From Calothrix sp. CSU_2_0 (GTDB taxonomy: Bacteria > Cyanobacteriota > Cyanobacteriia > Cyanobacteriales > Nostocaceae), in assembly GCA_012034595.1 (NCBI GenBank), contig JAAUPE010000015.1, positions 352 to 64,351 on the forward strand: a DNA stretch of 64,000 nt, given 5' to 3'. Numbering within the stretch: the stretch's first letter is position 1; each line of letters opens with the position of its first letter. The notes under the pieces are model-generated. The model was not told the origin of the DNA, ran no database searches, and was given only the letters and a program-made list of their open reading frames with translations. This document shows, piece after piece, positions 1-64,000 of this stretch. Both the position numbers and the translations under genes were made by a program.

Positions 1-1
1 C

Positions 2-1417
2 ACGAGGGTTGGCAAAAAGCGGCTCTCACTGTTTAAGCTGCGTCCCAAAAATACGGCGGTATTAGTCACTATTTTGACGGGTATTGGGATTTCGGCATCA
101 ACGCTAGGTATTCTATTCCTGGCTGATAGTGGATTGCGAGACGGTGTATTTAAGTTAGAGAATATCCGCAAAGATTTGCGTCGCAAGCGCGAACAACTTA
201 AGGGAGCCGAAACTCAGATTAATCAGGTGACTGGGGAACTCAATCAAGCTAAAACCCAAGAAGCTGAAGCTCAAAAGCGGTTGGAAAACACCAACAAGAA
301 CCTTCAAGATGCCAACAAGAAGCAAAAAGAGACCCAAACTGCACTGAACCGGACGATTGACTTACAAGCCAAAACTCAAAACCAACTGCGTTCAACGCAA
401 AGCCGACTCGGACAAGTAGTAGTCCAATACCAACAAGCAATATCCCAGTTGCAAAGTGTCTACGACGAGCGCAAAAAACTTCAGGAGGAGATAGTACAAC
501 AAAAGCTAGAGAGTCAGAGGCTTTTCACTGTTGCTAAATTAGCCATCGACGAAGCCAAAAGCGCCATCCAAAAGCGCGATCGCGAATTACAAAAGCGTAA
601 AGACGCAATCGAATCTCGCGATCGCAAAATTGCTCAACTCGATGACTTAATTCAAAAACGTAATATTGAAGTTACCGCAAGGGAACAAATCATTGCCCAG
701 CGCGAATCGCGATTGAAGGAACTCGAAACCCAACAAGGCTATCTCGAAGAAGAAGTTACCCGTTTGGAACAGTATTACCAATCCTTCCGGGATTTACGTT
801 TGGGCAAATTGGCATTAGTACGCGGGCAAATGATAGCCTCGGCTGTTGTTAGCGTTCAGCAACCCGCAGGAGCGCGTCAAGTCGCAATTAAACTACTAGA
901 AGCGGCGAATCAGACTGCCCTCTCTAGATTGAGCGAACCTGGCAGCAATCTACCCTCTAATTTTAAAATATTACAAATTTCTAACGAACAGATTCAGCAA
1001 CTCAGCAAACAAATCAGCGATGGTCGTCAGTACGTTGTTCGTGTCTTTTCGGCTGGAAACTACGTACGCGGTGAAAAGCGGATTGAATTTTTTACCGATG
1101 CCTCAGTCAATCAAATTGTATTTAAGGCTGGCGAAATTTTAGCCACGACAAATGCAGACTCGAAAACAATGACTTCGTACCAATTGAGGCAAAGACTTGA
1201 TTTATTAATCTCCGCTTCGCAATTTCGCGCTCGAAACGCAGGTATTTTAGACGACATCCAGATTGATAGTACATTTCTGCGGTTTTTATCCCAACTACAG
1301 CAATATGACCAAGCTGTAGAAATTAAAGCGATCGCAGCAGAAAATACATTTACAGCCGGACCATTAAAACTTAAATTTATAGCTATTCAAAACGGTCAAG
1401 TACTCTTTGGTACATAG
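2..1417 (+). CDS. DUF3084-type coiled-coil membrane protein, 5' end cut by the window edge
   Basis: The frame of ORF 74..1417 stays open back to nt 2 (..RVGKKRLSLFKLRPKNTAVLVTILTGIG..). It has a long Q/E/K/R-rich coiled-coil centre. The N-terminal motif matches my recollection of cyanobacterial DUF3084 proteins. Confidence 0.6.
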   Translation, partial: TRVGKKRLSLFKLRPKNTAVLVTILTGIGISASTLGILFLADSGLRDGVFKLENIRKDLRRKREQLKGAETQINQVTGELNQAKTQEAEAQKRLENTNKNLQDANKKQKETQTALNRTIDLQAKTQNQLRSTQSRLGQVVVQYQQAISQLQSVYDERKKLQEEIVQQKLESQRLFTVAKLAIDEAKSAIQKRDRELQKRKDAIESRDRKIAQLDDLIQKRNIEVTAREQIIAQRESRLKELETQQGYLEEEVTRLEQYYQSFRDLRLGKLALVRGQMIASAVVSVQQPAGARQVAIKLLEAANQTALSRLSEPGSNLPSNFKILQISNEQIQQLSKQISDGRQYVVRVFSAGNYVRGEKRIEFFTDASVNQIVFKAGEILATTNADSKTMTSYQLRQRLDLLISASQFRARNAGILDDIQIDSTFLRFLSQLQQYDQAVEIKAIAAENTFTAGPLKLKFIAIQNGQVLFGT

Positions 1418-1442
1418 TCAAGAAATTAAAGATTAACCGTAG

Positions 1443-1461
1443 GGGTGGGGTTTCCCCACCC
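1443..1461 (+). terminator. GC-rich hairpin after the DUF3084 gene
   Basis: gggtgggg-ttt-ccccaccc forms an 8-bp stem 26 nt after the stop codon. There is no clean U-run. Confidence 0.4.
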
Positions 1462-1575
1462 TTAATTGTCTTTAAAATTAATCAAGATTGTTGATATTCA
1501 TAAAAAAGTATTGAAATTTAAACTTAAACCTAAACCTAAGCTATTACGGAAACTCTCAACTTCACTCTTAGATTT

Positions 1576-2022
1576 ATGCCACCAGAACAAGTATTCTCGC
1601 TTACACAACCAATGATTTTGGGATTCGATCCGGGTAAAGATAAATGCGGTGTAGCGGTAATGGGACTAGACAGACAATTATGCTACCACGAGGTTATACC
1701 TTCGGCAGATGCCATTGATATAATTAAAAACCTCCGTGAAAAGTATCCAATCACCCTGCTAGTAATGGGCGACCAAACCACTTCCAAACGCTGGAAAAAA
1801 GACCTACAATCCCACCTTGGGGAACAATTTAACATTGTTTTGGTTGACGAACGCTATAGCACTTTAGAAGCACGCGATCGCTATTGGCAAATGTTCCCAC
1901 CCCAAGGGCTGAATAAGATTTTACCCCAAGGTATGCGTCAACCCCCCCGTCCCATCGATGATATTGTTGCTATTTTGCTAATCGAGAGGTACTTAGCTAG
2001 ATTGACTTCTAAAAATCAGTAG
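1576..2022 (+). CDS. RNase H-fold, Holliday-junction-resolvase-like (YqgF/RuvX-like) nuclease
   Basis: Contains MILGFDPGKDKCGVAV, then LVMGDQT, then LVDERYSTLEAR, a layout typical of YqgF-like resolvases. The true start may be the internal Met at 1612. Confidence 0.5.
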   Translation: MPPEQVFSLTQPMILGFDPGKDKCGVAVMGLDRQLCYHEVIPSADAIDIIKNLREKYPITLLVMGDQTTSKRWKKDLQSHLGEQFNIVLVDERYSTLEARDRYWQMFPPQGLNKILPQGMRQPPRPIDDIVAILLIERYLARLTSKNQ

Positions 2023-2114
2023 TCAGTAGTCAGTGGTCAGGAATTTGGAATTAGTGGTCAGGAATCAGGAATCAGTGGTCAGGAATCAGGAATCAGGAAT
2101 TAGGAATCAGAAGC
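2017..2114. repeat. STRR array of about 14 tandem heptamers (CAGTAGT/CAGGAAT/CAGTGGT)
   Basis: Read directly. The first unit overlaps the stop codon of the upstream gene. Confidence 0.9.
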
Positions 2115-2242
2115 GATTAGCTTTTAGCCTTAAACCCATGCATAAATGTAAGTGCTGGAGACTATAATTCAATTAGCTAACAGCTAACTTTCTAGTCATT
2201 TTTTTAACCAATGCCCAATCCCCAATCCCCCATGCCCCATCA

Positions 2243-2506
2243 CTATAACTCGGCTCGAATCGTAAACGCATAATCACCTCCCGGTTCGAGTTGATAATCC
2301 TTTTGCTCCAAGAAACGACCGAGAGGTTCTTTAATTAAAGCCCGTCCTTGAGATGGTTTAACCATCAGTTCTCCTTGGCGAAAATCCCATTGGAACTGCC
2401 ATTCATAATCACCCGCATGTACTTCTCCTTCGAGTAAGCCATGCTGCCAGGATTGGCGGATAATCTTTACGTGGGCGGTTGTTTCGGGTAGACGTTTGGT
2501 ACTCAC
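2243..2506 (-). CDS. Conserved cyanobacterial small protein (DUF3146-like)
   Basis: 87-aa ORF with good coding character. The motif TAHVKIIRQSWQ..GEV..WQFQW.FRQGEL is recalled from the DUF3146 family. Confidence 0.5.
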   Translation of the reverse strand: MSTKRLPETTAHVKIIRQSWQHGLLEGEVHAGDYEWQFQWDFRQGELMVKPSQGRALIKEPLGRFLEQKDYQLEPGGDYAFTIRAEL

Positions 2507-2854
2507 AATCCGTTATAGACAGGTTAAGAGAACAGTTGGGTAATTATAGCTTTAACATTGAATCCAAATATATCAAATACAAAATCGCAGAATAATTTCT
2601 CAAGGCTAATTTACGTATTTCTTTTTTTAAGATACAAGTTGTAAACAGTATTAGTAACTACCTCAATGCTGTAAATATTACTTTATAATAACTATTCCGG
2701 AGGTGGAATCAATATATAACTTGACTTATTTACTGAGATAATTATTGCTCACACTCAGCTTTATAAGTATTTCTGCGGTTGTAGAAAAATATATACTAGA
2801 GCCATTTTAGGAGTAGTCATTTTGATACTTATCTCCTAATAGTAATGGTTTGCT

Positions 2855-4438
2855 ATGACACAGCCGAACCTCTTAGAACAAGCAAAAAAAGGTGATGTAA
2901 ATGCGATCGCATCATTAATTAATCGTTCACTCCAAAATCAAGGCATTAATGTAGAAGCAAGTCTCGAAGATAGTTGCTTGGAAGTTTGGTTGAAGTCAAA
3001 TCAAGTTCCCGATCGGCAAACTTCGGTGGCATTTATCCGTAAGGGAATGATGAGTTTGGGGGTTGCATCGATTAAGAGGGTTAGGGTTTATGCACAGCAA
3101 ACAAGCGAGGATATGCCTTCTTGGGATGAGGAAGTGGAGTTAGATCGATGTAACAATCTAAATTTAGAATTGGTACATCCAGAATTAGTAAACCCAGAAG
3201 AACAACATAATTCCCTAAAAAATCTGCAAGTAAGCGCGAGTAATGGTGACATTGAATCTATATCAGCAATATTAAATAATTCATTTAAACAGCAAAAGAT
3301 TACTTTAAAAATTGGAATTAAAGAAAATTGCTTACAAATACTATTAGAATCATCTCAGGTTCCCAATCAATCACTATGTACGGCAATTATTCGCAAAGAA
3401 TTGGTCAGATTAAAAATAGAATCGATTAAAAATGTCAAAGTTTACGGACGAGAAATAGCAGAAGAATTTCCTGCTTGGTTTCAAGAATTTGAACTGGGAA
3501 TTGGCAAACTCACACCGATTACGGCGAAAAAACAGCAATCTGAAAATCCCGAATTTCTAGCGACTTTGCGAACATTTAAATTTTCTTCGGTTGTTCCTTA
3601 CCAAGATGCGTTAAATTCCGATTTATACAGTTCAAATACAGTTAGATTATTACTATTTTTTGGGTTATTTCCCTTTGCTGTGAGTTTGATTGCTAAAACC
3701 GCAGGTTTAGGTTTAATTGCTTTTATTTTGGGAGTTTATTATTCTTCGATATGGGGAGTTGTGGTATATAACTTACTCAAACCTGCTCTGTTTTCTTGGA
3801 GAAATACAGTTAAATGTGCTTTATTTACGGCATTTATTGGCATTCCCATCCTTTTACTTTGCCAAAGAGTACCTCCGTTTAGCCTTCTATACACAGCAGT
3901 CGAACAAGATAATATAATCCCTCGATTGATTGGTTTTATTTTCGGTGTTGGTGTACTCGAAGAGTCATGCAAAGCTTTACCAGTTTACCTATTTCTGATG
4001 CGTCCAGGAAAATTAAAAGACCCCCTGACATCAGCATTTTACGGGGCAATGTCGGGTTTAGGATTTGCGATCGCAGAAGGGGTAAACTACTCTTATAGAT
4101 ATGCCATTAGTTTGGCTACGGGAGAAAGTGGTTTTGGCTTTTACGTTTTAATCAACACAATTAGATTTGTCTCTTTGCCTTTATATCATGCAATTTGGGC
4201 TGGGATTGTCGGTTATTTTTTAGGTTTAGCAGCAATCAATCCATCACGTAAAGGTTCAATTATTTTTATTGGATTAGGAGTTTCTGCTGTACTCCACGGT
4301 TCTTACAACACATTTTCTAATAGTTGGATTGGATTTGTCATCCTGGGATTTTCGATTTTGTTATTCGTCACTTACCTGAATCGCAGTCAGCAAATAGTTG
4401 ATGATATGCAGAATGCCGAATTAAGTTTTAAAAAATAG
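2855..4438 (+). CDS. PrsW-family intramembrane protease with two tandem copies of an about 85-aa N-terminal cytoplasmic domain
   Basis: The C-terminal half is multi-TM and carries LEESCKALP, FAIAEG, YHAIWAG and HGSYN motifs (PrsW-type E-E-K / H signature). The N-terminal half contains an internal duplication. Confidence 0.75.
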   Translation: MTQPNLLEQAKKGDVNAIASLINRSLQNQGINVEASLEDSCLEVWLKSNQVPDRQTSVAFIRKGMMSLGVASIKRVRVYAQQTSEDMPSWDEEVELDRCNNLNLELVHPELVNPEEQHNSLKNLQVSASNGDIESISAILNNSFKQQKITLKIGIKENCLQILLESSQVPNQSLCTAIIRKELVRLKIESIKNVKVYGREIAEEFPAWFQEFELGIGKLTPITAKKQQSENPEFLATLRTFKFSSVVPYQDALNSDLYSSNTVRLLLFFGLFPFAVSLIAKTAGLGLIAFILGVYYSSIWGVVVYNLLKPALFSWRNTVKCALFTAFIGIPILLLCQRVPPFSLLYTAVEQDNIIPRLIGFIFGVGVLEESCKALPVYLFLMRPGKLKDPLTSAFYGAMSGLGFAIAEGVNYSYRYAISLATGESGFGFYVLINTIRFVSLPLYHAIWAGIVGYFLGLAAINPSRKGSIIFIGLGVSAVLHGSYNTFSNSWIGFVILGFSILLFVTYLNRSQQIVDDMQNAELSFKK

Positions 4439-4574
4439 GAATAAAAAACTATTTGCAAGTGGTCAAATAATAATCAATTTTTATTAACAAAAGCTGAATA
4501 GCGATGCCTTCCAAAAAGACATCGCGGATTTTAGATTATTGATTTTTCGACTTTTTGATTCCAAAATCTGTCTT

Positions 4575-4615
4575 GAAAAGTTGACGGGTTCGGTTTCTGT
4601 ACCGTCAAACTTTTC
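4575..4615. terminator. Bidirectional hairpin between the convergent prsW-like gene and pnp
   Basis: gaaaagttgacgg ... ccgtcaaacttttc forms an about 13-bp stem with one bulge, flanked by STRR units. Confidence 0.5.
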
Positions 4616-4643
4616 GTAAATCCAAAATCTAAAATCAAACGAC

Positions 4644-6794
4644 TTACTTCGTTGCTGCCTCTCTTGCTGCTGCTGCTTGATCGGGATGAATACCTAAGCG
4701 AGTCAAATTGATTCGACCTTTTTGGTCGATTTCCCGCACTTTGATAATCACTTCGTCACCAACCGCAACTTCATCTTCAACTTTACCAACTCGGTAGTCA
4801 GCAAGCTGGGAAATGTGAACCATGCCTTCTTTACCTGGCAAAAATTCCACAAAAGCACCAATTGGTATAATCCGAGTCACTCGACCCGCGTAAACATCGC
4901 CTTCATTGAGCTTGCGTGTCATTCCTTGAATAATCGCCCGCGCTCTTTTAGCTTTGTTTTCATCAACCGCAGAAATAGTTACCGTACCATCATCTTCGAT
5001 GTCGATTTTAGCACCAGTTTCTTCGGTAATACCCTTAATTGTCTTACCACCAGGACCAATCACCAGACCAATCATGTCTGAGTCAATCTTGATGGTTAAC
5101 AGTCTTGGTGCATAGGGTGACATTTCGCTGCGAGGTTCGGAAATGCAAGCAAGCATTTTTTCGAGAATATGTAACCTTGCTGGTTTTGCCTGGTTGACAG
5201 CTTGGGCAATCACTTCCAGCGATAAGCCGGAAATTTTCATGTCCATTTGCAATGCTGTAATTCCTGAATCTGTTCCCGCAACTTTGAAGTCCATATCACC
5301 CAAGAAGTCTTCAATACCTTGGATGTCAGTAAGAATGCGTACTTCGTCACCTTCTTTAATTAGACCCATTGCCGCACCGCTAACTGGCTTTTTAATCGGT
5401 ACACCTGCGTCCATGAGGGATAGGGTGGAGCCACACACCGAACCCATCGAAGTCGAACCGTTGGAAGAAAGGACTTCGGAAACTACCCGGATAGCGTAGG
5501 GAAATTCGTGCTTAGTTGGTAGCACAGGTAACATTGCCCGTTCCGCTAAAGCACCGTGACCAATTTCCCGACGACCTGGGGCACGTAGGGGCTTGGTTTC
5601 CCCAACGGAGTAGGGTGGGAAGTTGTAGTGGTGCATGTAACGTTTGTACTGGTCTGGCTGTAAATCGTCGGTGAGGGTTTGAGTGTCACCGGGAGTACCC
5701 AGGGTACATGCGGATAGGACTTGGGTAAGTCCTCGGTTAAATAATCCCGTGCCGTGAACCCGTTTAGGGATAATACCAACTTGGCAGGAGACTGGACGAA
5801 CTTGATCGAGTTTGCGTCCATCTACACGGACATTATCTTCGACGATTTGGCGACGCATTAACTCTTTGGTAATCTCTTTGAAGGTATTACCTAGTGCTTT
5901 GCCATTGGCAGTGGCAGCAGTGCGGATGCCGTCGTCTTCTGCCAGTTCCGCGATCGCACTCACAACACCTGCTTTAATTTCATCTAAAGCCGCATCGCGT
6001 TCAGTTTTGGTAAACTCAAACTGCGCCAAAATTTTCTTGATGTCGGCAGTAGCGCGATCGCGAATGAAGTTTGCCAGGGTTTGATCGACTTCAGGGGGGT
6101 TTTCATGGACAATTTTCAACCCCAATTCGGTCATTAATTCTTGCTGGGCACGAATTAAATCCTGTACAGCTTCGTAACCGAATTCGATTGCTTCGATAAT
6201 GTCGCGTTCGGGTAACTGATTTGCACCAGCTTCCACCATGATCACACCATCGGGCGAACCAGCCACAACCAAATCTAAATCTCCGGCATCAATCTCTGCG
6301 TAAGTAGGGTTAATGACAAAATCATCTCCTACCAAGCCGACGCGCACGGCTGCCATTGGACCGTTAAAGGGAATTCCTGCCAATAGTGTAGCAATTGATG
6401 CACCTGTCACCGCAAGTACATCGGGTGGTACGAGTTCGTCAATTGATAGGGTTGTAGCTACGACTTGCAAATCATCACGCAACCACGATGGAAACAGGGG
6501 ACGTAAAGGACGATCGATGAGACGACTAGTAAGAATTGTTCTTTCTGGGGGGCGACCTTCACGTCGCATTATGCCTCCGGGAATCCTACCCGCAGCGTAC
6601 AGTCTTTCTTCGTAATCTACGGTCAAAGGTAGAAAATCGATGCCGTCTCTGGCTTGCGATCGCGTCGCTGTCACTAACACTGACGTATCCCCAGATTGTA
6701 ACAAAACAGACCCGCCAGCCTGGGGAGCTAACAAGCCGATTTTCAGTCCAATATCCCGCCCATCGAAGGATATTGACTTTTCAAATTCTCCCAT
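4644..6794 (-). CDS. pnp: Polyribonucleotide nucleotidyltransferase (PNPase)
   Basis: 716 aa with two RNase PH domains, then KH ([10 protein letters not shown]) and S1 ([15 protein letters not shown]) domains. Full-length architecture. Confidence 0.97.
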
Positions 6795-7057
6795 TCAGTT
6801 TCTTTTCCTTCTATGTTCGCTATTCTCGCTCTGTGGCAATCCTAACATTTATGTACTATTACTGTCGGTCGTAAAGGTTAAGAGTTATAAGATATTATAT
6901 ATACTAGTTTGAGTTACAACATACCGAAGCTAGGGCATAATTGCTTAAAGAGCTGATTATGAGGCATTTTTTCGACAGATTTTTTCGAGATTTACCCGAA
7001 TTTGTACGTATCTAGGCGGTACATTCTTTAACTCACAAATTTTGTTTGCTCCCTTTC

Positions 7058-7606
7058 TCATGGCTCCAAACTGCGGTACATTATCATTGCATCGACAAAA
7101 TTATCATGATTGACTTCTACTGCTGATGGGATTTGCCCAATTACCTGGAATCCTAATGATTCCCACAAACGCAAAGAAGCTATATTAGTTTTGAAGACCA
7201 AGTTGAACATTACCGCTTTGTATCCTAGCTCTGATGCAATTTCTAGCATGGATTCTCCCATAAATCTACCCAGACCCAAACCCCGCATTTCCCGTTGTAC
7301 AATAAAGCCAGCGTTGCAAATATGGCTACACCGACCTGGAAAGTTTGGTTTTACAAAAAATGCTCCAAGTATCTCGTTTGTTTGGAATGATGTAATTGCT
7401 TGTTTAAGTCGCACAACACAGGCAATATGATTCATCCAATAAGCTGAAAATTCTGATTGGGTAAGAGCTTGCTTCTGTGGATAGGTATTTCCTTCGAGAA
7501 TCACTAAATTAAGTAATGTTCTCACTGTTTCTTGTTCTTCTGAATGCATGTAATCTAGTTCTAAGTGGATTCCGTTTCTTAAAATTTTATCAACAGGTAA
7601 GTGCAT
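7058..7606 (-). CDS. GNAT-family N-acetyltransferase
   Basis: Carries the acetyl-CoA-binding motif REMRGLGLGRFM and is 182 aa long. Confidence 0.8.
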   Translation of the reverse strand: MHLPVDKILRNGIHLELDYMHSEEQETVRTLLNLVILEGNTYPQKQALTQSEFSAYWMNHIACVVRLKQAITSFQTNEILGAFFVKPNFPGRCSHICNAGFIVQREMRGLGLGRFMGESMLEIASELGYKAVMFNLVFKTNIASLRLWESLGFQVIGQIPSAVEVNHDNFVDAMIMYRSLEP

Positions 7607-7970
7607 AATTGAAGAATTTTGTTTACGATGGTTTTGACTGGTTGAATTTTTGTTAATTTTTTGAAATTATTCAAAGTTATTATTTTGTGATTATTCAAGT
7701 TTCTTCATCATTAAAAATTATTCAATTTTAGTATGTTTGAAATTATAAGATATTCTTGAAAAATATGTAAGTATTCAGTCCTAAAAATGCAAAATGGAAA
7801 CGAAATGTTGGTTATATCTAAATTTAAGAAAATTCAAAGTAAACTTTTCTATAAAAGTGTAGGGGCAGAGTAATCCCTGATGAATAATATATTTGGTAAA
7901 TATCTGTCTTTGTAATTCCTCTAACAACTATTTTCTCAAGTTTTATCCTCACAATAATTATTATTTCAAG

Positions 7971-10900
7971 ATGGCTATTTTACATGGTAATTGGTTAATT
8001 AAAGGTCAAGAAAGTTGCCTATTTATTTGGGGAGAAACTTGGCGATCGCTTGAAGAAAATTTAATTAATGTCACCTCTATTAGTGAAAAGACGATTAATG
8101 AAGATTCTGGGCTACCTCAACAAGATAAAATACCTTTAAATCCATTTGCAATGACATCTCTAGAATTATGGGAATGGATACAAACTTTACCAATTGTAGT
8201 TCCCAAATCTCTACAGCAATCTGTCGCTGTAACCACTCAATCGAAAACGAGTCGTCGCACAACTAAGACAGCAACAATTACCCAACCTAATTTACCTGTT
8301 GCATCGCAAATAATCGCTTTGCCGAGCCATGTAATAGTTAATGATAATCCCGAAAATATTACAATATCACCAATACATTCTGGAGTAATTATTGAAGATA
8401 GTAAGGTAAATCAATTACCTCAATATCTCCAACCCTGGAAAATAGAGGGATTTTGTTTAAAAACAAACGAAGCAATTAAATTACTTTCTTCTCTACCTCT
8501 AAATACCACAAGCGATAGAGGTGGATTTTTTGGTGCAGATTTGCAATTTTGGATGCAAATTTTTCGTTGGAGTTTAGATTTAACTGCACGGTGCAAATAT
8601 TTACCCCTGATTAAATCTAATTTTAAATCTAATCATCAATTTAATAATCAATCTAATAATCAATCAACCAATCAAACCCAACTAAGTAACAATTTTGTTG
8701 CTTCTTGGCAAGCACTATTAGATAGTGGGATTGATACGAATCGACTCGAAAAATTTTCTCAATTAATGCCTTTAGCATGTCGAACTTACCAACAGGAAAT
8801 AAGAGAACAAATTAGTGATAATTCTTCCACATCTGTTTACTCAACACTAACTATAGATTTACCAACCGAACCGCAAGAATTAATCATTGACTTTTTGAAT
8901 AGTACTATTGACAATCAAGTACGAGGAATGATTAATCCTCCCGCAGCAGCAGAAGCACGTTTGCTCGCAGCACTACCAACAGCAGTTCGTCAGTGGTTAC
9001 AAGGATTAACAACAGCAGCAAATTCCATTAATGCTAATCCTCCCGAAGTGGAGCGTTTACAAAGTGCATTAAAAGCTTGGATGATGCCATTGGAATATCA
9101 AATGGCAGGGAAAACACTTTTTCGGACTTGTTTTGAATTAAAATCGCCTGAAGAAGGGAAAAATCAGTGGACTTTGGCTTATTTTCTCCAAGCATCAGAT
9201 GACGTAGAATTTTTAGTTGATGCTGCTACGATTTGGGAGCAAACTGTCGAACGGTTTGTTTATCAAAATAGGACAATCGAGCAACCCCAGGAAACATTTT
9301 TGCGAGGTTTGGGATTAGCTTCACGGTTGTATTCCCCCATTGCTGAAAGTTTAGAAACCCAATCTCCGACATTTTGTTACCTTAACCCCATGCAAGCTTA
9401 CGAATTCATCAAAGCTATAGCTTGGCGTTTAGAAGATAGTGGTTTAGGTGTAATTTTACCATCAAGTTTAGCAAATCGCGAAGGTTGGGCAAACCGCTTA
9501 GGCTTGAAAATTACGGCACAAAATTTACAACAGCAAGGACGTTTGAACTTGCAAAGTTTGTTAAATTTTCAATGGCAATTAGCGATTGGGGGACAAACTA
9601 TTTCTAAAGCTGAATTCGATCGCTTAGTCGCATTAAATAGCCCCTTAGTTGAGATTAACGGTGAATGGGTCGAATTGCGATCGCACGATATTAAAACAGC
9701 ACAAAACTTCTTTGCTTCGCGAAAAGAGCAAATGTCCCTGTCGTTAGAGGATGCATTGCGCTTGAGTTCGGGGGATACCCAATCGATAGAAAAGCTACCA
9801 GTCGTCAGTTTTGAAGCTTCAGGAGCTTTACAGGAGCTAGTTAACGCCTTAAGTAATAGTAGTGCGATCGCGACTTTACCAACTCCTAAAGATTTTCAAG
9901 GAGAATTGCGTCCATATCAGGAACGTGGTGTTGCTTGGTTAGCTTTTCTCGAACGTTGGGGTTTAGGTGCTTGTCTCGCAGATGATATGGGGTTAGGAAA
10001 AACTATCCAGTTTATTGCCTTTTTATTACACCTCAAAGAACAAAATTCCCTTGATAATCCCACATTACTAGTTTGTCCGACTTCAGTATTAGGAAACTGG
10101 GAAAGGGAAGTTAAAAAATTTGCCCCAAATCTTAAACTTTTACAATATCACGGTGATAAAAGACCTAAAGGGAAGGCTTTTGCAGATGCAGTGAAAAAAC
10201 ATGATTTGTTAATTACAAGTTATTCCCTAATTCATCGCGATATTAAAGAATTTCAAAGTATAACTTGGCAAAATATCGTCTTAGACGAAGCTCAGAATGT
10301 GAAAAATGCCGATGCTAAACAATCGCAAGCTGTCAGGCAATTAGAAGCTAATTTTCGCATTGCCTTAACGGGAACACCAGTAGAAAATCGCTTACAAGAA
10401 TTGTGGTCAATTCTAGATTTCCTCAACCCTGGTTATTTAGGAAATAAGCAATTTTTCCAAAGACGTTTTGCAATGCCGATTGAAAAATATGGTGATACAT
10501 CCTCACTTTCACAATTACGTGCTTTAGTGCAACCATTTATTTTACGACGTTTAAAGTCAGACCGTGACATTATTCAAGATTTACCAGAAAAGCAGGAAAT
10601 GACCGTATTTTGTGGTCTTACTTCCGAACAAGCTAAACTCTATCAACAAGTTGTCGAAGATTCTTTAGCAGAAATTGATAAAGCTGATGGTTTACAGCGT
10701 CGAGGAATGATTTTAGGATTACTAATTAAACTCAAACAAGTTTGTAATCACCCCGCACAATACCTCAAACAAGAGTCTTTAGATAAACACAATTCAGCCA
10801 AGTTACAACGCTTAGATGAAATGCTCGATGTCGCTTTAGCTGAAGGAGATAGAGCTTTGATTTTTACACAATTTGCTGAATGGGGTAAGTTGCTCAAACC

Positions 10901-11342
10901 GCATTTAGAAAAACAATTAGGTCGAGAAATCTTCTTTTTATATGGAAGTACTAGTAAAAGGCAACGTGAGGAAATGATAGATAGATTTCAACATGACCCC
11001 CAAGGACCACCAATCATGATTTTATCGTTGAAAGCAGGAGGTGTAGGGTTAAATTTAACGCGGGCAAATCACGTTTTTCACTTCGATAGATGGTGGAATC
11101 CCGCAGTTGAGAATCAAGCTACAGATAGGGTATTTCGGATTGGGCAAACCCGCAATGTTCAAGTACACAAATTTGTCTGTACAGGTACATTAGAAGAGAA
11201 AATTCATGACATGATTGAAAGTAAAAAGCAGCTTGCCGAGCAAGTTGTTGGTACAGGTGAGGATTGGTTAACAGAACTTGATACCAACCAATTAAGGAAT
11301 TTACTTTTGTTGGATAGAAGTGCAGTTATTGAAGACGAGTAG
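7971..11342 (+). CDS. SNF2-family helicase with a bacterial SNF2-associated N-terminal region
   Basis: Helicase motifs LADDMGLGKT, DEAQNVKN, LTGTPVEN and QATDRVFRIGQ are present. I chose the start at ATG 7971 (MAILHGNWL..) over the upstream alternative start at 7893. Confidence 0.9.
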   Translation: MAILHGNWLIKGQESCLFIWGETWRSLEENLINVTSISEKTINEDSGLPQQDKIPLNPFAMTSLELWEWIQTLPIVVPKSLQQSVAVTTQSKTSRRTTKTATITQPNLPVASQIIALPSHVIVNDNPENITISPIHSGVIIEDSKVNQLPQYLQPWKIEGFCLKTNEAIKLLSSLPLNTTSDRGGFFGADLQFWMQIFRWSLDLTARCKYLPLIKSNFKSNHQFNNQSNNQSTNQTQLSNNFVASWQALLDSGIDTNRLEKFSQLMPLACRTYQQEIREQISDNSSTSVYSTLTIDLPTEPQELIIDFLNSTIDNQVRGMINPPAAAEARLLAALPTAVRQWLQGLTTAANSINANPPEVERLQSALKAWMMPLEYQMAGKTLFRTCFELKSPEEGKNQWTLAYFLQASDDVEFLVDAATIWEQTVERFVYQNRTIEQPQETFLRGLGLASRLYSPIAESLETQSPTFCYLNPMQAYEFIKAIAWRLEDSGLGVILPSSLANREGWANRLGLKITAQNLQQQGRLNLQSLLNFQWQLAIGGQTISKAEFDRLVALNSPLVEINGEWVELRSHDIKTAQNFFASRKEQMSLSLEDALRLSSGDTQSIEKLPVVSFEASGALQELVNALSNSSAIATLPTPKDFQGELRPYQERGVAWLAFLERWGLGACLADDMGLGKTIQFIAFLLHLKEQNSLDNPTLLVCPTSVLGNWEREVKKFAPNLKLLQYHGDKRPKGKAFADAVKKHDLLITSYSLIHRDIKEFQSITWQNIVLDEAQNVKNADAKQSQAVRQLEANFRIALTGTPVENRLQELWSILDFLNPGYLGNKQFFQRRFAMPIEKYGDTSSLSQLRALVQPFILRRLKSDRDIIQDLPEKQEMTVFCGLTSEQAKLYQQVVEDSLAEIDKADGLQRRGMILGLLIKLKQVCNHPAQYLKQESLDKHNSAKLQRLDEMLDVALAEGDRALIFTQFAEWGKLLKPHLEKQLGREIFFLYGSTSKRQREEMIDRFQHDPQGPPIMILSLKAGGVGLNLTRANHVFHFDRWWNPAVENQATDRVFRIGQTRNVQVHKFVCTGTLEEKIHDMIESKKQLAEQVVGTGEDWLTELDTNQLRNLLLLDRSAVIEDE

Positions 11343-11363
11343 AGACGACCCGGTGGGTCGTCT
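11343..11363. repeat. Small palindromic dispersed repeat (AGACG-type, 9-bp stem, GGT loop)
   Basis: agacgaccc-ggt-gggtcgtct lies immediately after the SNF2 stop. It belongs to the same family as 30981, 36125, 39052 and 55966. Confidence 0.6.
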
Positions 11364-11429
11364 TAATAAAATTTCCACCAGGTCGTTTTTAAAAATTAAA
11401 AATCCACAATCCAAAATTCAAAATAAATC

Positions 11430-12269
11430 ATGTCTAATGATACATTACAAGCCAGTCGTGAATGGTGGTCGCAAAGATGGTTAGAATTACTCGATTCTTA
11501 CCGCTTTAAAAAACGCTTAGAACGGGCAAGAAATTATTCCCGTCAAGGTAATGTCTTAAGCATAGAATTTAAAGGTGAAAAAGTATTTGCTAAAGTCCAA
11601 GGTAGCGAACCCGAACCTTACAAAGTATCACTTTCTCTAGACCCTTTTAGTGATGAAGAATGGAATTATGTAGTTGAAGCAATGTCCCAAAAAGCTATTT
11701 TTGCAGCCAAACTTTTAGCAGGAGAAATGCCACAAAATATCGAAGAAGTATTTACATCTAGCGGTTTATCATTGTTTCCATTCACCTTATCAGATGTTCG
11801 CAGTAAATGTACTTGTCCCGATAAGGCAAACCCTTGTAAGCATGTTGGTGCAGTCTACTACCAATTAGGAGACAGATTTAGCGAAGATCCTTTTGTATTA
11901 TTCCAATTACGGGGACGTACAAAAGAAGAAATTATTCGCTATTTACGCAATCTTCGTTGCGAACATAGTAGCAATAATCCCGATATCACCGATATAGAAG
12001 TAACTGAAAATTCAAAACTATCACCCATTAAACAATACCCAGTCAATCTTAAATCTTATTGGAAATATGACGAACCACTCGAATCCTCATTAGTCGTAAT
12101 CGCACCATCTAACAGCGAAAATATTTTAAATGTATTAGGTTCGATTCCTTTAGCAAAAGAAGAGGAAAATATACCTAATTTTTCTGCTGCTGATATCGTG
12201 GCAAAATATTTAGATAGCCTTTACAAAGATGTCAGTCAAAAAGCTATTATTACAGCAATGAATGTTTAG
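11430..12269 (+). CDS. SWIM zinc-finger protein, partner of the SNF2 helicase
   Basis: Carries the CxC..CxH signature CTCPDKANPCKH. It lies 87 nt downstream of the SNF2 gene on the same strand. Confidence 0.85.
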   Translation: MSNDTLQASREWWSQRWLELLDSYRFKKRLERARNYSRQGNVLSIEFKGEKVFAKVQGSEPEPYKVSLSLDPFSDEEWNYVVEAMSQKAIFAAKLLAGEMPQNIEEVFTSSGLSLFPFTLSDVRSKCTCPDKANPCKHVGAVYYQLGDRFSEDPFVLFQLRGRTKEEIIRYLRNLRCEHSSNNPDITDIEVTENSKLSPIKQYPVNLKSYWKYDEPLESSLVVIAPSNSENILNVLGSIPLAKEEENIPNFSAADIVAKYLDSLYKDVSQKAIITAMNV

Positions 12270-12421
12270 GAAGGCTTTCTTTACCTACAATTCTGAATGA
12301 ACTTTTATATTTGCCTTGTTTGGTTAAAGAAAATTTATTAATTTCTAGGTTCTGGAAACCAAGTTACATTTGCTACGATTGCTTACGTGTTATAACAACA
12401 ATGTAATTTCGCGTAACCAAA

Positions 12422-12730
12422 ATGGAATTTCAAAACAAAGTTATTTCAGTCGAGCTTGCAGATGGTACAGTTGTTAAAGTTGAAGCATCTTCGATAGGCG
12501 ATCGCAAAGTTGGATTACAAACCCGACCTTTTAGCGAAGCAACTGTCGCAATTAAATCTCTAGCTAGAGAAATTGCCGAAACCGTACAAACAATTAAACC
12601 CGATAAAGCCAGAGTTCGCTTCGGAATCGAAATTGGCATAGATGCGGGTAAATTGACAGCCATCCTCGCAAAAGGAACCAATACAGCCAATCTCGAAATA
12701 ACTTTGGAATGGGATAGTTCGGATAATTAA
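12422..12730 (+). CDS. Trypco2-like (trypsin-co-occurring domain 2, CU044_2847-like) small protein
   Basis: 102 aa. The pattern VELADGTVVKVE ... ARVRFGIEIGIDAGKL.AILAKGT..ANLEITLEW matches the family consensus as I recall it. Confidence 0.6.
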   Translation: MEFQNKVISVELADGTVVKVEASSIGDRKVGLQTRPFSEATVAIKSLAREIAETVQTIKPDKARVRFGIEIGIDAGKLTAILAKGTNTANLEITLEWDSSDN

Positions 12731-12893
12731 AATATATTCTGATGCGATCGCTATATATTTACCTTATACCATTTTGGATTTTAGATTTTGGATTGTGAAA
12801 TATTTACTGCATAAGCTTTTCGCGACTCCATCTGTCGCAATTATTTTTCCAATTGGTATTAACTTAAATTAAATTAAATTAAATTAACTTAAA

Positions 12894-14090
12894 TTAACGC
12901 GCTGTTGTAGTGCGTTTGCGTCTTCTTCCCCTTGGTAATTGAGTATTAATGGGGACAACTTCCGCTTCATTACTTTCCCTTGCCACACGAATCAATATTC
13001 CCGCAGCAAGCAGACTTGCAATCATCGAATTACCACCGTAACTAAATAAAGGTAAAGGCAAACCCGTTGTTGGTAACGCCCCCGTAGTTACCCCAATATG
13101 CAACAATGATTGTCCCACCATCACCACTGTAATCCCGATCGCAATCAATCGATAAGTTGGGTTTGTAGCTTTCATTGCCACAATTAACCCCAAAGTGGCA
13201 TATATCGCTAACACTATCAGAAATAGCATACAACCAACGAATCCAAACTCCTCAGCAAAGACAGAAAAAATGAAGTCGGTATCTTGAATCGGTAAATAAA
13301 ACAGCTTTTGTTGCGATTGCCCAAAACCAGCACCCATTTTTCCACCAGAACCAACAGCAAGCAAACTTTGGACTAGCTGATAACCATTTCCAGTTGCGTC
13401 AGCCCAAGGATTGATAAAAGACATAACTCGCTTGCGCTGATATTCGCGAAAACAAATACTCATTACCGCTAACACAATCCCACCAACCGCAGTTCCACCC
13501 AAATATTTATAAGGTAATCCCGCACCAAGGGCAATTAACCAAATAGTCATACCGCAAAGTGCAGCAGTACTCAAGTTCGGTTGGGCAAGAATTCCCAAAA
13601 CTATTAACCCAAATACACCCAACCAAGTAAACCTAACTCGCCAAGTTAACTTATCCCATTGTCCGAATAATCTGGCACTTTGAATCACCAAAAATGGTTT
13701 AATTAATTCTGATGGCTGAATAGGAACTGGTCCCAATAACCGACGCGCTGCACCCAAGTCGCTTTTACCAAGTCCAGGAATTAGGGTGACAAAAATTAAC
13801 AGCAAAAATAAGAAGATAAACCAATGGGATATCCCTGATATCCTGCGAATTGGAGTATTGACGACTATATTAAATGCGAATAAACCGACAACTACCCACA
13901 TCAGTTGTCGTCCAAAATAATATAAACCGTCTTTGTAACGGGTATCCGCAACTGGGTAAGATGCGGAAAATAAGACAACTAAACCGACAAACAGCCAAAC
14001 CATCGTCATCCAGCGCAACAAACGCGCTTCTAAAGCCCAACTGTTAACGGAGTCATCAAGGAATGGTATCAAACGACGGATTATCTTCAC
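12894..14090 (-). CDS. ftsW: FtsW/RodA/SpoVE-family peptidoglycan polymerase, probably FtsW
   Basis: 398 aa, about 10 TM helices, SEDS motifs (PSELIKP, LPLPLFSYGG) and a basic C-terminal tail. Confidence 0.8.
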   Translation of the reverse strand: MKIIRRLIPFLDDSVNSWALEARLLRWMTMVWLFVGLVVLFSASYPVADTRYKDGLYYFGRQLMWVVVGLFAFNIVVNTPIRRISGISHWFIFLFLLLIFVTLIPGLGKSDLGAARRLLGPVPIQPSELIKPFLVIQSARLFGQWDKLTWRVRFTWLGVFGLIVLGILAQPNLSTAALCGMTIWLIALGAGLPYKYLGGTAVGGIVLAVMSICFREYQRKRVMSFINPWADATGNGYQLVQSLLAVGSGGKMGAGFGQSQQKLFYLPIQDTDFIFSVFAEEFGFVGCMLFLIVLAIYATLGLIVAMKATNPTYRLIAIGITVVMVGQSLLHIGVTTGALPTTGLPLPLFSYGGNSMIASLLAAGILIRVARESNEAEVVPINTQLPRGRRRKRTTTAR

Positions 14091-14261
14091 GGGAATATGG
14101 GTGAATTAGATAGTTATATATAAAGTTGAAGAATATATCGCAGTACGAATCAGAAAATCGCTAGCGTATGCGATCGCATTTTTCTGATGTATCGCAGCCA
14201 ATACTACACCCAAACTTCGCTATCCGCAAATACTACTCTCAAATTCATGGCAAATATCCCA

Positions 14262-14287
14262 AACAAAAAGAGGTCAAATTCGACCCC
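14262..14287 (-). terminator. Rho-independent terminator of the apc operon
   Basis: The minus strand reads ggggtc-gaattt-gacctc followed by TTTTTGTTTG, about 40 nt after the apcC stop. Confidence 0.55.
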
Positions 14288-14327
14288 TTCCGCAACTCCT
14301 TATTTATCTTCTAAACTGTAATTATAT

Positions 14328-14531
14328 TTAGATAAGACCTGTATTCATACCTTGCTTACCAGTAGCAAGTTCAACTTTAACAATTTTTCCACCCATTTTT
14401 TGAATCCGTTGCTGCTCTTTAAACCAGTTTTCGTAGGGAACTAGCTTAGTAAAGAAAGTATTTTGTAACTCGCGTTGGGTACGAATTCGAGTTTGGCTAG
14501 GGACGCAAGCAGTAATCTTAAATACACGCAT
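14328..14531 (-). CDS. apcC: Phycobilisome core linker Lc 7.8
   Basis: 67 aa, MRVFKITACVPSQTRIRTQRELQNTFFTKLVPY.., the canonical ApcC sequence, located downstream of apcB. Confidence 0.93.
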   Translation of the reverse strand: MRVFKITACVPSQTRIRTQRELQNTFFTKLVPYENWFKEQQRIQKMGGKIVKVELATGKQGMNTGLI

Positions 14532-14781
14532 TGTAGTAAATCTCCTATCTCCAAGGGGTATAACTTTTTTATTTGAATTTATCTCAAGAAATTTTTGAGT
14601 GTCTTACCTATTCACTCCAAGACTGGAAATCAAGCATCAATACTAGATAATTAAAACTCATCTAAAATAAAGTCAATTCTGAACCCTTTAATATTTAGTG
14701 CTGTTTTATTAGCACTTAGAACTCAGCACTCTAAACGATAAGCAATCAACTTCCTAGCACTCACGATTGATTTCCAGTCCC

Positions 14782-14810
14782 TTTTAAAACGCACCTACAT
14801 AATGCGGTGC
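14782..14810 (-). terminator. Internal (attenuating) hairpin between apcB and apcC
   Basis: The minus strand reads gcacc-gcattatgta-ggtgc followed by GTTTTAAAA, 12 nt after the apcB stop. A partial terminator at this position is known for apc operons. Confidence 0.5.
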
Positions 14811-14821
14811 ATTCTCAATCC

Positions 14822-15307
14822 TTAGCTTAAGCCAGAACTGATGTAGTCGAAGTATACGCCCATTTCCTTGCCAGCGTCAGGACCAACCAAGCTAGCGGTT
14901 ACTTCTTTCATCGATTGGATAGCTTGAACGGTAGCACCAACAGGTACACCTAAAGAGTTATAGGTTTCTTTCAAACCGTTAAGAACACGCTCATCTAAGA
15001 TAGAAGGGTCGCCAGCTAGCATTGCATAGGTGGCATAACGGAGGTAGTAGTCTAAGTCGCGGATGCAAGCTGCATAGCGACGGGTGGTGTACATATTACC
15101 ACCGGGACGGGTGATATCTGAGTACAACAAAGACTTAGCAACAGCTTCTTTTACAATTGCAGCTGCGTTAGCGCTGATAGAAGTAGCTGCACGAACGCGA
15201 AGTTCGCCAGTTGCAAAGTAGCCTTTGAGCTTTTCCATTGCGGATGTATCGAGGTATTTACCTTGAACGTCCGAAGAGTTGATTACTGCGGTAATTGCGT
15301 CTTGCAT
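14822..15307 (-). CDS. apcB: Allophycocyanin beta subunit
   Basis: 161 aa, [20 protein letters not shown].., with the chromophore-binding Cys in RRYAACIRD. Confidence 0.96.
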
Positions 15308-15392
15308 CTTGTTATTTCCTTATTTCCAACCGTATTGCAATAATTCGGTATCACAGATAAAAGCGATATCACAGTTTGGGACAACCCAAAAA

Positions 15393-15878
15393 CTATGACA
15401 TAGCACCGATTACGTAGTCGAAGTAAGAGCCGGCTTCTGAAGCATCATCACCCGACATCATGCCAGTAGCAATGCCTTTCATCGCGGAAACGCCACCTGC
15501 AACTGCGTCGATGGGGGTTCCCAAGGAGCGGTACATTTCACGCACACCAACGATACCGATTTCTTCGATTGGAGTTACGTCACCAGATACGATTCCGTAG
15601 GTGATGAGACGTAAATAGTAGTCCATGTCCCGCAGGCAGGTAGCGGTCATTTCTTGACCGTATGCGTTTCCACCAGGAGAAACTACATCAGGACGCTTTT
15701 GGAACAATTGGTCGCCAGCTTGCTTAACGATACGCTCGCGGTTATCGGTCAATACTTGAGCGATACGAAGGCGCTTTTCTCCATTGGTGACGAAGGATTT
15801 GATTCCATCCAATTCACCAGGGCTGAGATAGCGTGCTTCTGCATCGGCATTCACGATGGACTTCGTGACGATACTCAT
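15393..15878 (-). CDS. apcA: Allophycocyanin alpha subunit
   Basis: 161 aa, [24 protein letters not shown].., with Cys in TATCLRD. Confidence 0.96.
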
Positions 15879-16340
15879 TAATGGATTCCTCCAAATACGA
15901 ATAAAACCAGGGTTTATAGACTGGTGCGACTATTAAAACGGTAACTTCAAGTCTTGAATACCCTTCTTGCTTCCACAGTTTTGATAACTGTGCTGACAAA
16001 ACTAGGTTGACAAGCTTACTTGTTTATTTACGTTCTTCCGTAAATATTACAAGTACACGAGCCTCAAAACTCAACTACCCCTTGTGGAAATATTTTCGGG
16101 CATTTTGTTGAGTATTTATGACTCTTCTTCACACTTTGTAACATTCATTTCAGTTTTGGTTTGCGTTAAGCAAAGCTTATCGCTAAAAGCGTATCCTCCG
16201 GAGAATCGTACCTAAAAAGCACTTCACAGAAAACTACCAGCAGCAAGGGAGGTGACTGTTGGTAGAAATTTGTTATTTATGTTTGGGAAAGGACTTAAGG
16301 ACTAAAGATAAATTATCTTAGTCCCTAATCCTAGTTTCAC

Positions 16341-19673
<3,333 letters not shown>

Positions 19674-19976
19674 TTATGTGTTAAGCCTGGACTAGCCTGA
19701 GACTTGACTTTTTGGTAAAAATATGGATTACCTCTGTCGTCTACAATAGCTACCAGAAAAAATTAACCCAGTCAGCTTTTAGATTAGAACGTTTTGCGCT
19801 TCTACTGGGGGTTTATTAAGAAGTGTATCGAACCTGATAGTCCATATATCAAGTCGAAGTAGTACTTACTCCGCTTTGGCTGAGAAAATCCCTAAGTTTT
19901 GTATCTATTAAGTTATAGAAATGTTTAGTTATAGGTTTTGCCAATGAAGAAAGTACCTGTTTTTAATTTAACAGTA

Positions 19977-20130
19977 TTGACACTCCCCGGCATAAATGCG
20001 CGGGGATTCTTGGTTCAACGAGACCACTTAAACTAGACTCCTTGCGTTATCTAATCCAGAGGTGGGACTCTCCCCAAGCGTTACTTTCCCCATGCCCTGG
20101 GGTAGTTGCATTTCTGCAAGTCCTTTTTAG
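19977..20130 (-). mobile_element. Possible remnant of the 3' end / omega-RNA region of an IS605/IS1341-family tnpB element
   Basis: A GC-rich, hairpin-dense island in an AT-rich spacer. The minus strand encodes ..VVSLNQESPRIYAGECQ, which resembles the conserved C-terminal tail of cyanobacterial TnpB proteins. No intact ORF is present. Confidence 0.35.
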
Positions 20131-20690
20131 ATTGAAACATTTGTTCCAAAATTCTGATTCGTCTAGCTCCTATGAATCTTTTACCTACTGCTAGGAAGAA
20201 ACTAGAACAATGCAGTAGAACCGCATAGATTCAATTGTCAAGGTTCAGATTGCCGTTAGGCAGTTAGGTTTTTATACAGGTTGATTACCGTTCCTGTTGG
20301 TACTATTTTACCATCAAAGCAGGATAAATCCTGCGGGGAGCTTTCATCCCCTGTCTGTTCGCGTAGCGTTCCCGAAGGGTAGCACGAAATACGCAACTGT
20401 GTTGCTGTTTCTCAGGGGTTTTCAGCATTTTCCTTATAAATTCCCTGTGTTCAATAAGTTTTTGGGAAATTTGTTTTTGGGACATTTTTTGGAGAAAATA
20501 GTTTTTGTTCTAGTTTTTGTTCAATTCCAATGACTGATGATGTTGTTAAATCTATGTCTAATATAAATGAGGGCAAAGGGTTGTTTGTCCCTGCGATCGC
20601 AATAAAAACATAAATCAACATAACTATCTCTCGAAGTCTAAATTTCGATACACTCAGAAATGCTGCCAGATAAAATATGAATAGCGAACC

Positions 20691-21872
20691 ATGTCCGACA
20701 CCCAGAAAGTTAGTGACGCTGTTGCCAAACTCTACGATACGTACCCATTTCCCCCAGAACCAATTCTGGATGAACCACCACCAGGTTATAACTGGCGTTG
20801 GAATTGGTTAGCTGCATATAATTTTTGTACGGGGATGAAACCACAAAAGCAAAATATTCGCATTCTTGATGCGGGTTGCGGTTCCGGTGTGGGTACGGAA
20901 TATTTGGTGCATTTGAACCCGTTTGCGGAAGTTGTGGGAATCGATTTGAGTGCTGGAACCCTGGAAGTTGCTAAGGAACGCTGTCAACGCAGTGGTGCGA
21001 ACCGTGCGGAGTTCCATCAATTGAGCTTGTTTGATGTGGAACAGTTGCCAGGGGAATTTGATTTAATTAATAGTGTTGGGGTTCTGCACCATACGAATGA
21101 TCCAATCCGGGGAATTCAAGCTTTGGCAAATAAACTCGCACCTGGGGGAATTTTCCATATTTTTGTGTATGGAGAATTGGGACGTTGGGAAATTCAGTTA
21201 ATGCAAAAAGCGATCGCACTTCTTCAAGGTGATAAAAAAGGTGATTATCCTGATGGTGTAGCAGTTGGCAGGCAAATATTTAATTCCCTACCCGAACATA
21301 ACCGGATTTTGAAGCGGGAAAAGGAACGTTGGTCGATGGAAAACCAGCGTGATGAGAATTTTGCCGATATGTATGTCCATCCTCAAGAGATTGATTACAA
21401 TATCGATACTTTATTTGACTTAATTGACGCTTCAGGCTTAGAATTCGTCGGGTTTTCCAATCCGGCTTTTTGGGACTTAGAAAGACTTTTGAGTCAAGCT
21501 CCAGAATTAATCGACCGCAGCAAAAATTTATCTCAACGCCAACTTTACAGGTTAATCGAATTATTAGACCCAGAAACCAGCCATTACGAATTTTTCCTTG
21601 CCCGTCCACCTTTTACTAAAGCCGATTGGCAAAGCGATCGCAATTTACTCGCTGCAATTCCAGAAGTTAGCCCATGCATAGATGGGTTCCCAAGTCAAAC
21701 AATATTTAATTATGATTACAAAATTGTTAAATTATCCGACAGGGAATTTACATTTATGCAAGCATGTGACGGTAAATTAACGGTAAGCGAGATTTTAGAA
21801 ACAGTGGAGTTTAGTTTGGGTGAAGTGCGATCGCTCCAACAGCAACAGCTAATTATGCTCACCCCAGCTTGA
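20691..21872 (+). CDS. Class I SAM-dependent methyltransferase with a C-terminal extension
   Basis: Carries SAM motif I ILDAGCGSGVGTEYL and the post-I acidic residue (GIDLS). 393 aa. Confidence 0.8.
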   Translation: MSDTQKVSDAVAKLYDTYPFPPEPILDEPPPGYNWRWNWLAAYNFCTGMKPQKQNIRILDAGCGSGVGTEYLVHLNPFAEVVGIDLSAGTLEVAKERCQRSGANRAEFHQLSLFDVEQLPGEFDLINSVGVLHHTNDPIRGIQALANKLAPGGIFHIFVYGELGRWEIQLMQKAIALLQGDKKGDYPDGVAVGRQIFNSLPEHNRILKREKERWSMENQRDENFADMYVHPQEIDYNIDTLFDLIDASGLEFVGFSNPAFWDLERLLSQAPELIDRSKNLSQRQLYRLIELLDPETSHYEFFLARPPFTKADWQSDRNLLAAIPEVSPCIDGFPSQTIFNYDYKIVKLSDREFTFMQACDGKLTVSEILETVEFSLGEVRSLQQQQLIMLTPA

Positions 21873-22388
21873 GATTATCTTTATACAAACAGACTGCGTA
21901 TAGCACTTTCTTAAGTGGTAGTCCAGAACAAAAACAGAAAAAACTAAAAGCTAGAATATTGAATAGGAGAGTTTTGGCTTTCAACTTCTCTTTGCTTCTC
22001 ATCCCAATTCCTTTTAAACAGGCTTAGGCTCTCATAGCACGCCACAGTTCTAAAATTCAGAGGCAAGGGTTGTAAAAATACGCACGAAATTAGAAAAAGT
22101 TAGTGTAGATTTTTCCATCATACCCATACTCTATTTTGCTCTCTCTGATTTCCGGAATCTCTGGTCTTCCATCTTTCTTTTTCGGCTGATGGTAACTTAG
22201 TTGGCAGTGTTGGAATCTGTCCTCATCGCAATCCCTTAAAGGGTGGGAACCCTTTACATAACTGCTGATTGGCTCGAAAGGTGACAATTAAGTTAATTAG
22301 TTTTTTCTAAAGTATTGTTACCCAATCGTGATATGATTCAACTGGCTGAAAATGTGTAGTCAACATAGCTGTACTGGTTTTACGTCCT

Positions 22389-22826
22389 GTGAGCTTGTCA
22401 GACGAATCAATCGAACCAACAACACGACAAGATGCTCCAACTGGTTTTGAGGATCCAAAACCAGACAATTCCATGCAAGAGTTTTATCAACTCTACAAGC
22501 AGTTGATAATAACAACAATTGTTTTGATCGGAATTGCTTTCATCTCTGTGTGGATTTTTTACTCCGTAAACATTGCCCTCAACTATCTACTTGGGGCGTT
22601 TGCGGGCGTGATTTACTTAAGAATGTTGGCTAAAGATGTTGAGCGGCTAGGTACAGAAAAACAAAGTTTGAGCAAGAATCGTCTTGCTCTATTTGTCGGG
22701 TTGATCGTAGTAGCAACTCAATGGCAACAACTAAAAATTTTGCCCATATTCTTGGGATTTCTGACCTACAAAGCAACGCTCCTCGTCTATATGCTGCAAA
22801 TTGCGTTCACACCTGACTCTAAGTAA
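22389..22826 (+). CDS. atpI: ATP synthase protein I (cyanobacterial atp1)
   Basis: A small hydrophobic protein directly upstream of the a subunit. GTG start. The call rests on position and hydropathy. Confidence 0.7.
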
Positions 22827-22888
22827 ACTAGATTAGGTTTATAAAAGGTAGTCCTCCATCCTAACTGTTTGGGGAAAGTTCTTGAAGA

Positions 22889-23647
22889 ATGCACATGTTT
22901 AGTGTTTTAAATGCCTTTAATTCTTTTCCCCTAGCCTCCTTAGAAGTAGGTCATCATTTCTACTGGCAATTGGGCAATTTCAAACTACATGGTCAAGTAT
23001 TTTTGACCTCATGGTTTGTAATTGGTGTTCTTGTAATAGCTTCTTTAGCTGCAACAAGAAATATCCAGAAAGTTCCTAGCGGCATCCAAAACTTAATGGA
23101 ATATGCCCTAGAATTTATTCGGGATTTAGCCAAAAACCAGATTGGAGAAAAAGAGTATCGCCCTTGGGTACCTTTTATTGGCACGCTATTCTTGTTTATC
23201 TTCGTCTCAAATTGGTCTGGTGCCTTAATTCCTTGGAAGCTACTTAGGCTCCCAGAAGGGGAATTAGCCGCACCGACAAATGACATTAACACGACGGTAG
23301 CATTAGCGTTGTTAACCTCCTTAGCCTACTTCTACGCTGGTTTTAGAAAGCGCGGTCTAGGATACTTTAAAAAGTATATAGAACCTACGCCGATTCTGTT
23401 ACCGATCGCAATTCTCGAAGACTTCACCAAGCCTCTTTCCCTAAGCTTCCGTCTATTTGGTAATATCTTGGCGGACGAATTGGTAGTAGGAGTACTAGTT
23501 TTGCTAGTTCCTCTATTTATACCTTTGCCTGTTATGGCTTTAGGTTTGTTTACCAGTGCAATTCAAGCCTTGGTTTTCGCCACACTAGCTGCTGCATATA
23601 TCCATGAAGCCCTGGAAGGGCATGGTGAAGAGCATGAGGAACATTAG
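22889..23647 (+). CDS. atpB: F0F1 ATP synthase subunit a (cyanobacterial name atpI)
   Basis: 252 aa with [13 protein letters not shown], which contains the essential Arg. Confidence 0.95.
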
Positions 23648-23782
23648 AATCCTCAATGAATTTTGGATTTTGGATTTTGGATTTTGGATTTTAGAATCTA
23701 ATATCGGGATTAGAATCCTCAATGAATTTTGGATTTTGGGTTTTAGATTTTAGATTTTGGATTTTAGAATCTAATATCGGGA
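23644..23782. repeat. Tandem duplication (66 + 73 nt) of an STRR-containing unit; copy 1 includes the atpB stop codon
   Basis: ttagaatcctcaatgaattttggatttt..ttagaatctaatatcggga occurs twice back to back. Confidence 0.85.
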
Positions 23783-23840
23783 ATCGCAAATTTGGTTTGA
23801 TAGCCAAAATAACGTTTTGAACTTTTTTTGTACAAAGTAA

Positions 23841-24101
<261 letters not shown>

Positions 24102-24116
24102 GACGAATAGTTAATG

Positions 24117-24231
24117 GTAGAGACGCGATCGCATTATCAAGAAAGAATACGGTTGTCAGTAGTCAGTAGTCAGAATTAATGCTGACTTCTGAATTCTGAC
24201 TCCTGAATTCTTCTTCGTCATCCGTCTCTAC
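24117..24231. repeat. 115-bp MITE-like element bounded by 9-bp inverted repeats, between the c and b' genes
   Basis: gtagagacg (24117-24125) pairs with cgtctctac (24223-24231). The interior holds CAGTAGT heptamers and an inner hairpin (tcagaatt/aattctga). Confidence 0.6.
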
Positions 24232-24343
24232 AATCGACCAATTGTTTTCCAGCTTCCCCTGTTGGCAATAGCTTTTCAAGATATGAAAGATACGATGATG
24301 TTGTTTCCTATGAAAACTACCTTGCAAGCCAAAGAGGGAAAAA

Positions 24344-24775
24344 ATGTTTGATTTTGATGCAACTTTACCCTTCATGGCTTTGCAGTTTTTGCTCTTGTCG
24401 GCTTTGTTGAATGCAATTTTTTACAAACCGATGACAAAAGCATTAGACGATCGCGACAATTACATCAGAACCAATAAGGTTGATGCTCGCGAACGTTTGG
24501 ATAAATCTGAACGTTTAATCAAAGAATACGAGCAACAAATAGCGAATGCTCGCAAACAATCGCAAGCACTAATCACGCAAGCAGAAGCAGAAGCCCAACA
24601 AGTTTATGCTTCAAGAATTGCTGAAGCTCAACAAGCAGCTCAAGCTACTCGTGAACAAGCCGCTCGTGAAATCGAAGAGCAAAAGCAAGCAGCCCTAAGT
24701 TCCTTAGAACAACAAGTTGATTCCTTGAGTCATCAAATTCTGGGTAAACTCCTGGGACCAGGACTTGCAAGATAA
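24344..24775 (+). CDS. F0F1 ATP synthase subunit b' (cyanobacterial atpG)
   Basis: 143 aa with one N-terminal TM helix followed by a long charged helix. Its position between c and b fits the cyanobacterial atp1 operon order. Confidence 0.85.
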
Positions 24776-25032
24776 AAACGATACATTCAAATTTGCCACA
24801 TAGGTCCCACAAACCTACGCGCACAAGGGAATTAAAATAAATGGGAAAGCAGAACCCAGAACTCAGAACATTTATTGATATCGTCAAGAGTCCCTAAAGC
24901 TGTATTCTGAATTCTGACCACCGTATTCTTATTGTTAATTGCCCTTAGTTGAGTGTTTAAATTAGCACCTTTCTCCCACAGTGAGAATTTAATTTTGTTA
25001 GCAATTAAGCAGCGCAGTTGTAGATAGGTATA

Positions 25033-25572
25033 ATGGGCACTTTGTTATTACTGGCGACAGAAGCGATCGCCGCTCACGAAGAAGGTGGTTTTGGTCTGAA
25101 CCTAGACATCTTTGAAACCAATATCATCAACTTGGCTCTCCTAGTTGGGATATTGGTTGTTTTTGGGCGTAAGTTATTAGTTAGCACTTTAAGCGAACGC
25201 CGTATAGCGATAGAAGCAACGATTCAAGAAGCCGAGCAGCGACTCAAAGAATCGGCAGCTGCCCTAAAAGAAGCAGAGAACAGCGTCAAAGATTCAGCTG
25301 CTGAAGCCGAACGTATTCGCTCTTCCGGAGAAGCAAGCGCTCAAGCTGCGAAAGAAGCAATTTTAGCAAAAGCATCAATAGACGTGCAACGTTTGAAAGA
25401 AGTCGCTGCTGCCGATCTAAACACCGAACGAGACAAAGCGATCGCCAGCGTGCGATCGCGTGTTGTCGCGATGGCATTAGAAAAAGTAGAATCGGAACTC
25501 AAAACAGGGGTTTCAGAAGACACACAGCAAACTTTGATTGACCGCAGCATTGCGCTACTGGGAGGACGTTAG
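25033..25572 (+). CDS. atpF: F0F1 ATP synthase subunit b
   Basis: 179 aa with one TM helix and an A/E/K-rich helix. The stop overlaps the start of the delta gene. Confidence 0.85.
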   Translation: MGTLLLLATEAIAAHEEGGFGLNLDIFETNIINLALLVGILVVFGRKLLVSTLSERRIAIEATIQEAEQRLKESAAALKEAENSVKDSAAEAERIRSSGEASAQAAKEAILAKASIDVQRLKEVAAADLNTERDKAIASVRSRVVAMALEKVESELKTGVSEDTQQTLIDRSIALLGGR

Positions 25573-26127
25573 ATGAAAAGTACTGTAGCCACCGAAGAAA
25601 TTGCTGCACCTTATGCACAGGCTTTGATGTCCGTAGCAAAATCTAATAGCCTTACCGAAGCGTTTGGTAATGATGCGCGGAGTTTAATCACTTTGCTAAG
25701 TGAAAGCGAACCCCTTTCTAGTTTTCTCGACAACCCTTTTGTGCAAACAGAAAGTAAGAAAGCAGTCATCAAGCGCATATTGAGTGACGATACAAATGCT
25801 TCGTTCCGGAATTTCTTACTGCTATTGGTTGACAGAAAGCGGATTTATTTGCTGGATGCAATTTGCCAGCAGTATTTAGCGTTGCTGCGTGAATTGAATC
25901 AAACCGTACTCGCAGAAGTAATTTCTGCGGTTCCCCTCTCGTCCGAACAAGAGCAAGCTGTTAAAGAAAGAGTCATCACAATGACCAATGCTCGCGAAGT
26001 AGAACTAAGTCAGAAAGTTGACCCCAATCTAATTGGTGGAGTCATCATCAAAGTTGGCTCCCAAGTAATAGACGCGAGTTTACGCGGTCAATTGCGTCGT
26101 TTGTCTTTGCGTTTAACTAGTTCATAA
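25573..26127 (+). CDS. atpH: F0F1 ATP synthase subunit delta (cyanobacterial atpD)
   Basis: 184 aa, OSCP-like (YAQALMSVA.., GGVIIKVGSQVIDASLRGQL). Confidence 0.9.
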   Translation: MKSTVATEEIAAPYAQALMSVAKSNSLTEAFGNDARSLITLLSESEPLSSFLDNPFVQTESKKAVIKRILSDDTNASFRNFLLLLVDRKRIYLLDAICQQYLALLRELNQTVLAEVISAVPLSSEQEQAVKERVITMTNAREVELSQKVDPNLIGGVIIKVGSQVIDASLRGQLRRLSLRLTSS

Positions 26128-26295
26128 ACATGGGAATCGGGCATAGAGAATGGGGCATAGGGCACAGAATCTCAGGCATTATAAATAGAAATTAAAGAAT
26201 AATTCTATTGTTATTCAATCATCAATGCCCATTGCCCCTTGCCCCTTGCCCCTTGCCCATTGCCTATTACCCAAATTTCTAATAAAGATAGAAAC

Positions 26296-27810
26296 ATGAG
26301 TATTTCAATCAGACCAGACGAAATCAGCAGTATTATTCAACAGCAAATCGAGCAATACGACCAAGGGGTTAAAGTTGCTAACGTCGGCACCGTACTCCAA
26401 ATTGGTGACGGTGTTGCTCGCGTTTATGGCTTGGAAAAAGCAATGGCGGGAGAACTTCTAGAATTTGAAGATGGTACAGTTGGTATCGCTTTGAACTTAG
26501 AAGAAGATAACGTCGGTGTGGTATTGATGGGTGAAGGTCGCAACATCCAAGAAGGAAGTACCGTAACTGCCACCGGACGCATTGCCCAGATTCCCGTAGG
26601 TGAAGCCACAGTTGGACGTGTGGTTGACGCTTTGGGTCGTCCCATCGACGGTAAAGGGGAAATTAAATCCAGCGAAACCCGTTTAATTGAATCGATGGCT
26701 CCCGGTATTATTGCTCGTCGTTCGGTACACGAACCGATGCAAACTGGGATTACTGCTATCGACTCAATGATACCCATCGGTCGTGGACAGCGCGAATTAA
26801 TTATTGGTGACCGTCAAACAGGTAAAACCGCGATCGCAGTTGACACCATCATCAACCAAAAAGGCGAAGATGTAATATGCGTATACGTTGCGATCGGTCA
26901 AAAAGCCTCGACCGTAGCAAACGTTGTGCAGACATTACAAGAAAAAGGTGCGATGGACTACACAATCGTTGTCGCCGCCAGCGCATCCGAACCCGCACCA
27001 CTCCAATTCTTAGCACCATACTCAGGTGCAGCACTTGCTGAGTACTTTATGTACAAAGGCAAAGCAACCTTGATTATTTATGATGACTTGTCCAAGCAAG
27101 CTGCGGCATACCGTCAGATGTCTTTGTTGCTGCGCCGTCCACCAGGTCGCGAAGCTTATCCTGGTGACGTATTTTACATTCACTCCCGTCTCCTCGAACG
27201 TGCGGCTAAACTCAGTGACGAACTCGGTGCAGGTAGCATGACCGCACTACCCATCATCGAAACCCAAGCGGGTGACGTATCGGCATATATTCCTACCAAC
27301 GTAATTTCGATTACCGACGGTCAGATTTTCCTATCCTCCAACTTATTTAACTCAGGCATTCGTCCCGCAGTTAACCCCGGTGTCTCCGTATCCCGTGTGG
27401 GTTCGGCAGCCCAAACCAAAGCGATGAAAAAAGTCGCAGGTAAAATCAAACTTGAACTTGCTCAGTTCGACGACCTCCAAGCATTCGCACAGTTTGCCTC
27501 TGACTTGGATAAAGCCACCCAAGACCAACTCGCACGGGGTGTACGTTTGCGCGAATTGCTCAAACAGCCCCAAAACTCCCCATTATCTGTATCCGAACAA
27601 GTAGCAATTCTGTACGCAGGTATCAATGGTTACTTGGATGAAATACCCGTTGATAAAATTGTCACCTTCGCCAAAGGTCTTCGGGACTACTTAAAGAGCA
27701 GCAAACCCGCATACTCGCAAGCCGTACAATCCTCGAAATTAATGGGTGATGCCGAAGAAGCAGCGCTCAAAGAAGGTATCACGGAATACAAGAAAACTTT
27801 CTTGGCATAA
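26296..27810 (+). CDS. atpA: F0F1 ATP synthase subunit alpha
   Basis: Walker [10 protein letters not shown] chose the canonical N-terminus [19 protein letters not shown] at ATG 26296 over the upstream alternative at 26239. Confidence 0.97.
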
Positions 27811-27917
27811 ACGAATTTTGGATTACCTTGCGGAGTCTAAAGATTTTGGATTTTGGATTAAACTAAAATCCAAAATTCCGAATCTAAAATCTAAAATCTA
27901 AAATCTAAAATCCGATT
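27811..27917. repeat. STRR (TTTTGGA / AAAATCT heptamers) filling the whole atpA to gamma spacer, with an internal 10-bp hairpin
   Basis: attttggatt (27850-27859) pairs with aatccaaaat (27867-27876). AAAATCT units run to 7 nt before the start codon at 27918. Confidence 0.8.
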
Positions 27918-28865
27918 ATGGCAAACTTAAAAGCGATTCGCGATCGCATTCAATCAGTTAAAAATACCAAAAAAATTACCGAAGCAATGCGGCTAGTAGC
28001 AGCAGCACGGGTACGACGCGCTCAAGAACAAGTGCTTTCTACCCGTCCCTTTGCTGACCGTTTGGCACAGGTACTTTATGGTTTACAAACCCGCTTGCGA
28101 TTTGAAGAAGCAGACTTACCCCTACTCAGAAAACGCCAAGTCAAAACCGTAGGTATTTTGGTAGTTTCCGGGGATAGAGGTTTGTGTGGTGGCTACAACT
28201 CCAGCGTCATCAAACGTGCAGAAATTCGGGCTAAGGAACTCAAAGCCGAAGGTTTGAACTATAAATTTGTCATTGTTGGACGCAAGGCAAGTCAATACTT
28301 CCAACGTCGCGAATACCCAATCGATGCTACCTTCATCGGTTTAGAGCAAATTCCCACCGCACCAGAAGCAAGCAACATTGCTGACGAACTACTGTCGCTA
28401 TTTCTATCGGAAAGCGTAGACAGAATCGAATTAATTTACACAAAATTCGTTTCTCTCGTTAGTTCCCGTCCTGTTGTCCAAACCTTGCTTCCACTCGATA
28501 CCCAAGGTTTAGAAGCCGCAGACGACGAAATTTTCCGGCTAACTACCCGTGGTGGTCAATTTGAAGTTGCACGGGAAAAAGTGACAACGGAAATGCGTGC
28601 CTTCCCCCGCGATATGATTTTTGAGCAAGACCCAGTACAAATACTGGATTCGTTGTTACCTTTGTATCTCAGCAACCAATTATTGCGAGCATTACAGGAA
28701 TCAGCAGCCAGCGAACTCGCAGCCCGGATGACCGCAATGAGCAACGCCAGCGAAAACGCCGCTCAACTCATTGGCACCCTAACATTAGGTTATAACAAAG
28801 CCCGTCAAGCCGCAATTACCCAAGAAATCCTTGAGGTAGTTGGTGGTGCAGAAGCACTCACTTAA
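27918..28865 (+). CDS. atpG: F0F1 ATP synthase subunit gamma (cyanobacterial atpC)
   Basis: 315 aa, [30 protein letters not shown] .. [15 protein letters not shown]. Confidence 0.96.
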
Positions 28866-29095
28866 AAGTGAGGAGTTAAGAATTAAGAGTTAAGGGACTT
28901 CCAAAAAATAAAATACCCCAATTATAAACAGACTCGATCGTATCATCCCGTAAGGGCGGGGTAATCCCGCCCCTACAATACTTATGATTTGGATAATTTA
29001 TTTCTTGGTGTTCCCTAAGAATTAAAAACTCCTAACTCCTAACTTTTAACTCCTAACTCCTAACTCCTAACTCCTAACTTTTTTAAAGGTGGCGT
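28866..29095. repeat. Long imperfect inverted STRR arms flanking a GC palindrome; probable end of the atp operon
   Basis: aggagttaagaattaagagttaaggga faces tccctaagaattaaaaactcctaactcct (CTAACTC heptamers). The central palindrome is gtaagggcggggtaatcccgcccctac. Confidence 0.5.
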
Positions 29096-29135
29096 TTTTT
29101 GAAATCTTGTACTACAATATAAATATCCAAATCAT

Positions 29136-29517
29136 GGGTCTGTACTGGTTTCGATTGGGTGGCGAAGGCTTCTCGTTGATGCAGGTCGAGAGCGAGTCGC
29201 ATCTCGTAAATCAAGGCTCAAAACAATAGATGCAAACAACATCGTAAAATTTGCTCGTAAGGAAGTACTAGCTACTGCCTAAAAGCCTCTTATAGGTTCG
29301 AGCGTTTCTAGTGTGACTCCGTTAAGTACTAGAGACAACCCCCAACGGATGCTCTGACAAGTTTTCTTTAGTGGGCTTGTTGGCTAAGATTTCGCTAAAG
29401 CATCCTACGTTCGGGATAATGAACGATTCCCGCCTTGAGGGTCAGATAGGCTAAACCTGTGAATGATGCGGGGGTTAATACCCATGCAACACGGCAGTTC
29501 GATTCTGCCCAGATCCA
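29136..29517 (+). ncRNA. ssrA: tmRNA (one-piece), tag reading frame ANNIVKFARKEVLATA*
   Basis: The 5' GGGUCUG pairs with the 3' CAGAUCC, including a G3:U pair. The T-arm is ggcag-ttcgatt-ctgcc. The resume codon GCA is at 29232 and the stop TAA at 29280-29282. Confidence 0.93.
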
Positions 29518-29538
29518 CTATCAATAATAATTAGTTAG

Positions 29539-29576
29539 TCCACTGTAAAATTTTATTTGTCAGTGGAATTTTTTAT
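29539..29576 (+). terminator. Hairpin plus T-run downstream of ssrA
   Basis: tccactg (29539-29545) pairs with cagtgga (29561-29567), followed by aatttttt. Confidence 0.45.
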
Positions 29577-29614
29577 GGGTGAATTATGTTGTAGTTTGTC
29601 AAAATCCTGAATCA

Positions 29615-29740
29615 CGACTATCTCAGATTCCCGACTTCTAACTATGCTTGTTATCAAGTTTAAAGCGACTATCTCAGATTCCCGACTTCTAACTATGCTT
29701 GTTATCAAGTTTAAAGCGATCGCGCAGAAGTCGGGAATCT
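29615..29740. repeat. Perfect 51-bp tandem duplication followed by an inverted copy of a 15-nt segment of the unit
   Basis: Copy 1 is 29615-29665 and copy 2 is 29666-29716. agattcccgacttct (29625-39 and 29676-90) faces agaagtcgggaatct (29726-40). Confidence 0.9.
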
Positions 29741-29756
29741 TGAACCTGGGAATAAA

Positions 29757-30836
29757 TTAAGGTTTTATCTGCCAAACTTTCACAGATTTATCACCGCTAC
29801 CACTATATAAAGTCTTGCCATCACGACTCAATGCAAGTCCATAGATTCCACCTCCATGTCCTATTAATTCGCTGATTTTTTTCAGCGTTTTCATATCCTG
29901 TATGATGATGTTTCTACCCATACCACCAGCAATAAATGTCTGATTATCAGGACTAATTACTAAAGCGTCAATACTTGTACCAAGAGAAAGATTGTGAACT
30001 AATTTCCCTGTTTTCAAGTTCCAAGCTTTGAAACTTTTTCCATCCGTGCTTCTAACTCCACCTGAGTTATAGCTGTCATCATATCCACCACTGAGAAGCA
30101 TGTTTCCATCGCTACTAACAGCAAGCGTAATTGGTGCTGATGCTCGTTCCGAACCGTTGATTAGGTCTTCTTTTTTGGGTAGTGGTGGGGTAAAACTTCG
30201 CAGTTGTTTACCTGTTGCCATACTCCAAATGCGGATTTTTCCACCATTTTCACCACCACTAAATAGGGTTTTGCCATCACGACTAATTGTCAGTGCTGTG
30301 GTGTCAGTTTTGAGTATCCGGTCAATTTTTTTAGTTTTGAGATTCCTAAACTTGATAGTGCGATCGCTACTACCACTAATTAAAGTTTGTCCATCCGGAG
30401 TCAAAACCATCCCATTAACTCCAGCTTTTTCGTTAATTGTCCGAATCTCTTTCCCTGTTTGAGGATTCCAGAATTTGATGGTGTTATCGAAACTAGTACT
30501 AATTACTGTTTGCCCATCTGGAGTGATAATAATTGATTTAATGCGATCGCGATGTCCTGTTAAGGTATGGAGTAATGTATTTGTACTTAGATTCCAGAGT
30601 TTGATTGTTTTATCATCACCACCACTAGCAAGGATTTTACCATCTGGGGAAAGGGTTAATGCGCGGACAGGTTCGGTATGTCCTGATAAAGTTAATTTGA
30701 ATTGCTTTGGTTGTTGAGCATTGCTTGGGGAATTCGCTGGTGTATTTGCTGTAACTGGAGAATAAATAATACTGGCAGTGCTAGATAGGGAAAAAACAAG
30801 TAATGCTAAGGTTTTAAATAAAATAGATAATTTCAT
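29757..30836 (-). CDS. Secreted or periplasmic WD40-repeat (beta-propeller) protein
   Basis: N-terminal signal peptide MKLSILFKTLALLVFSLSSTASI, followed by about 7 WD-like repeats (TLTGH.., IKLWN, IKFWN, VKVWQ). Confidence 0.85.
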   Translation of the reverse strand: MKLSILFKTLALLVFSLSSTASIIYSPVTANTPANSPSNAQQPKQFKLTLSGHTEPVRALTLSPDGKILASGGDDKTIKLWNLSTNTLLHTLTGHRDRIKSIIITPDGQTVISTSFDNTIKFWNPQTGKEIRTINEKAGVNGMVLTPDGQTLISGSSDRTIKFRNLKTKKIDRILKTDTTALTISRDGKTLFSGGENGGKIRIWSMATGKQLRSFTPPLPKKEDLINGSERASAPITLAVSSDGNMLLSGGYDDSYNSGGVRSTDGKSFKAWNLKTGKLVHNLSLGTSIDALVISPDNQTFIAGGMGRNIIIQDMKTLKKISELIGHGGGIYGLALSRDGKTLYSGSGDKSVKVWQIKP

Positions 30837-30980
30837 TAGTGATAGTATTTAGATATATTTTATACTTATAAATTAATAACGCCAAAATCTAGCTTGTAGT
30901 TCCCCTGATGTCCCAATACGGTACTGCGGAGCAGTAACAAGCTACGGTTAAGACAACAAATATAGCTAGAATCCTCGTAA

Positions 30981-31001
30981 AGACGTTCCGGTGGAACGTC
31001 T
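30981..31001. repeat. Small palindromic dispersed repeat (AGACG-type, GGT loop)
   Basis: agacgttcc-ggt-ggaacgtct. It explains the ETFHRNV peptide in the spurious ORF 30889..31191. Confidence 0.6.
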
Positions 31002-31130
31002 CCAGAAACTTAACGGAAGCGTAAGGTTGAATTATCTTAGTCAATGGCAAGCTGAAGCCAGTCTTTCTCCTTTTCATTTTCTTTCGCCAAACGATATCAT
31101 TACTAAGGTGTCGTCTCTTCCTTAGTACCC

Positions 31131-33779
31131 ATGCAAGCTGAACTAATCCCAACCACCCAAACCATCTTAAAACGTCCTGAACTATTAGCACCTGCTGGTA
31201 ATTGGGAATGTGCTAAAGCTGCCGTCGAGAATGGTGCAGATGCAATTTATTTCGGCTTGGAAAAGTTCAATGCGAGGATGCGGGCAGAAAATTTTACCGA
31301 GGCTGATTTACCGGAATTAATGGAGTTTCTCCATCTCCGGGGTGTCAAGGGCTATGTCACTCTTAATACATTAGTTTTTCCCCAAGAATTGCGTGAGGCT
31401 GAAAGATATCTGCGAGGGATTATTACTGCTGGTGTAGATGCGGTAATTGTCCAAGATATTGGTATTTGCCGTCTGATTCGTCATCTTTCGCCAGACTTTC
31501 CGATTCATGCTTCCACACAGATGACGATTACAAGCGAAGTTGGTGTGGAATTTGCGGAGGAGTTAGGGTGTAATTTAGTTGTACTGGCACGGGAATGTTC
31601 GCTTCCGGAAATTAATAAAATCCAAAATCGGATGCAGTATCGCGGTGCAACTTTGCCATTGGAAGTGTTCGTACATGGGGCTTTGTGCGTTGCTTATTCG
31701 GGACAATGTTTGACGAGTGAGGCTTTAGGAGGACGTTCGGCAAATCGGGGAGAATGCGCTCAAGCTTGCCGAATGCCCTATGAGTTGATTGTTGATGGGG
31801 AGAGTATCGATTTGGGGGATAAGAGGTATCTTCTGAGTCCCCAAGATTTGGCTGGATTAAGTGTTTTGCCGGATTTGGTACAAACAGGAGTAAGCTGTCT
31901 CAAAATTGAAGGAAGATTGAAAGCACCTGAGTATGTGGCAAATGTTACTAAGGTTTATCGGGAAGCATTAGATCGATTGCTGGGGGAATTGGAGGAACAA
32001 GCAGAACAGGAAAAAACTTCTTCATCCTCAGAGGAAACTTCAAATTCCCGACTTTCCCATCCTCTAGTTAGCAATCCTTCCCCAGAGGAAATTTATAATC
32101 TCGAAATGGCTTTTTCCCGTGGAATTTATACTGGTTGGTTCCGGGGAATTAACAATCAGGAGTTGGTTCACGCTCGGTTTGGGAAGAAGCGGGGGGTATA
32201 TTTGGGAGAGGTGAAAGGGATTCGTAATGAAGAGGTGACTCTCAAATTGGCAGTTCCACTCAAGGCTGGGGATGGTATTGTATTTGACTGTGGGCATCCG
32301 GAGATGAAGGAGGAAGGAGGACGGGTTTATGGGGTACAACGAAAAGGTAAGGAGACAATAATTAGTTTTGGGAAGGGTAATATTAATTGGCAACGGGTAC
32401 ATGTTGGGGATAAATTGTGGAAGACTAACGACCCGGAATTAGATAAACGATTACGACAAAGTTATGCTGGTGAAATACCACAATTTCAGCGTCCAATTGA
32501 TATTGAAGTGCATGGGGAAGTTGGCAAAAATTTGGTGACTGTGACTCGTGATGAATTTGGTTATGCGGTTTTGGTTGAGTCGGAGATTTTTTTACAGGAA
32601 GCTCATACTAAACCCCTAACAACGGAGAAGTTACAGGAACAATTTGGTCGGTTGGGGAATACTCCTTTTAAGTTGGGTAATTTGGTCAATCATCTTCAGG
32701 GTAATGTGATTTTACCTGTGAGTGAATTAAATAGAATTAGACGAGAAATTATCGCTAAGTTAGAAGCAGAACGGGGAAAATATAGACCTTGGAAATTGAA
32801 TCATGATGCTTCTTTAAAAAACTTATTGGCTTTGTTAGATGGGGAGATGGTGAATAATTTTGATTTATATAATCATAAAAATAAACATCATTTGGAAGAT
32901 GCAAAATCTCTAAATTTAATTGTCTTAGTGCGTAATTTAAGACAGCTTCAAGCCGCTATTGATACGAATATTCGTACTATTTATTGTGAATTTGAGGATA
33001 TACGCAAGTATCGAGATGCTGTAGAAATGGTCAAGGGGCAAAAATCTTCAGTTTCTCCAATTCCCGAAATTTTTATTGCTCCTCCACGAATTACGAAACC
33101 TGGAGAAAATTGGATTTTAAAACAGATACATTCGCATGGTGCTGATGGTTATTTGATACGCAATTATGACCAACTTAAGTTCTTTGCCAGTGATAGATGT
33201 GTTGGCGATTTTTCACTAAATATAGCTAATGCTTTAACTGCTGATTATTTCAAAAATAAATTTGGTTTAGAGAGAATCACAGCTTCTTATGATTTGAATA
33301 TTAATCAATTGGAGGATTTAATTACTAGTTCTCCTCCGCATTGGTATGAAGTAACCATACATCAACATATGCCAATGTTTCACATGGAACATTGCGTTTT
33401 TTGTGCGTTTTTATCAGATGGTACTGATTTTACCAATTGTGGTAGACCTTGCGAAAAACATGAAGTGAAATTGCGAGAATCTCGGTTTGGTAGCGAGCAT
33501 ATTTTACAAGCTGATGTCGGTTGTAGAAATACGGTTTTTAATGCTACTGCTCAAACTGGAGCAGAGTATGTACAAAAGTTAATTAATTTGGGTTTGCAAA
33601 GTTTTAGAATTGAATTTGTGAATGAATCACCAGAAGATGTCGCACAAACTATACAAAGATATCGACAGTTATTGCGAGGGAATATTACAGGTTCACAGTT
33701 GTGGAAAGAGTTGAAATTGCAGAGTCAATTAGGTGTAACTCGCGGGACAAATCGAGCGATTAATAAAGGAGGTGGATAA
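31131..33779 (+). CDS. Large U32-family peptidase-like protein
   Basis: N-terminus KRPELLAPAGNWE and the U32 signature E.FVHGALCVAYSGQCL.S. 882 aa, like the long cyanobacterial U32 forms. Confidence 0.85.
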   Translation: MQAELIPTTQTILKRPELLAPAGNWECAKAAVENGADAIYFGLEKFNARMRAENFTEADLPELMEFLHLRGVKGYVTLNTLVFPQELREAERYLRGIITAGVDAVIVQDIGICRLIRHLSPDFPIHASTQMTITSEVGVEFAEELGCNLVVLARECSLPEINKIQNRMQYRGATLPLEVFVHGALCVAYSGQCLTSEALGGRSANRGECAQACRMPYELIVDGESIDLGDKRYLLSPQDLAGLSVLPDLVQTGVSCLKIEGRLKAPEYVANVTKVYREALDRLLGELEEQAEQEKTSSSSEETSNSRLSHPLVSNPSPEEIYNLEMAFSRGIYTGWFRGINNQELVHARFGKKRGVYLGEVKGIRNEEVTLKLAVPLKAGDGIVFDCGHPEMKEEGGRVYGVQRKGKETIISFGKGNINWQRVHVGDKLWKTNDPELDKRLRQSYAGEIPQFQRPIDIEVHGEVGKNLVTVTRDEFGYAVLVESEIFLQEAHTKPLTTEKLQEQFGRLGNTPFKLGNLVNHLQGNVILPVSELNRIRREIIAKLEAERGKYRPWKLNHDASLKNLLALLDGEMVNNFDLYNHKNKHHLEDAKSLNLIVLVRNLRQLQAAIDTNIRTIYCEFEDIRKYRDAVEMVKGQKSSVSPIPEIFIAPPRITKPGENWILKQIHSHGADGYLIRNYDQLKFFASDRCVGDFSLNIANALTADYFKNKFGLERITASYDLNINQLEDLITSSPPHWYEVTIHQHMPMFHMEHCVFCAFLSDGTDFTNCGRPCEKHEVKLRESRFGSEHILQADVGCRNTVFNATAQTGAEYVQKLINLGLQSFRIEFVNESPEDVAQTIQRYRQLLRGNITGSQLWKELKLQSQLGVTRGTNRAINKGGG

Positions 33780-33834
33780 GATAAATTACTTCTTAGGTAT
33801 CATCTCAAAAGTAAGTGGAACCAATTAATAAAAG

Positions 33835-33856
33835 TAATGCGATCGCATTATTTTTA
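33835..33856 (+). terminator. HIP1-centred palindrome plus T-run after the U32 gene
   Basis: taatgcgatcgcatta followed by ttttta. Confidence 0.35.
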
Positions 33857-34113
33857 TTAAGTGCAAAAATTTTAATCGCGTTTATGTAAAGTTCAAAATT
33901 TGTAGATAGTAAGTAATTAGGACTTACGCATTGACAGGAAATATTAAATTAAAAACCAGAAAACTCAAATTGTCATGCTTTTTTACGGAAGCATCTTTCT
34001 GGCAATTCCCGGTAGTTTCTTTTCTTTGTGAAGGTTAAAACCTCCTCATTTGCTCCGCAGGGTACGAAGTAAAGGGTTACACACTCTTCGACGCGCAAGC
34101 AAGATAATATACC

Positions 34114-34227
34114 TTACTGCCCCAAAAAGCCAGTTAACAGCAGAGGAATCAAAATTAGCGCACCCAGAATAAAGACAACAGTTACAGGATCGATGTTGAT
34201 TGTGTATTTATCTTTTTGCTGTGGCAT
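34114..34227 (-). CDS. Unannotated 37-aa single-TM small protein (below the ORF-track cutoff)
   Basis: The minus strand reads atgccacagcaaaaagat...ggggcagtaa and encodes MPQQKDKYTINIDPVTVVFILGALILIPLLLTGFLGQ. A purine-rich aaaggtg lies 5 nt upstream of the ATG. It is the only ORF in a 1-kb gap. Confidence 0.35.
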   Translation of the reverse strand: MPQQKDKYTINIDPVTVVFILGALILIPLLLTGFLGQ

Positions 34228-34783
34228 TTTACACCTTTTTTACTGACATGGTATCTTTAGGAATGTTGAGACAAAACCGATGTAAAGATAAATTTAATTT
34301 TAAATTACTACAGGATTTTCTGTAAAAACTTTTTTCCTCTGCGGTCAAAAAACTGATTTTATGAGAGTTTCGCAACATTTTCGCAACAATATCTATCGAA
34401 ATCTGTTTAAAAAGTGTAAATTAGCACTGTACTATCTGAAGGTAGTTGATTTATACTTTTGATTCCTATTTTTGATTTTCTTTTTAATTTATTAATTGGC
34501 TTAATTATTTAAATACCTAATAAAGTTCTCAATTAATCCAAAATCCTGCCTTGAAAAGTTTGCACCGTGTGGAAAGCGCAGAGTGCTACAAAGCTCTTAA
34601 CCCGCGAAACTTTGCTTGTCAGAATAAATCTCCCAGCAAGTTCTCTTTACACGACAGTTCTCTTTGCACCTAACTTTTTGCAAAATATGAAATCCAAAAT
34701 CGTTCGACTGAGCTTGCCAAAATCCAAAATCTAAAATCTAAAATCTAAAATCAATTTAAGTGCTTTTGCTTGAGAAAAATACG

Positions 34784-36103
34784 ATGAAAAGAACCTTTGT
34801 CCTCGATACCAATGTTTTGCTGCACGATCCTTCTGCAATTTTACGGTTCAAGGACAATGATGTAGTCTTACCAATCACTGTTATTGAAGAATTAGACCGC
34901 TTTAAAAAACAGCCGGAAATGACTGGAAGGAATGCTCGTCAAGTCTCACGAACGTTAGATTTATTTCGGCAGCAAGGACACTTAATCGAAGGGGTATCAA
35001 TCAATAATGGTGGTGTTTTAAAAGTTGCATTATGCAGTCGCGAAACCTTAAGTTCCCTACCCGTTGAACTCGAACATGGAAATGGAGATAATGCAATTCT
35101 TGCAGTTGCTTTGGAAATGAAGCGAGTTTGTCAATGTGACGTAGTTTTAGTCAGCAAAGATACGAATTTACGTATTAAAGCTGATGCAGTTGGATTAGAT
35201 GCAGAAGATTATGAAACAGACAAAGTTGATATCGATGAACTTTATACAGGAACAAAAGAATTAATTGTTTCTAGTAACGAAATCAATCAGTTTTTTAAAG
35301 ATGGTGTTTTAATCATTGATGATGATTTTTTCCCCAACGAAGCGATTACTCTTGTTGATGAATTCAACCCATCTCATACTGCATTAGGGATAGTTAATTA
35401 TGGAAGAATTGTACCACTAGAAAAAATTCCCGTTGGTAGTGTTTCCCGGATTCAACCTCGCAATCGCGAACAACAATTTGCCCTGAATTTATTATTAAAT
35501 GACTCAATATCTTTGGTAACACTAGTTGGCAAAGCCGGAACAGGAAAAACTTTATTAGCTATAGCCGCAGGATTACAAAAAATCGCTGACGAACGCATTT
35601 ACACTCGACTTTTAATATCTCGTCCCGTCATTCCAATGGGAAGAGATATTGGTTTTTTGCCAGGAGATATCAAAGAGAAACTTACTCCTTGGATGCAGCC
35701 ATTATATGATAATTTTGATTTGATTTTTGGTACACAAGATGCATCAGCAAAACCCGCCCATTGGCGACGGGGACATGAAGAATTAATCGAGCGGGGAATG
35801 TTGCAAATTGAACCTTTGACATATATTCGTGGTCGTACAATTCCCAAACAATTTTTAATAGTTGATGAGGCTCAAAATCTTACACCACATGAAGTCAAAA
35901 CAATTCTTACCAGGGCTGGAGAAGGCACAAAAGTAGTATTGACTGGTGACCCCGAACAAATCGATAATCCTTATGTTGATGCTGCTAGTAACGGCTTGAC
36001 TTATGTAGTCGAACAGTTTAAAAACGAACCTTTAGCAGGTCATATTACCCTAACGAAAGGAGAGCGATCGCATTTGGCAGAACGGGCGACAATATTACTT
36101 TGA
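34784..36103 (+). CDS. PhoH-like ATPase with an N-terminal PIN domain (YlaK-type)
   Basis: PIN start FVLDTNVLLHD, Walker A GKAGTGKT and Walker B LIVDEAQN. I chose ATG 34784 over GTG 34760. Confidence 0.9.
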   Translation: MKRTFVLDTNVLLHDPSAILRFKDNDVVLPITVIEELDRFKKQPEMTGRNARQVSRTLDLFRQQGHLIEGVSINNGGVLKVALCSRETLSSLPVELEHGNGDNAILAVALEMKRVCQCDVVLVSKDTNLRIKADAVGLDAEDYETDKVDIDELYTGTKELIVSSNEINQFFKDGVLIIDDDFFPNEAITLVDEFNPSHTALGIVNYGRIVPLEKIPVGSVSRIQPRNREQQFALNLLLNDSISLVTLVGKAGTGKTLLAIAAGLQKIADERIYTRLLISRPVIPMGRDIGFLPGDIKEKLTPWMQPLYDNFDLIFGTQDASAKPAHWRRGHEELIERGMLQIEPLTYIRGRTIPKQFLIVDEAQNLTPHEVKTILTRAGEGTKVVLTGDPEQIDNPYVDAASNGLTYVVEQFKNEPLAGHITLTKGERSHLAERATILL

Positions 36104-36124
36104 ATCTTAATACTTAATATAGAA

Positions 36125-36144
36125 AGACGCGATATATCACGTCT
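36125..36144. repeat. Small palindromic dispersed repeat (AGACGCGAT-type, one mismatch)
   Basis: agacgcgat-at-atcacgtct. Confidence 0.55.
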
Positions 36145-36192
36145 CTACATTTGCGGAATTACGATGTATTGAATCCCTACATTTACAAAATT

Positions 36193-36537
36193 ATGTCTCT
36201 AGAAGTTTATGGCATCCCTAATTGTGGAACCTGCAAAAAAGCTTTGCAATGGTTGCAAAGAAACAGCATCGAACATGTATTTATTAATATTAAGGAAAAC
36301 CCACCATCACCGGAAATGATTCAAAGTTGGGTCAAAATATTAGGTTTCCAGGTAATGCGAAATACTTCTGGTCAATCTTACCGAGCATTGGGTGAAGACA
36401 AGAAGTCTTGGAATGACCAACAATGGATCGAAGCATTTGCCAAAGATGGGATGTTGCTGAAGCGTCCGCTTTTAGTCAAAGATGGAACAGCAGTAATGGC
36501 AGGATTCAAAGAAGCAGAAATTCGCGACAAATTATGA
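36193..36537 (+). CDS. ArsC/Spx/YffB-family thioredoxin-fold protein
   Basis: MSLEVYGIPNCGTCKKALQWL ... LLKRPL. I chose the start at ATG 36193. Confidence 0.8.
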   Translation: MSLEVYGIPNCGTCKKALQWLQRNSIEHVFINIKENPPSPEMIQSWVKILGFQVMRNTSGQSYRALGEDKKSWNDQQWIEAFAKDGMLLKRPLLVKDGTAVMAGFKEAEIRDKL

Positions 36538-36615
36538 TTAATCTAAGGACAAATATCACCCGCAAAGAAACCGAGTTTCTGGCTTCACATGGGTAAGTCC
36601 TAACTGATATCTAAT

Positions 36616-38811
36616 TTACAATTTCGGTAAAATATCCGGTAATAACGCACCTGGTACTTTCGATAAGGCGATATTTTGTCCTTGAATACCTAACTCATTA
36701 TGGAATGCTCGAATTGCTTTAACTATATAAGCAAGAGTTGTTTGATAGCTTTCCGGTTGTTTACCCATGCCATTTAAAGCTTGCAAATGATTTTCTAATG
36801 CAGCTTCGAGATGTTCGGTACGAGACCTCCGGTAAGCTTCGCTAACGCTTTTGTCACCTTCGTAATAGGTATCTGTTACCAGTTGATAATGGGCAAGTCC
36901 CAAATTATTATGGGTAGCGAATAAATCGAAACTTAAAGGAATGCTATTGAGCGAATGGGCTAAACTCACAGCTTCCTCATAAGCACTAATACACATCTCC
37001 AAACACTTATATTTTTCTTCCTTGGGGGTTTGAGCTTGGTTTGCCAAATGCCAGTAAGCTGTACCCAAATTGTTTTGGGTTGCCGAACAAGCAGCAGGTT
37101 GATTTGTTGGTGTGCGGAATTTTAAAGCTTCTCTATATGCATTTATTGCTAAGTTGAGATTTTCTTCTTGTTGTTCGTACTGCGCCAAATTCCAATACGC
37201 CGTACCAATATTATTCTTAATCATGCCGTATTTTAGCGGTTCAGTGTTGGGAGTATAGTGAACTAGCGCTAATCCATAGGCTGCGATCGCTCGTTTCAAA
37301 TGTACGGCAGGTAAGTTATGCTGCGCTAAATGCCAGTATGCTGTACCTAAGTTATTTTGACATGCAGCAAATTTTAACGGTTCCATTTCCGCAGTTCGGT
37401 AGCGTAATGCTTCACCATAGGCAATAACTGCTTGCTGCCAGTTTGCAGATGGATCGGAAAATTTCGCCAAATCCCCATAGGCAGTTCCCAAATTATTTTG
37501 TACCCGTCCATAGGTATCGGGATGGGTTTCTGGGGAAATTAACTTTAATGCTAACTGATAAAATTCGATTCCCTGTTCGATATAGGATTGCCCCTCTTCA
37601 GAATTGGGAGGAGTTCGATATAACATCCAATACAAAGTTCCCAAGTCATTCAAAATATCGGGAACTTGAGGTGAAGTTTCATCGTATGTAATCGCTTCTT
37701 GATAAGCAATAATTGCCACCATTAAATTTTCTAAGGTGGAATGTCCTTGCTCAATCTGCAAGCGATATAAATTACCCAACTTTTGATAACCAACTGCCAA
37801 ACTTTCTACAGGAGCTTTTTGAGCATGTAATTCCTCGATTTCTGCTAAAGTCTCCTGTGGAGCCAGTTCCATTTCCCCATCTTGAACAGTAAAAGTATCT
37901 GCTGTTGCTAAAACAAGTTCGCTTAACTCCTTGGTAATATGGGATAACCGAGGTGCTACCGTCGCTTCTGCGGAAATATCTTTGACTTGTGGTGGTTCAT
38001 CTTGGGGTAAACCGACAGCCGACAATTCTGATTTTGGTAATTTTTCTGAAGGTTTATAACTGCGATTTACGACTTTATCGGTGATTGGAAAATCATAATC
38101 ATCCGGTGGAATTACATCATCTAAAATTGTTTGTTCGAGACTGCCCGTATCCAATACCCGCGAACTGGAAAATCTTTCCGGAGAACCCTTAGTTTTTGCT
38201 GTTGGGGTTGGTTCCCCAGCGAAACTAAATACACCAGTCCGACACCGCCAAAACTGTGGTGCTGACTGCTGAATCGCGTGTAACCAAGGACGGGGAACCC
38301 ACAGCAATAAACTCGATTCCAAAAAATAACTTGACTCTTGCGCGGAAAGATGCTGCTCAGTCAACCGCAGATAATGCAAAAATAATCTTTGTGTTGCTAC
38401 AGGTTGGCGCGTCAATTGTTCCGTACCAACTATCTGAAATCCCGGTATTGGTAAAGGTCTACCCGGAGTTTCCTTAGTTCCCCCAACAATTGGTGGTGGG
38501 TAATTTGTTAACCATTGATTAATTTGGGCAATGGGATTCGGGTCACTTAAATTCAATCGCAGCGTTACCAAACGTGGATATGCTGGCGTACTTGCCTCAA
38601 ACGAATTCGCTGGCTGGTACAAAACCTGCCCTACGGGGTATGCCAGGGTTGAGTGCAACCTCGCTGCCACCTGATTTCGGAGGTTTAAATCGTCACACAC
38701 CGCCAAAAACATTTGTCGCCGCAAACCCAGCCCTAAAGCTAGTTTGAGACGGTGATAGACCTGCTTGTTCCAAGCAAAATTGTCTGGGTGTGTAGTATCA
38801 TTCACGCTCAT
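36616..38811 (-). CDS. Tetratricopeptide-repeat protein with a non-TPR N-terminal domain of about 200 aa
   Basis: The C-terminal half has many units of the form NNLGTAYW..A..AY.EAL. Confidence 0.85.
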   Translation of the reverse strand: MSVNDTTHPDNFAWNKQVYHRLKLALGLGLRRQMFLAVCDDLNLRNQVAARLHSTLAYPVGQVLYQPANSFEASTPAYPRLVTLRLNLSDPNPIAQINQWLTNYPPPIVGGTKETPGRPLPIPGFQIVGTEQLTRQPVATQRLFLHYLRLTEQHLSAQESSYFLESSLLLWVPRPWLHAIQQSAPQFWRCRTGVFSFAGEPTPTAKTKGSPERFSSSRVLDTGSLEQTILDDVIPPDDYDFPITDKVVNRSYKPSEKLPKSELSAVGLPQDEPPQVKDISAEATVAPRLSHITKELSELVLATADTFTVQDGEMELAPQETLAEIEELHAQKAPVESLAVGYQKLGNLYRLQIEQGHSTLENLMVAIIAYQEAITYDETSPQVPDILNDLGTLYWMLYRTPPNSEEGQSYIEQGIEFYQLALKLISPETHPDTYGRVQNNLGTAYGDLAKFSDPSANWQQAVIAYGEALRYRTAEMEPLKFAACQNNLGTAYWHLAQHNLPAVHLKRAIAAYGLALVHYTPNTEPLKYGMIKNNIGTAYWNLAQYEQQEENLNLAINAYREALKFRTPTNQPAACSATQNNLGTAYWHLANQAQTPKEEKYKCLEMCISAYEEAVSLAHSLNSIPLSFDLFATHNNLGLAHYQLVTDTYYEGDKSVSEAYRRSRTEHLEAALENHLQALNGMGKQPESYQTTLAYIVKAIRAFHNELGIQGQNIALSKVPGALLPDILPKL

Positions 38812-39051
38812 GGTGGCATCACCGCCAAATCCTGTTTACTTTCGCTCTTAAAATATTTGTAGATAGCTCATAACTCTTACCCTGTCTATGTTTTTCATCC
38901 TGCGATCGCACCGCTCAGGACAAAAGTTATTTTAACTCCTTACGAAAATTAATGTATTCAATTATACGGTTTCCTTTATGTAATTTTAACAAATAAAAAG
39001 CAGGTTCACACAGAACGCGGAACCTGAAAATGATAGCAGAAGTATTTAAAA

Positions 39052-39071
39052 AGACGCGATATATCGCGTCT
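39052..39071. repeat. Small palindromic dispersed repeat (perfect), possibly the terminator of the psb34-like gene
   Basis: agacgcgat-at-atcgcgtct lies 35 nt past the stop. A half copy, ttgcgtctctg, is at 39091-39101. Confidence 0.55.
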
Positions 39072-39105
39072 CTTCTAAAATAAGAATATATTGCGTCTCT
39101 GATTT

Positions 39106-39291
39106 TTAACCGACATTGGAAACAGAGTAGGCAACAACAATCAAGCCAGCAATTAATGCGATCGCGGCAATTCCGAGGAAAATATAGTTACGTTTTTGCC
39201 CATCAGTTGGGGGTTCTGCTGTATAAAGTTTTGGTTCTCTAGCAAAGTTATTCAGACGACCGCCTTCTTCTGTGGTGTAGGGCATAAACAA
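39106..39291 (-). CDS. psb34: ssl1498-family light-harvesting-like single-helix protein (Psb34-like PSII assembly factor)
   Basis: MPYTTEEGGRLNNFAREPKLY.. followed by one C-terminal TM helix. The family motif is recalled from memory. The start may be Met3 at 39285. Confidence 0.6.
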   Translation of the reverse strand: MFMPYTTEEGGRLNNFAREPKLYTAEPPTDGQKRNYIFLGIAAIALIAGLIVVAYSVSNVG

Positions 39292-39561
39292 TTTCCTTAT
39301 TTAAGTTTTGTGTTTTGACTTTCGCTTAATGTTACATAAATCGCTATATGTACTTCAAAACTTAGAGATAAAACTTTACAAAAAACTGAGTACTAACGGC
39401 GATTGCCTAGTACGACTGTTTTTGTTTTAGGGAATGGGTGAATAGTTTTTTGCTAAATTATTAACAACTCTAAGAGAATTTTCAAAAAGATGGAGACAAG
39501 AGAAACTCATCCTAAACAGCAGGTGAAAAATAGGACTAAAATAAAATAGCCCTTTGTTAGC

Positions 39562-40512
39562 GTGAGGGAGAATCGTTTGTTAGTATCTTCTTCTCAACTA
39601 TACGACAAATTTATTAAACAGGTAATCGTTTTAAGTCAACAAAAAGAATTTTCATTAACCTCTTTAATAAATAACTATTTAATCGTGAATTATCAGCTTA
39701 AATTAGAGCAAATAGACAAACTAAAAGCTTGGTTGGATGGATTTAGACCTTTTGAATCAACGATTGTCACCGAACTCAAAAAACTCTATGATGTCCGATT
39801 TACTTATAACTCTAATGCCATTGAAGGTAATACTTTAACTCAAAGTGAAACCGAGTTAGTTTTAACTAAGGGCATTACTGTTGGGGGTAAAACCCTCGAC
39901 GAACATTTAGAAGTTATCGGACATAAAGATGCGATCGACTATATTGAAAGTTTAGCCAAAAAAGATACAGAAATTAGTGAATGGGAAATCAAACAAATTC
40001 ACAATCTAATTCTCCGAAAAATCAACCCTGATGAAGCTGGTAGTTATCGTACTCTAGATGTGATGGCAGCAGGAACTAATTATCATTATCCTCCACATTA
40101 TTTACTATCTCAATTAATGAGAGATTTTACAATCTGGCTGAATTCAGAATCTGCTTTAAAACTCCATCCAGTCGAATATGCGACTATGGCTCATTATCGC
40201 TTTGTCTCTATCCATCCTTTTCGGGATGGGAATGGTCGAACTGCTAGATTATTAATGAATTTACTCTTAATCCGTGCGGGCTATCCAATTGTTGTTATTA
40301 ACAATCAAATACGCAGTGATTATATTAATGCTTTGGTATATGGTCAACAAAATCAAGATGATTTAGGTCAGCTTTTTGCTTTGGTTTTTGATGCTACTAT
40401 TACTTCACTTGTGGAAATTTTAAGATTATTAGTTACTGCAAATAGCAGTCGGAAAAAAGGAGAGATTTTTTATCAGGAAATTACTGATTTTATCGATCGT
40501 AGCGGGTTGTGA
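39562..40512 (+). CDS. Fic-family protein (AMPylase type) with an intramolecular inhibitory motif
   Basis: Active-site motif HPFRDGNGRTARLL, with an upstream SNAIEGN matching the (S/T)xxxE(G/N) inhibitory-helix motif. GTG start. Confidence 0.9.
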   Translation: MRENRLLVSSSQLYDKFIKQVIVLSQQKEFSLTSLINNYLIVNYQLKLEQIDKLKAWLDGFRPFESTIVTELKKLYDVRFTYNSNAIEGNTLTQSETELVLTKGITVGGKTLDEHLEVIGHKDAIDYIESLAKKDTEISEWEIKQIHNLILRKINPDEAGSYRTLDVMAAGTNYHYPPHYLLSQLMRDFTIWLNSESALKLHPVEYATMAHYRFVSIHPFRDGNGRTARLLMNLLLIRAGYPIVVINNQIRSDYINALVYGQQNQDDLGQLFALVFDATITSLVEILRLLVTANSSRKKGEIFYQEITDFIDRSGL

Positions 40513-40700
40513 TGAGATAGAGGATTATTTTAGGACATGTTTGAAAAGTACCTATCTATGTCACTATGAGTAGACAGTTAAACAAAAATCCTAAGCTAAG
40601 ATTTCCTGAGTTTAAAATTGAAGAAACCTAACTCTAAAAGCTCGATCGACCTACTGCCGATAATCCTCTTTTTATAGATAAATATTGAATAATACTAATT

Positions 40701-41282
40701 ATGATTGTCGTAAAAGAAAATTCCCCACAGCTTACCCCTGAAGAATATTTTGCCTGGGAAGACAAACAGCTAGAAAAGCATGAGTATATTAATGGTCAAG
40801 TCTATGCCATGAGCGGCGGCAGTGTAAATCATGGTCGCATTGCCATCAAATTTACCGCCATGTTCGATACACATTTAGACAATAACGGCTGTATAACTGG
40901 CAATTCTGACATTAAGGTTAATATTGTCACCACGAATAACTATACCTATCCAGATGCGAGTGTAACTTGCGACGAACGGGATAAAAGCACTGCTAACTAT
41001 TTTACTTATCCATGCTTAATCGTTGAAGTTTTATCAGATAGTACTGAGGCTTATGACCGAGGTGGTAAGTTTAGAATGTATCGAAATAACCCGATTTTAC
41101 AAGATTATTTATTAGTTAGCTCTACCAAAATTGAGATGGACTTATATCAGAAGAATGATGCTGGTGATTGGGTGATTATTAATTACCAAGTAGGGGATAC
41201 TGTGGAGCTAAAAAGCATTAATTTGAGTTTTCCGATCGAGCAAGTCTATCGCGGCTTGATTCTCACTCCAGTATCTGAATAG
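40701..41282 (+). CDS. Uma2-family (DUF820) restriction-endonuclease-like protein
   Basis: LTPEEYFAWE...HEYINGQVYAMSGGS.NH ... DASV ... PCLIVEVLS.ST. These are the typical PD-(D/E)xK Uma2 motifs. Confidence 0.85.
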   Translation: MIVVKENSPQLTPEEYFAWEDKQLEKHEYINGQVYAMSGGSVNHGRIAIKFTAMFDTHLDNNGCITGNSDIKVNIVTTNNYTYPDASVTCDERDKSTANYFTYPCLIVEVLSDSTEAYDRGGKFRMYRNNPILQDYLLVSSTKIEMDLYQKNDAGDWVIINYQVGDTVELKSINLSFPIEQVYRGLILTPVSE

Positions 41283-41416
41283 ATTCTATATTATTTCGGA
41301 TTATCGCAAATATCGTTAAAACTTTCGATGCCTCATTTTGAATACTCGATCGAACTATCGAGAAAATAGACGAAGTATTCAAAAAGTCGTCAACAAAGAG
41401 AAAGGCAAAGTTAATT

Positions 41417-42601
41417 ATGAAAATTGTTTCTATAAAAATCAAAAACTACCGTGCCTTTGAAAACTTAGAAGTAAAAGACATTCCCGCCTTTTGTGTCATC
41501 ATCGGAGCCAACGGTACAGGTAAATCAACCCTCTTTGATGTATTTGGCTTTTTAGGCGATGCCCTAAAAAATAATATTCGCCAAGCCCTTCAGATTCGAG
41601 GTGGATTTAACGAAGTTGTCACTAGGGGCAAAGAACAAGAAGATATCGAAATCGAACTTAAATTTCGCATGAAAATTCTGGAAACAGAACGCCTCATTAC
41701 ATATATTCTAAGCATTGGACAAGACGAAAGACGACCTTTAGTCAAAAGAGAAATCTTACGCTACAAGCGCGGCGAATATGGTTCTCCCTATCACTTTTTG
41801 GACTTCCAGAATGGTAAAGGATACGCCATCACCAACGAAGAAAACTTTGAACAAACCGACGAAGAACTAGAACGTGAAGAACAACAACTCGAATCCAATG
41901 ATATTTTAGCAATTAAAGGACTGGGGCAATTTCAACGTTTCAAAGCCGCCAGCGCTTTCCGTTCCCTGATCGAAAATTGGCACGTTTCCGACTTCCATAT
42001 CAGCGATGCCAGAGGCAGCGCATTCGCACTCTATGCCGAACATCTCTCCCCCACAGGCGATAATATGGCAGTCGTTGCCCAATATATTTATCAAAACCAT
42101 CCCGATATATTCCGAACCATCCTCACAAAAATGCAGGAAAGAGTCCCCGGTATTTCCAAAGTAGAAGCAAAAGAAACAGAAGACGGCAGATTAATCCTCA
42201 AGTTTAAAGACCAAGCCTTTACAGACCCCTTCATCGATCGCTATGTTTCCGACGGCACAATGAAAATGTTTGCCTACTTAATTCTACTATTCGATCCCAA
42301 ACCTCACCCTTTACTTTGTGTCGAAGAACCCGAAAATCAACTTTATCCTAGCCTTCTCCACGAACTCGCCGACGAATTTGCCAGTTATGCCCACAGAGGT
42401 GGGCAAGTCTTTGTTTCTACCCATTCCCCCGACTTTCTTAATGCCGTTCCACTAGACAGTATTTTCTGGCTGGCAAAAGAACAAGGTACTACAAAAATTT
42501 TTCGAGCTACCAATAGCGAAACCCTGAAAAACTTAGTTCAAGCGGGAGATTTACCTGGATATCTTTGGAATCAAGGCTGGTTTGAAGGAGTTGCTCCCTA
42601 A
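41417..42601 (+). CDS. ABC/SMC-type AAA ATPase (AAA_15/AAA_21-like), of the type usually paired with a DUF4276 gene
   Basis: N-terminus IKNYRAFE.., Walker A GANGTGKST, Walker B/D-loop LLCVEEPENQLYP and H-loop VFVSTHSP. Confidence 0.85.
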   Translation: MKIVSIKIKNYRAFENLEVKDIPAFCVIIGANGTGKSTLFDVFGFLGDALKNNIRQALQIRGGFNEVVTRGKEQEDIEIELKFRMKILETERLITYILSIGQDERRPLVKREILRYKRGEYGSPYHFLDFQNGKGYAITNEENFEQTDEELEREEQQLESNDILAIKGLGQFQRFKAASAFRSLIENWHVSDFHISDARGSAFALYAEHLSPTGDNMAVVAQYIYQNHPDIFRTILTKMQERVPGISKVEAKETEDGRLILKFKDQAFTDPFIDRYVSDGTMKMFAYLILLFDPKPHPLLCVEEPENQLYPSLLHELADEFASYAHRGGQVFVSTHSPDFLNAVPLDSIFWLAKEQGTTKIFRATNSETLKNLVQAGDLPGYLWNQGWFEGVAP

Positions 42602-42732
42602 TGAGTTACGATCTTATATTTTTATTAGAAGAACCTTCTATAGAAAATGTTTTAATTTGGGCAAACAACCGTTTGCCCCTACGGTTAAATGACTTCGGGT
42701 TTGTGGATGGTTGTTTTTGCGATCGCTCCTGA
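42601..42732 (+). pseudogene. Possible truncated remnant of the ATPase partner gene (DUF4276-like N-terminus only)
   Basis: The ATG overlaps the ATPase stop (TAATG). The first 18 codons, MSYDLIFLLEEPSIENVL, resemble the N-terminal strand and acidic motif of the partner family. The frame then runs into unrelated sequence and the convergent gene. Confidence 0.25.
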
Positions 42733-44780
42733 ATTACCCTGCTTTGATGGTGGTTTCCCTATATTAATTGCATAATTAATCGCTAAAAGTCGCAACCATA
42801 AACCTGGATAGCGAGATTCTAGCCAAGTTTGATTTCGTTTCAGAAAACCCCCAAACCAAAAACTAAGTAAAGTACTGACAATTGCGTGACGGGTAAAATT
42901 CACGTAATTACCAAGCCATCTAAATAAATCTTTGGCTCCAGCAAGTTCCCAAATCCACAATAATAAGACGGGATTTTTTCTGGCAGCTTTTAATGCTAAG
43001 TGATTAAATGTTAACCAATCAAATCTATCTTTAATAAAATTTTCGGCAACTTCTGGGGATGAATCTGCAAGTAAGCCAAAGAAGTTATTTAACATGGAGT
43101 TGATGCGTTGGGGAGGTAAAAATTTACCTGTGGGAACCATCATCCCTTTAGAAAACATCCAAGTTACCGCAACATTACTTTGGAAAGCGCGAATTGCATT
43201 TAAATGCTTGAAGCTGAGTAAATCGTGTTTCAAAGCTACATCGAGCAACTTTGTTAGACGTTCCAAATTGCGAACTAGGGAACCAAACCCAGTAAATACT
43301 AGTGGAGATTGTAGAGATGCAGCATCACCGATCGCAATTAGTCGATCGAATGCCACAGTGCGATCGCGTGCATTAGTACTAAAATGTCCGGGAATATAAC
43401 CGAATGTGGGTTTTTTCCATTCCAATTTGTCGATATCGCAGCGTCGATATTCTGGCAGAATTGTGAAAAAGTCTTCGTACATTTCCAGCAATGAACCAGG
43501 ATTTTTAGCGTTGACTTGGTGATAGTGGAATAAGTAAATCGTCAATTCGTCATTAGCAGCAGGAAATAATTCCCAAATTAATTGCCTTCCCCGTGATATA
43601 TCTCCGTGACTGTAAAGTACATCACCGTAATTTGCATCCCAAACCCCTGGTTCAAAACCGGATATCACCGCACCCACCGTTGGACATACACTATCAAAAG
43701 CACGATGACCATTTAATTGCCAAGCTATCGGTGAAGCTGTTCCCATTGCATCTATGAGTAATCGACAGCTAACTTGTTTTTCCGTACCATTTGTTAAATC
43801 TTTAACGGTAATTACAGCTTGGGAATTACCTACATCAGCGCGAATAAATTCAGTCTCACCCCAAATTTCACCTCCTGCTGCTTTGAGTTTCTCTCCGCAC
43901 ATTTTCAGCCATTTATCTGACTCTAAAGCAATATTTAATACGGTGGGTGTGTGTAATATGGGTGCTTTTAAATGGGCTGGATTATTGGCATCAAAAAACT
44001 TGTTAATCCATCTTTATATTCCCGTGCAATAATCAATTCGACTTCATTCGGAGTCAACAAACCCAAATTGATTAAACTTTGAATTTCATCCCGCGAAATA
44101 TTCCACTCCCGGTTCATCCGTCCAAACGGTAATCTTTCTACCAGCAAGACTTTGTAACCCAAACGAGCCATTACGGCAGCGTGGATAACTCCTAATGCAC
44201 CTCCGATGTAAATTAAGTCAAATTGGCTTGATTGGGGATTGGGAGTTTTTGCTGTGGATGCCTGTTGATGGGAGAAAATCACCTGACGGGGTTGTTGGGG
44301 ATTTCTCACGCCTTCACGCCAGCGCTGTTCCCACCAGTAAGCCCGTGTCAGGTCATATTCCCCATTCGGCATTTTTTGGAAATATTTGACAGTGAGCGGG
44401 TAATCGGCTGCTAAAGCATCAAAAATCGACTGTTGGGATAGATTAATTGTTGGGGGTTCTGGGTATTTATGCGGAAAGCGATCGCGAATCGATTTTGTTA
44501 GCTGCTTGAGGATATGCATCTCCTGGGGAAAGGGTTTATCCCCCCAACGAAATATCTTCAGATAGGTAGTTCGTTGCACCGACCAAACAAAAGCCGACAG
44601 TTCGTTAGGTAATTTTTCCGAATTATCCGAATTTTTGGTGAGAGAATCAGCCATTCTCAACCGAAAACCGTCAAAAGTCACGATTTTATCACCAATTCCT
44701 GGATTGAGATCCTCTTGCAACCAAGTTAAAACCTTTGCTGTATCAGGATTTGGGATTTCTAGATAAAGTAGTTCTTTCAT
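42685..44780 (-). pseudogene. CruA/CruP-type lycopene-cyclase-family flavoprotein split by a 1-nt frameshift
   Basis: ORFs 43968..44780 and 42685..43902 are consecutive halves. The upstream ORF carries the dinucleotide-binding fold DLIYIGGALGVIHAAVMARLGYKVLLVER. The frame of the second ORF is open back across an A6/T6 run at 43993-43998. Confidence 0.7.
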
Positions 44781-44937
44781 TTTTTAGCTTTCTCCGATAA
44801 ATCTACTCATTAAGACAGATTTAATAACCCGATAAATTGCGGTAAACTCCGCCCTATCGGTTAGATGAAAATTCAGTAAAGAAATCTTAAGAATTTAACA
44901 AATATACCTTTCATTTGTTCGCCTATAACCTCACACC

Positions 44938-45171
44938 ATGAATTATCCCATTCCAGAGAACCCACAAGGCATTTTTGAAATGCGTCAACAGCCAGTTGAT
45001 GAAGAATTGGTAGCAGCTGCGATCGCAGGGGTAATCAAAATAGTTCGCTCCCAAGGTCAATCTCTTGAAGAGCTTACAGCCGAAGTTTTGGCTGATGATA
45101 CTGTTCTCGATAAACAACAGCGTCGTTGGTTGAGTCAAGTTGTCACCCAGGCATGGGATACGATTTCTTGA
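44938..45171 (+). CDS. Small conserved-looking hypothetical protein (77 aa)
   Basis: Clean ORF divergent from the cruA-like gene, with reasonable composition. No recognisable motif. Confidence 0.45.
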   Translation: MNYPIPENPQGIFEMRQQPVDEELVAAAIAGVIKIVRSQGQSLEELTAEVLADDTVLDKQQRRWLSQVVTQAWDTIS

Positions 45172-45530
45172 TCTTAAGTCAAGTCGTTTTCTGGTATCGG
45201 CTACGGTAGAGAAATGGCTGTTTTACCTTTGCAAATTTTCATAAGTGCAAGTCAAATCGAAAACATTCTTTTCTCATTTTTAACTTAAATTGCTTTTCCC
45301 GGTTGGTGTTGATTAATTTGTGGTGTGAGTTTTTATTTTTTTTGATTGTGTTCTAATGAGGTTGTTTGAAGTTTTAGCTTGCTTCCCCACAGCGATATAT
45401 AGCGTTTATGCTTTGCGTTCTCGTAATATGTGGAGTTTTGAACCAGAACCACTATAGACACGTAGTGGCTTCCGAAGGTAGAACGCTGGGAGCGTTAAGG
45501 AAGAGAGAAATAAGCAAGTCTTATTCACGA

Positions 45531-45703
45531 AGGAAGAAGGAAGAAGAAAGAAGAAAGAAGTACCCACCCTTAAAAGAGTGGGATTGAAACAAGGACTTTT
45601 TATACCTCGCCGCAAGCAATCTCAGTATAATTATTTATCTTTACTGGGCTTTAAACTCAGAACTGAAGTTATTAATGATACTTATAGCTTCTTCCTTCTT
45701 CCT
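45531..45703. repeat. 16-bp polypurine/polypyrimidine inverted repeat enclosing a solitary CRISPR-repeat-like motif
   Basis: aggaagaaggaagaag (45531-46) faces cttcttccttcttcct (45688-703). The interior holds gtacccacccttaaaagagtgggattgaaac (45560-90). Confidence 0.7.
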
Positions 45704-45731
45704 CCTGACTTCTTCCTTCTTTGTAAAGATG

Positions 45732-46727
45732 TTAGGAATCAAGTTTGACGTAACCATTGGACGCAAACCAATCGACGGCATCTTTAAGGGCAATATTTAC
45801 AGGTGTTTGGGGTAATCCAAGTTCGCGAATTGCTTTCGATGGGTTGTAGTACATTGGGTGTTTTGCCATCCTGACACCATCGAGGGGAACTGATGGTTTT
45901 TTTCCCAAACGTGCAAGAATTTTTTCATCTACCCAAGCGACACTGAAGGGTATCCAAGCGGGTATGGCATTTGTTGGTGCGGGAATGTTGGTAATTTCTG
46001 CAAGGCTATCGAGAATTTGTTTGAAGGAAAGATTTTGATTTCCCAAGATGTATCTTTCTCCTGTTTTTCCTTTTTGGAGTGCGAGCAGATGTCCCCAAGC
46101 GACATCACGCACGTCGATCAAGTTTAGCCCTGTGTTGATGTAAGCTGGCATTTGTCGTTTGAGAAAGCGCAGGATAATGTCTCCTCCTGTGGGGGTTGGT
46201 TTGATGTCCCAAGGTCCAATTGGAGTACTAGGATTAACTATGACGATGTTTTGTCCTAAATTTGCGGCTTTAATTGCTTCTTGTTCGGCTAAATATTTGG
46301 ACTTTTTGTAATCTCCGACAAGTTCGTTGATTGGGCTTTGGTGGGTTTCATCAACGGGGTTTTTTCCAACTCCAATTGCAGCGACGGAACTGGTGTAAAC
46401 TGTACGTTCTATTCCTGCGGTTTTTGCGGCTGCGAGGATATTTTTGGTTGCGATCGCGTTATTTTGGTAGAGTAATGCTTTGTCGCTTTGCCAAAGGGAA
46501 TAATGTGCGGCTACGTGAAATAGGTATTTGCAACCTGCGATTTTTTCGGCAAGATTGGTGTCGTTTAAATCTCCTTTGATTATTTCGAGATTATGGAGAT
46601 TTTTTAAGTTGTTGATATTACTATTATGACGCACAAGGGCGCGTACTGAATATCCTTGGAGGACTAATAAACGGACAAGATTTGCTCCCACGAATCCTGT
46701 ACCACCTGTAATAAAAATTTTTTCCAT
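45732..46727 (-). CDS. NAD-dependent epimerase/dehydratase (SDR), HpnA-like hopanoid-associated sugar epimerase type
   Basis: Rossmann motif ITGGTGFVGANLV and catalytic YKKSK. The overall pattern HVAAHYSLWQ..IVNPSTPIGPWDIKPTPTG matches my memory of HpnA-like proteins. Confidence 0.75.
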   Translation of the reverse strand: MEKIFITGGTGFVGANLVRLLVLQGYSVRALVRHNSNINNLKNLHNLEIIKGDLNDTNLAEKIAGCKYLFHVAAHYSLWQSDKALLYQNNAIATKNILAAAKTAGIERTVYTSSVAAIGVGKNPVDETHQSPINELVGDYKKSKYLAEQEAIKAANLGQNIVIVNPSTPIGPWDIKPTPTGGDIILRFLKRQMPAYINTGLNLIDVRDVAWGHLLALQKGKTGERYILGNQNLSFKQILDSLAEITNIPAPTNAIPAWIPFSVAWVDEKILARLGKKPSVPLDGVRMAKHPMYYNPSKAIRELGLPQTPVNIALKDAVDWFASNGYVKLDS

Positions 46728-46876
46728 ATTGGTTCATTATTAATTAGGATTTACGCAGGTTTGATAAAAACCATGAATTTATCCGCGTCCATCTGCGTAC
46801 CCTGCGGGTAGGCACGGAGTGACTTCCAAAGGTAGCCGCATTAGACGAGCGGAGCGAGACTTCTCGCAGAGTAGCG

Positions 46877-49633
46877 TCAATATCTGCGGTTAATTAAGGG
46901 AGAACTTTTTTGATGACGGGGAAACCAATCATCAAGAATGGTATATAAAATTGGCACAACAATTAAACTGAGAATAGTCGAACTAATTAAACCTCCTGCG
47001 ATCGCAACTGCCATAGGCGATCGTAATTCAAATCCGGCTCCAATTCCGAGTGCGATGGGAACCATACCCAAGATTGTAGCTACTGTGGTCATAATGATGG
47101 GACGAAATCTTGTTGGTGCGGCTTCGAGGATTGCTTCGGTGCGCTTGAATCCTTGTTTTCGCAGTTGATTAATATAATCTACTAACAAAATTGCGTTTTT
47201 ATTGCTAATACCAAGTAGGAAGACAAATCCAATTAGGGAAATCATGCCGAAGTCGCTTTTTGTTAAGAATAGGGAAATTATCGCTCCGACTATTGCTAAA
47301 GGTAAGGAAATGCCTATAATTACTGGGTCTTGCCATCCTCCAAATAGTAAAACTAGTACAAGAATAATGCATAAACCTGATAGTAATAATGTCCAGGTGA
47401 AGCTACCTAAAACCTCATTTTGTCTAGCAGAATCTCCCTCCAAAGCTAATTTTACATCTGCGGGAATTGTGGATTTGGCGACTGATACTAATTTGTCTGT
47501 GGCTGCACCAAGGGATAGGTTTTGACCTAAATTTATCTGTCCTAAGTTTGCACTGATATAGGTTACACGTTGATTATTTAAACGTTCAATTTGAAAGATA
47601 TTTTTATCTGTATTTCCTGCACCTGTATAAGTCACATCGACAAATCCTGGTAGTTTCTGAATTTGTGCGGTAATGGCTTTAGCAGCTTGATTTAAACTAT
47701 TTAAATTTTCTCCTTGTAAGGCAATTTGCAGAGGTTTTTGAACTCCACTATCAACGAATTGAATATCCTCAACGCTAATGGTGACATCGGGAATTTTAGG
47801 TAATGAATTACGCAATTGCTCCTGTAAATCACCTGTTTTAATTTGACGTTGTTCCTTTAACTTGACATACAATGTTCCCTTATTTGGTTCACCTTGACGC
47901 GAACCAACGGTGACAAAGACATTTTCCACATTGGTATTTTTGATAATAATATTCTCAAGTTTTTTCGCAATATTTAAAGAATCATTCAAAGGATTATTTA
48001 AAGAATTACTTGCTACTCCAGAAACAGAAAGAGAATTTAAATCAGTACTAAAAATATTTCCGAAAGCATCCTGGGTAGATTGCTGACTTTGTTCCACCAA
48101 CTTCGTCAGCGATGCTGTATAAGTAACATTAAACTCACCCCGATCCAACTTAGGAATAAACCCCTTGGGAATAATTGGAATAATTGCGATCGCAATGATA
48201 AAGCTTAATACCGCTAAACCCATAACAACTTTTCGATGTTGCAATGACCATTTCAATAAATCTTGGTATTTTTGAGCAAAATAACCCCACTTATTCTGTT
48301 CTTCTTCTGTGTCGTTATTTCTATTTCCTTTCTTCCCCCGAATCCAATAAATCGCCAGTACCGGAGATAAAGTTCTAGCAACCAACAACGAAGTCAACAT
48401 CGCTGCCGAAACCGTAATTCCAAACGGTTTAAAAAACTGTCCAACCACACCTCCCATTAACCCAATTGGCAAAAACACCGCAACAGCAGTTAACGTGGCA
48501 GCAGTAACTGTCACCCCGATTTCTGAAGTTGCTGAAAGTGCTGCTTGACGGGGAGTTTCCCCCCGATCTATGTGACGCATAATATTTTCTACGTCAACTA
48601 TTGCATCATCGATAATACTGCCAATTACTAATGCTAATGCTAGCAATGTAATAGTTTCTAAATTGAAACCAAATATCGCCATAACAATAAATGTTCCCAT
48701 TAAGGAAATGGGAATTGCTAAAGCGGAAATTATTGTTGCTTGCCAGTTTCGCAAAAATGGGTAAATTACTACCACCGATAAAATTATCGCTTCAATTAAC
48801 GAATCAATCGTTGATTGTGTGGCTTTGCGAATAAATTCTGCCTGGGTTGATGCTAAAATCAATTTGACATTGGGTAAACTAGAACGCAATTTATCAACTT
48901 CTGCTTCAACCCTACCCACCACCTCCAAAGTATTCGCATCTCCCCGTTTAATCACTTGAATTGCGATCGCGTCTTTGCCATTAAATCGAATTAAAGTCGC
49001 ACCTTGCCCCGGTAAACTGGTGGTATTCGTATTTTGATCTGGTTCACCCAATAGTACAACTTTGAGAACTCCCGGTAACTTCGAGATATTCGCGATAATT
49101 TTTTGTTTGGTTAAACTTGCTAAATCCTCTAGATTTAGGCGATCGCTTTCAATTGCATAACTAATCACAGCAGATTCATTCAAATTGAAGGGGATAACCT
49201 TGTATTCTGCCCCTGCTGTCAATTTTATCTGCTTGAGTACATCCTCAACTTTGCGAGTCGATCTATCTAAATTTGTCCCCACAGGAAACTCAAGACTAAT
49301 GACTGATTGCCCTGGATAACTCGAAGAACGAACGTCATCAACCTGTGCCAAAGTTCGCAAACGCTGTTCGAGGGGTTTTGTTAATTTCGCTTCCGTATCT
49401 AACGCTGTAGTCAACGGTGCGGTTGCGTTTACCACCACCACAGGGAAGGTAATATCTGGGAATAGTGCATATTTCAGCGAAGTAAATGCCAAAATTCCAG
49501 CCACCATCACAGCAATCCAAAAGCTCAGGGTTAGCCAAGAATGTTGAATTGCCCATCGAGAAATATTAAAGCGTTCACCGAAGGTATATCTTTGACCATC
49601 GCGTGCTGATTTTGGGCGAATAGGCTTCATCAT
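46877..49633 (-). CDS. RND-family efflux permease (AcrB/HAE-like), short form, with no adjacent adaptor gene
   Basis: 918 aa with an AcrB-like N-terminus (FNISRWAIQHSWLT..). Two 6-TM bundles flank large periplasmic loops. Confidence 0.9.
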   Translation of the reverse strand: MMKPIRPKSARDGQRYTFGERFNISRWAIQHSWLTLSFWIAVMVAGILAFTSLKYALFPDITFPVVVVNATAPLTTALDTEAKLTKPLEQRLRTLAQVDDVRSSSYPGQSVISLEFPVGTNLDRSTRKVEDVLKQIKLTAGAEYKVIPFNLNESAVISYAIESDRLNLEDLASLTKQKIIANISKLPGVLKVVLLGEPDQNTNTTSLPGQGATLIRFNGKDAIAIQVIKRGDANTLEVVGRVEAEVDKLRSSLPNVKLILASTQAEFIRKATQSTIDSLIEAIILSVVVIYPFLRNWQATIISALAIPISLMGTFIVMAIFGFNLETITLLALALVIGSIIDDAIVDVENIMRHIDRGETPRQAALSATSEIGVTVTAATLTAVAVFLPIGLMGGVVGQFFKPFGITVSAAMLTSLLVARTLSPVLAIYWIRGKKGNRNNDTEEEQNKWGYFAQKYQDLLKWSLQHRKVVMGLAVLSFIIAIAIIPIIPKGFIPKLDRGEFNVTYTASLTKLVEQSQQSTQDAFGNIFSTDLNSLSVSGVASNSLNNPLNDSLNIAKKLENIIIKNTNVENVFVTVGSRQGEPNKGTLYVKLKEQRQIKTGDLQEQLRNSLPKIPDVTISVEDIQFVDSGVQKPLQIALQGENLNSLNQAAKAITAQIQKLPGFVDVTYTGAGNTDKNIFQIERLNNQRVTYISANLGQINLGQNLSLGAATDKLVSVAKSTIPADVKLALEGDSARQNEVLGSFTWTLLLSGLCIILVLVLLFGGWQDPVIIGISLPLAIVGAIISLFLTKSDFGMISLIGFVFLLGISNKNAILLVDYINQLRKQGFKRTEAILEAAPTRFRPIIMTTVATILGMVPIALGIGAGFELRSPMAVAIAGGLISSTILSLIVVPILYTILDDWFPRHQKSSPLINRRY

Positions 49634-49856
49634 TATCTAATGTCTCCAACAGACATCGCAATCAGGTTTTTTAGCTTGTTTCAAAATTTTTCCTAACTGA
49701 CTACGGTTGTCACTGTTTTTTGATTCAATTTTTGATTTTATGCTGATTTTTCCTTTTCAGCGTAACTTTAATAATTAGCTCTTGGGATAGATGACTTTTT
49801 TAGGAAAATAATTTTTAAATTTATTTTTTTGTGTAATCACCACTGAATAAGCAATC

Positions 49857-50041
49857 GTTTACCTCGATTATATTGGGTAAATAACGGTTTACCCCGATAA
49901 TATTGGGTAAACAACCGTTTACCCCTACAGGATAATATTGGGTAAACAACGGTTTACCTCGATAATATTGGGTAAACAACGGTTTGCCCCGATAATATTG
50001 GGTAAATAACGGTTTACCCCGATAATATTGGGTGAACAGCC
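49857..50041. repeat. Six tandem 30-bp units (one of 35 bp), each dyad-symmetric: GTTTACCC-N10-GGGTAAAC-N4
   Basis: Units run 49857-86, 49887-916, 49917-51, 49952-81, 49982-50011 and 50012-41. There are no spacers. The array sits in the divergent promoter region between the RND gene and the phosphorylase-like gene. Confidence 0.95.
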
Positions 50042-50079
50042 GTACTCCGAAGCCCAAAAGCAAGCTACACCTCTATAGA

Positions 50080-50802
50080 ATGTCACTTTCCCAAATATCG
50101 ACAATTCAAGTGATTCTGGTTCCCCAAGGAGCAGAATATAACGCAGTCTGTAAAGGATTAAATCGCGTTTCTGGGGAAATTCCCCAAGTTGTACCGATTC
50201 CGATTGGTAGTCCAGGATTAATTACATATCTGGAAAAATTAGAAATTATTGCAGAATTACGCAAAGAATTACAGCCAAACATATTAGTAATGGGTTTGTG
50301 TGGCAGTTTAAAATCGGAATATAAGATTGGTAATGTAGTAATTTATGAAAGTTGTATTTATCACAATAATCTTAATAAAAGCGTGATTCGAGAATTTAGT
50401 CTAAATTTAACAACTGATTTACTAAAAAAATTAGAATTAAGCCAACAAAAACAAATATCAAAAGTTAAAGGGATAACATGCGATCGCATTATTTTTGCTG
50501 CCCAAGAAAAACACCATCTCGCACAAACCCATAATGCTGATGTTGTAGATATGGAAGGATTCACAATTTTAGAATTTTTCAATTCTCTGAATATATCTGT
50601 TGCCATGCTGCGGGTAGTCAGCGATGATAGCAAACATGACTTACCCGATTTAAATTTTGCCATTAGTCCCGAAGGTTCACTACAAACCCTACCTTTAGCA
50701 TTGGGAATGTTACGTCAACCGGTTGCAGCAACACGTTTAATCCGAGGTTCATTAAAAGGATTAAAAGTATTAGAAAAAATCACAACTGACATTATTAATT
50801 AA
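50080..50802 (+). CDS. Nucleoside phosphorylase-superfamily (PNP_UDP_1) protein, MTA/SAH-nucleosidase or HpnG-like
   Basis: ILVMGLCGSL..IGNVV ... ADVVDMEG ... LRVVSD. I chose ATG 50080 because the GTG at 50032 lies inside the repeat array. Confidence 0.65.
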   Translation: MSLSQISTIQVILVPQGAEYNAVCKGLNRVSGEIPQVVPIPIGSPGLITYLEKLEIIAELRKELQPNILVMGLCGSLKSEYKIGNVVIYESCIYHNNLNKSVIREFSLNLTTDLLKKLELSQQKQISKVKGITCDRIIFAAQEKHHLAQTHNADVVDMEGFTILEFFNSLNISVAMLRVVSDDSKHDLPDLNFAISPEGSLQTLPLALGMLRQPVAATRLIRGSLKGLKVLEKITTDIIN

Positions 50803-50949
50803 CTAATTCGCTGGATAATTTATCGCAGTTCCAAGTTTAATTAACGTGAACTTGACAGAAAATCTGCTCCGTAGCTTACTAGAGGTACTCACGCTATCTT
50901 AAATACAGTTTATAATTGAGAATAATCTGTGGAAATAGGAGATAGGACG

Positions 50950-51381
50950 GTGAGTGATTTAGGCAAAAAAAGATTAGATACAACCCTCGCGATCGCAACT
51001 TATGCTATTGGTAGCGCAACAGCTTCGGCAGCACCAACTCCCGGAGGAGAAATCCCCAAACAGATACTTTTGACAGCATCAGATGTTTTAATGTACACCC
51101 GAATTTGGCGAATTTATTTTGAAGAAGATTTATCGAGTAAAAGCGTTGTGGAAATGCTCACAGAATTAGGTTTAGTCAGTGCTGTTGGTGCAGGAAGCGC
51201 TTATGTTATTAGTAAAGCCACCACAGCTATTTTAAAAGAAATTGCCAACTGGACAGGTCCAATCGGTTGGGGAATTACAGCTGCGATCGCGGGTTCGTTA
51301 TCGGGTTTATTTGGTGCAGCTTGGGCATTATATTGCGATAATTTATACAATCAAAAACATCCTCAACCAATTGAAGGTTAG
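50950..51381 (+). CDS. Hypothetical Gly/Ala-rich membrane-associated protein
   Basis: The in-frame GTG at 50950 is preceded by aggaga (50937-42). The ORF track starts it at 50929. No family was recognised. Confidence 0.4.
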   Translation: MSDLGKKRLDTTLAIATYAIGSATASAAPTPGGEIPKQILLTASDVLMYTRIWRIYFEEDLSSKSVVEMLTELGLVSAVGAGSAYVISKATTAILKEIANWTGPIGWGITAAIAGSLSGLFGAAWALYCDNLYNQKHPQPIEG

Positions 51382-51556
51382 AGAAAATATAATGATTTAA
51401 ATATTTTATTGTGAAAATACCAGATGAAGTAATAATCCCAGAAGAAAAAATCAGAGGCTATCTTTTGGTTGCGAAAATTAAAGATGATAAATCAAAATAA
51501 AAAAGAGGTTGAACATGTTAGACTTCAATCGTTCGACTAGTAACATCAATAAAGAA

Positions 51557-51967
51557 ATGGGAGAAGTAAGAGTAAAAGTTAAGTTAATCAATGCAGTTGA
51601 CGAAACTTTAGTCAGTCGTGGTTTATTAAATCCAAACCAACTTCGCGTAATTGAAACAGAAGCACTGGTAGATACTGGTGCTGTAAAGATGGTTTTACCA
51701 ATGACTATAGTTCAAGAACTTGGATTAAGAATTCGTGGTCAACAAACTGCACAATATGCAGATGGTAGAGAAGAAGAGGTTGGATTGACAGAAGCTTTAA
51801 TTATTGAAATACAAGGAAGAGAAACAATAGAAGCAGCTTTAATTACAGGCAATGAGATTTTAATCGGTCAAACTGTTTTAGAAACTTTAGATTTATTAGT
51901 AGATTGCAAAAATCAACGTTTAATTCCTAATCCCAAACATCCCAACTATCCAGTATTTAGAATATAA
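51557..51967 (+). CDS. Retropepsin-like (clan AA) aspartic protease
   Basis: ALVDTGAVKMVLP (D-T-G active site) and a later ILIGQTVLE flap-like segment. I chose ATG 51557. Confidence 0.65.
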   Translation: MGEVRVKVKLINAVDETLVSRGLLNPNQLRVIETEALVDTGAVKMVLPMTIVQELGLRIRGQQTAQYADGREEEVGLTEALIIEIQGRETIEAALITGNEILIGQTVLETLDLLVDCKNQRLIPNPKHPNYPVFRI

Positions 51968-51978
51968 AAATAACGATT

Positions 51979-52308
51979 ATGAATAGTATTTATCACATTA
52001 CTCAACGGGTAAAATGGGAAAATGCCAAACTTGTCGGAAACTATCGCGCAGATTCTCTAAACAGTGAAGGATTTATTCATTGCTCGACGCGATCGCAACT
52101 TACAAAAACAGCTAATAAATTTTTTAAAAATCAAACTGGTTTGGTACTTTTATATATTGATGAAAGTAAAGTTAAAGCTGAAATTAAATACGAATCTGCC
52201 GATAATGATTTATTTCCACATATTTATGGTGAACTAAATTTGGATGCTATATCTCAAGTAATTGACCTAGAACCCGATATAGAAGGTTTATTTAATTTCC
52301 CTATTTAA
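51979..52308 (+). CDS. DUF952-family protein
   Basis: IYHIT...W......Y..DSL..EGFIHCST..Q ... FPHIYG.LN.DA, the typical DUF952 pattern. Confidence 0.75.
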   Translation: MNSIYHITQRVKWENAKLVGNYRADSLNSEGFIHCSTRSQLTKTANKFFKNQTGLVLLYIDESKVKAEIKYESADNDLFPHIYGELNLDAISQVIDLEPDIEGLFNFPI

Positions 52309-52459
52309 TTTATCTTTTTAAATTTATATATTTAAATTTATCTGAAAGCATGTTTTCCCTGCTTCGTCTTTGGGTTACATAGAAATAAAAAGATATCCCA
52401 AACTACAAAAAATCAGTTAAAATTCTCGCTAAAGTCGTAATTCACACATCTACATCGGA

Positions 52460-54013
52460 GTGAAACGAATGCGAGAAACAGGACAAGAAGAAACATCTGC
52501 AAATACGCGAAAAATAACGTGGTTAGAAAAATTTTTAGCTGCAATCGAAGAATTCGGAAACAAATTACCAGACCCATTGACGCTATTTTTTATACTAGCC
52601 CTACTGGTAATAGCTATCAGCGCGATCGCAGCTTCTGTTGGTTTGTCTGTAGTCCATCCCGGTAATGGTAAAGCGATCGCAGCAATATCTCTACTAACTC
52701 CCGATAGCATCCGTAAAATATTTACCCAAGCAGTCAAAAATTTTGTTGAATTTCCCCCATTGGGTACGGTTTTAGTCGCAATGTTAGGTGTTGGTGTTGC
52801 CGAAGCTACAGGATTACTGGCAGCACTTCTCAGGGAAGTTGTGATGATTACCCCCAGAAAATTAATTGCTCCGACGGTTATTTTTGCTGGTGTTATGGCA
52901 AATGTGGCATCGGATGCAGGTTACGTTGTCTTGGTTCCATTGGGAGCAGTCATATTCCTGGCATTTGGCAGACATCCTTTAGCGGGTTTGGCTGCGGCAT
53001 TTGCGGGGGTTGCTGGAGGATTTAGTGCTAATTTACTCATTAGTACCCTTGACCCTTTATTAGCAGGATTGACGCAAACAGCAGCGCAATTAATAAAGCC
53101 TGAATATCAAGTTAATGCTACTGCTAATTATTATTTTATGGCAGTTTCAACGTTTTTAATTACATTAATTGGTTGGCTTATTTGTGAAAAAATTGTCGAA
53201 CCGCGTTTGGGTATATATACAGGTGAAGTTGATATCGAAATGGAGGAGGTTTCTGCTAGGGAAAGAAAAGCTTTACGTTGGGCAGGATATGCTTTTTTAG
53301 CATTTGTGGCGTTCATTTTAGCTTTATTAATTCCACCGCAAGGAATTTTACGCGATCCAGAAAAATTTACGATAATTCCTTCACCTTTTATTGAGGGAAT
53401 TGTATTTATAATTGCGTTGGGTTTTCTAATTCCTGGTATTATTTACGGTAAAGTCGCGGGTACAATTGAAAATGATAAAGACGTGGCAAAGGCTTTAGGT
53501 AATTCGATGAGTTCGATGGGTTATTATATCGCTTTAGCTTTTTTTGCAGCGCAGTTTATTAGTTATTTTGCTTGGAGTAATTTAGGGATAATTGTAGCAG
53601 TTAAAGGTGCTGATTTTTTAAAAGCAACTGGAATTACAGGACCACCTTTACTCATATTATTTATTTTAGTTAGCGTTTTAATTGACATGTTTATTGGTTC
53701 AGCTTCAGCAAAATGGGCAATAATGGCTCCCATATTTGTACCAATGTTTATGTTACTTGGTTATTCACCGGAATTGGTACAAGCTGCTTATAGAATTGGC
53801 GATTCTACGACTAATATTATTACACCTTTGATGCCTTATTTCCCTGTGGTGGTTGCGTTTGGTCAGAAGTACGATCGCAATTTAGGTATTGGTACTTTAA
53901 TTTCTTTGATGTTGCCTTATTCGATTGCTTTTTTGATGGCTTGGTCGCTATTATTTGTAATCTGGTTTGTGTTAGATTTACCTTTAGGTCCTGGTGCTGG
54001 AATGAGACTTTAA
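52460..54013 (+). CDS. AbgT-family transporter (p-aminobenzoyl-glutamate / antimetabolite efflux type)
   Basis: 517 aa, polytopic, with the AbgT N-terminus (FLAAIEEFGNKLPDPLTLF). An alternative start is ATG 52469. Confidence 0.88.
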   Translation: MKRMRETGQEETSANTRKITWLEKFLAAIEEFGNKLPDPLTLFFILALLVIAISAIAASVGLSVVHPGNGKAIAAISLLTPDSIRKIFTQAVKNFVEFPPLGTVLVAMLGVGVAEATGLLAALLREVVMITPRKLIAPTVIFAGVMANVASDAGYVVLVPLGAVIFLAFGRHPLAGLAAAFAGVAGGFSANLLISTLDPLLAGLTQTAAQLIKPEYQVNATANYYFMAVSTFLITLIGWLICEKIVEPRLGIYTGEVDIEMEEVSARERKALRWAGYAFLAFVAFILALLIPPQGILRDPEKFTIIPSPFIEGIVFIIALGFLIPGIIYGKVAGTIENDKDVAKALGNSMSSMGYYIALAFFAAQFISYFAWSNLGIIVAVKGADFLKATGITGPPLLILFILVSVLIDMFIGSASAKWAIMAPIFVPMFMLLGYSPELVQAAYRIGDSTTNIITPLMPYFPVVVAFGQKYDRNLGIGTLISLMLPYSIAFLMAWSLLFVIWFVLDLPLGPGAGMRL

Positions 54014-54016
54014 TAA

Positions 54017-54138
54017 TTAGGAATTAAGAGTTAGGAATTAGGAATTAGGAGTTAGGAATTAGGAATTAAGAGTTAGGAATTAGGAATTAAGAGTTAGGAA
54101 TTAAGAGTTAGGAGTTAGGAATTAGGAGTTAGGAGTTT
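54017..54138. repeat. STRR array (TTAGGAA / TTAAGAG / TTAGGAG heptamers)
   Basis: Read directly. It begins 4 nt after the AbgT stop. Confidence 0.9.
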
Positions 54139-54265
54139 AGCAGTGCGAAACCCTATAAAAAAAATTGGAGGTATTGATTGGGACAATATTTAATTGTCAT
54201 GCTGACGAAGGAAGTATCTGAGAGTTGGAATTTATGATTAAACTAGTAGTAGGAAAAGTAAGAAA

Positions 54266-54469
54266 ATGGAAAATCAACAAACCGAGCTAAAAACCATCAA
54301 TTTAAAAACCTATGTAGAGCAAATGGCTTTATTAGTAGATTTGAATTTACAGGAAGAATATATAGATGGAGTTGTGGCTAACTTTGAGAGAATTAAAAAT
54401 ATTGCACAATTGGTAAATGATTTTGAATTACCAGAAGAAATTGAAATCGCACCAATTTTTGAACCATAA
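54266..54469 (+). CDS. AtzG-like (DUF4089) small subunit, GatC-like partner of AtzE-type amidases
   Basis: 67 aa. Its C-terminus ELPEEIEIAPIFEP parallels the AtzG tail. An AtzE-like amidase lies 0.75 kb downstream. Confidence 0.65.
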   Translation: MENQQTELKTINLKTYVEQMALLVDLNLQEEYIDGVVANFERIKNIAQLVNDFELPEEIEIAPIFEP

Positions 54470-54585
54470 CCATTATTTGAACTATGTTTTTAACCGTAAA
54501 TATACTGAAATCAAATTGAAACTTCATGATTAACATGTAATTTGTTAAGATATTCAATAAACTAAAAAATCATAAAATAACCAAA

Positions 54586-55212
54586 ATGAGCAATTTAAAC
54601 TCCACACCGAATCTGCGCTCTTTAGGGATAGGTAAGGTTTTGACGCAACTTCTTCAAATTCGTTTGGGAATTGCAATCGCATCTGCATTTTTCTCTTTAA
54701 TTGAGTTAATTGCCAAACCTTTATATCAAATTGTTGCTCCAATAGATGAATTACTTTCATTGGTCAGTATTTTTATTGCTCTCGGTTCTGTAATTATTTT
54801 TTGTGTGTGGTTATATCGCATCCACTTAGATTTTAAAAATCTTTTTGGTGACTATGCAATTACACCAGGAGGTTCAATCGCCAGATTTTTAATTCCTTTT
54901 TACAATATCTGGGGAATTGCAAATATTTTTAATACTTTTGCAGATAAATTTGAGCCTGAAGGTGGAGATTTGAATAAATTTGGCAAAGATGTGCGTTCAT
55001 TAATTGCTCCATTCTATGGATGTCTTTTTGGTTCAAATGCAATCAACCGTGTTGCAATTCAAGAATCATTCAAAAATCCAAATAATCCATCTCTACCACT
55101 TATGTTTTTCATCTCTGCGATTTTGGATATTGGTTTGAGCTTTGTTTTCTTATCCTTCACCAAAGCCATGCAAAGTGCAGTTAATCAAAAAGCAAAACGT
55201 ACCGTTGGATAA
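54586..55212 (+). CDS. DUF4328-like integral membrane protein
   Basis: Four TM segments. WLYRIH.....L......TPGGSIARFLIPFYNIWG resembles the DUF4328 core. Confidence 0.5.
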   Translation: MSNLNSTPNLRSLGIGKVLTQLLQIRLGIAIASAFFSLIELIAKPLYQIVAPIDELLSLVSIFIALGSVIIFCVWLYRIHLDFKNLFGDYAITPGGSIARFLIPFYNIWGIANIFNTFADKFEPEGGDLNKFGKDVRSLIAPFYGCLFGSNAINRVAIQESFKNPNNPSLPLMFFISAILDIGLSFVFLSFTKAMQSAVNQKAKRTVG

Positions 55213-55224
55213 TCTTATTAAATA

Positions 55225-56634
55225 ATGAATTTAGATATCACCAATGCTAGAGCGATCGCAACAGCAGTTCAAACGGGTAAAATCTCCGCACTGCAAGTTA
55301 TTCGCACAACTTTAGAACAGATTCAAACACGAAACCAACAATTTAATTGTTTTACTGCTGTCACTACTGAAACCGCTTTACTCGACGCAGAAACAATAGA
55401 TAGCGAAATTGCAGCAGGAAAAAATCCCGGTTTACTTGCTGGAGTTCCCTTTGCAGTCAAAAACCTCTTCGATATCCAAGGTATAACAACCCTCGCAGGA
55501 GCAAAAATTAATGCCGAAAATCCCCCTGCAACCCAAGATGCAACCGCGATCGCAAAACTAAAACAAGCTGGTGCAATTCTCGTTGGTGCGTTGAATATGG
55601 ACGAGTACGCATATGGATTTGTTACCGAAAATTCCCATTACGGAGCTACTCGCAATCCCCACGATATCAACCGAGTTGCAGGAGGTTCATCAGGAGGTTC
55701 TGCTGCTGCGGTTGCTGCGGGATTAGTTCCCCTCACACTCGGTTCCGACACCAACGGTTCGATTCGCGTTCCTGCTGCATTATGTGGTGTCTATGGTTTC
55801 AAACCCACATACGGTAGATTATCCCGTGCTGGAGTCGCATTATTTTCCAGTAGTTTCGACCACATTGGCACATTTACCCGTTCCATCGCAGATACCGCGA
55901 TCGCATTCGATATTTTACAAGGTTACGACAATCGCGATCCAATTTGTACAAACCACCCCAATGTAGAGACGCGATACATCGCGTCTCTCCCCCATATTGA
56001 TAGAATTAATATTGATGGCATTAGAATTGCGATCGCAGGTGATTATTTTGCCCAAAAAGCCGAACCAGAAGCCTTAGAAGCGGTGCAAAAAGTCGCTGAT
56101 GCATTGAATATCAAAAATTACATTACCATACCCGAAAGCCATCGTGCCCGTGCTGCTGCGTTTGTAATTACTGCCGTAGAAGGAGCTAATTTACATTTCG
56201 ATAAATTGCGCGATCGCTCCCAAGATTTCGATCCAGCAACACGCGATCGCTTTTTAGCTGGTGCTTTAATTCCCAGTCAATGGTATGTGCAAGCGCAACG
56301 TTTTAGAAGATGGTATCGGGATAAAGTTAGAGAAATATTTGCCAATGTCGATATAATTATCGCTCCAACAACACCAATTACCGCACCATTAATTGGACAG
56401 GAAACAATGATTTTAGATGGTGAAGAAATCCTCGTGCGTCCATATTTAGGACAATTTACCCAACCATTATCATTTATTGGTTTACCTGTTTTATCAGTTC
56501 CAATTCTAAGAGCAAATGCGTTACCTTTAGGTGTGCAAATCATCGCAGCACCTTATAATGAAGCGAAGATTTTACAAGTTGCCGGATTATTAGAAAAAAT
56601 GGGCACTGTAGCAACCCGGTTTCTCCCCAACTAA
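55225..56634 (+). CDS. Amidase-signature enzyme, AtzE-family (GatA-like) amidohydrolase
   Basis: GGSSGGSAAAVAAG, LGSDTNGSIRVPAALCG, and the AtzE-typical NMDEYAYGFVTENSHYG. Confidence 0.85.
   Translation: MNLDITNARAIATAVQTGKISALQVIRTTLEQIQTRNQQFNCFTAVTTETALLDAETIDSEIAAGKNPGLLAGVPFAVKNLFDIQGITTLAGAKINAENPPATQDATAIAKLKQAGAILVGALNMDEYAYGFVTENSHYGATRNPHDINRVAGGSSGGSAAAVAAGLVPLTLGSDTNGSIRVPAALCGVYGFKPTYGRLSRAGVALFSSSFDHIGTFTRSIADTAIAFDILQGYDNRDPICTNHPNVETRYIASLPHIDRINIDGIRIAIAGDYFAQKAEPEALEAVQKVADALNIKNYITIPESHRARAAAFVITAVEGANLHFDKLRDRSQDFDPATRDRFLAGALIPSQWYVQAQRFRRWYRDKVREIFANVDIIIAPTTPITAPLIGQETMILDGEEILVRPYLGQFTQPLSFIGLPVLSVPILRANALPLGVQIIAAPYNEAKILQVAGLLEKMGTVATRFLPN
55966..55987. repeat. Small palindromic dispersed repeat lying in frame inside the amidase CDS
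   Basis: gagacgcgat-ac-atcgcgtctc occupies codons 248-255 (ETRYIASL). Confidence 0.7.
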
Positions 56635-56725
56635 ACATCTCTAATTAGAACGAAAAACCCGTAGCAACCCGGTTTCTCCCCAACGAAACATCTCCAATTA
56701 GAACGAAAAACCCTGAAACCGGGTT
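56608..56725. repeat. 53-bp tandem duplication overlapping the amidase stop codon, followed by an inverted 11-nt arm
   Basis: Copy 1 is 56608-60 and copy 2 is 56661-713, with 2 mismatches. aacccggtttc (56613-23 and 56666-76) faces gaaaccgggtt (56715-25). Confidence 0.9.
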
Positions 56726-56867
56726 TCTTAACCCACGTAAAAACCCCAAACAACCTAGTATTTTAGAGTGCGTTAGAACGGAGTTCATAACGCACCAAAT
56801 CCTTATAATGGTGCGTTACGCTATCGCTAACACACCCTACGTATGTTTCAAAAATCAAATATTAATC

Positions 56868-57605
56868 CTATATATCGTGTTGTTCTTTAAAAGTTCTCTC
56901 AGTCTTCTCTAAACCAAAATCTAAGCAAAGTAAATCAATACCATCAATAATTTTAGGTATCCAAATTTCGCTTATTTGTAACTCTTCAAAACAAACTTGT
57001 CTATCTTCATATTTCTTTTGAAAAAGTGCGATCGCCTTTTTTAATGGTCGTATAACCTCATAAGCTTGTTCAGCTTTATCTATGGCTATTCGAGGTATTT
57101 ATGATTGCAATCTCAAGACAGCTAAATCAATTAAATCTCTAGATTTAACACTTTTATCCATATATCTATCCGAATTTGATAGAAGTTTAGAAGTAAAACA
57201 ATCGTTTAAACTCAAACACGGAACTGGTGACCAATTTGGATATCTAGGAGCGTCTAATTGAAATCGATTTTCCGCAATAATTTCTGTTTTAATCGGCATA
57301 TTATCGACATAAACTACCATACGAATTCCATATTGATCGGTAGTAGTACGTCCTAATTCAATTTTACTTAAATCGCTAAATAATCCTTCACAGCCATTAT
57401 CAAATATAATTGTACGTAAATATCTATAACCTCCGTCATTAACAGAAGCAATAAAATCAATATCCACACTCGATCGATATTCTTCAAAATCTAAAGCAAG
57501 AATGGTTCCACCACCAAAGTAAGCAGAACCATTTTTTAGGATTTCACTATTTAAACATTGAAGAATTTTAAAAATTTGATTGTGACATTCTAGTCTAAAT
57601 TGCAT
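56868..57605 (-). pseudogene. AbiEii/AbiGii-family nucleotidyltransferase toxin interrupted by one in-frame TAA
   Basis: FGGGTILALDFEEYRSSVDIDF is the NTase motif. The ORF ends at TAA 57099-57101, but the same frame stays open for 76 more codons to TAG 56868-70. The total of about 245 aa is the normal family length. Confidence 0.7.
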
Positions 57606-57844
57606 AAATCAACAACTAACCACGAGCGATATTTTGTAGCAATTTCTTTGAGGAAATCGACTTCTTCACCCTCTAAATTATTGAATATATCGCGATATCG
57701 CCAACCCCGCTCATAGCTGCTTAACATTTCTTCTGGAGTCAGCTTATAAACATCTGCTATTTGCCAACAAATCGATTCTAAAAAAGGTAATTTTTTCGGG
57801 GGAGTGATTTCTACAATTTCGTTTAAGGTATTAGTAATATCCAT
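57590..57844 (-). CDS. Putative cognate antitoxin of the AbiEii-like gene
   Basis: 84 aa. Its 3' end overlaps the toxin start by 16 nt. The call rests on position only. Confidence 0.45.
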   Translation of the reverse strand: MDITNTLNEIVEITPPKKLPFLESICWQIADVYKLTPEEMLSSYERGWRYRDIFNNLEGEEVDFLKEIATKYRSWLVVDLCNLD

Positions 57845-57872
57845 GCGATCGCCTACTTTATATTATTCCTTT

Positions 57873-58169
57873 TTACCTTCGCTTCTGCCATTCTTTTGGA
57901 TTTCTGCTGCCATGAAAAATTGCTGTAACAATTATTCGACTCGACACAATTCGGTAGTAGATAACGTAGGGAAAACGTTTTACAATTGCACGTCTAACAT
58001 CACGATAAACAACAGAATATGCTTCTGGAAGTAGGCAAACAAGATTTAGTGTTTCGTCTACACAATCTAAAAATTCATCACCAAGTCCTAATTGTTGACT
58101 TTCGTACCAATTGAATGTTTCATCTAATTCGTCGCGTACTTGTGGACGAAATACTAATGCATAATTCAT
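57873..58169 (-). CDS. Type II toxin, RelE/ParE family
   Basis: 98 aa, F.P.V..EL.E...WY ... YRI....I.V.AIFHG.R.P. Its start overlaps the antitoxin stop by 4 nt. Confidence 0.85.
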   Translation of the reverse strand: MNYALVFRPQVRDELDETFNWYESQQLGLGDEFLDCVDETLNLVCLLPEAYSVVYRDVRRAIVKRFPYVIYYRIVSSRIIVTAIFHGSRNPKEWQKRR

Positions 58170-58390
58170 TTTTGCTTGCGGATAGAAGCTCTAATTTCCT
58201 GCCATGTCATTACATTATCAGGATTAGCTTCGCTATCGGCAATTCGGTAATCGAGTTCTTGTTTTTGCTTATCGCTGAGTTCGGGATATGTTTGTTCTGC
58301 TGCAATACTGTCCCAAATTGCTTGTACTATGCGAATTCTATCTTCAACTTTTAAGGCTATGATTTCGTTCAAGGTATTTGTGATGTCCAT
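58166..58390 (-). CDS. Addiction-module antitoxin (TIGR02574-like putative addiction module component)
   Basis: 74 aa, L..EDRIRIVQAIWDSI ... EL..R......NP. It lies directly upstream of the ParE/RelE toxin. Confidence 0.75.
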   Translation of the reverse strand: MDITNTLNEIIALKVEDRIRIVQAIWDSIAAEQTYPELSDKQKQELDYRIADSEANPDNVMTWQEIRASIRKQK

Positions 58391-58504
58391 GCGATCGCAT
58401 TTTTGGGGTTAAGGAGTGTGTAATGTATCTCAAATATAGCAAGCTTCACAGAGAGAGCATCCCAGTTTTTTGTTGTCTGTCATTAGGAGTGTAACGGATT
58501 TGGG

Positions 58505-58800
58505 CAAAGCGATCTCATAGACTCGTTTTGATGAAATATCTTGCGATTGCTTCGTCGTTCCTCCTCGCAATGACATTAAAATCCAAAATCGTCATTGCGA
58601 GCGTAACGAAGTGGAGCGTGGCAATCGCATAGACTAAATATCTTGCGATTGTTACCTAGCCCTTTCAGGGCAGCTACGCTAACGGAACGCGAAGCGCGTA
58701 GCTTGCTTCCACGTTCCTCGCAGAGGTTCCCGCAGGGTAGTGGTACGTCGTACCTCCTCGCAATGACAAGCATTTATAATCCAAAATCGAAAATCCCAGT
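58505..58800. repeat. Nest of MITE-like Nostocales repeats
   Basis: ctcgcaatgac (58564-74) faces gtcattgcgag (58591-601). A second cctcctcgcaatgaca is at 58753-68. catagact..aatatcttgcgattg is duplicated. The element is flanked by AAAATCC STRR units. Confidence 0.6.
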
Positions 58801-58887
58801 GCCAGGTATCGAATTACCAGAATGCTTATGTTACCGTAGAAATATTCTATTTTACAAATCTTTATGAAAGGCTGAAGCGCTTATATG

Positions 58888-59811
58888 TTACAGTCTACAA
58901 GTCTCTGCGCGAGAGAAGAATACAAAAGAATGCGAGCGAAGCGTACCCAGGTACAACTCACTACTAGGTATATGCCCCCCAGGAGCATTTAGATTGAAGG
59001 TGTACTCATCGTAGCTCAACCAAGAACCTCCTCTCTTCCAACCGACGCGATCGCCAAAAGCATTCCATACTTTCTCATTATATTCCTGAATACCACCTAA
59101 ACTTTGGTAAATTTCTTTTTGGACACTAAACCCAAAATGACCATTACTAGCAGATACCCAGAGTGTATCAATAATACGTAAATCCTCACAAGGGAAATTG
59201 TCTATATCTTCTACATCTAAATATCTTTGCTTTTCCTTTCCCGCAACTTGGAGCATTACCCCAAAAGTTTCTACATCAGCTTTTTTCCATTCTCCCCGCA
59301 TCAAATATTCTGCAAGCTGACTGTATTTTAAAGGTAATTTACATCTAACCAAACGAATTCCAGTTTTTTTGTCTTCTGGTAGATGATGTTGTTTTCGTTC
59401 CTTCGGTGTTGGTAATCTGTACCACGTAGCCAATTTATCAAGTTGATTATTTATATCTTTTAAGCTTAACCATACACAAAACTGATTCGCATCTTCTAAA
59501 GTGATGTCATCAACTATATTTTTTGCTGTTCCTTTAACAAAGCTTTGATTTTGCCAATTTTGCGGTGATTTATACCCAGTTTCCAACAAAAATAATTTAT
59601 ATTCTGCACAGGTAATACAGCTATTATCAACTTCCAAATTTTCATCAACCCGCACCAAATTATTTAACCTTTTTGCTAACTTAACCTCCGCAGCTAACTT
59701 AAATATTGACCCATCATCAGATTCCAAACCTGCATCAAGTTTATCACTAATTTGTTGCCTAACTTGATTATCAATTCGCCAACCTTCCTCTTCATAATCT
59801 GCCACTACCAA
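58888..59811 (-). CDS. FGE/SUMF1-like half-domain plus GUN4 domain protein
   Basis: CAEYKLFL..TGYKSP..W......DITLEDANQFCVWLS...YRLPT is FGE-sulfatase-like. WKKADVET...PCEDLRIIDTLW...GHFGFSVQ...VGW...NAPGGHIP is GUN4. There is no ATG before residue 172, and the ORF opens with TTG at 59811. Confidence 0.8.
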   Translation of the reverse strand: MVVADYEEEGWRIDNQVRQQISDKLDAGLESDDGSIFKLAAEVKLAKRLNNLVRVDENLEVDNSCITCAEYKLFLLETGYKSPQNWQNQSFVKGTAKNIVDDITLEDANQFCVWLSLKDINNQLDKLATWYRLPTPKERKQHHLPEDKKTGIRLVRCKLPLKYSQLAEYLMRGEWKKADVETFGVMLQVAGKEKQRYLDVEDIDNFPCEDLRIIDTLWVSASNGHFGFSVQKEIYQSLGGIQEYNEKVWNAFGDRVGWKRGGSWLSYDEYTFNLNAPGGHIPSSELYLGTLRSHSFVFFSRAETCRL

Positions 59812-61883
59812 AATGCATTTATCGAAGGAACAGGCATATTAATAACAGCCTGAATCAAATTAGTTGCATCATTTACTGCTGCATAAAGACGAATAGTTTC
59901 AGCCCACCAGGAATTATTGATATTACCAATCAAAATATCTTCTTGATTTGATTCTTTGATTTCAACCGCAGATAAATATTCTTGAAAACTCAAGTGAGCA
60001 AATTCATAAATACCAATTTCCTTTTCTACCAACAATCCGCAATCATCACGAATATGCTTGATAAAAGCTTCAGCATTTGGAAAGTGTTGCGGTAATGTAG
60101 TCAATTGTTGCTGAATATAACCAACACCTTCAGCTAAATTAAATTCACGCACTTTTTTTTGCATTAATACTAATGCTAATTCTTGCAAAACAGACTGTTT
60201 TTGTGAAGCAGTTAAAGTATCATGTATATTTTTCGCACGTTGACGCTTCTCCAGCAGTATTTGACAAATCTCTTTATAAAGCTCAACTCTTTTCCCCGGT
60301 AAAACATTACCCCGACGGTGAACTGTGGCAATCATTGTTAGCAACAAAGGATTTACAGCCATCGCAGCAATAGCGCGACTATTTTGTGAATTTTGAAGTC
60401 GATTAATTAACTTATTTGCCTGATTTGTTGCTGCTTGTTTCACTCCTTCGTCATTTTGTCCAGCACGGCTTTTTATCTCGGTTTGCAAATACCAACTATG
60501 CAAAAACTCCTTGATTTGTTCGCGGTTAAATGGTTGTACTTCTAACTCACTAACTTGAACTTGTCGCTGCAATTCTCGATAGCCATTAGGACGAGAAGTA
60601 AGAATAAATGTAGTATCTGGATAAGCTTGCATTTGCTTATCTACCCAAGTTCTCACATGCTGACGCTGGTTTTTATCGGCAACTTCATCCAACCCATCCA
60701 GCAAAATTAAAAACCTATTTTTCTGTAAATTTTTCCGCAACCAATGTACAGGTGGATTTAGTGGTTTATTATTAATTTTGAGTTTTTCAAGCTGCTGTTT
60801 AATTAAATCTTCCAAAGATGGATTTTGACTAGAAATCTCGTCTCTAATTTCCCGAAGATAAAATAATATCGGAATTAATTGCGGTGGTTTAGGATTGATT
60901 TTACTTTCTTGTTTGGTTGCATAAATTAGCGTCAAGTGTCTCAGAAGCGTTGTTTTTCCAGAACCTGGTCTACCTAAAATTACTATTTTATCAAATTGAT
61001 GATTTTGGTTTTTATTTGCTGCCAAAAAATCCCAGATTGATTTTTCTAGATTATTATCTAGATTATTTGCATGAGGGATAATGTCTTGCTTTGCATTATT
61101 AACGCTATTGGCTGATATTTTCAACTGGACAAAAACATTCTTTAATTCCAAAGTCCACTCATTATCTAAACCTTGAGTTTCAAAATCTCGACATTTATAT
61201 TCTAAAGCTTTGTAATAATCACGTTGAAATGGCGAAATGACATCTTCAAACTTATTTTTTATCCAAGTCGCAGCACTAACAGCACCTTGCTTCTGATACT
61301 GCTCCCAAACTGCGGAAAGTTCTGCAATCAAGGTTTTAAAAAAGTCTTGAGCGGCAATTATTCCTGTAATTATTCCAGTCAAAACTAATGACACAACTGC
61401 CGGAATTGATTGTTTTGCTAAAATAAAATGTGCGGTTAAAAATAAACCCGTGCTTGGAATCAACCATATCAAGTATTTTCGCAAATTTCTTGGCAAAATT
61501 AATACTGGTGGTAGTATTGCTCCCAATGCAAACATTATCAAAGATATATAAGAAATCGCTGCACTAAATTCTGTTGGTACTAACTTCAAATACAGTAAAG
61601 CAGTTAATATTCCTCCTCCCAGCAAAGGTAAAAATCCACCAATCCAATTATTAGCTCTTGGATTAGAGATGGAATTATTAGATGTTGAATTTTGCTGCTG
61701 GGAATCGTTGGATAAAACAGTTAAAATTATTTGGAAAATTATACAGCCAATTGTTAAACCCAAAATAGTTGAGTTGGATACGCTATCAGATTTGGGTTGC
61801 AATTGATTGATTAACCAACCTAGTACACCATTACTGGAAATTAGCAGCAATGGAAGAAGTAAGTTTTTAGTCCATCCCGACAT
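59805..61883 (-). CDS. NACHT-family STAND NTPase with an N-terminal multi-pass membrane region
   Basis: Residues 1 to about 200 form 5-6 hydrophobic helices. Walker A is ILGRPGSGKTTLL and Walker B is FLILLDGLDEV, followed by TSRP. There is no C-terminal repeat domain. Confidence 0.85.
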   Translation of the reverse strand: MSGWTKNLLLPLLLISSNGVLGWLINQLQPKSDSVSNSTILGLTIGCIIFQIILTVLSNDSQQQNSTSNNSISNPRANNWIGGFLPLLGGGILTALLYLKLVPTEFSAAISYISLIMFALGAILPPVLILPRNLRKYLIWLIPSTGLFLTAHFILAKQSIPAVVSLVLTGIITGIIAAQDFFKTLIAELSAVWEQYQKQGAVSAATWIKNKFEDVISPFQRDYYKALEYKCRDFETQGLDNEWTLELKNVFVQLKISANSVNNAKQDIIPHANNLDNNLEKSIWDFLAANKNQNHQFDKIVILGRPGSGKTTLLRHLTLIYATKQESKINPKPPQLIPILFYLREIRDEISSQNPSLEDLIKQQLEKLKINNKPLNPPVHWLRKNLQKNRFLILLDGLDEVADKNQRQHVRTWVDKQMQAYPDTTFILTSRPNGYRELQRQVQVSELEVQPFNREQIKEFLHSWYLQTEIKSRAGQNDEGVKQAATNQANKLINRLQNSQNSRAIAAMAVNPLLLTMIATVHRRGNVLPGKRVELYKEICQILLEKRQRAKNIHDTLTASQKQSVLQELALVLMQKKVREFNLAEGVGYIQQQLTTLPQHFPNAEAFIKHIRDDCGLLVEKEIGIYEFAHLSFQEYLSAVEIKESNQEDILIGNINNSWWAETIRLYAAVNDATNLIQAVINMPVPSINAFW

Positions 61884-61962
61884 AAATATATTCCCGTAGA
61901 TATATAGTTGCCACCGTTGCTAGTTTTACTCTAACGCAAATCAGGTAACTATATTTGATAGC

Positions 61963-62015
61963 GCGATCGCACCTTTTCTGCACCTTTTCTATACCTTTTC
62001 TTTTGGTGCGATCGC
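61963..62015 (-). terminator. HIP1-anchored 11-bp stem whose loop carries three direct 11-nt repeats; GNAT terminator and/or NACHT operator
   Basis: gcgatcgcacc ... ggtgcgatcgc. The loop reads (c)accttttct three times. It lies between the GNAT stop (62069) and the NACHT start (61883). Confidence 0.45.
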
Positions 62016-62068
62016 ATACGATTTACAACGCTACAATTGTCGAAACTGAAATGTCATAAAAGCTTGAT

Positions 62069-62575
62069 TTAAACTCGCAAAAAAGCCGGAGGATAAACAA
62101 CTTCACCGTAATATTTTGATTGAAAGTTTTTAAAAACCTTCACCATAAAGACATCTTCTGGGACATCAAAGGGAGATTGAATATTATGAATAGTTGATGG
62201 TACAAAACCAAAGCGGTTATAAAGCAAAGGATAACCCAAAACAATCACTAAAGCTTCACCCATTGCATCAGCTTTCTCTAAACCATTTCTGATTAAAGCA
62301 CTACCAATTCCTTGCTTTTGAAACTCAGGAATTACAGCGACAGGTGCTAAACTCAATACCCGCAATCTTTCTTCTTCTATTAAATGAATATAGCTGAACA
62401 TAATATGAGCAACTATAATATTATCGATTTCAGCTACTAAAGAAAGTTCGGGAATATAAAACTTGGAATTACGAATTTCTGTAATTAAATTAGCTTCATT
62501 TTCTCTTCCGAATGCCAGCGTATTCACTTCAGCTATATTCAGATAGTCTTGAGGATTTTCAACACGAATTTTCAT
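62069..62575 (-). CDS. GNAT-family N-acetyltransferase (YhbS-like)
   Basis: 168 aa with QKQGIGSALIRNGL, the acetyl-CoA motif. Confidence 0.85.
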   Translation of the reverse strand: MKIRVENPQDYLNIAEVNTLAFGRENEANLITEIRNSKFYIPELSLVAEIDNIIVAHIMFSYIHLIEEERLRVLSLAPVAVIPEFQKQGIGSALIRNGLEKADAMGEALVIVLGYPLLYNRFGFVPSTIHNIQSPFDVPEDVFMVKVFKNFQSKYYGEVVYPPAFLRV

Positions 62576-62795
62576 AATTTTAGTTAATAAAATTTTAATA
62601 TGAAGATTAATATAAAGAACTCCACCCCCTGCCCCCTACCCTTGAAAGAGGGTTAGGGTGGGGTTCTTTCTATGCACATTCACAAAGAATTGGTATTAGG
62701 TCAGTATATTGGATGGACATAACTAAGAATCGCTACATACACCGTAGAACAAATAATAAGGGTTTATTAAAACCGAAAAATTGAACATCAACTAA

Positions 62796-64000
62796 TTACA
62801 AATCAACAAAATTACGTTTCTTTTTCTTTTGTTTAGACTTGTTTTTATCATTCTCCTTATCTTTTATACTACCAACTTTTCCAAAGCCGCGAATTTCTTC
62901 TTTATCATTCGATTCTACTAATTTTGCAGCAACAGAATTTGCTTCTTCTCTAATTTCCGTCGAAGTTTTATCAATCTCATTTTGTGTTGGTAAATTACTG
63001 ATTCCTTCCACAACATCATCCGCAACATTAACCCCAACTTGCATTTCCTCTACAGCAATTTTAGCTTCGGGAATAACATCAATATCCGAAATAGTTTCTT
63101 CCATAACTTCTTCTGTAATCAACAAATTATTTTCAACAATATCTGCTTCTTCGCTATTCTCTACACTTATTTCTGTACCTAATTCTGTAACCTCTTGCAT
63201 CTCAACTGATACTTTCTCAGCAGCATTAATTCCAATGCTATAATTATTTGAATCATTGGAATTATTTGCGATCGCGAATTTTTCCCGAAGGAATATCGCG
63301 TCATTCAAAGTCATGCTTTCTTGTGCTTCAATATCTGGATTATCAACCACAGAAATTGGTGTCGTGAATTCTACAACCTCAACTTGTAACTCCTGCAATT
63401 CATCATCAGAACCAATACCCAAACTTTGTTTAACTTCCTCCCAACTACCAACAATATCTTCCGCAACTTGATTGACTGCAAATGCCAATTTAATCACAGA
63501 AGCAGAATTTTTTGCTTCCAAATTTATCAATGCAGCAACAATAAAACCATTCAATTCGGGAGGACTTTCTTGATAATTTTCTAACTGCCGAGTCAGCGCT
63601 AAGACACAATTATCCCGCAGATTTTCATTTTGTTTAGCAATTTCTTCCAAACTATTAATCGCATTTACCCGTGAAAATAACGGATGGGAATCATCAGCTA
63701 AATAACAAGCAAGTGGAGAAATTGCCGCAACACCAATTTTGCTAAAAACCTTCGGTAATTCTTCGCTAACTAAATCATTATCTTCCAACTCATGAAATAA
63801 TTGAATTAAAGGCGCAATATTTGCGGTAAACTCCGCGATCGCACTTTCTGAAACTAAAACTTCTGAACCTAACTGTCCTAATGCACGCCAAGCATGAATA
63901 GCAGCCCATACATCCAGACTACCAGAATCAGCATTCAACAAAGCGCGATCGCACCCCATTCTAATCAAATCAGGTATATGTTGCGAACTTAAACCTAATT
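62796..64000 (-). CDS. Hypothetical helical-repeat protein with an acidic low-complexity region and a poly-Lys C-terminus; 5' end outside the window
   Basis: The frame stays open to nt 64000, beyond the TTG at 63968. The N-terminal part looks alpha-helical and HEAT-like. The C-terminus is E/V/I-rich and ends in KNKSKQKKKKR. Confidence 0.5.
   Translation of the reverse strand, partial: LGLSSQHIPDLIRMGCDRALLNADSGSLDVWAAIHAWRALGQLGSEVLVSESAIAEFTANIAPLIQLFHELEDNDLVSEELPKVFSKIGVAAISPLACYLADDSHPLFSRVNAINSLEEIAKQNENLRDNCVLALTRQLENYQESPPELNGFIVAALINLEAKNSASVIKLAFAVNQVAEDIVGSWEEVKQSLGIGSDDELQELQVEVVEFTTPISVVDNPDIEAQESMTLNDAIFLREKFAIANNSNDSNNYSIGINAAEKVSVEMQEVTELGTEISVENSEEADIVENNLLITEEVMEETISDIDVIPEAKIAVEEMQVGVNVADDVVEGISNLPTQNEIDKTSTEIREEANSVAAKLVESNDKEEIRGFGKVGSIKDKENDKNKSKQKKKKRNFVDL

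Follow-up and report, generated by a model that had tools for sequence, protein, structure and literature searches.

A spacer-less array of six palindromic 30-bp units lies between two divergent genes, encoding an RND permease and a phosphorylase-like protein, in the 64,000-nucleotide stretch of DNA analyzed here (the window). Considering its homology to a dispersed repeat family, the single copies found at orthologous sites and the allelic variation between samples, the array is very probably the product of a lineage-specific, head-to-tail amplification of one GTAG-tagged REP element together with about 9–10 bp of its A/T-rich flank (GATAATATT), and we regard this amplification as recent and unstable. 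The window comes from a short-read metagenome assembly. Its host is a heterocystous cyanobacterium found in stromatolite metagenomes, and Brunnivagina elsteri CCALA 953 is its closest named relative, with 81% identity in the downstream phosphorylase-like protein.

TRF reported a tandem repeat of period 30 at positions 49857–50038, with 5.9 copies, 85% matches and a score of 263, the top score in the 64-kb window. The 30-mer consensus GTTTACCCCGATAATATTGGGTAAACAACG was matched five times at three or fewer mismatches, compared to 0.00 matches expected in shuffles, and alignment A1 placed the sixth unit at 49917–49951, where it carries five extra bases (TACAG). The units abut, and no spacers are present. 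These results bear out the six-unit array at 49857–50041 described in an initial annotation made from the sequence alone; the variation among units that it put at 1–4 substitutions was also found, in a measured range of 0–3 substitutions from the consensus. The array, its hairpins and a related single copy are as follows.

49857–50041, no strand assigned: tandem array of six units
49857–49886: unit 1
49887–49916: unit 2
49917–49951: unit 3 (35 nt)
49952–49981: unit 4
49982–50011: unit 5
50012–50041: unit 6
49875–49894, minus strand: REP hairpin 1 (cross-unit), GGGTAAAT-AACG-GTTTACCC, with one G.T pair
49905–49928, minus strand: REP hairpin 2, the sole complete tagged copy of the array, reading GTAG-GGGTAAAC-GGTT-GTTTACCC on the minus strand
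49940–49959, minus strand: REP hairpin 3, GGGTAAAC-AACG-GTTTACCT
49970–49989, minus strand: REP hairpin 4, GGGTAAAC-AACG-GTTTGCCC
50000–50019, minus strand: REP hairpin 5, GGGTAAAT-AACG-GTTTACCC
50030–50048, no strand assigned: terminal degenerate hairpin, GGGTGAAC-AGCC-GTACTCC
42659–42682, minus strand: singleton of the same family with a full tag, GTAG-GGGCAAAC-GGTT-GTTTGCCC

Each unit is composed of a right arm GTTTACCC(C), a linker GATAATATT, a left arm GGGTAAAC and the loop AACS, and the orientation of the array is uniform, with all AACS loops and tags facing the same way. Both pairing registers recognized in the initial annotation exist: the palindrome GGGTAAAC-AACS-GTTTACCC crosses unit boundaries at 49875, 49905, 49940, 49970 and 50000, and the intra-unit form with its 10-nt loop also folds. 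When each hairpin is folded alone, the cross-unit form has a slight advantage in stability over the intra-unit form, both as RNA (−8.6 to −10.0 versus −8.4 kcal/mol) and in DNA folding (about −6.4 versus about −5.3). Four of the array hairpins contain one G.T pair each. The GTAG tag is missing from all array hairpins other than hairpin 2, where the TAC of the tag corresponds to the first three bases of the TACAG insert of unit 3; five of the six units are untagged. A minus-strand ORF that crosses the array (49821–50063) was attributed to the 30-bp periodicity.

Positions 49879–50400 are covered without differences by tiling, independent Logan contigs of run X1, which reproduce the unit order inside the array (49879–50033) exactly. 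The contigs of all three runs (X1, X2 and X3) end within the array. Because the left junction (49830–49865) is covered by no contig among these runs, the exact unit number rests on the assembly.

The real module of the array is the hairpin with an 8-bp stem and a 4-nt loop, GGGTAAAC-AACS-GTTTACCC(C-TAC), that crosses the unit boundaries and reads GTAG-GGGTAAAC-GGTT-GTTTACCC on the minus strand; the family consensus, on the other strand, is GTAG-GGGCAAAC-GGTT-GTTTGCCC. The pattern GGGYAAAC-N4-GTTTRCCCCYAC was found at no fewer than 106 loci in genome contigs, nearly all of them cyanobacterial, with Brunnivagina, Nodosilinea, Leptolyngbya, Okeania, Xenococcaceae and others among the hosts of the loci listed. 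Among the matches listed, the cyanobacterial form of the palindrome was always GGG(C/T)AAAC-AACC-GTTT(G/A)CCCC-TAC, and the element is oriented, single-tag copies having an AACC loop in 49 cases versus GGTT in 4. Some dispersed copies are full palindromes with a 12-bp stem. By contrast, the 26-nt intra-unit pattern had no match in 185,579 representative genomes, and the junction of linker and hairpin had none in a metagenome contig collection, indicating that the composite 30-bp unit is not dispersed. Dispersal of the repeat, which the initial annotation had considered the outcome unfavorable to its own proposal, is therefore essentially what the cross-unit palindrome displays, while the intra-unit palindrome does not. 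The register chosen there folds, but its functional core is misplaced, since the module is the cross-unit hairpin and the supposed loop is co-amplified flank.

The published REP descriptor (PMC6006769, RNAMotif) places GTAG 0–2 nt 5′ of a perfect stem of 7–20 bp with a loop of 2–5 nt and demands at least three G/C among the four basal pairs. The family element fits it, with its 8-bp stem, its 4-nt loop and a stem base of GGGC or GGGT. REPs of the GTAG super-family have an unpaired GTAG or GTGG tetranucleotide in this position, and an unpaired GTAG tag is present at 42682 (minus strand) and in array hairpin 2 at 49928 (minus strand). In Brunnivagina elsteri the element is multi-copy, dispersed and extragenic: it occurs at 21 or more loci, on at least 21 scaffolds, and 21 of the 22 copies among the matches listed lie outside ORFs of 120 aa or longer. 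These Brunnivagina copies are followed by T-rich DNA on the GTAG strand; a terminator role was considered and set aside, the orientation bias of dispersed copies relative to gene 3′ ends being too weak (7 co-oriented versus 3 anti-oriented among unambiguous cases). Within the 64 kb, the copies of the host genome itself are the array and one singleton, the related single copy that had been annotated at 42659–42678 and that in fact extends to 42682 with a CTAC tail. It sits between convergent ORFs, 3 nt past the end of the minus-strand ORF 42685–43902. The stem GGGCAAAC/GTTTGCCC, sought by sequence in the literature, gave chance primer matches only. The consensus sequences of GTAG-12, -15 and -16 are published as figures.

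Only very rarely does this family form tight direct arrays. In the 185,579 genomes there was one other, a three-copy array of period ~43 bp in Nodosilinea (L134), and in the metagenome collection the tight tandem pattern, which recovers the window array as a control, had no match. This rarity suggests that something may favour or tolerate an array at this site. In Leptolyngbya sp. DLM2.Bin27 (L009, ~440–500), the left arm and loop (ATCGGGTAAACAAC x4) form a 14-nt tandem directly 5′ of a complete REP, a repetition that we read as another slippage product of the same REP.

Six GTAG-tagged perfect hairpins of several stem types occur in the window, compared to 0.14 in shuffles. The four with other stems (GTAGGGGTGGGG..., GTAGAGACG..., GTAGGGGCGGG...), at 1439 (+), 11339 (+), 55963 (+) and 28976 (−), indicate that this genome hosts several REP families; the orthologous intergenic region of L138 also has a copy of the GTAGAGACG type. 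Other repeats were observed as well. Heptamer tandem arrays are many (for example 54015–54137, 23660–23768, 27863–27912, 29027–29079, 26226–26273 and 2016–2110), with units such as AATTAGG (x17), ATTTTGG, CTAAAAT, AACTCCT, TGCCCAT and TCAGGAA, a pattern typical of STRR repeats in heterocystous cyanobacteria. At 56608–56728 there is a further tandem repeat, with a unit of 53 bp (2.3 copies, 91% identity). The only Rfam match in the window at gathering thresholds is a tmRNA gene (29136–29520, plus strand, 106 bits), which is followed ~95 nt on by a perfect 51-bp tandem duplication at 29615–29719 (2.1 copies, 100% identity). Since tmRNA 3′ ends are common integration sites, this duplication might be an att-like scar.

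A related-locus search seeded with the phosphorylase returned no loci, and orthologous sites were obtained via homologous proteins and then their encoding contigs. The gene order epimerase–RND–gap–phosphorylase is conserved in the relatives, and the gap holds the following.

L135/L136: one copy, GTAT-GGGCAAAC-GGTT-GTTCGCCC-TGATAATATT
L023: a single copy, its loop enlarged, next to the same GATAATATT flank
L138: a copy that is disrupted, together with TGAATAATATT
Brunnivagina: a single copy in degenerate form, GTAG-GGGCGAAC-GGTT-GTACTCC
L025 and Calothrix UHCC 0171: no hairpin

None of the relatives examined has the six-unit array in its orthologous divergent region, where zero or one hairpin is present. 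The presence of GATAATATT in single-copy relatives shows that what had been annotated as the loop, our linker, is ancestral flanking DNA, and the combination of single copy and flank in these relatives indicates that the array is a singleton REP with its flank, repeated in tandem. The degenerate Brunnivagina copy aligns with the terminal hairpin of the window (50030–50048), which is probably the ancestral resident copy. The relatives have the tag and the GGTT loop on the plus strand, and the window has its AACS loops and its tags on the opposite one, suggesting that the element was flipped or replaced before it was amplified.

The array also differs between samples. In runs X2 and X3, which represent other stromatolite samples, contig L021 shows an array end reading ...CCCCTACGG-GATAATATT-GGGTAAACAACCGTTTGCCCATACAG-GATAATATT-GGGTGAAC. 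Its units are absent from the window, indicating that the array is polymorphic in the population. The initial annotation had suggested comparing unit number between strains as a check for VNTR behaviour; relatives have zero or one copy, and samples differ in the array allele. The family tag CCC-(C/A)TAC-RG is present in unit 3 and in two units of the other allele. Unit 3 does have the five extra bases that had been annotated as a 5-nt insertion, but they are best read as a retained or acquired tag (family CCCC-TAC, that is, GTAG) rather than as a plain insertion.

Further changes were noticed around these sites. In L138 (a JGI metagenome, ~700–745) the left arm of the resident REP is broken by GTAGCTTGCTTCTCCGCTTCGGAGTAC, whose reverse complement is found downstream of the REP both in Brunnivagina and in the window. 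This is a local inversion; the intergenic region is expanded to 686 nt there, and the site has the appearance of a hot spot of rearrangement. The leader region between the REP and the phosphorylase start also varies in a short tandem repeat, CGCAGATAAA, with 3–4 copies in L135, 1–2 in L023 and L138, and none in the window.

Screening of the retrieved loci by regex and tblastn connected the family to RayT. A 193-aa ORF in Nodosilinea (L078) carries the motifs NHVH...WQ...YYITNNP, scores 22.9 bits against Pfam Y1_Tnp (cut-off 23) and has homologues annotated "REP element-mobilizing transposase RayT". Upstream of this gene, at a distance of ~135 nt, two copies of exactly this REP form an inverted pair, tag to tag, and in a member of the Phormidesmidales (L122) a truncated RayT fragment has the same inverted pair immediately next to it or overlapping with it. 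RayT genes of Nostocales (Gloeotrichia, Nostoc) are flanked by sister REPs, GTAGGGGC-N5... (GTAGGGGCATGGCAWTGCCATGCCC and similar), and in Gloeotrichia nine direct tandem copies of a sister REP lie beside the RayT gene with periods of 83 and 137 bp. No RayT gene was found within the 64-kb window, and adjacency of RayT to this exact REP was seen only in cyanobacterial orders other than that of the host. REP hairpins were also observed inside RayT coding sequences, in Nodosilinea (L078, 2257–2285, GTAGGGGCTTTGCACTGCAAAGCCCCTAC) and in L133 (~1777), in agreement with a published peculiarity of cyanobacterial RayT subclass 2.4.

We then considered the genes and non-coding DNA on either side of the array.

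50080–50802, plus strand: downstream gene of the PNP_UDP_1 phosphorylase superfamily, best NCBIfam match HpnG, below cut-off
46877–49633, minus strand: divergent gene, RND permease (ACR_tran) of 918 aa; orthologues have 900–909 aa
45732–46727, minus strand: sugar epimerase of the hopanoid-associated HpnA type, 454 bits (cut-off 368)
49779–49811, plus strand: top-conserved non-coding block, CTCTTGGGATAGATGACTTTTTTAGGAAAATAA, with TTGGGA at 49782–49787, a 16-nt spacer and GAAAAT at 49804–49809

HpnG is a hopanoid-associated phosphorylase. The RND protein is generic, and a squalene-hopene cyclase is nearby in one relative. The locus is probably hopanoid-associated, which we take as context only. 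Both start codons (50080 and 49633) agree with the orthologues, and the array lies 38 nt from ATG 50080 and 223 nt from the first ATG of the RND gene, confirming the placement given in the initial annotation with distances one nucleotide shorter than its 39 and 224 nt. The RND gene has a 24-nt in-frame insertion, GGTCAAAGATATACCTTCGGTGAA, at 49574–49597 (minus strand), which adds GQRYTFGE, interrupts a sequence that in Brunnivagina is a HIP1 site (GCGATCGC), has no second copy in the window and recalls the small dispersed repeats that insert in frame. At 49634–49697, ~62 nt separate the RND start codon from a conserved TGACTACRGTTGTCACTG block; Brunnivagina, L023, L135 and L138 lack these nucleotides and have their ATG directly against the block. 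This segment holds a palindrome, ATGTCT-GTTGG-AGACAT (49639–49657), that is unique in the window.

The conserved block at 49779–49811 may be the promoter of the phosphorylase gene. Its pattern, CTCTTGGGATAGATGAC-TTTTTT-N-GAAAATAA, lies just left of the array in seven of seven aligned sequences (alignment A2), and in hairpin-free orthologues the block is ~45–55 nt upstream of the start codon, a spacing normal for a promoter and its ATG that would place the REP or the array in the phosphorylase 5′ leader. The array thus most likely falls within the 5′ leader of the HpnG-like gene, starting ~40 nt in. A promoter scan returned three sites versus 2.1 expected, which is at background, and the block was below its threshold. 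A promoter-like match inside unit 3 was treated as a chance occurrence. No terminator-like site was found in 49500–50200; the linker reads GAUAAUAUU on the plus strand and AAUAUUAUC on the minus strand, and the array hairpins do not qualify as intrinsic terminators, which have a U run behind a G/C-rich hairpin.

As RNA, the array region folds with −78.1 kcal/mol (z = −4.98 relative to shuffles; z = −3.27 as DNA), a strong score of the kind that tandem palindromes always produce. In the predicted minimum-free-energy fold, no pairing involves the start-codon region. All six arm substitutions in alignment A1 are transitions, and all keep G.U pairing in plus-strand RNA; they represent only ~4 independent events (p ~0.06), and dispersed copies showed no G.U versus A.C strand bias (4 versus 5). 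The pattern hints weakly at selection on structure.

From these data we propose the following history. REP elements of this family would spread in cyanobacterial genomes by transposases of the RayT/TnpA-REP type, tyrosine transposases that act on single-stranded hairpins. An ancestor would have had a resident REP copy in this intergenic region, and in the lineage of the window this copy would have been flipped or replaced and then multiplied, via replication slippage or unequal recombination between short flanking repeats, into an unstable, VNTR-like array. As a probable side effect, the leader of the HpnG-like gene would be longer by ~180 nt of strongly self-pairing RNA, with the start-codon region left unpaired. 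Most likely, the array has no dedicated regulatory role and is tolerated as selfish or structural DNA.

Several alternatives bear on this conclusion. The same REP origin could be combined with a selected function, the array having been co-opted as a structured 5′-leader RNA whose VNTR-like copy number tunes the HpnG-like gene at the level of mRNA stability, attenuation or translation. The promoter-like block upstream, from whose position the array is probably transcribed, the fold far better than that of shuffles, the preserved G.U pairs and the alleles that vary between samples would all agree with such a role, and REPs have been reported to influence mRNA stability and termination (PMC3733652). 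Yet the fold score comes with any tandem palindrome, the G.U pattern is statistically weak and missing in dispersed copies, the scanned region yielded no terminator-like site, pairing spares the start codon in the predicted fold, and the array is not kept in relatives, so that we consider a leader function unlikely. Quite improbable is a contingency locus in which slippage in unit number alters the length and structure of this leader together with the spacing of the divergent RND promoter; if true, a mat-building cyanobacterium could thereby adjust the processing of hopanoid side chains, or export, in a heritable and reversible way. The regular 30-bp phasing, about three helical turns, and the 6–12 palindromic half-site pairs in a divergent intergenic region had led the initial annotation to offer phased protein-binding sites of operator, iteron or centromere type, which would control the two divergent genes or a replicon function. 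This proposal fares poorly and is very improbable: the array is lacking from every orthologous promoter region examined, it varies within one population, its palindrome is a dispersed, mobile-type repeat present at unrelated extragenic loci, and Pfam detected no regulator, Rep, Par or Cas domain in seven ORFs around the array (45.7–54.0 kb), one of which had no match. An NtcA-type site was also rejected. The NtcA consensus is GTA-N8-TAC, and the palindrome gives GTA-N10-TAC.

It is scarcely credible that the array arose as an artefact of assembly or is what remains of a degenerate CRISPR. Its source is a short-read assembly, contigs of three runs break in it and the left junction is uncovered, and a 30-bp unit with GTTT...AAAC ends superficially resembles a CRISPR repeat; however, independent contigs give an identical internal unit order, the units are individually marked by distinguishing substitutions, spacers are absent and the core is homologous to the REP family. 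The initial annotation was right to dismiss CRISPR on the lack of spacers, a view to which the seven ORFs free of Cas domains can be added. Several points count against the REP amplification that we favor: RayT is absent from the window and its link to this REP comes from other cyanobacterial orders, most units are untagged, head-to-tail REP dimers are reported to be rare in most genomes (PMC3733652), tight direct arrays of this family are themselves very rare, and the arm substitutions could hint at selection on structure. Among the options offered at the outset, an amplified mini-palindrome was nevertheless the correct one, the palindrome being a REP that was amplified with its flank and that relatives hold in single copy.

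For annotation, these results mean that a spacer-less palindromic array in a divergent promoter region can be recognized as REP-type selfish DNA rather than as a new regulatory or CRISPR-like system. They also document a widespread, RayT-linked cyanobacterial GTAG-REP with the GGGCAAAC stem, whose sequence we did not find described in the literature, and they provide a natural case of REP and flank amplification in which ancestral single-copy states and population alleles are both available. The array may serve as a strain marker and, if transcribed, as a test case for the effect of a REP array on a 5′ leader.

Compared with known systems, the array shares with CRISPR, iteron and operator arrays direct repeats of ~30 bp with internal dyad symmetry, but it differs from them in having no spacers, no cas, rep or par gene among the scanned neighbours and an orthologous site that is not conserved. 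The STRR heptamers and SDR of heterocystous cyanobacteria are likewise small, locally expanding repeats of the same host group, whereas STRR units are 7 nt long without dyad symmetry and the unit described here is a 30-bp palindrome with a GTAG tag. E. coli BIMEs, which are known to contribute structure at mRNA ends and to bind IHF and gyrase, also consist of regularly spaced REPs clustered in extragenic DNA; they alternate in orientation and have defined linker motifs, in contrast to the array, whose copies are all direct and are joined by local flank. The closest counterparts are the GTAG-tagged REPs and their RayT/TnpA-REP transposases, cyanobacterial GTAG-12, -15 and -16 included (PMC3733652; PMC6006769; PMC2817692). 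As in these, the element has GTAG immediately 5′ of a perfect, G/C-based stem of 8 bp that closes a 4-nt loop; it occurs in many extragenic, oriented copies, forms an inverted pair next to RayT in two genomes and has sister REPs on the flanks of the RayT genes of Nostocales, although most array units are tagless and RayT was not seen in this genome fragment. Large REP clusters have been described in which a singleton REP and its flanking DNA are reiterated head-to-tail (PMC3733652), and evenly spaced tandem REP/REPIN arrays are known from Pseudomonas fluorescens SBW25 (PMC3116915). The array corresponds to such clusters in being a reiterated singleton with flank, evenly spaced and strain-variable, and is unusual only in its head-to-tail arrangement, its near-complete tag loss and its very short period: it is the largest tight array of its family in the 185,579 genomes, and at 30 bp, compared to ~70–180 bp in the arrays described, the arms of neighbouring units pair with each other.

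Follow-up and report, generated by a model that had tools for sequence, protein, structure and literature searches.

A NACHT-GUN4 gene of the bNACHT class in Calothrix sp. CSU_2_0, probably a single gene interrupted by the loss of one T

Results

Domain composition of the locus

In this study, the window, that is, the whole stretch of 64,000 nucleotides analysed from Calothrix sp. CSU_2_0, was examined around two reading frames of the minus strand, to which all feature coordinates given with two dots refer. ORF1 (59805..61883) is a TM-NACHT frame of 692 aa, and ORF2 (58888..59811) is a frame of 307 aa with a TTG start that carries an FGE-like segment and a GUN4 domain; the two overlap by 7 nt. 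This arrangement had been described in the first-pass annotation, and the coordinates and the Pfam profiles reported below agree with it.

The N-terminus of ORF1 forms a six-helix transmembrane (TM) module at residues 3-177 (61353..61877), as observed in both a Kyte-Doolittle scan and an AlphaFold model, which bears out the hydrophobic helices noticed earlier. These helices hold the conserved polar residues N18, N26, Q62 and N79 in invariant columns, and the topology predicted from hydropathy and loop charges is N-in/C-in, which would place the NACHT module in the cytoplasm. The AlphaFold confidence of the TM module is moderate (pLDDT roughly 40-80), and when the module was sought in other protein contexts only fragments of the same NACHT family turned up. 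The NACHT NTPase core follows at residues 300-464 (60492..60986), and its canonical character was confirmed by profile search (PF05729, E 8.9e-23, 81.4 bits against a gathering cut-off of 26.7). It harbors the Walker A motif GRPGSGKTT (residues 304-312, 60948-60974), the Walker B motif LILLDGLDEV (residues 392-401, 60681-60710) and a TSRP motif (60588-60599). NACHT-associated helical and winged-helix domains occupy residues 465-667 (59883..60491), as recognized from conserved columns, AlphaFold and Foldseek, and the winged-helix region closes with the family signature WWAETIRLY. A helical linker (59665..59882), which is the site of the frameshift in the window, then connects the NACHT module to the FGS-like domain. 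NOD2, NLRP3 and NLRC4 were the best structural matches of ORF1 in Foldseek (E 1e-9 to 1e-7). A comparison with PDB chains by sequence returned only a chance P-loop match, and the NACHT module was placed through the fold search. No WD40, TPR or LRR repeats were found in ORF1 by Pfam, in line with the first reading, and PADLOC did not assign the NACHT protein to a specific defence system.

ORF2 begins with a minimal FGS/CLec (FGE-sulfatase-like) domain at about residues 50-160 (59332..59664), identified from PF03781 and structure. The Pfam match is partial, covering profile positions 32-118 of 255 (E 1.6e-5), so that a complete FGE-sulfatase/CLec domain is not present in ORF2. The elements ITCAEYKLF, FCVWLS and WYRLPT and the terminal strand GIRLVRC are found in the order of this domain, with the usual variable insert collapsed and the GIRLVR strand following a short loop; in Foldseek the FGS part gave only 83-123 aligned columns against ToxD or FGE, at E 0.3 or worse. 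Residues 161-289 (58945..59331) form a GUN4-like domain of the paralogue type (PF05419, E 1.3e-41). The model of ORF2 has a pLDDT of 85, and the GUN4 core fold was recovered by Foldseek (4XKC at E 5e-9; 7E2R at TM-score 0.79). Known GUN4 proteins (Synechocystis Sll0558; PDB 1Y6I, 4XKB and 1Z3X) and their paralogues, such as Sll1380, share the 'cupped hand' core fold with the window domain, at sequence E-values of 1e-15 to 1e-18 and TM-scores of 0.75-0.79. Unlike functional GUN4, the window domain lacks Arg214, the LxNxLR motif with Asn211 and the N-terminal helical bundle, and it belongs to a fusion with a STAND NTPase. Its behaviour is that of a member of the paralogue clade, for which a loss of bilin binding was proposed.

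Ligand-contact residues, hypervariable cassette and conserved 3' block

Functional GUN4 requires Arg214 to bind porphyrin and the LxNxLR motif with its Asn211 to bind bilin. Past the GHIP anchor the window reads SSELYLGTLRS, and in an ungapped alignment Asn211 is matched by Glu and Arg214 by Leu. The LxNxLR motif was kept in none of the 14 NACHT-GUN4 relatives with a locatable GH[LIV]P anchor. With Arg214 and Asn211 absent, tetrapyrrole binding by the window domain is not to be assumed, and the earlier designation of a tetrapyrrole-binding module is not supported; judged from these residues, canonical tetrapyrrole sensing appears improbable. Given the loss of the contact residues and the hypervariability of the corresponding loop, the ligand is probably not protoporphyrin, Mg-protoporphyrin or a bilin bound in the canonical GUN4 manner.

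Allele comparison revealed that this C-terminal loop of GUN4 coincides with a hypervariable cassette of 47 nt (58920..58966), located right after the conserved APGGHIP anchor. Eight orthologous alleles of the cassette show no detectable homology and are unequal in length, and the cassette takes the place of the ligand-contact loop between highly conserved DNA flanks. It is followed by a 125-nt block (58795..58919) that is highly conserved among the orthologues, runs across the stop codon and is translated in all three frames, depending on the allele. For this block, RNAalifold gave -7.6 kcal/mol with zero covariation, Rfam returned only a sub-threshold chance match inside the coding region, a consensus scan disclosed no terminator, and a metagenome scan found nothing. 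A diversity-generating retroelement (DGR) as the source of the cassette was considered and rejected: no repeat of the 3' 513 nt of the gene, such as a template would be, occurs anywhere else in the 64-kb window, a crude Y/FxDD motif scan of the long ORFs of the window gave no obvious reverse transcriptase candidate, and the length variation among the alleles is unlike that of DGR variable regions.

One gene split by the loss of a T

Comparison with orthologous DNA located a frameshift at 59810..59813, where the window has a T4 run and three orthologous loci have T5. At the junction the window reads GCATTTTGGTAGTGG, while L001 and L002, taken from the complete Calothrix PCC 6303 genome, and L003, a syntenic contig, read GCATTTTTGGTAGT. 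Loss of the T creates TGG-TAG, which closes ORF1, and the TTG listed as the start of ORF2 is in origin a Leu codon of the ancestral frame. When the T is put back, a clean frame of 998 aa results, with zero further stops and no other lesion in 3 kb, so that the ancestral gene (58888..61883) would comprise 998 codons in the order 6TM, NACHT, minimal FGS/CLec and GUN4. Each of the close relatives P0003-P0008 (77-87% identity) has NACHT and GUN4 together on one protein, 922-1032 aa long (the P0007 entry, of 933 aa, covers 89% of the query), and their sequences read uninterrupted across the junction as ...PSINAFLVVADYEEEGW... From this comparison of sequences, the ORF pair is almost certainly one gene interrupted by a 1-nt indel. 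NACHT and GUN4 are fused in the close relatives, and their occurrence as a separate gene pair is not supported.

The start of ORF2 was also inspected directly. No ATG occurs ahead of about residue 170, no purine-rich Shine-Dalgarno-like stretch was read upstream of the TTG, and neither of the start variants of the ORF2 protein that were tried was present in the protein collection. ORF2 stays open over all 307 codons, which is expected to the same degree whether the mutation is very recent, the assembly is in error or the split form still functions. Programmed frameshifting was set aside on reasoning from the sequence, as the -1 shift it requires would fall on A-TTT-TGG and this is no slippery heptamer; transcriptional slippage was set aside likewise, T4 being too short for it.

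Relatives and natural splits

The 80 relatives come from cyanobacteria, Chloroflexota, Thiomargarita and others. Most of them have an FGS-like segment behind the NACHT module, and about 20 also carry an appended GUN4; in sister proteins GUN4 is replaced by repeat inserts or full FGE domains, a pattern of a swappable sensor.

A sister clade from Microcoleus, Symploca and Tolypothrix shows a natural, translationally coupled split in the NACHT-FGS linker. Its TM-NACHT proteins of ~714 aa are accompanied by an FGS-type partner ORF with a conserved ATGA stop/start overlap, and the break lies 29 residues downstream of that in the window; in three Chloroflexota/Prochloraceae loci the split lies about 15 residues beyond the sister-clade point. 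These natural splits start at ATG, and three of the five clade members have GGAAAG or AGAAAG ahead of it. The window shares with the Microcoleus-type arrangement the 6TM-NACHT core (50-56% full-length identity), the FGS-like N-terminal segment of the partner and a break in the same linker. In contrast, the ATGA overlap is conserved across genera in that arrangement, and its partner carries a long LxxDL-type repeat insert and a ...PAWEGIRIVRE end where the window has GUN4. Instead of a conserved ATG/stop overlap, the window displays a 1-nt deletion with a TTG at another position, a junction missing in all its close relatives.

Neighbourhood and decay of the gene

The accessory context proposed before was corroborated, as a ParE/antitoxin pair, AbiEii and a GNAT gene were found as neighbours, with toxin-antitoxin modules adjoining the NACHT gene and small dispersed repeats at 58523-58790; moreover, the flanks vary between genomes, those in PCC 6303 differing from the locus shared by the window, L003 and NIES-4101. 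The AbiEii gene of the window has an in-frame TAA at 57099-57101, and its counterpart in L003 is intact. Orthologous copies are broken as well: an IS transposase interrupts the syntenic gene in the finished genome of Calothrix NIES-4101, in L091 the gene lies in three pieces together with a DDE transposase, and L008 carries a nonsense codon within WWAETIRLY. Judged from these genomes, the distribution of the gene is patchy, its context is variable and its behaviour is that of an accessory gene.

Discussion

With reference to the literature, cyanobacterial NACHT-GUN4 proteins have already been listed (Kibby et al., bioRxiv 10.1101/2022.07.19.500537; Kaur et al., PMC7159879), and both papers proposed sensing of photosynthesis or of viral perturbation. 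Kibby et al. placed cyanobacterial members with a C-terminal GUN4 as an 'other sensor domain' in the bNACHT class, and NACHT-FGS and NACHT-GUN4 proteins are regarded in the literature as predicted immune sensors; we found no experimental study of any NACHT-GUN4 or NACHT-FGS protein. The first-pass annotation knew of no characterised system of such composition; the idea itself is already published. The window gene resembles the bNACHT class in its NACHT core with Walker A and B motifs, in the layout of N-terminal module, NACHT and C-terminal sensor of its repaired form, in the use of FGS and GUN4 as C-terminal modules, in TM segments, which are also listed for the class, and in the role proposed, that is, monitoring of photosynthesis status or virus-induced change. 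It differs in that this copy is frameshifted: every close orthologue has the tripartite layout on one polypeptide, as has the sequence with the T restored, whereas the window assembly has the sensor in a separate frame.

Among related systems, the NACHT/STAND proteins of multicellular bacteria with DGR-diversified CLec/FGS domains (Kaur et al. 2020, PMC7159879; Dore et al. 2024, PMC10907252) occur in similar taxa (filamentous cyanobacteria, Chloroflexota, Thiomargarita and Beggiatoa-like bacteria) and likewise have an FGS-like domain directly after the STAND module and sometimes TM regions. Unlike these, the FGS of the window is minimal, has no variable region and is followed by GUN4, and in the window no template repeat and, by the crude motif scan, no obvious reverse transcriptase was found. 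Other cyanobacterial GUN4 fusions (Ser/Thr kinase, caspase/Peptidase_C14 and TIR) share the GUN4-like C-terminal module and differ in the N-terminal partner. A PADLOC match of ORF2 to PD-T4-6 (E 8e-42) was not accepted as evidence of defence, since it covers only model positions 263-447, the GUN4-like part. PD-T4-6, an E. coli Ser/Thr-kinase defence protein, was described only as a kinase by Vassallo et al., and Pkinase was found in neither ORF. By tblastn, GUN4-like sequence was recovered from plasmids only of cyanobacteria and from no phages, so that the match probably originates from cyanobacterial kinase-GUN4 sequences in the model. The NCBIfam EruA match, at 47 bits, is far below its cut-off of 1000, and a literature search on it gave nothing relevant.

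Our data are best read as a single-gene, membrane-embedded STAND protein of the bNACHT class, of ~998 aa, interrupted here by the loss of a T, to which we assign a probability of roughly 80%. Because IS elements or nonsense codons disrupt other copies and the AbiEii gene next to it carries a nonsense codon of its own, the split of the window is attributed to gene decay or assembly error; in the first case it would be a genuine loss-of-function allele. That the organism has an intact T5 gene, and that the consensus simply lost one homopolymer base, is a lesser though serious alternative: the sequence comes from a metagenome-assembled genome, the lesion consists in one nt of homopolymer length, the gene holds 71 A/T runs of at least four bases, and its 3 kb show no other lesion. 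However, the AbiEii nonsense codon is of the substitution type, which homopolymer error leaves unexplained, and the same gene has really and independently been disrupted in finished genomes, as by the IS in NIES-4101.

The first-pass annotation had viewed the GUN4 protein as a separate sensor supplied in trans, and a functional two-component NLR of this kind, in which ribosomes would re-initiate at the overlapping TTG to translate ORF2, and TM-NACHT and FGS-GUN4 would assemble in trans, would draw on the natural linker split with ATGA overlap and FGS-type partner in the sister clade, on the three split Chloroflexota/Prochloraceae loci, on the openness of ORF2 and on the 7-nt overlap, which fits translational coupling. 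We consider it very unlikely, as the nearest relatives, at 77-87% identity, are all fused and the split amounts to a single-base deletion, the TTG lacks the Shine-Dalgarno-like sequence and natural splits use ATG, the natural partners carry repeat inserts and no GUN4, and ordinary decay is seen in neighbouring and orthologous copies. The two-gene layout in the window is thus not a designed two-component arrangement, and the trans-sensor idea, which is not absurd for the wider family, is not what happened here. Linker fission may nevertheless be tolerated, since it is natural in sister clades, in which case a sensor in trans could still work; that the cassette is a deliberately diversified recognition loop and, jointly, that the frameshifted allele is a working two-component NLR is highly doubtful. 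If the diversified-loop reading were true, the GUN4 paralogue would be an antigen-receptor-like sensor arising from a non-DGR mechanism. Very unlikely, too, is a role outside immunity, in which a membrane-anchored STAND regulator would sense tetrapyrrole intermediates through GUN4 and tune chlorophyll/haem metabolism or thylakoid biogenesis. True GUN4 is a porphyrin and bilin binder that activates Mg-chelatase, the GUN4 fold is conserved here, and the protein is predicted to be membrane-anchored; on the other hand, equivalents of Arg214 and Asn211 are lacking and the loop is hypervariable, GUN4 paralogues are reported unable to complement gun4, the gene is patchy in distribution, variable in context and repeatedly inactivated, and sister proteins swap GUN4 for repeat inserts or full FGE.

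Returning to the interrupted single gene, a bNACHT-class conflict function is somewhat favoured, by analogy of architecture and relatives. The NLR-type conflict system suggested at first is supported in its TM, NACHT and FGS plus GUN4 layout, its accessory context and the published computational assignment, and not in the two-gene arrangement. By analogy with characterised NLR/STAND proteins, the FGS-GUN4 module of the intact protein would keep NACHT ADP-bound, autoinhibited and monomeric at the membrane until a ligand bound or a guarded one was lost, which would lift this inhibition. ATP-dependent oligomerisation of NACHT would then gather the six-TM modules, which might breach the membrane and stop the infected cell of the filament from growing. 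The effector role of the TM module is put forward tentatively; it could alternatively be an anchor or a sensor, in view of its lack of detectable relatives outside the NACHT family and its moderate AlphaFold confidence.

The original reading would have implied a new two-gene NLR with a trans-acting tetrapyrrole sensor. The locus is instead a broken copy of a single-gene architecture already catalogued, and the hypothesis attached to it is already in print. The repeated inactivation of this gene, by frameshift, IS insertion and nonsense codon, is as expected of a costly or autotoxic immune gene. Moreover, the GUN4 domains recruited into cyanobacterial conflict proteins lack the porphyrin- and bilin-binding residues, so that the published sensing of chlorophyll precursors is to be treated as a proposal. 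Finally, the linker between NACHT and sensor is a natural fission point in this family, and may offer a ready-made system for asking about trans-acting sensors of bacterial NLRs.

Gene structure and domain composition

Two overlapping ORFs were read on the minus strand of the window, namely ORF1 of 692 aa (59805..61883; NJR15163.1, from the MAG Calothrix sp. CSU_2_0) and ORF2 of 307 aa, listed with a TTG start (58888..59811), which overlap by 7 nt and are adjoined by a GNAT gene, a ParE/antitoxin pair and an AbiEii gene. Pfam placed a NACHT domain at ORF1 residues 300-464 (E 8.9e-23, far over the gathering score), where Walker A (GRPGSGKTT) and Walker B (LILLDGLDEV) motifs were found, and in ORF2 a GUN4 domain at residues 161-289 (E 1.3e-41); FGE-sulfatase was matched there only in part, with profile positions 32-118 of 255 falling on residues 53-139. 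Hydropathy analysis and the AlphaFold model agreed on six transmembrane (TM) helices within ORF1 residues 3-177, and the charges of the loops predict a cytoplasmic N-terminus and NACHT module. The features listed in the first-pass annotation (TM helices, NACHT, FGE-like segment, GUN4, overlap and neighbours) were therefore accurate, and the profile-HMM and topology checks that it had proposed bore them out.

The division into two genes did not hold up. At 77-87% identity, the nearest homologues of ORF1 each unite NACHT and GUN4 in one protein of ~920-1030 aa; Calothrix sp. PCC 6303, whose genome is complete, encodes one of 1,001 aa. These homologues run uninterrupted across the junction (...NMPVPSINAFLVVADYEEEGWRIDNQ...), where ORF1 ends in ...PSINAFW* and ORF2 begins with (M)VVADYEEEGW. 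The junction DNA reads GCATTTTGGTAGTGG in the window versus GCATTTTTGGTAGT in both PCC 6303, for which there are two independent assemblies, and a syntenic metagenome contig (L003) that has amidase, AtzG-like, ABG-transporter and AbiE neighbours in common with the window. Since PCC 6303 and this contig have a run of five Ts that is shorter in the window, one T is missing at 59810-59813; when it is put back, a 998-aa ORF with no further stop results. To judge from these comparisons the two ORFs are one gene, and the TTG listed as the start of ORF2 is the ancestral Leu codon. ORF2 lacks an ATG until about residue 170 as well as any Shine-Dalgarno-like sequence ahead of the TTG, and neither of the two start variants looked up was present in the public protein collection. 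The proposed two-gene system, with a sensor supplied in trans, thus gives way in the window to a 1-nt loss in a gene whose close relatives are fused.

The window's copy is more likely than not a genuine loss-of-function allele, with a probability of roughly 0.6. It is possible, though rather unlikely, that the base was instead lost from the homopolymer in the MAG consensus, as a length change of this sort in a MAG is a classic type of artefact and the gene holds 71 A/T runs of at least four bases. Against such an assembly error, the neighbouring AbiEii toxin gene (56862-57605, minus strand), another broken accessory gene no more than 3 kb away, has an in-frame TAA at 57099-57101 (LRLQS*IPRIAIDK) that arose by substitution and not by an indel; the syntenic contig has Pro at this position and an intact AbiEii of 249 aa (LRLQSPIPESAIDK). 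Copies of the same NACHT-GUN4 gene in other genomes are also unmistakably broken. Calothrix sp. NIES-4101 has a finished genome (AP018280; L089:4001-8322) in which the syntenic copy, flanked by GNAT upstream and amidase downstream, is split into 456-aa and 546-aa parts by a DDE_Tnp_1 IS transposase; in a metagenome contig (L091:4001-8080) the gene lies in three pieces, with a DDE_3 transposase and one further break; and a Microseira copy has a nonsense codon within the WWAETIRLY signature. Recurrent inactivation is expected of a costly accessory gene. That the split allele is still functional appears highly improbable.

Architecture of the intact protein

The intact protein consists, in order, of a six-helix TM module, NACHT with helical and winged-helix domains, a helical linker, an FGE-sulfatase/C-type-lectin-like (FGS/CLec) domain and GUN4. 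The TM module harbors conserved intrahelical polar residues (N18, N26, Q62, N79) and, when searched for in other protein contexts, matched only members or fragments of its own NACHT family. The top structural matches of the NACHT and helical/winged-helix part were NOD2, NLRP3 and NLRC4 (E ~1e-9), while the ORF2 model (pLDDT 85, pTM 0.86) matched GUN4 crystal structures with E 5e-9 and a TM-score of up to 0.79. In relatives without GUN4, the N-terminal part of the FGS domain is equivalent (ITCAEYQLF...FCxWLS...YRLPT), and after YRLPT a long low-complexity insert of LxxDL-type repeats and a hydrophobic segment lead to a terminal ...PAWEGIRIVRE strand. In ORF2 the terminal strand, GIRLVRC (residues 151-157), follows straight after a short loop, so that what had been described as an FGE/SUMF1-like half-domain is a minimal CLec fold in which the variable insert has collapsed. 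We also observed that the insert of seven GUN4-less loci (L009, L010, L012, L022, L035, L042 and L059) comprises 100-250 residues of LxxDL/NRDL short tandem repeats, and that the ...PAWEGIRIVRE end motif of GUN4-less relatives is conserved from cyanobacteria to Chloroflexota, Thiomargarita and Methylovulum.

GUN4 domain and hypervariable cassette

Arg214 of Synechocystis GUN4 was reported as "absolutely essential" for the binding of either porphyrin assayed (PMC1084334), and the LxNxLR motif with Asn211 is needed for bilin binding and missing from all paralogues (PMC10156173). Compared with the crystal-structure sequences, the ligand loop in the window (GHIP-SSELYLGTLRS) has Glu and Leu in the places of Asn211 and Arg214, respectively, and of the 20 NACHT-GUN4 relatives examined, none of the 14 with a locatable GH[LIV]P anchor keeps the ligand motif. 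By these residues the GUN4 domain of the gene is of the paralogue type; canonical porphyrin or bilin binding is consequently not to be assumed, and the description as a tetrapyrrole-binding module is not supported, given the missing Arg214 and Asn211 equivalents.

Comparison of eight orthologous alleles disclosed a hypervariable cassette at this ligand-loop position, immediately after the conserved APGGHIP anchor (58920-58966, minus strand, 47 nt in the window). Across the eight alleles it varies in length (~35-90 nt) with no detectable homology, and the rest of the gene mostly shows ~85% DNA identity among orthologues. Directly after it, a highly conserved block of 125 nt (58795-58919, minus strand) runs across the stop codon, and each of the three frames is used to read it in one allele or another (..FSRAETCRL*, ..FSSLAQKLVNCNI* and ..LLSRRDL*). 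A source of the diversity-generating retroelement type was sought, and neither a template repeat nor, by a crude motif scan, a reverse transcriptase was found in the 64-kb window; the 125-nt block yielded no conserved RNA structure, Rfam family or second copy. Identity is 0.20-0.31 in the cassette versus 0.37-0.44 in other indel-rich surface loops, and since these are low as well, the cassette may lie at the far end of normal loop turnover.

The defence-system model PDLC04062 (PD-T4-6) of PADLOC matched this cyanobacterial GUN4 domain over its C-terminal part, positions 263-447 (E 8e-42). Because GUN4-like sequence was found among plasmids only in cyanobacteria, and not in phages, kinase-GUN4 proteins and bare GUN4 ones from cyanobacterial genomes may be labelled PD-T4-6 by this model.

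Distribution of the family and natural splits

One genome per species was scanned and the best 80 loci were examined. In most of these, which belong to cyanobacteria, Chloroflexota, Thiomargarita, Methylovulum and some actinobacteria, an FGS-like segment comes after NACHT; ~20 loci, mostly cyanobacterial and one in an unclassified 'uncultured bacterium' MAG, have GUN4 behind this segment. Nine intact-looking loci among the 80 (L004:8001-11341, L006, L010, L014, L022, L072, L041, L042 and L044) encode a TM-NACHT ORF of ~605-718 aa followed by a separate FGS-type partner ORF. In Microcoleus, Symploca and Tolypothrix the break falls after ...DLES[RQ], which is 29 residues past the frameshift of the window, and an ATGA overlap of stop and start is kept across genera; in three Chloroflexota/Prochloraceae loci (L041, L042, L044) it falls ~15 residues further on. 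The different positions suggest independent fissions, and these breaks in sister clades mark the NACHT-to-sensor linker as a natural fission point. Sister clades thus do encode the sensor in trans, but their partners lack GUN4, the window's close relatives are fused, and its break is of different origin.

The genomic context of the gene is variable. Immediately downstream of the NACHT-GUN4 gene, the spacer towards the ParE module (58523-58790) is filled by three pairs of short dispersed direct repeats of 25-28 nt, ~100-200 nt apart, where PCC 6303, the syntenic contig and the locus of a further relative (L087) have a convergent ORF of ~65 aa instead. Two antitoxin-like ORFs, at 57590..57844 and 58166..58390 (both minus strand) upstream of AbiEii and ParE, respectively, both begin MDITNTLNEI and have a common 42-nt 5' end (57811-57852 and 58357-58398) with a HIP1 site (GCGATCGC) within it, which suggests, at the level of sequence, that a promoter-plus-5' segment was duplicated or recombined between two TA modules. 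A tandem duplication in perfect register (56608-56713, 53-nt unit, 96% identical) takes in the final 27 nt of the amidase gene (end at 56634) and continues downstream of it. At 62796-63968 (minus strand), a 390-aa ORF without Pfam match is strongly acidic and of low complexity in its C-terminal half and has a lysine-rich tail.

Discussion

With reference to the literature, bacterial NACHT proteins have been classed by their C-terminal sensors (Kibby et al., bioRxiv 10.1101/2022.07.19.500537), FGS and GUN4 have been described as conflict-system modules in cyanobacteria (Kaur et al., PMC7159879, PMC8195603), and FGE-sulfatase-like sensors are among those listed in a 2026 survey of STAND NTPases, the class that includes NACHT. 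NACHT-CLec proteins, some with TM segments, were proposed as putative antigen sensors in multicellular bacteria by Dore et al. (PMC10907252), who also noted that STAND-associated CLec domains are without experimental characterisation. In view of these NACHT-GUN4/FGS proposals, the central idea of the first-pass annotation was already in print as a prediction; the composition that it had presented as novel, here six TM helices with a minimal FGS and GUN4, is a member of a catalogued class of predicted function, and its reading of the gene as an NLR-type conflict protein holds as a class assignment.

By analogy with characterised NLR/STAND proteins, the FGS-GUN4 C-terminal module of the intact protein would autoinhibit the NACHT domain until a ligand or perturbation lifts this inhibition; ATP-driven oligomerisation would then cluster the TM modules, which might damage the membrane and arrest the infected cell within the filament. 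Alternatively, the TM module may serve only as an anchor or as a membrane sensor. The gene is of interest mainly for its paralogue-type GUN4 domain, for the natural fission point in its family and for the hypervariable cassette.
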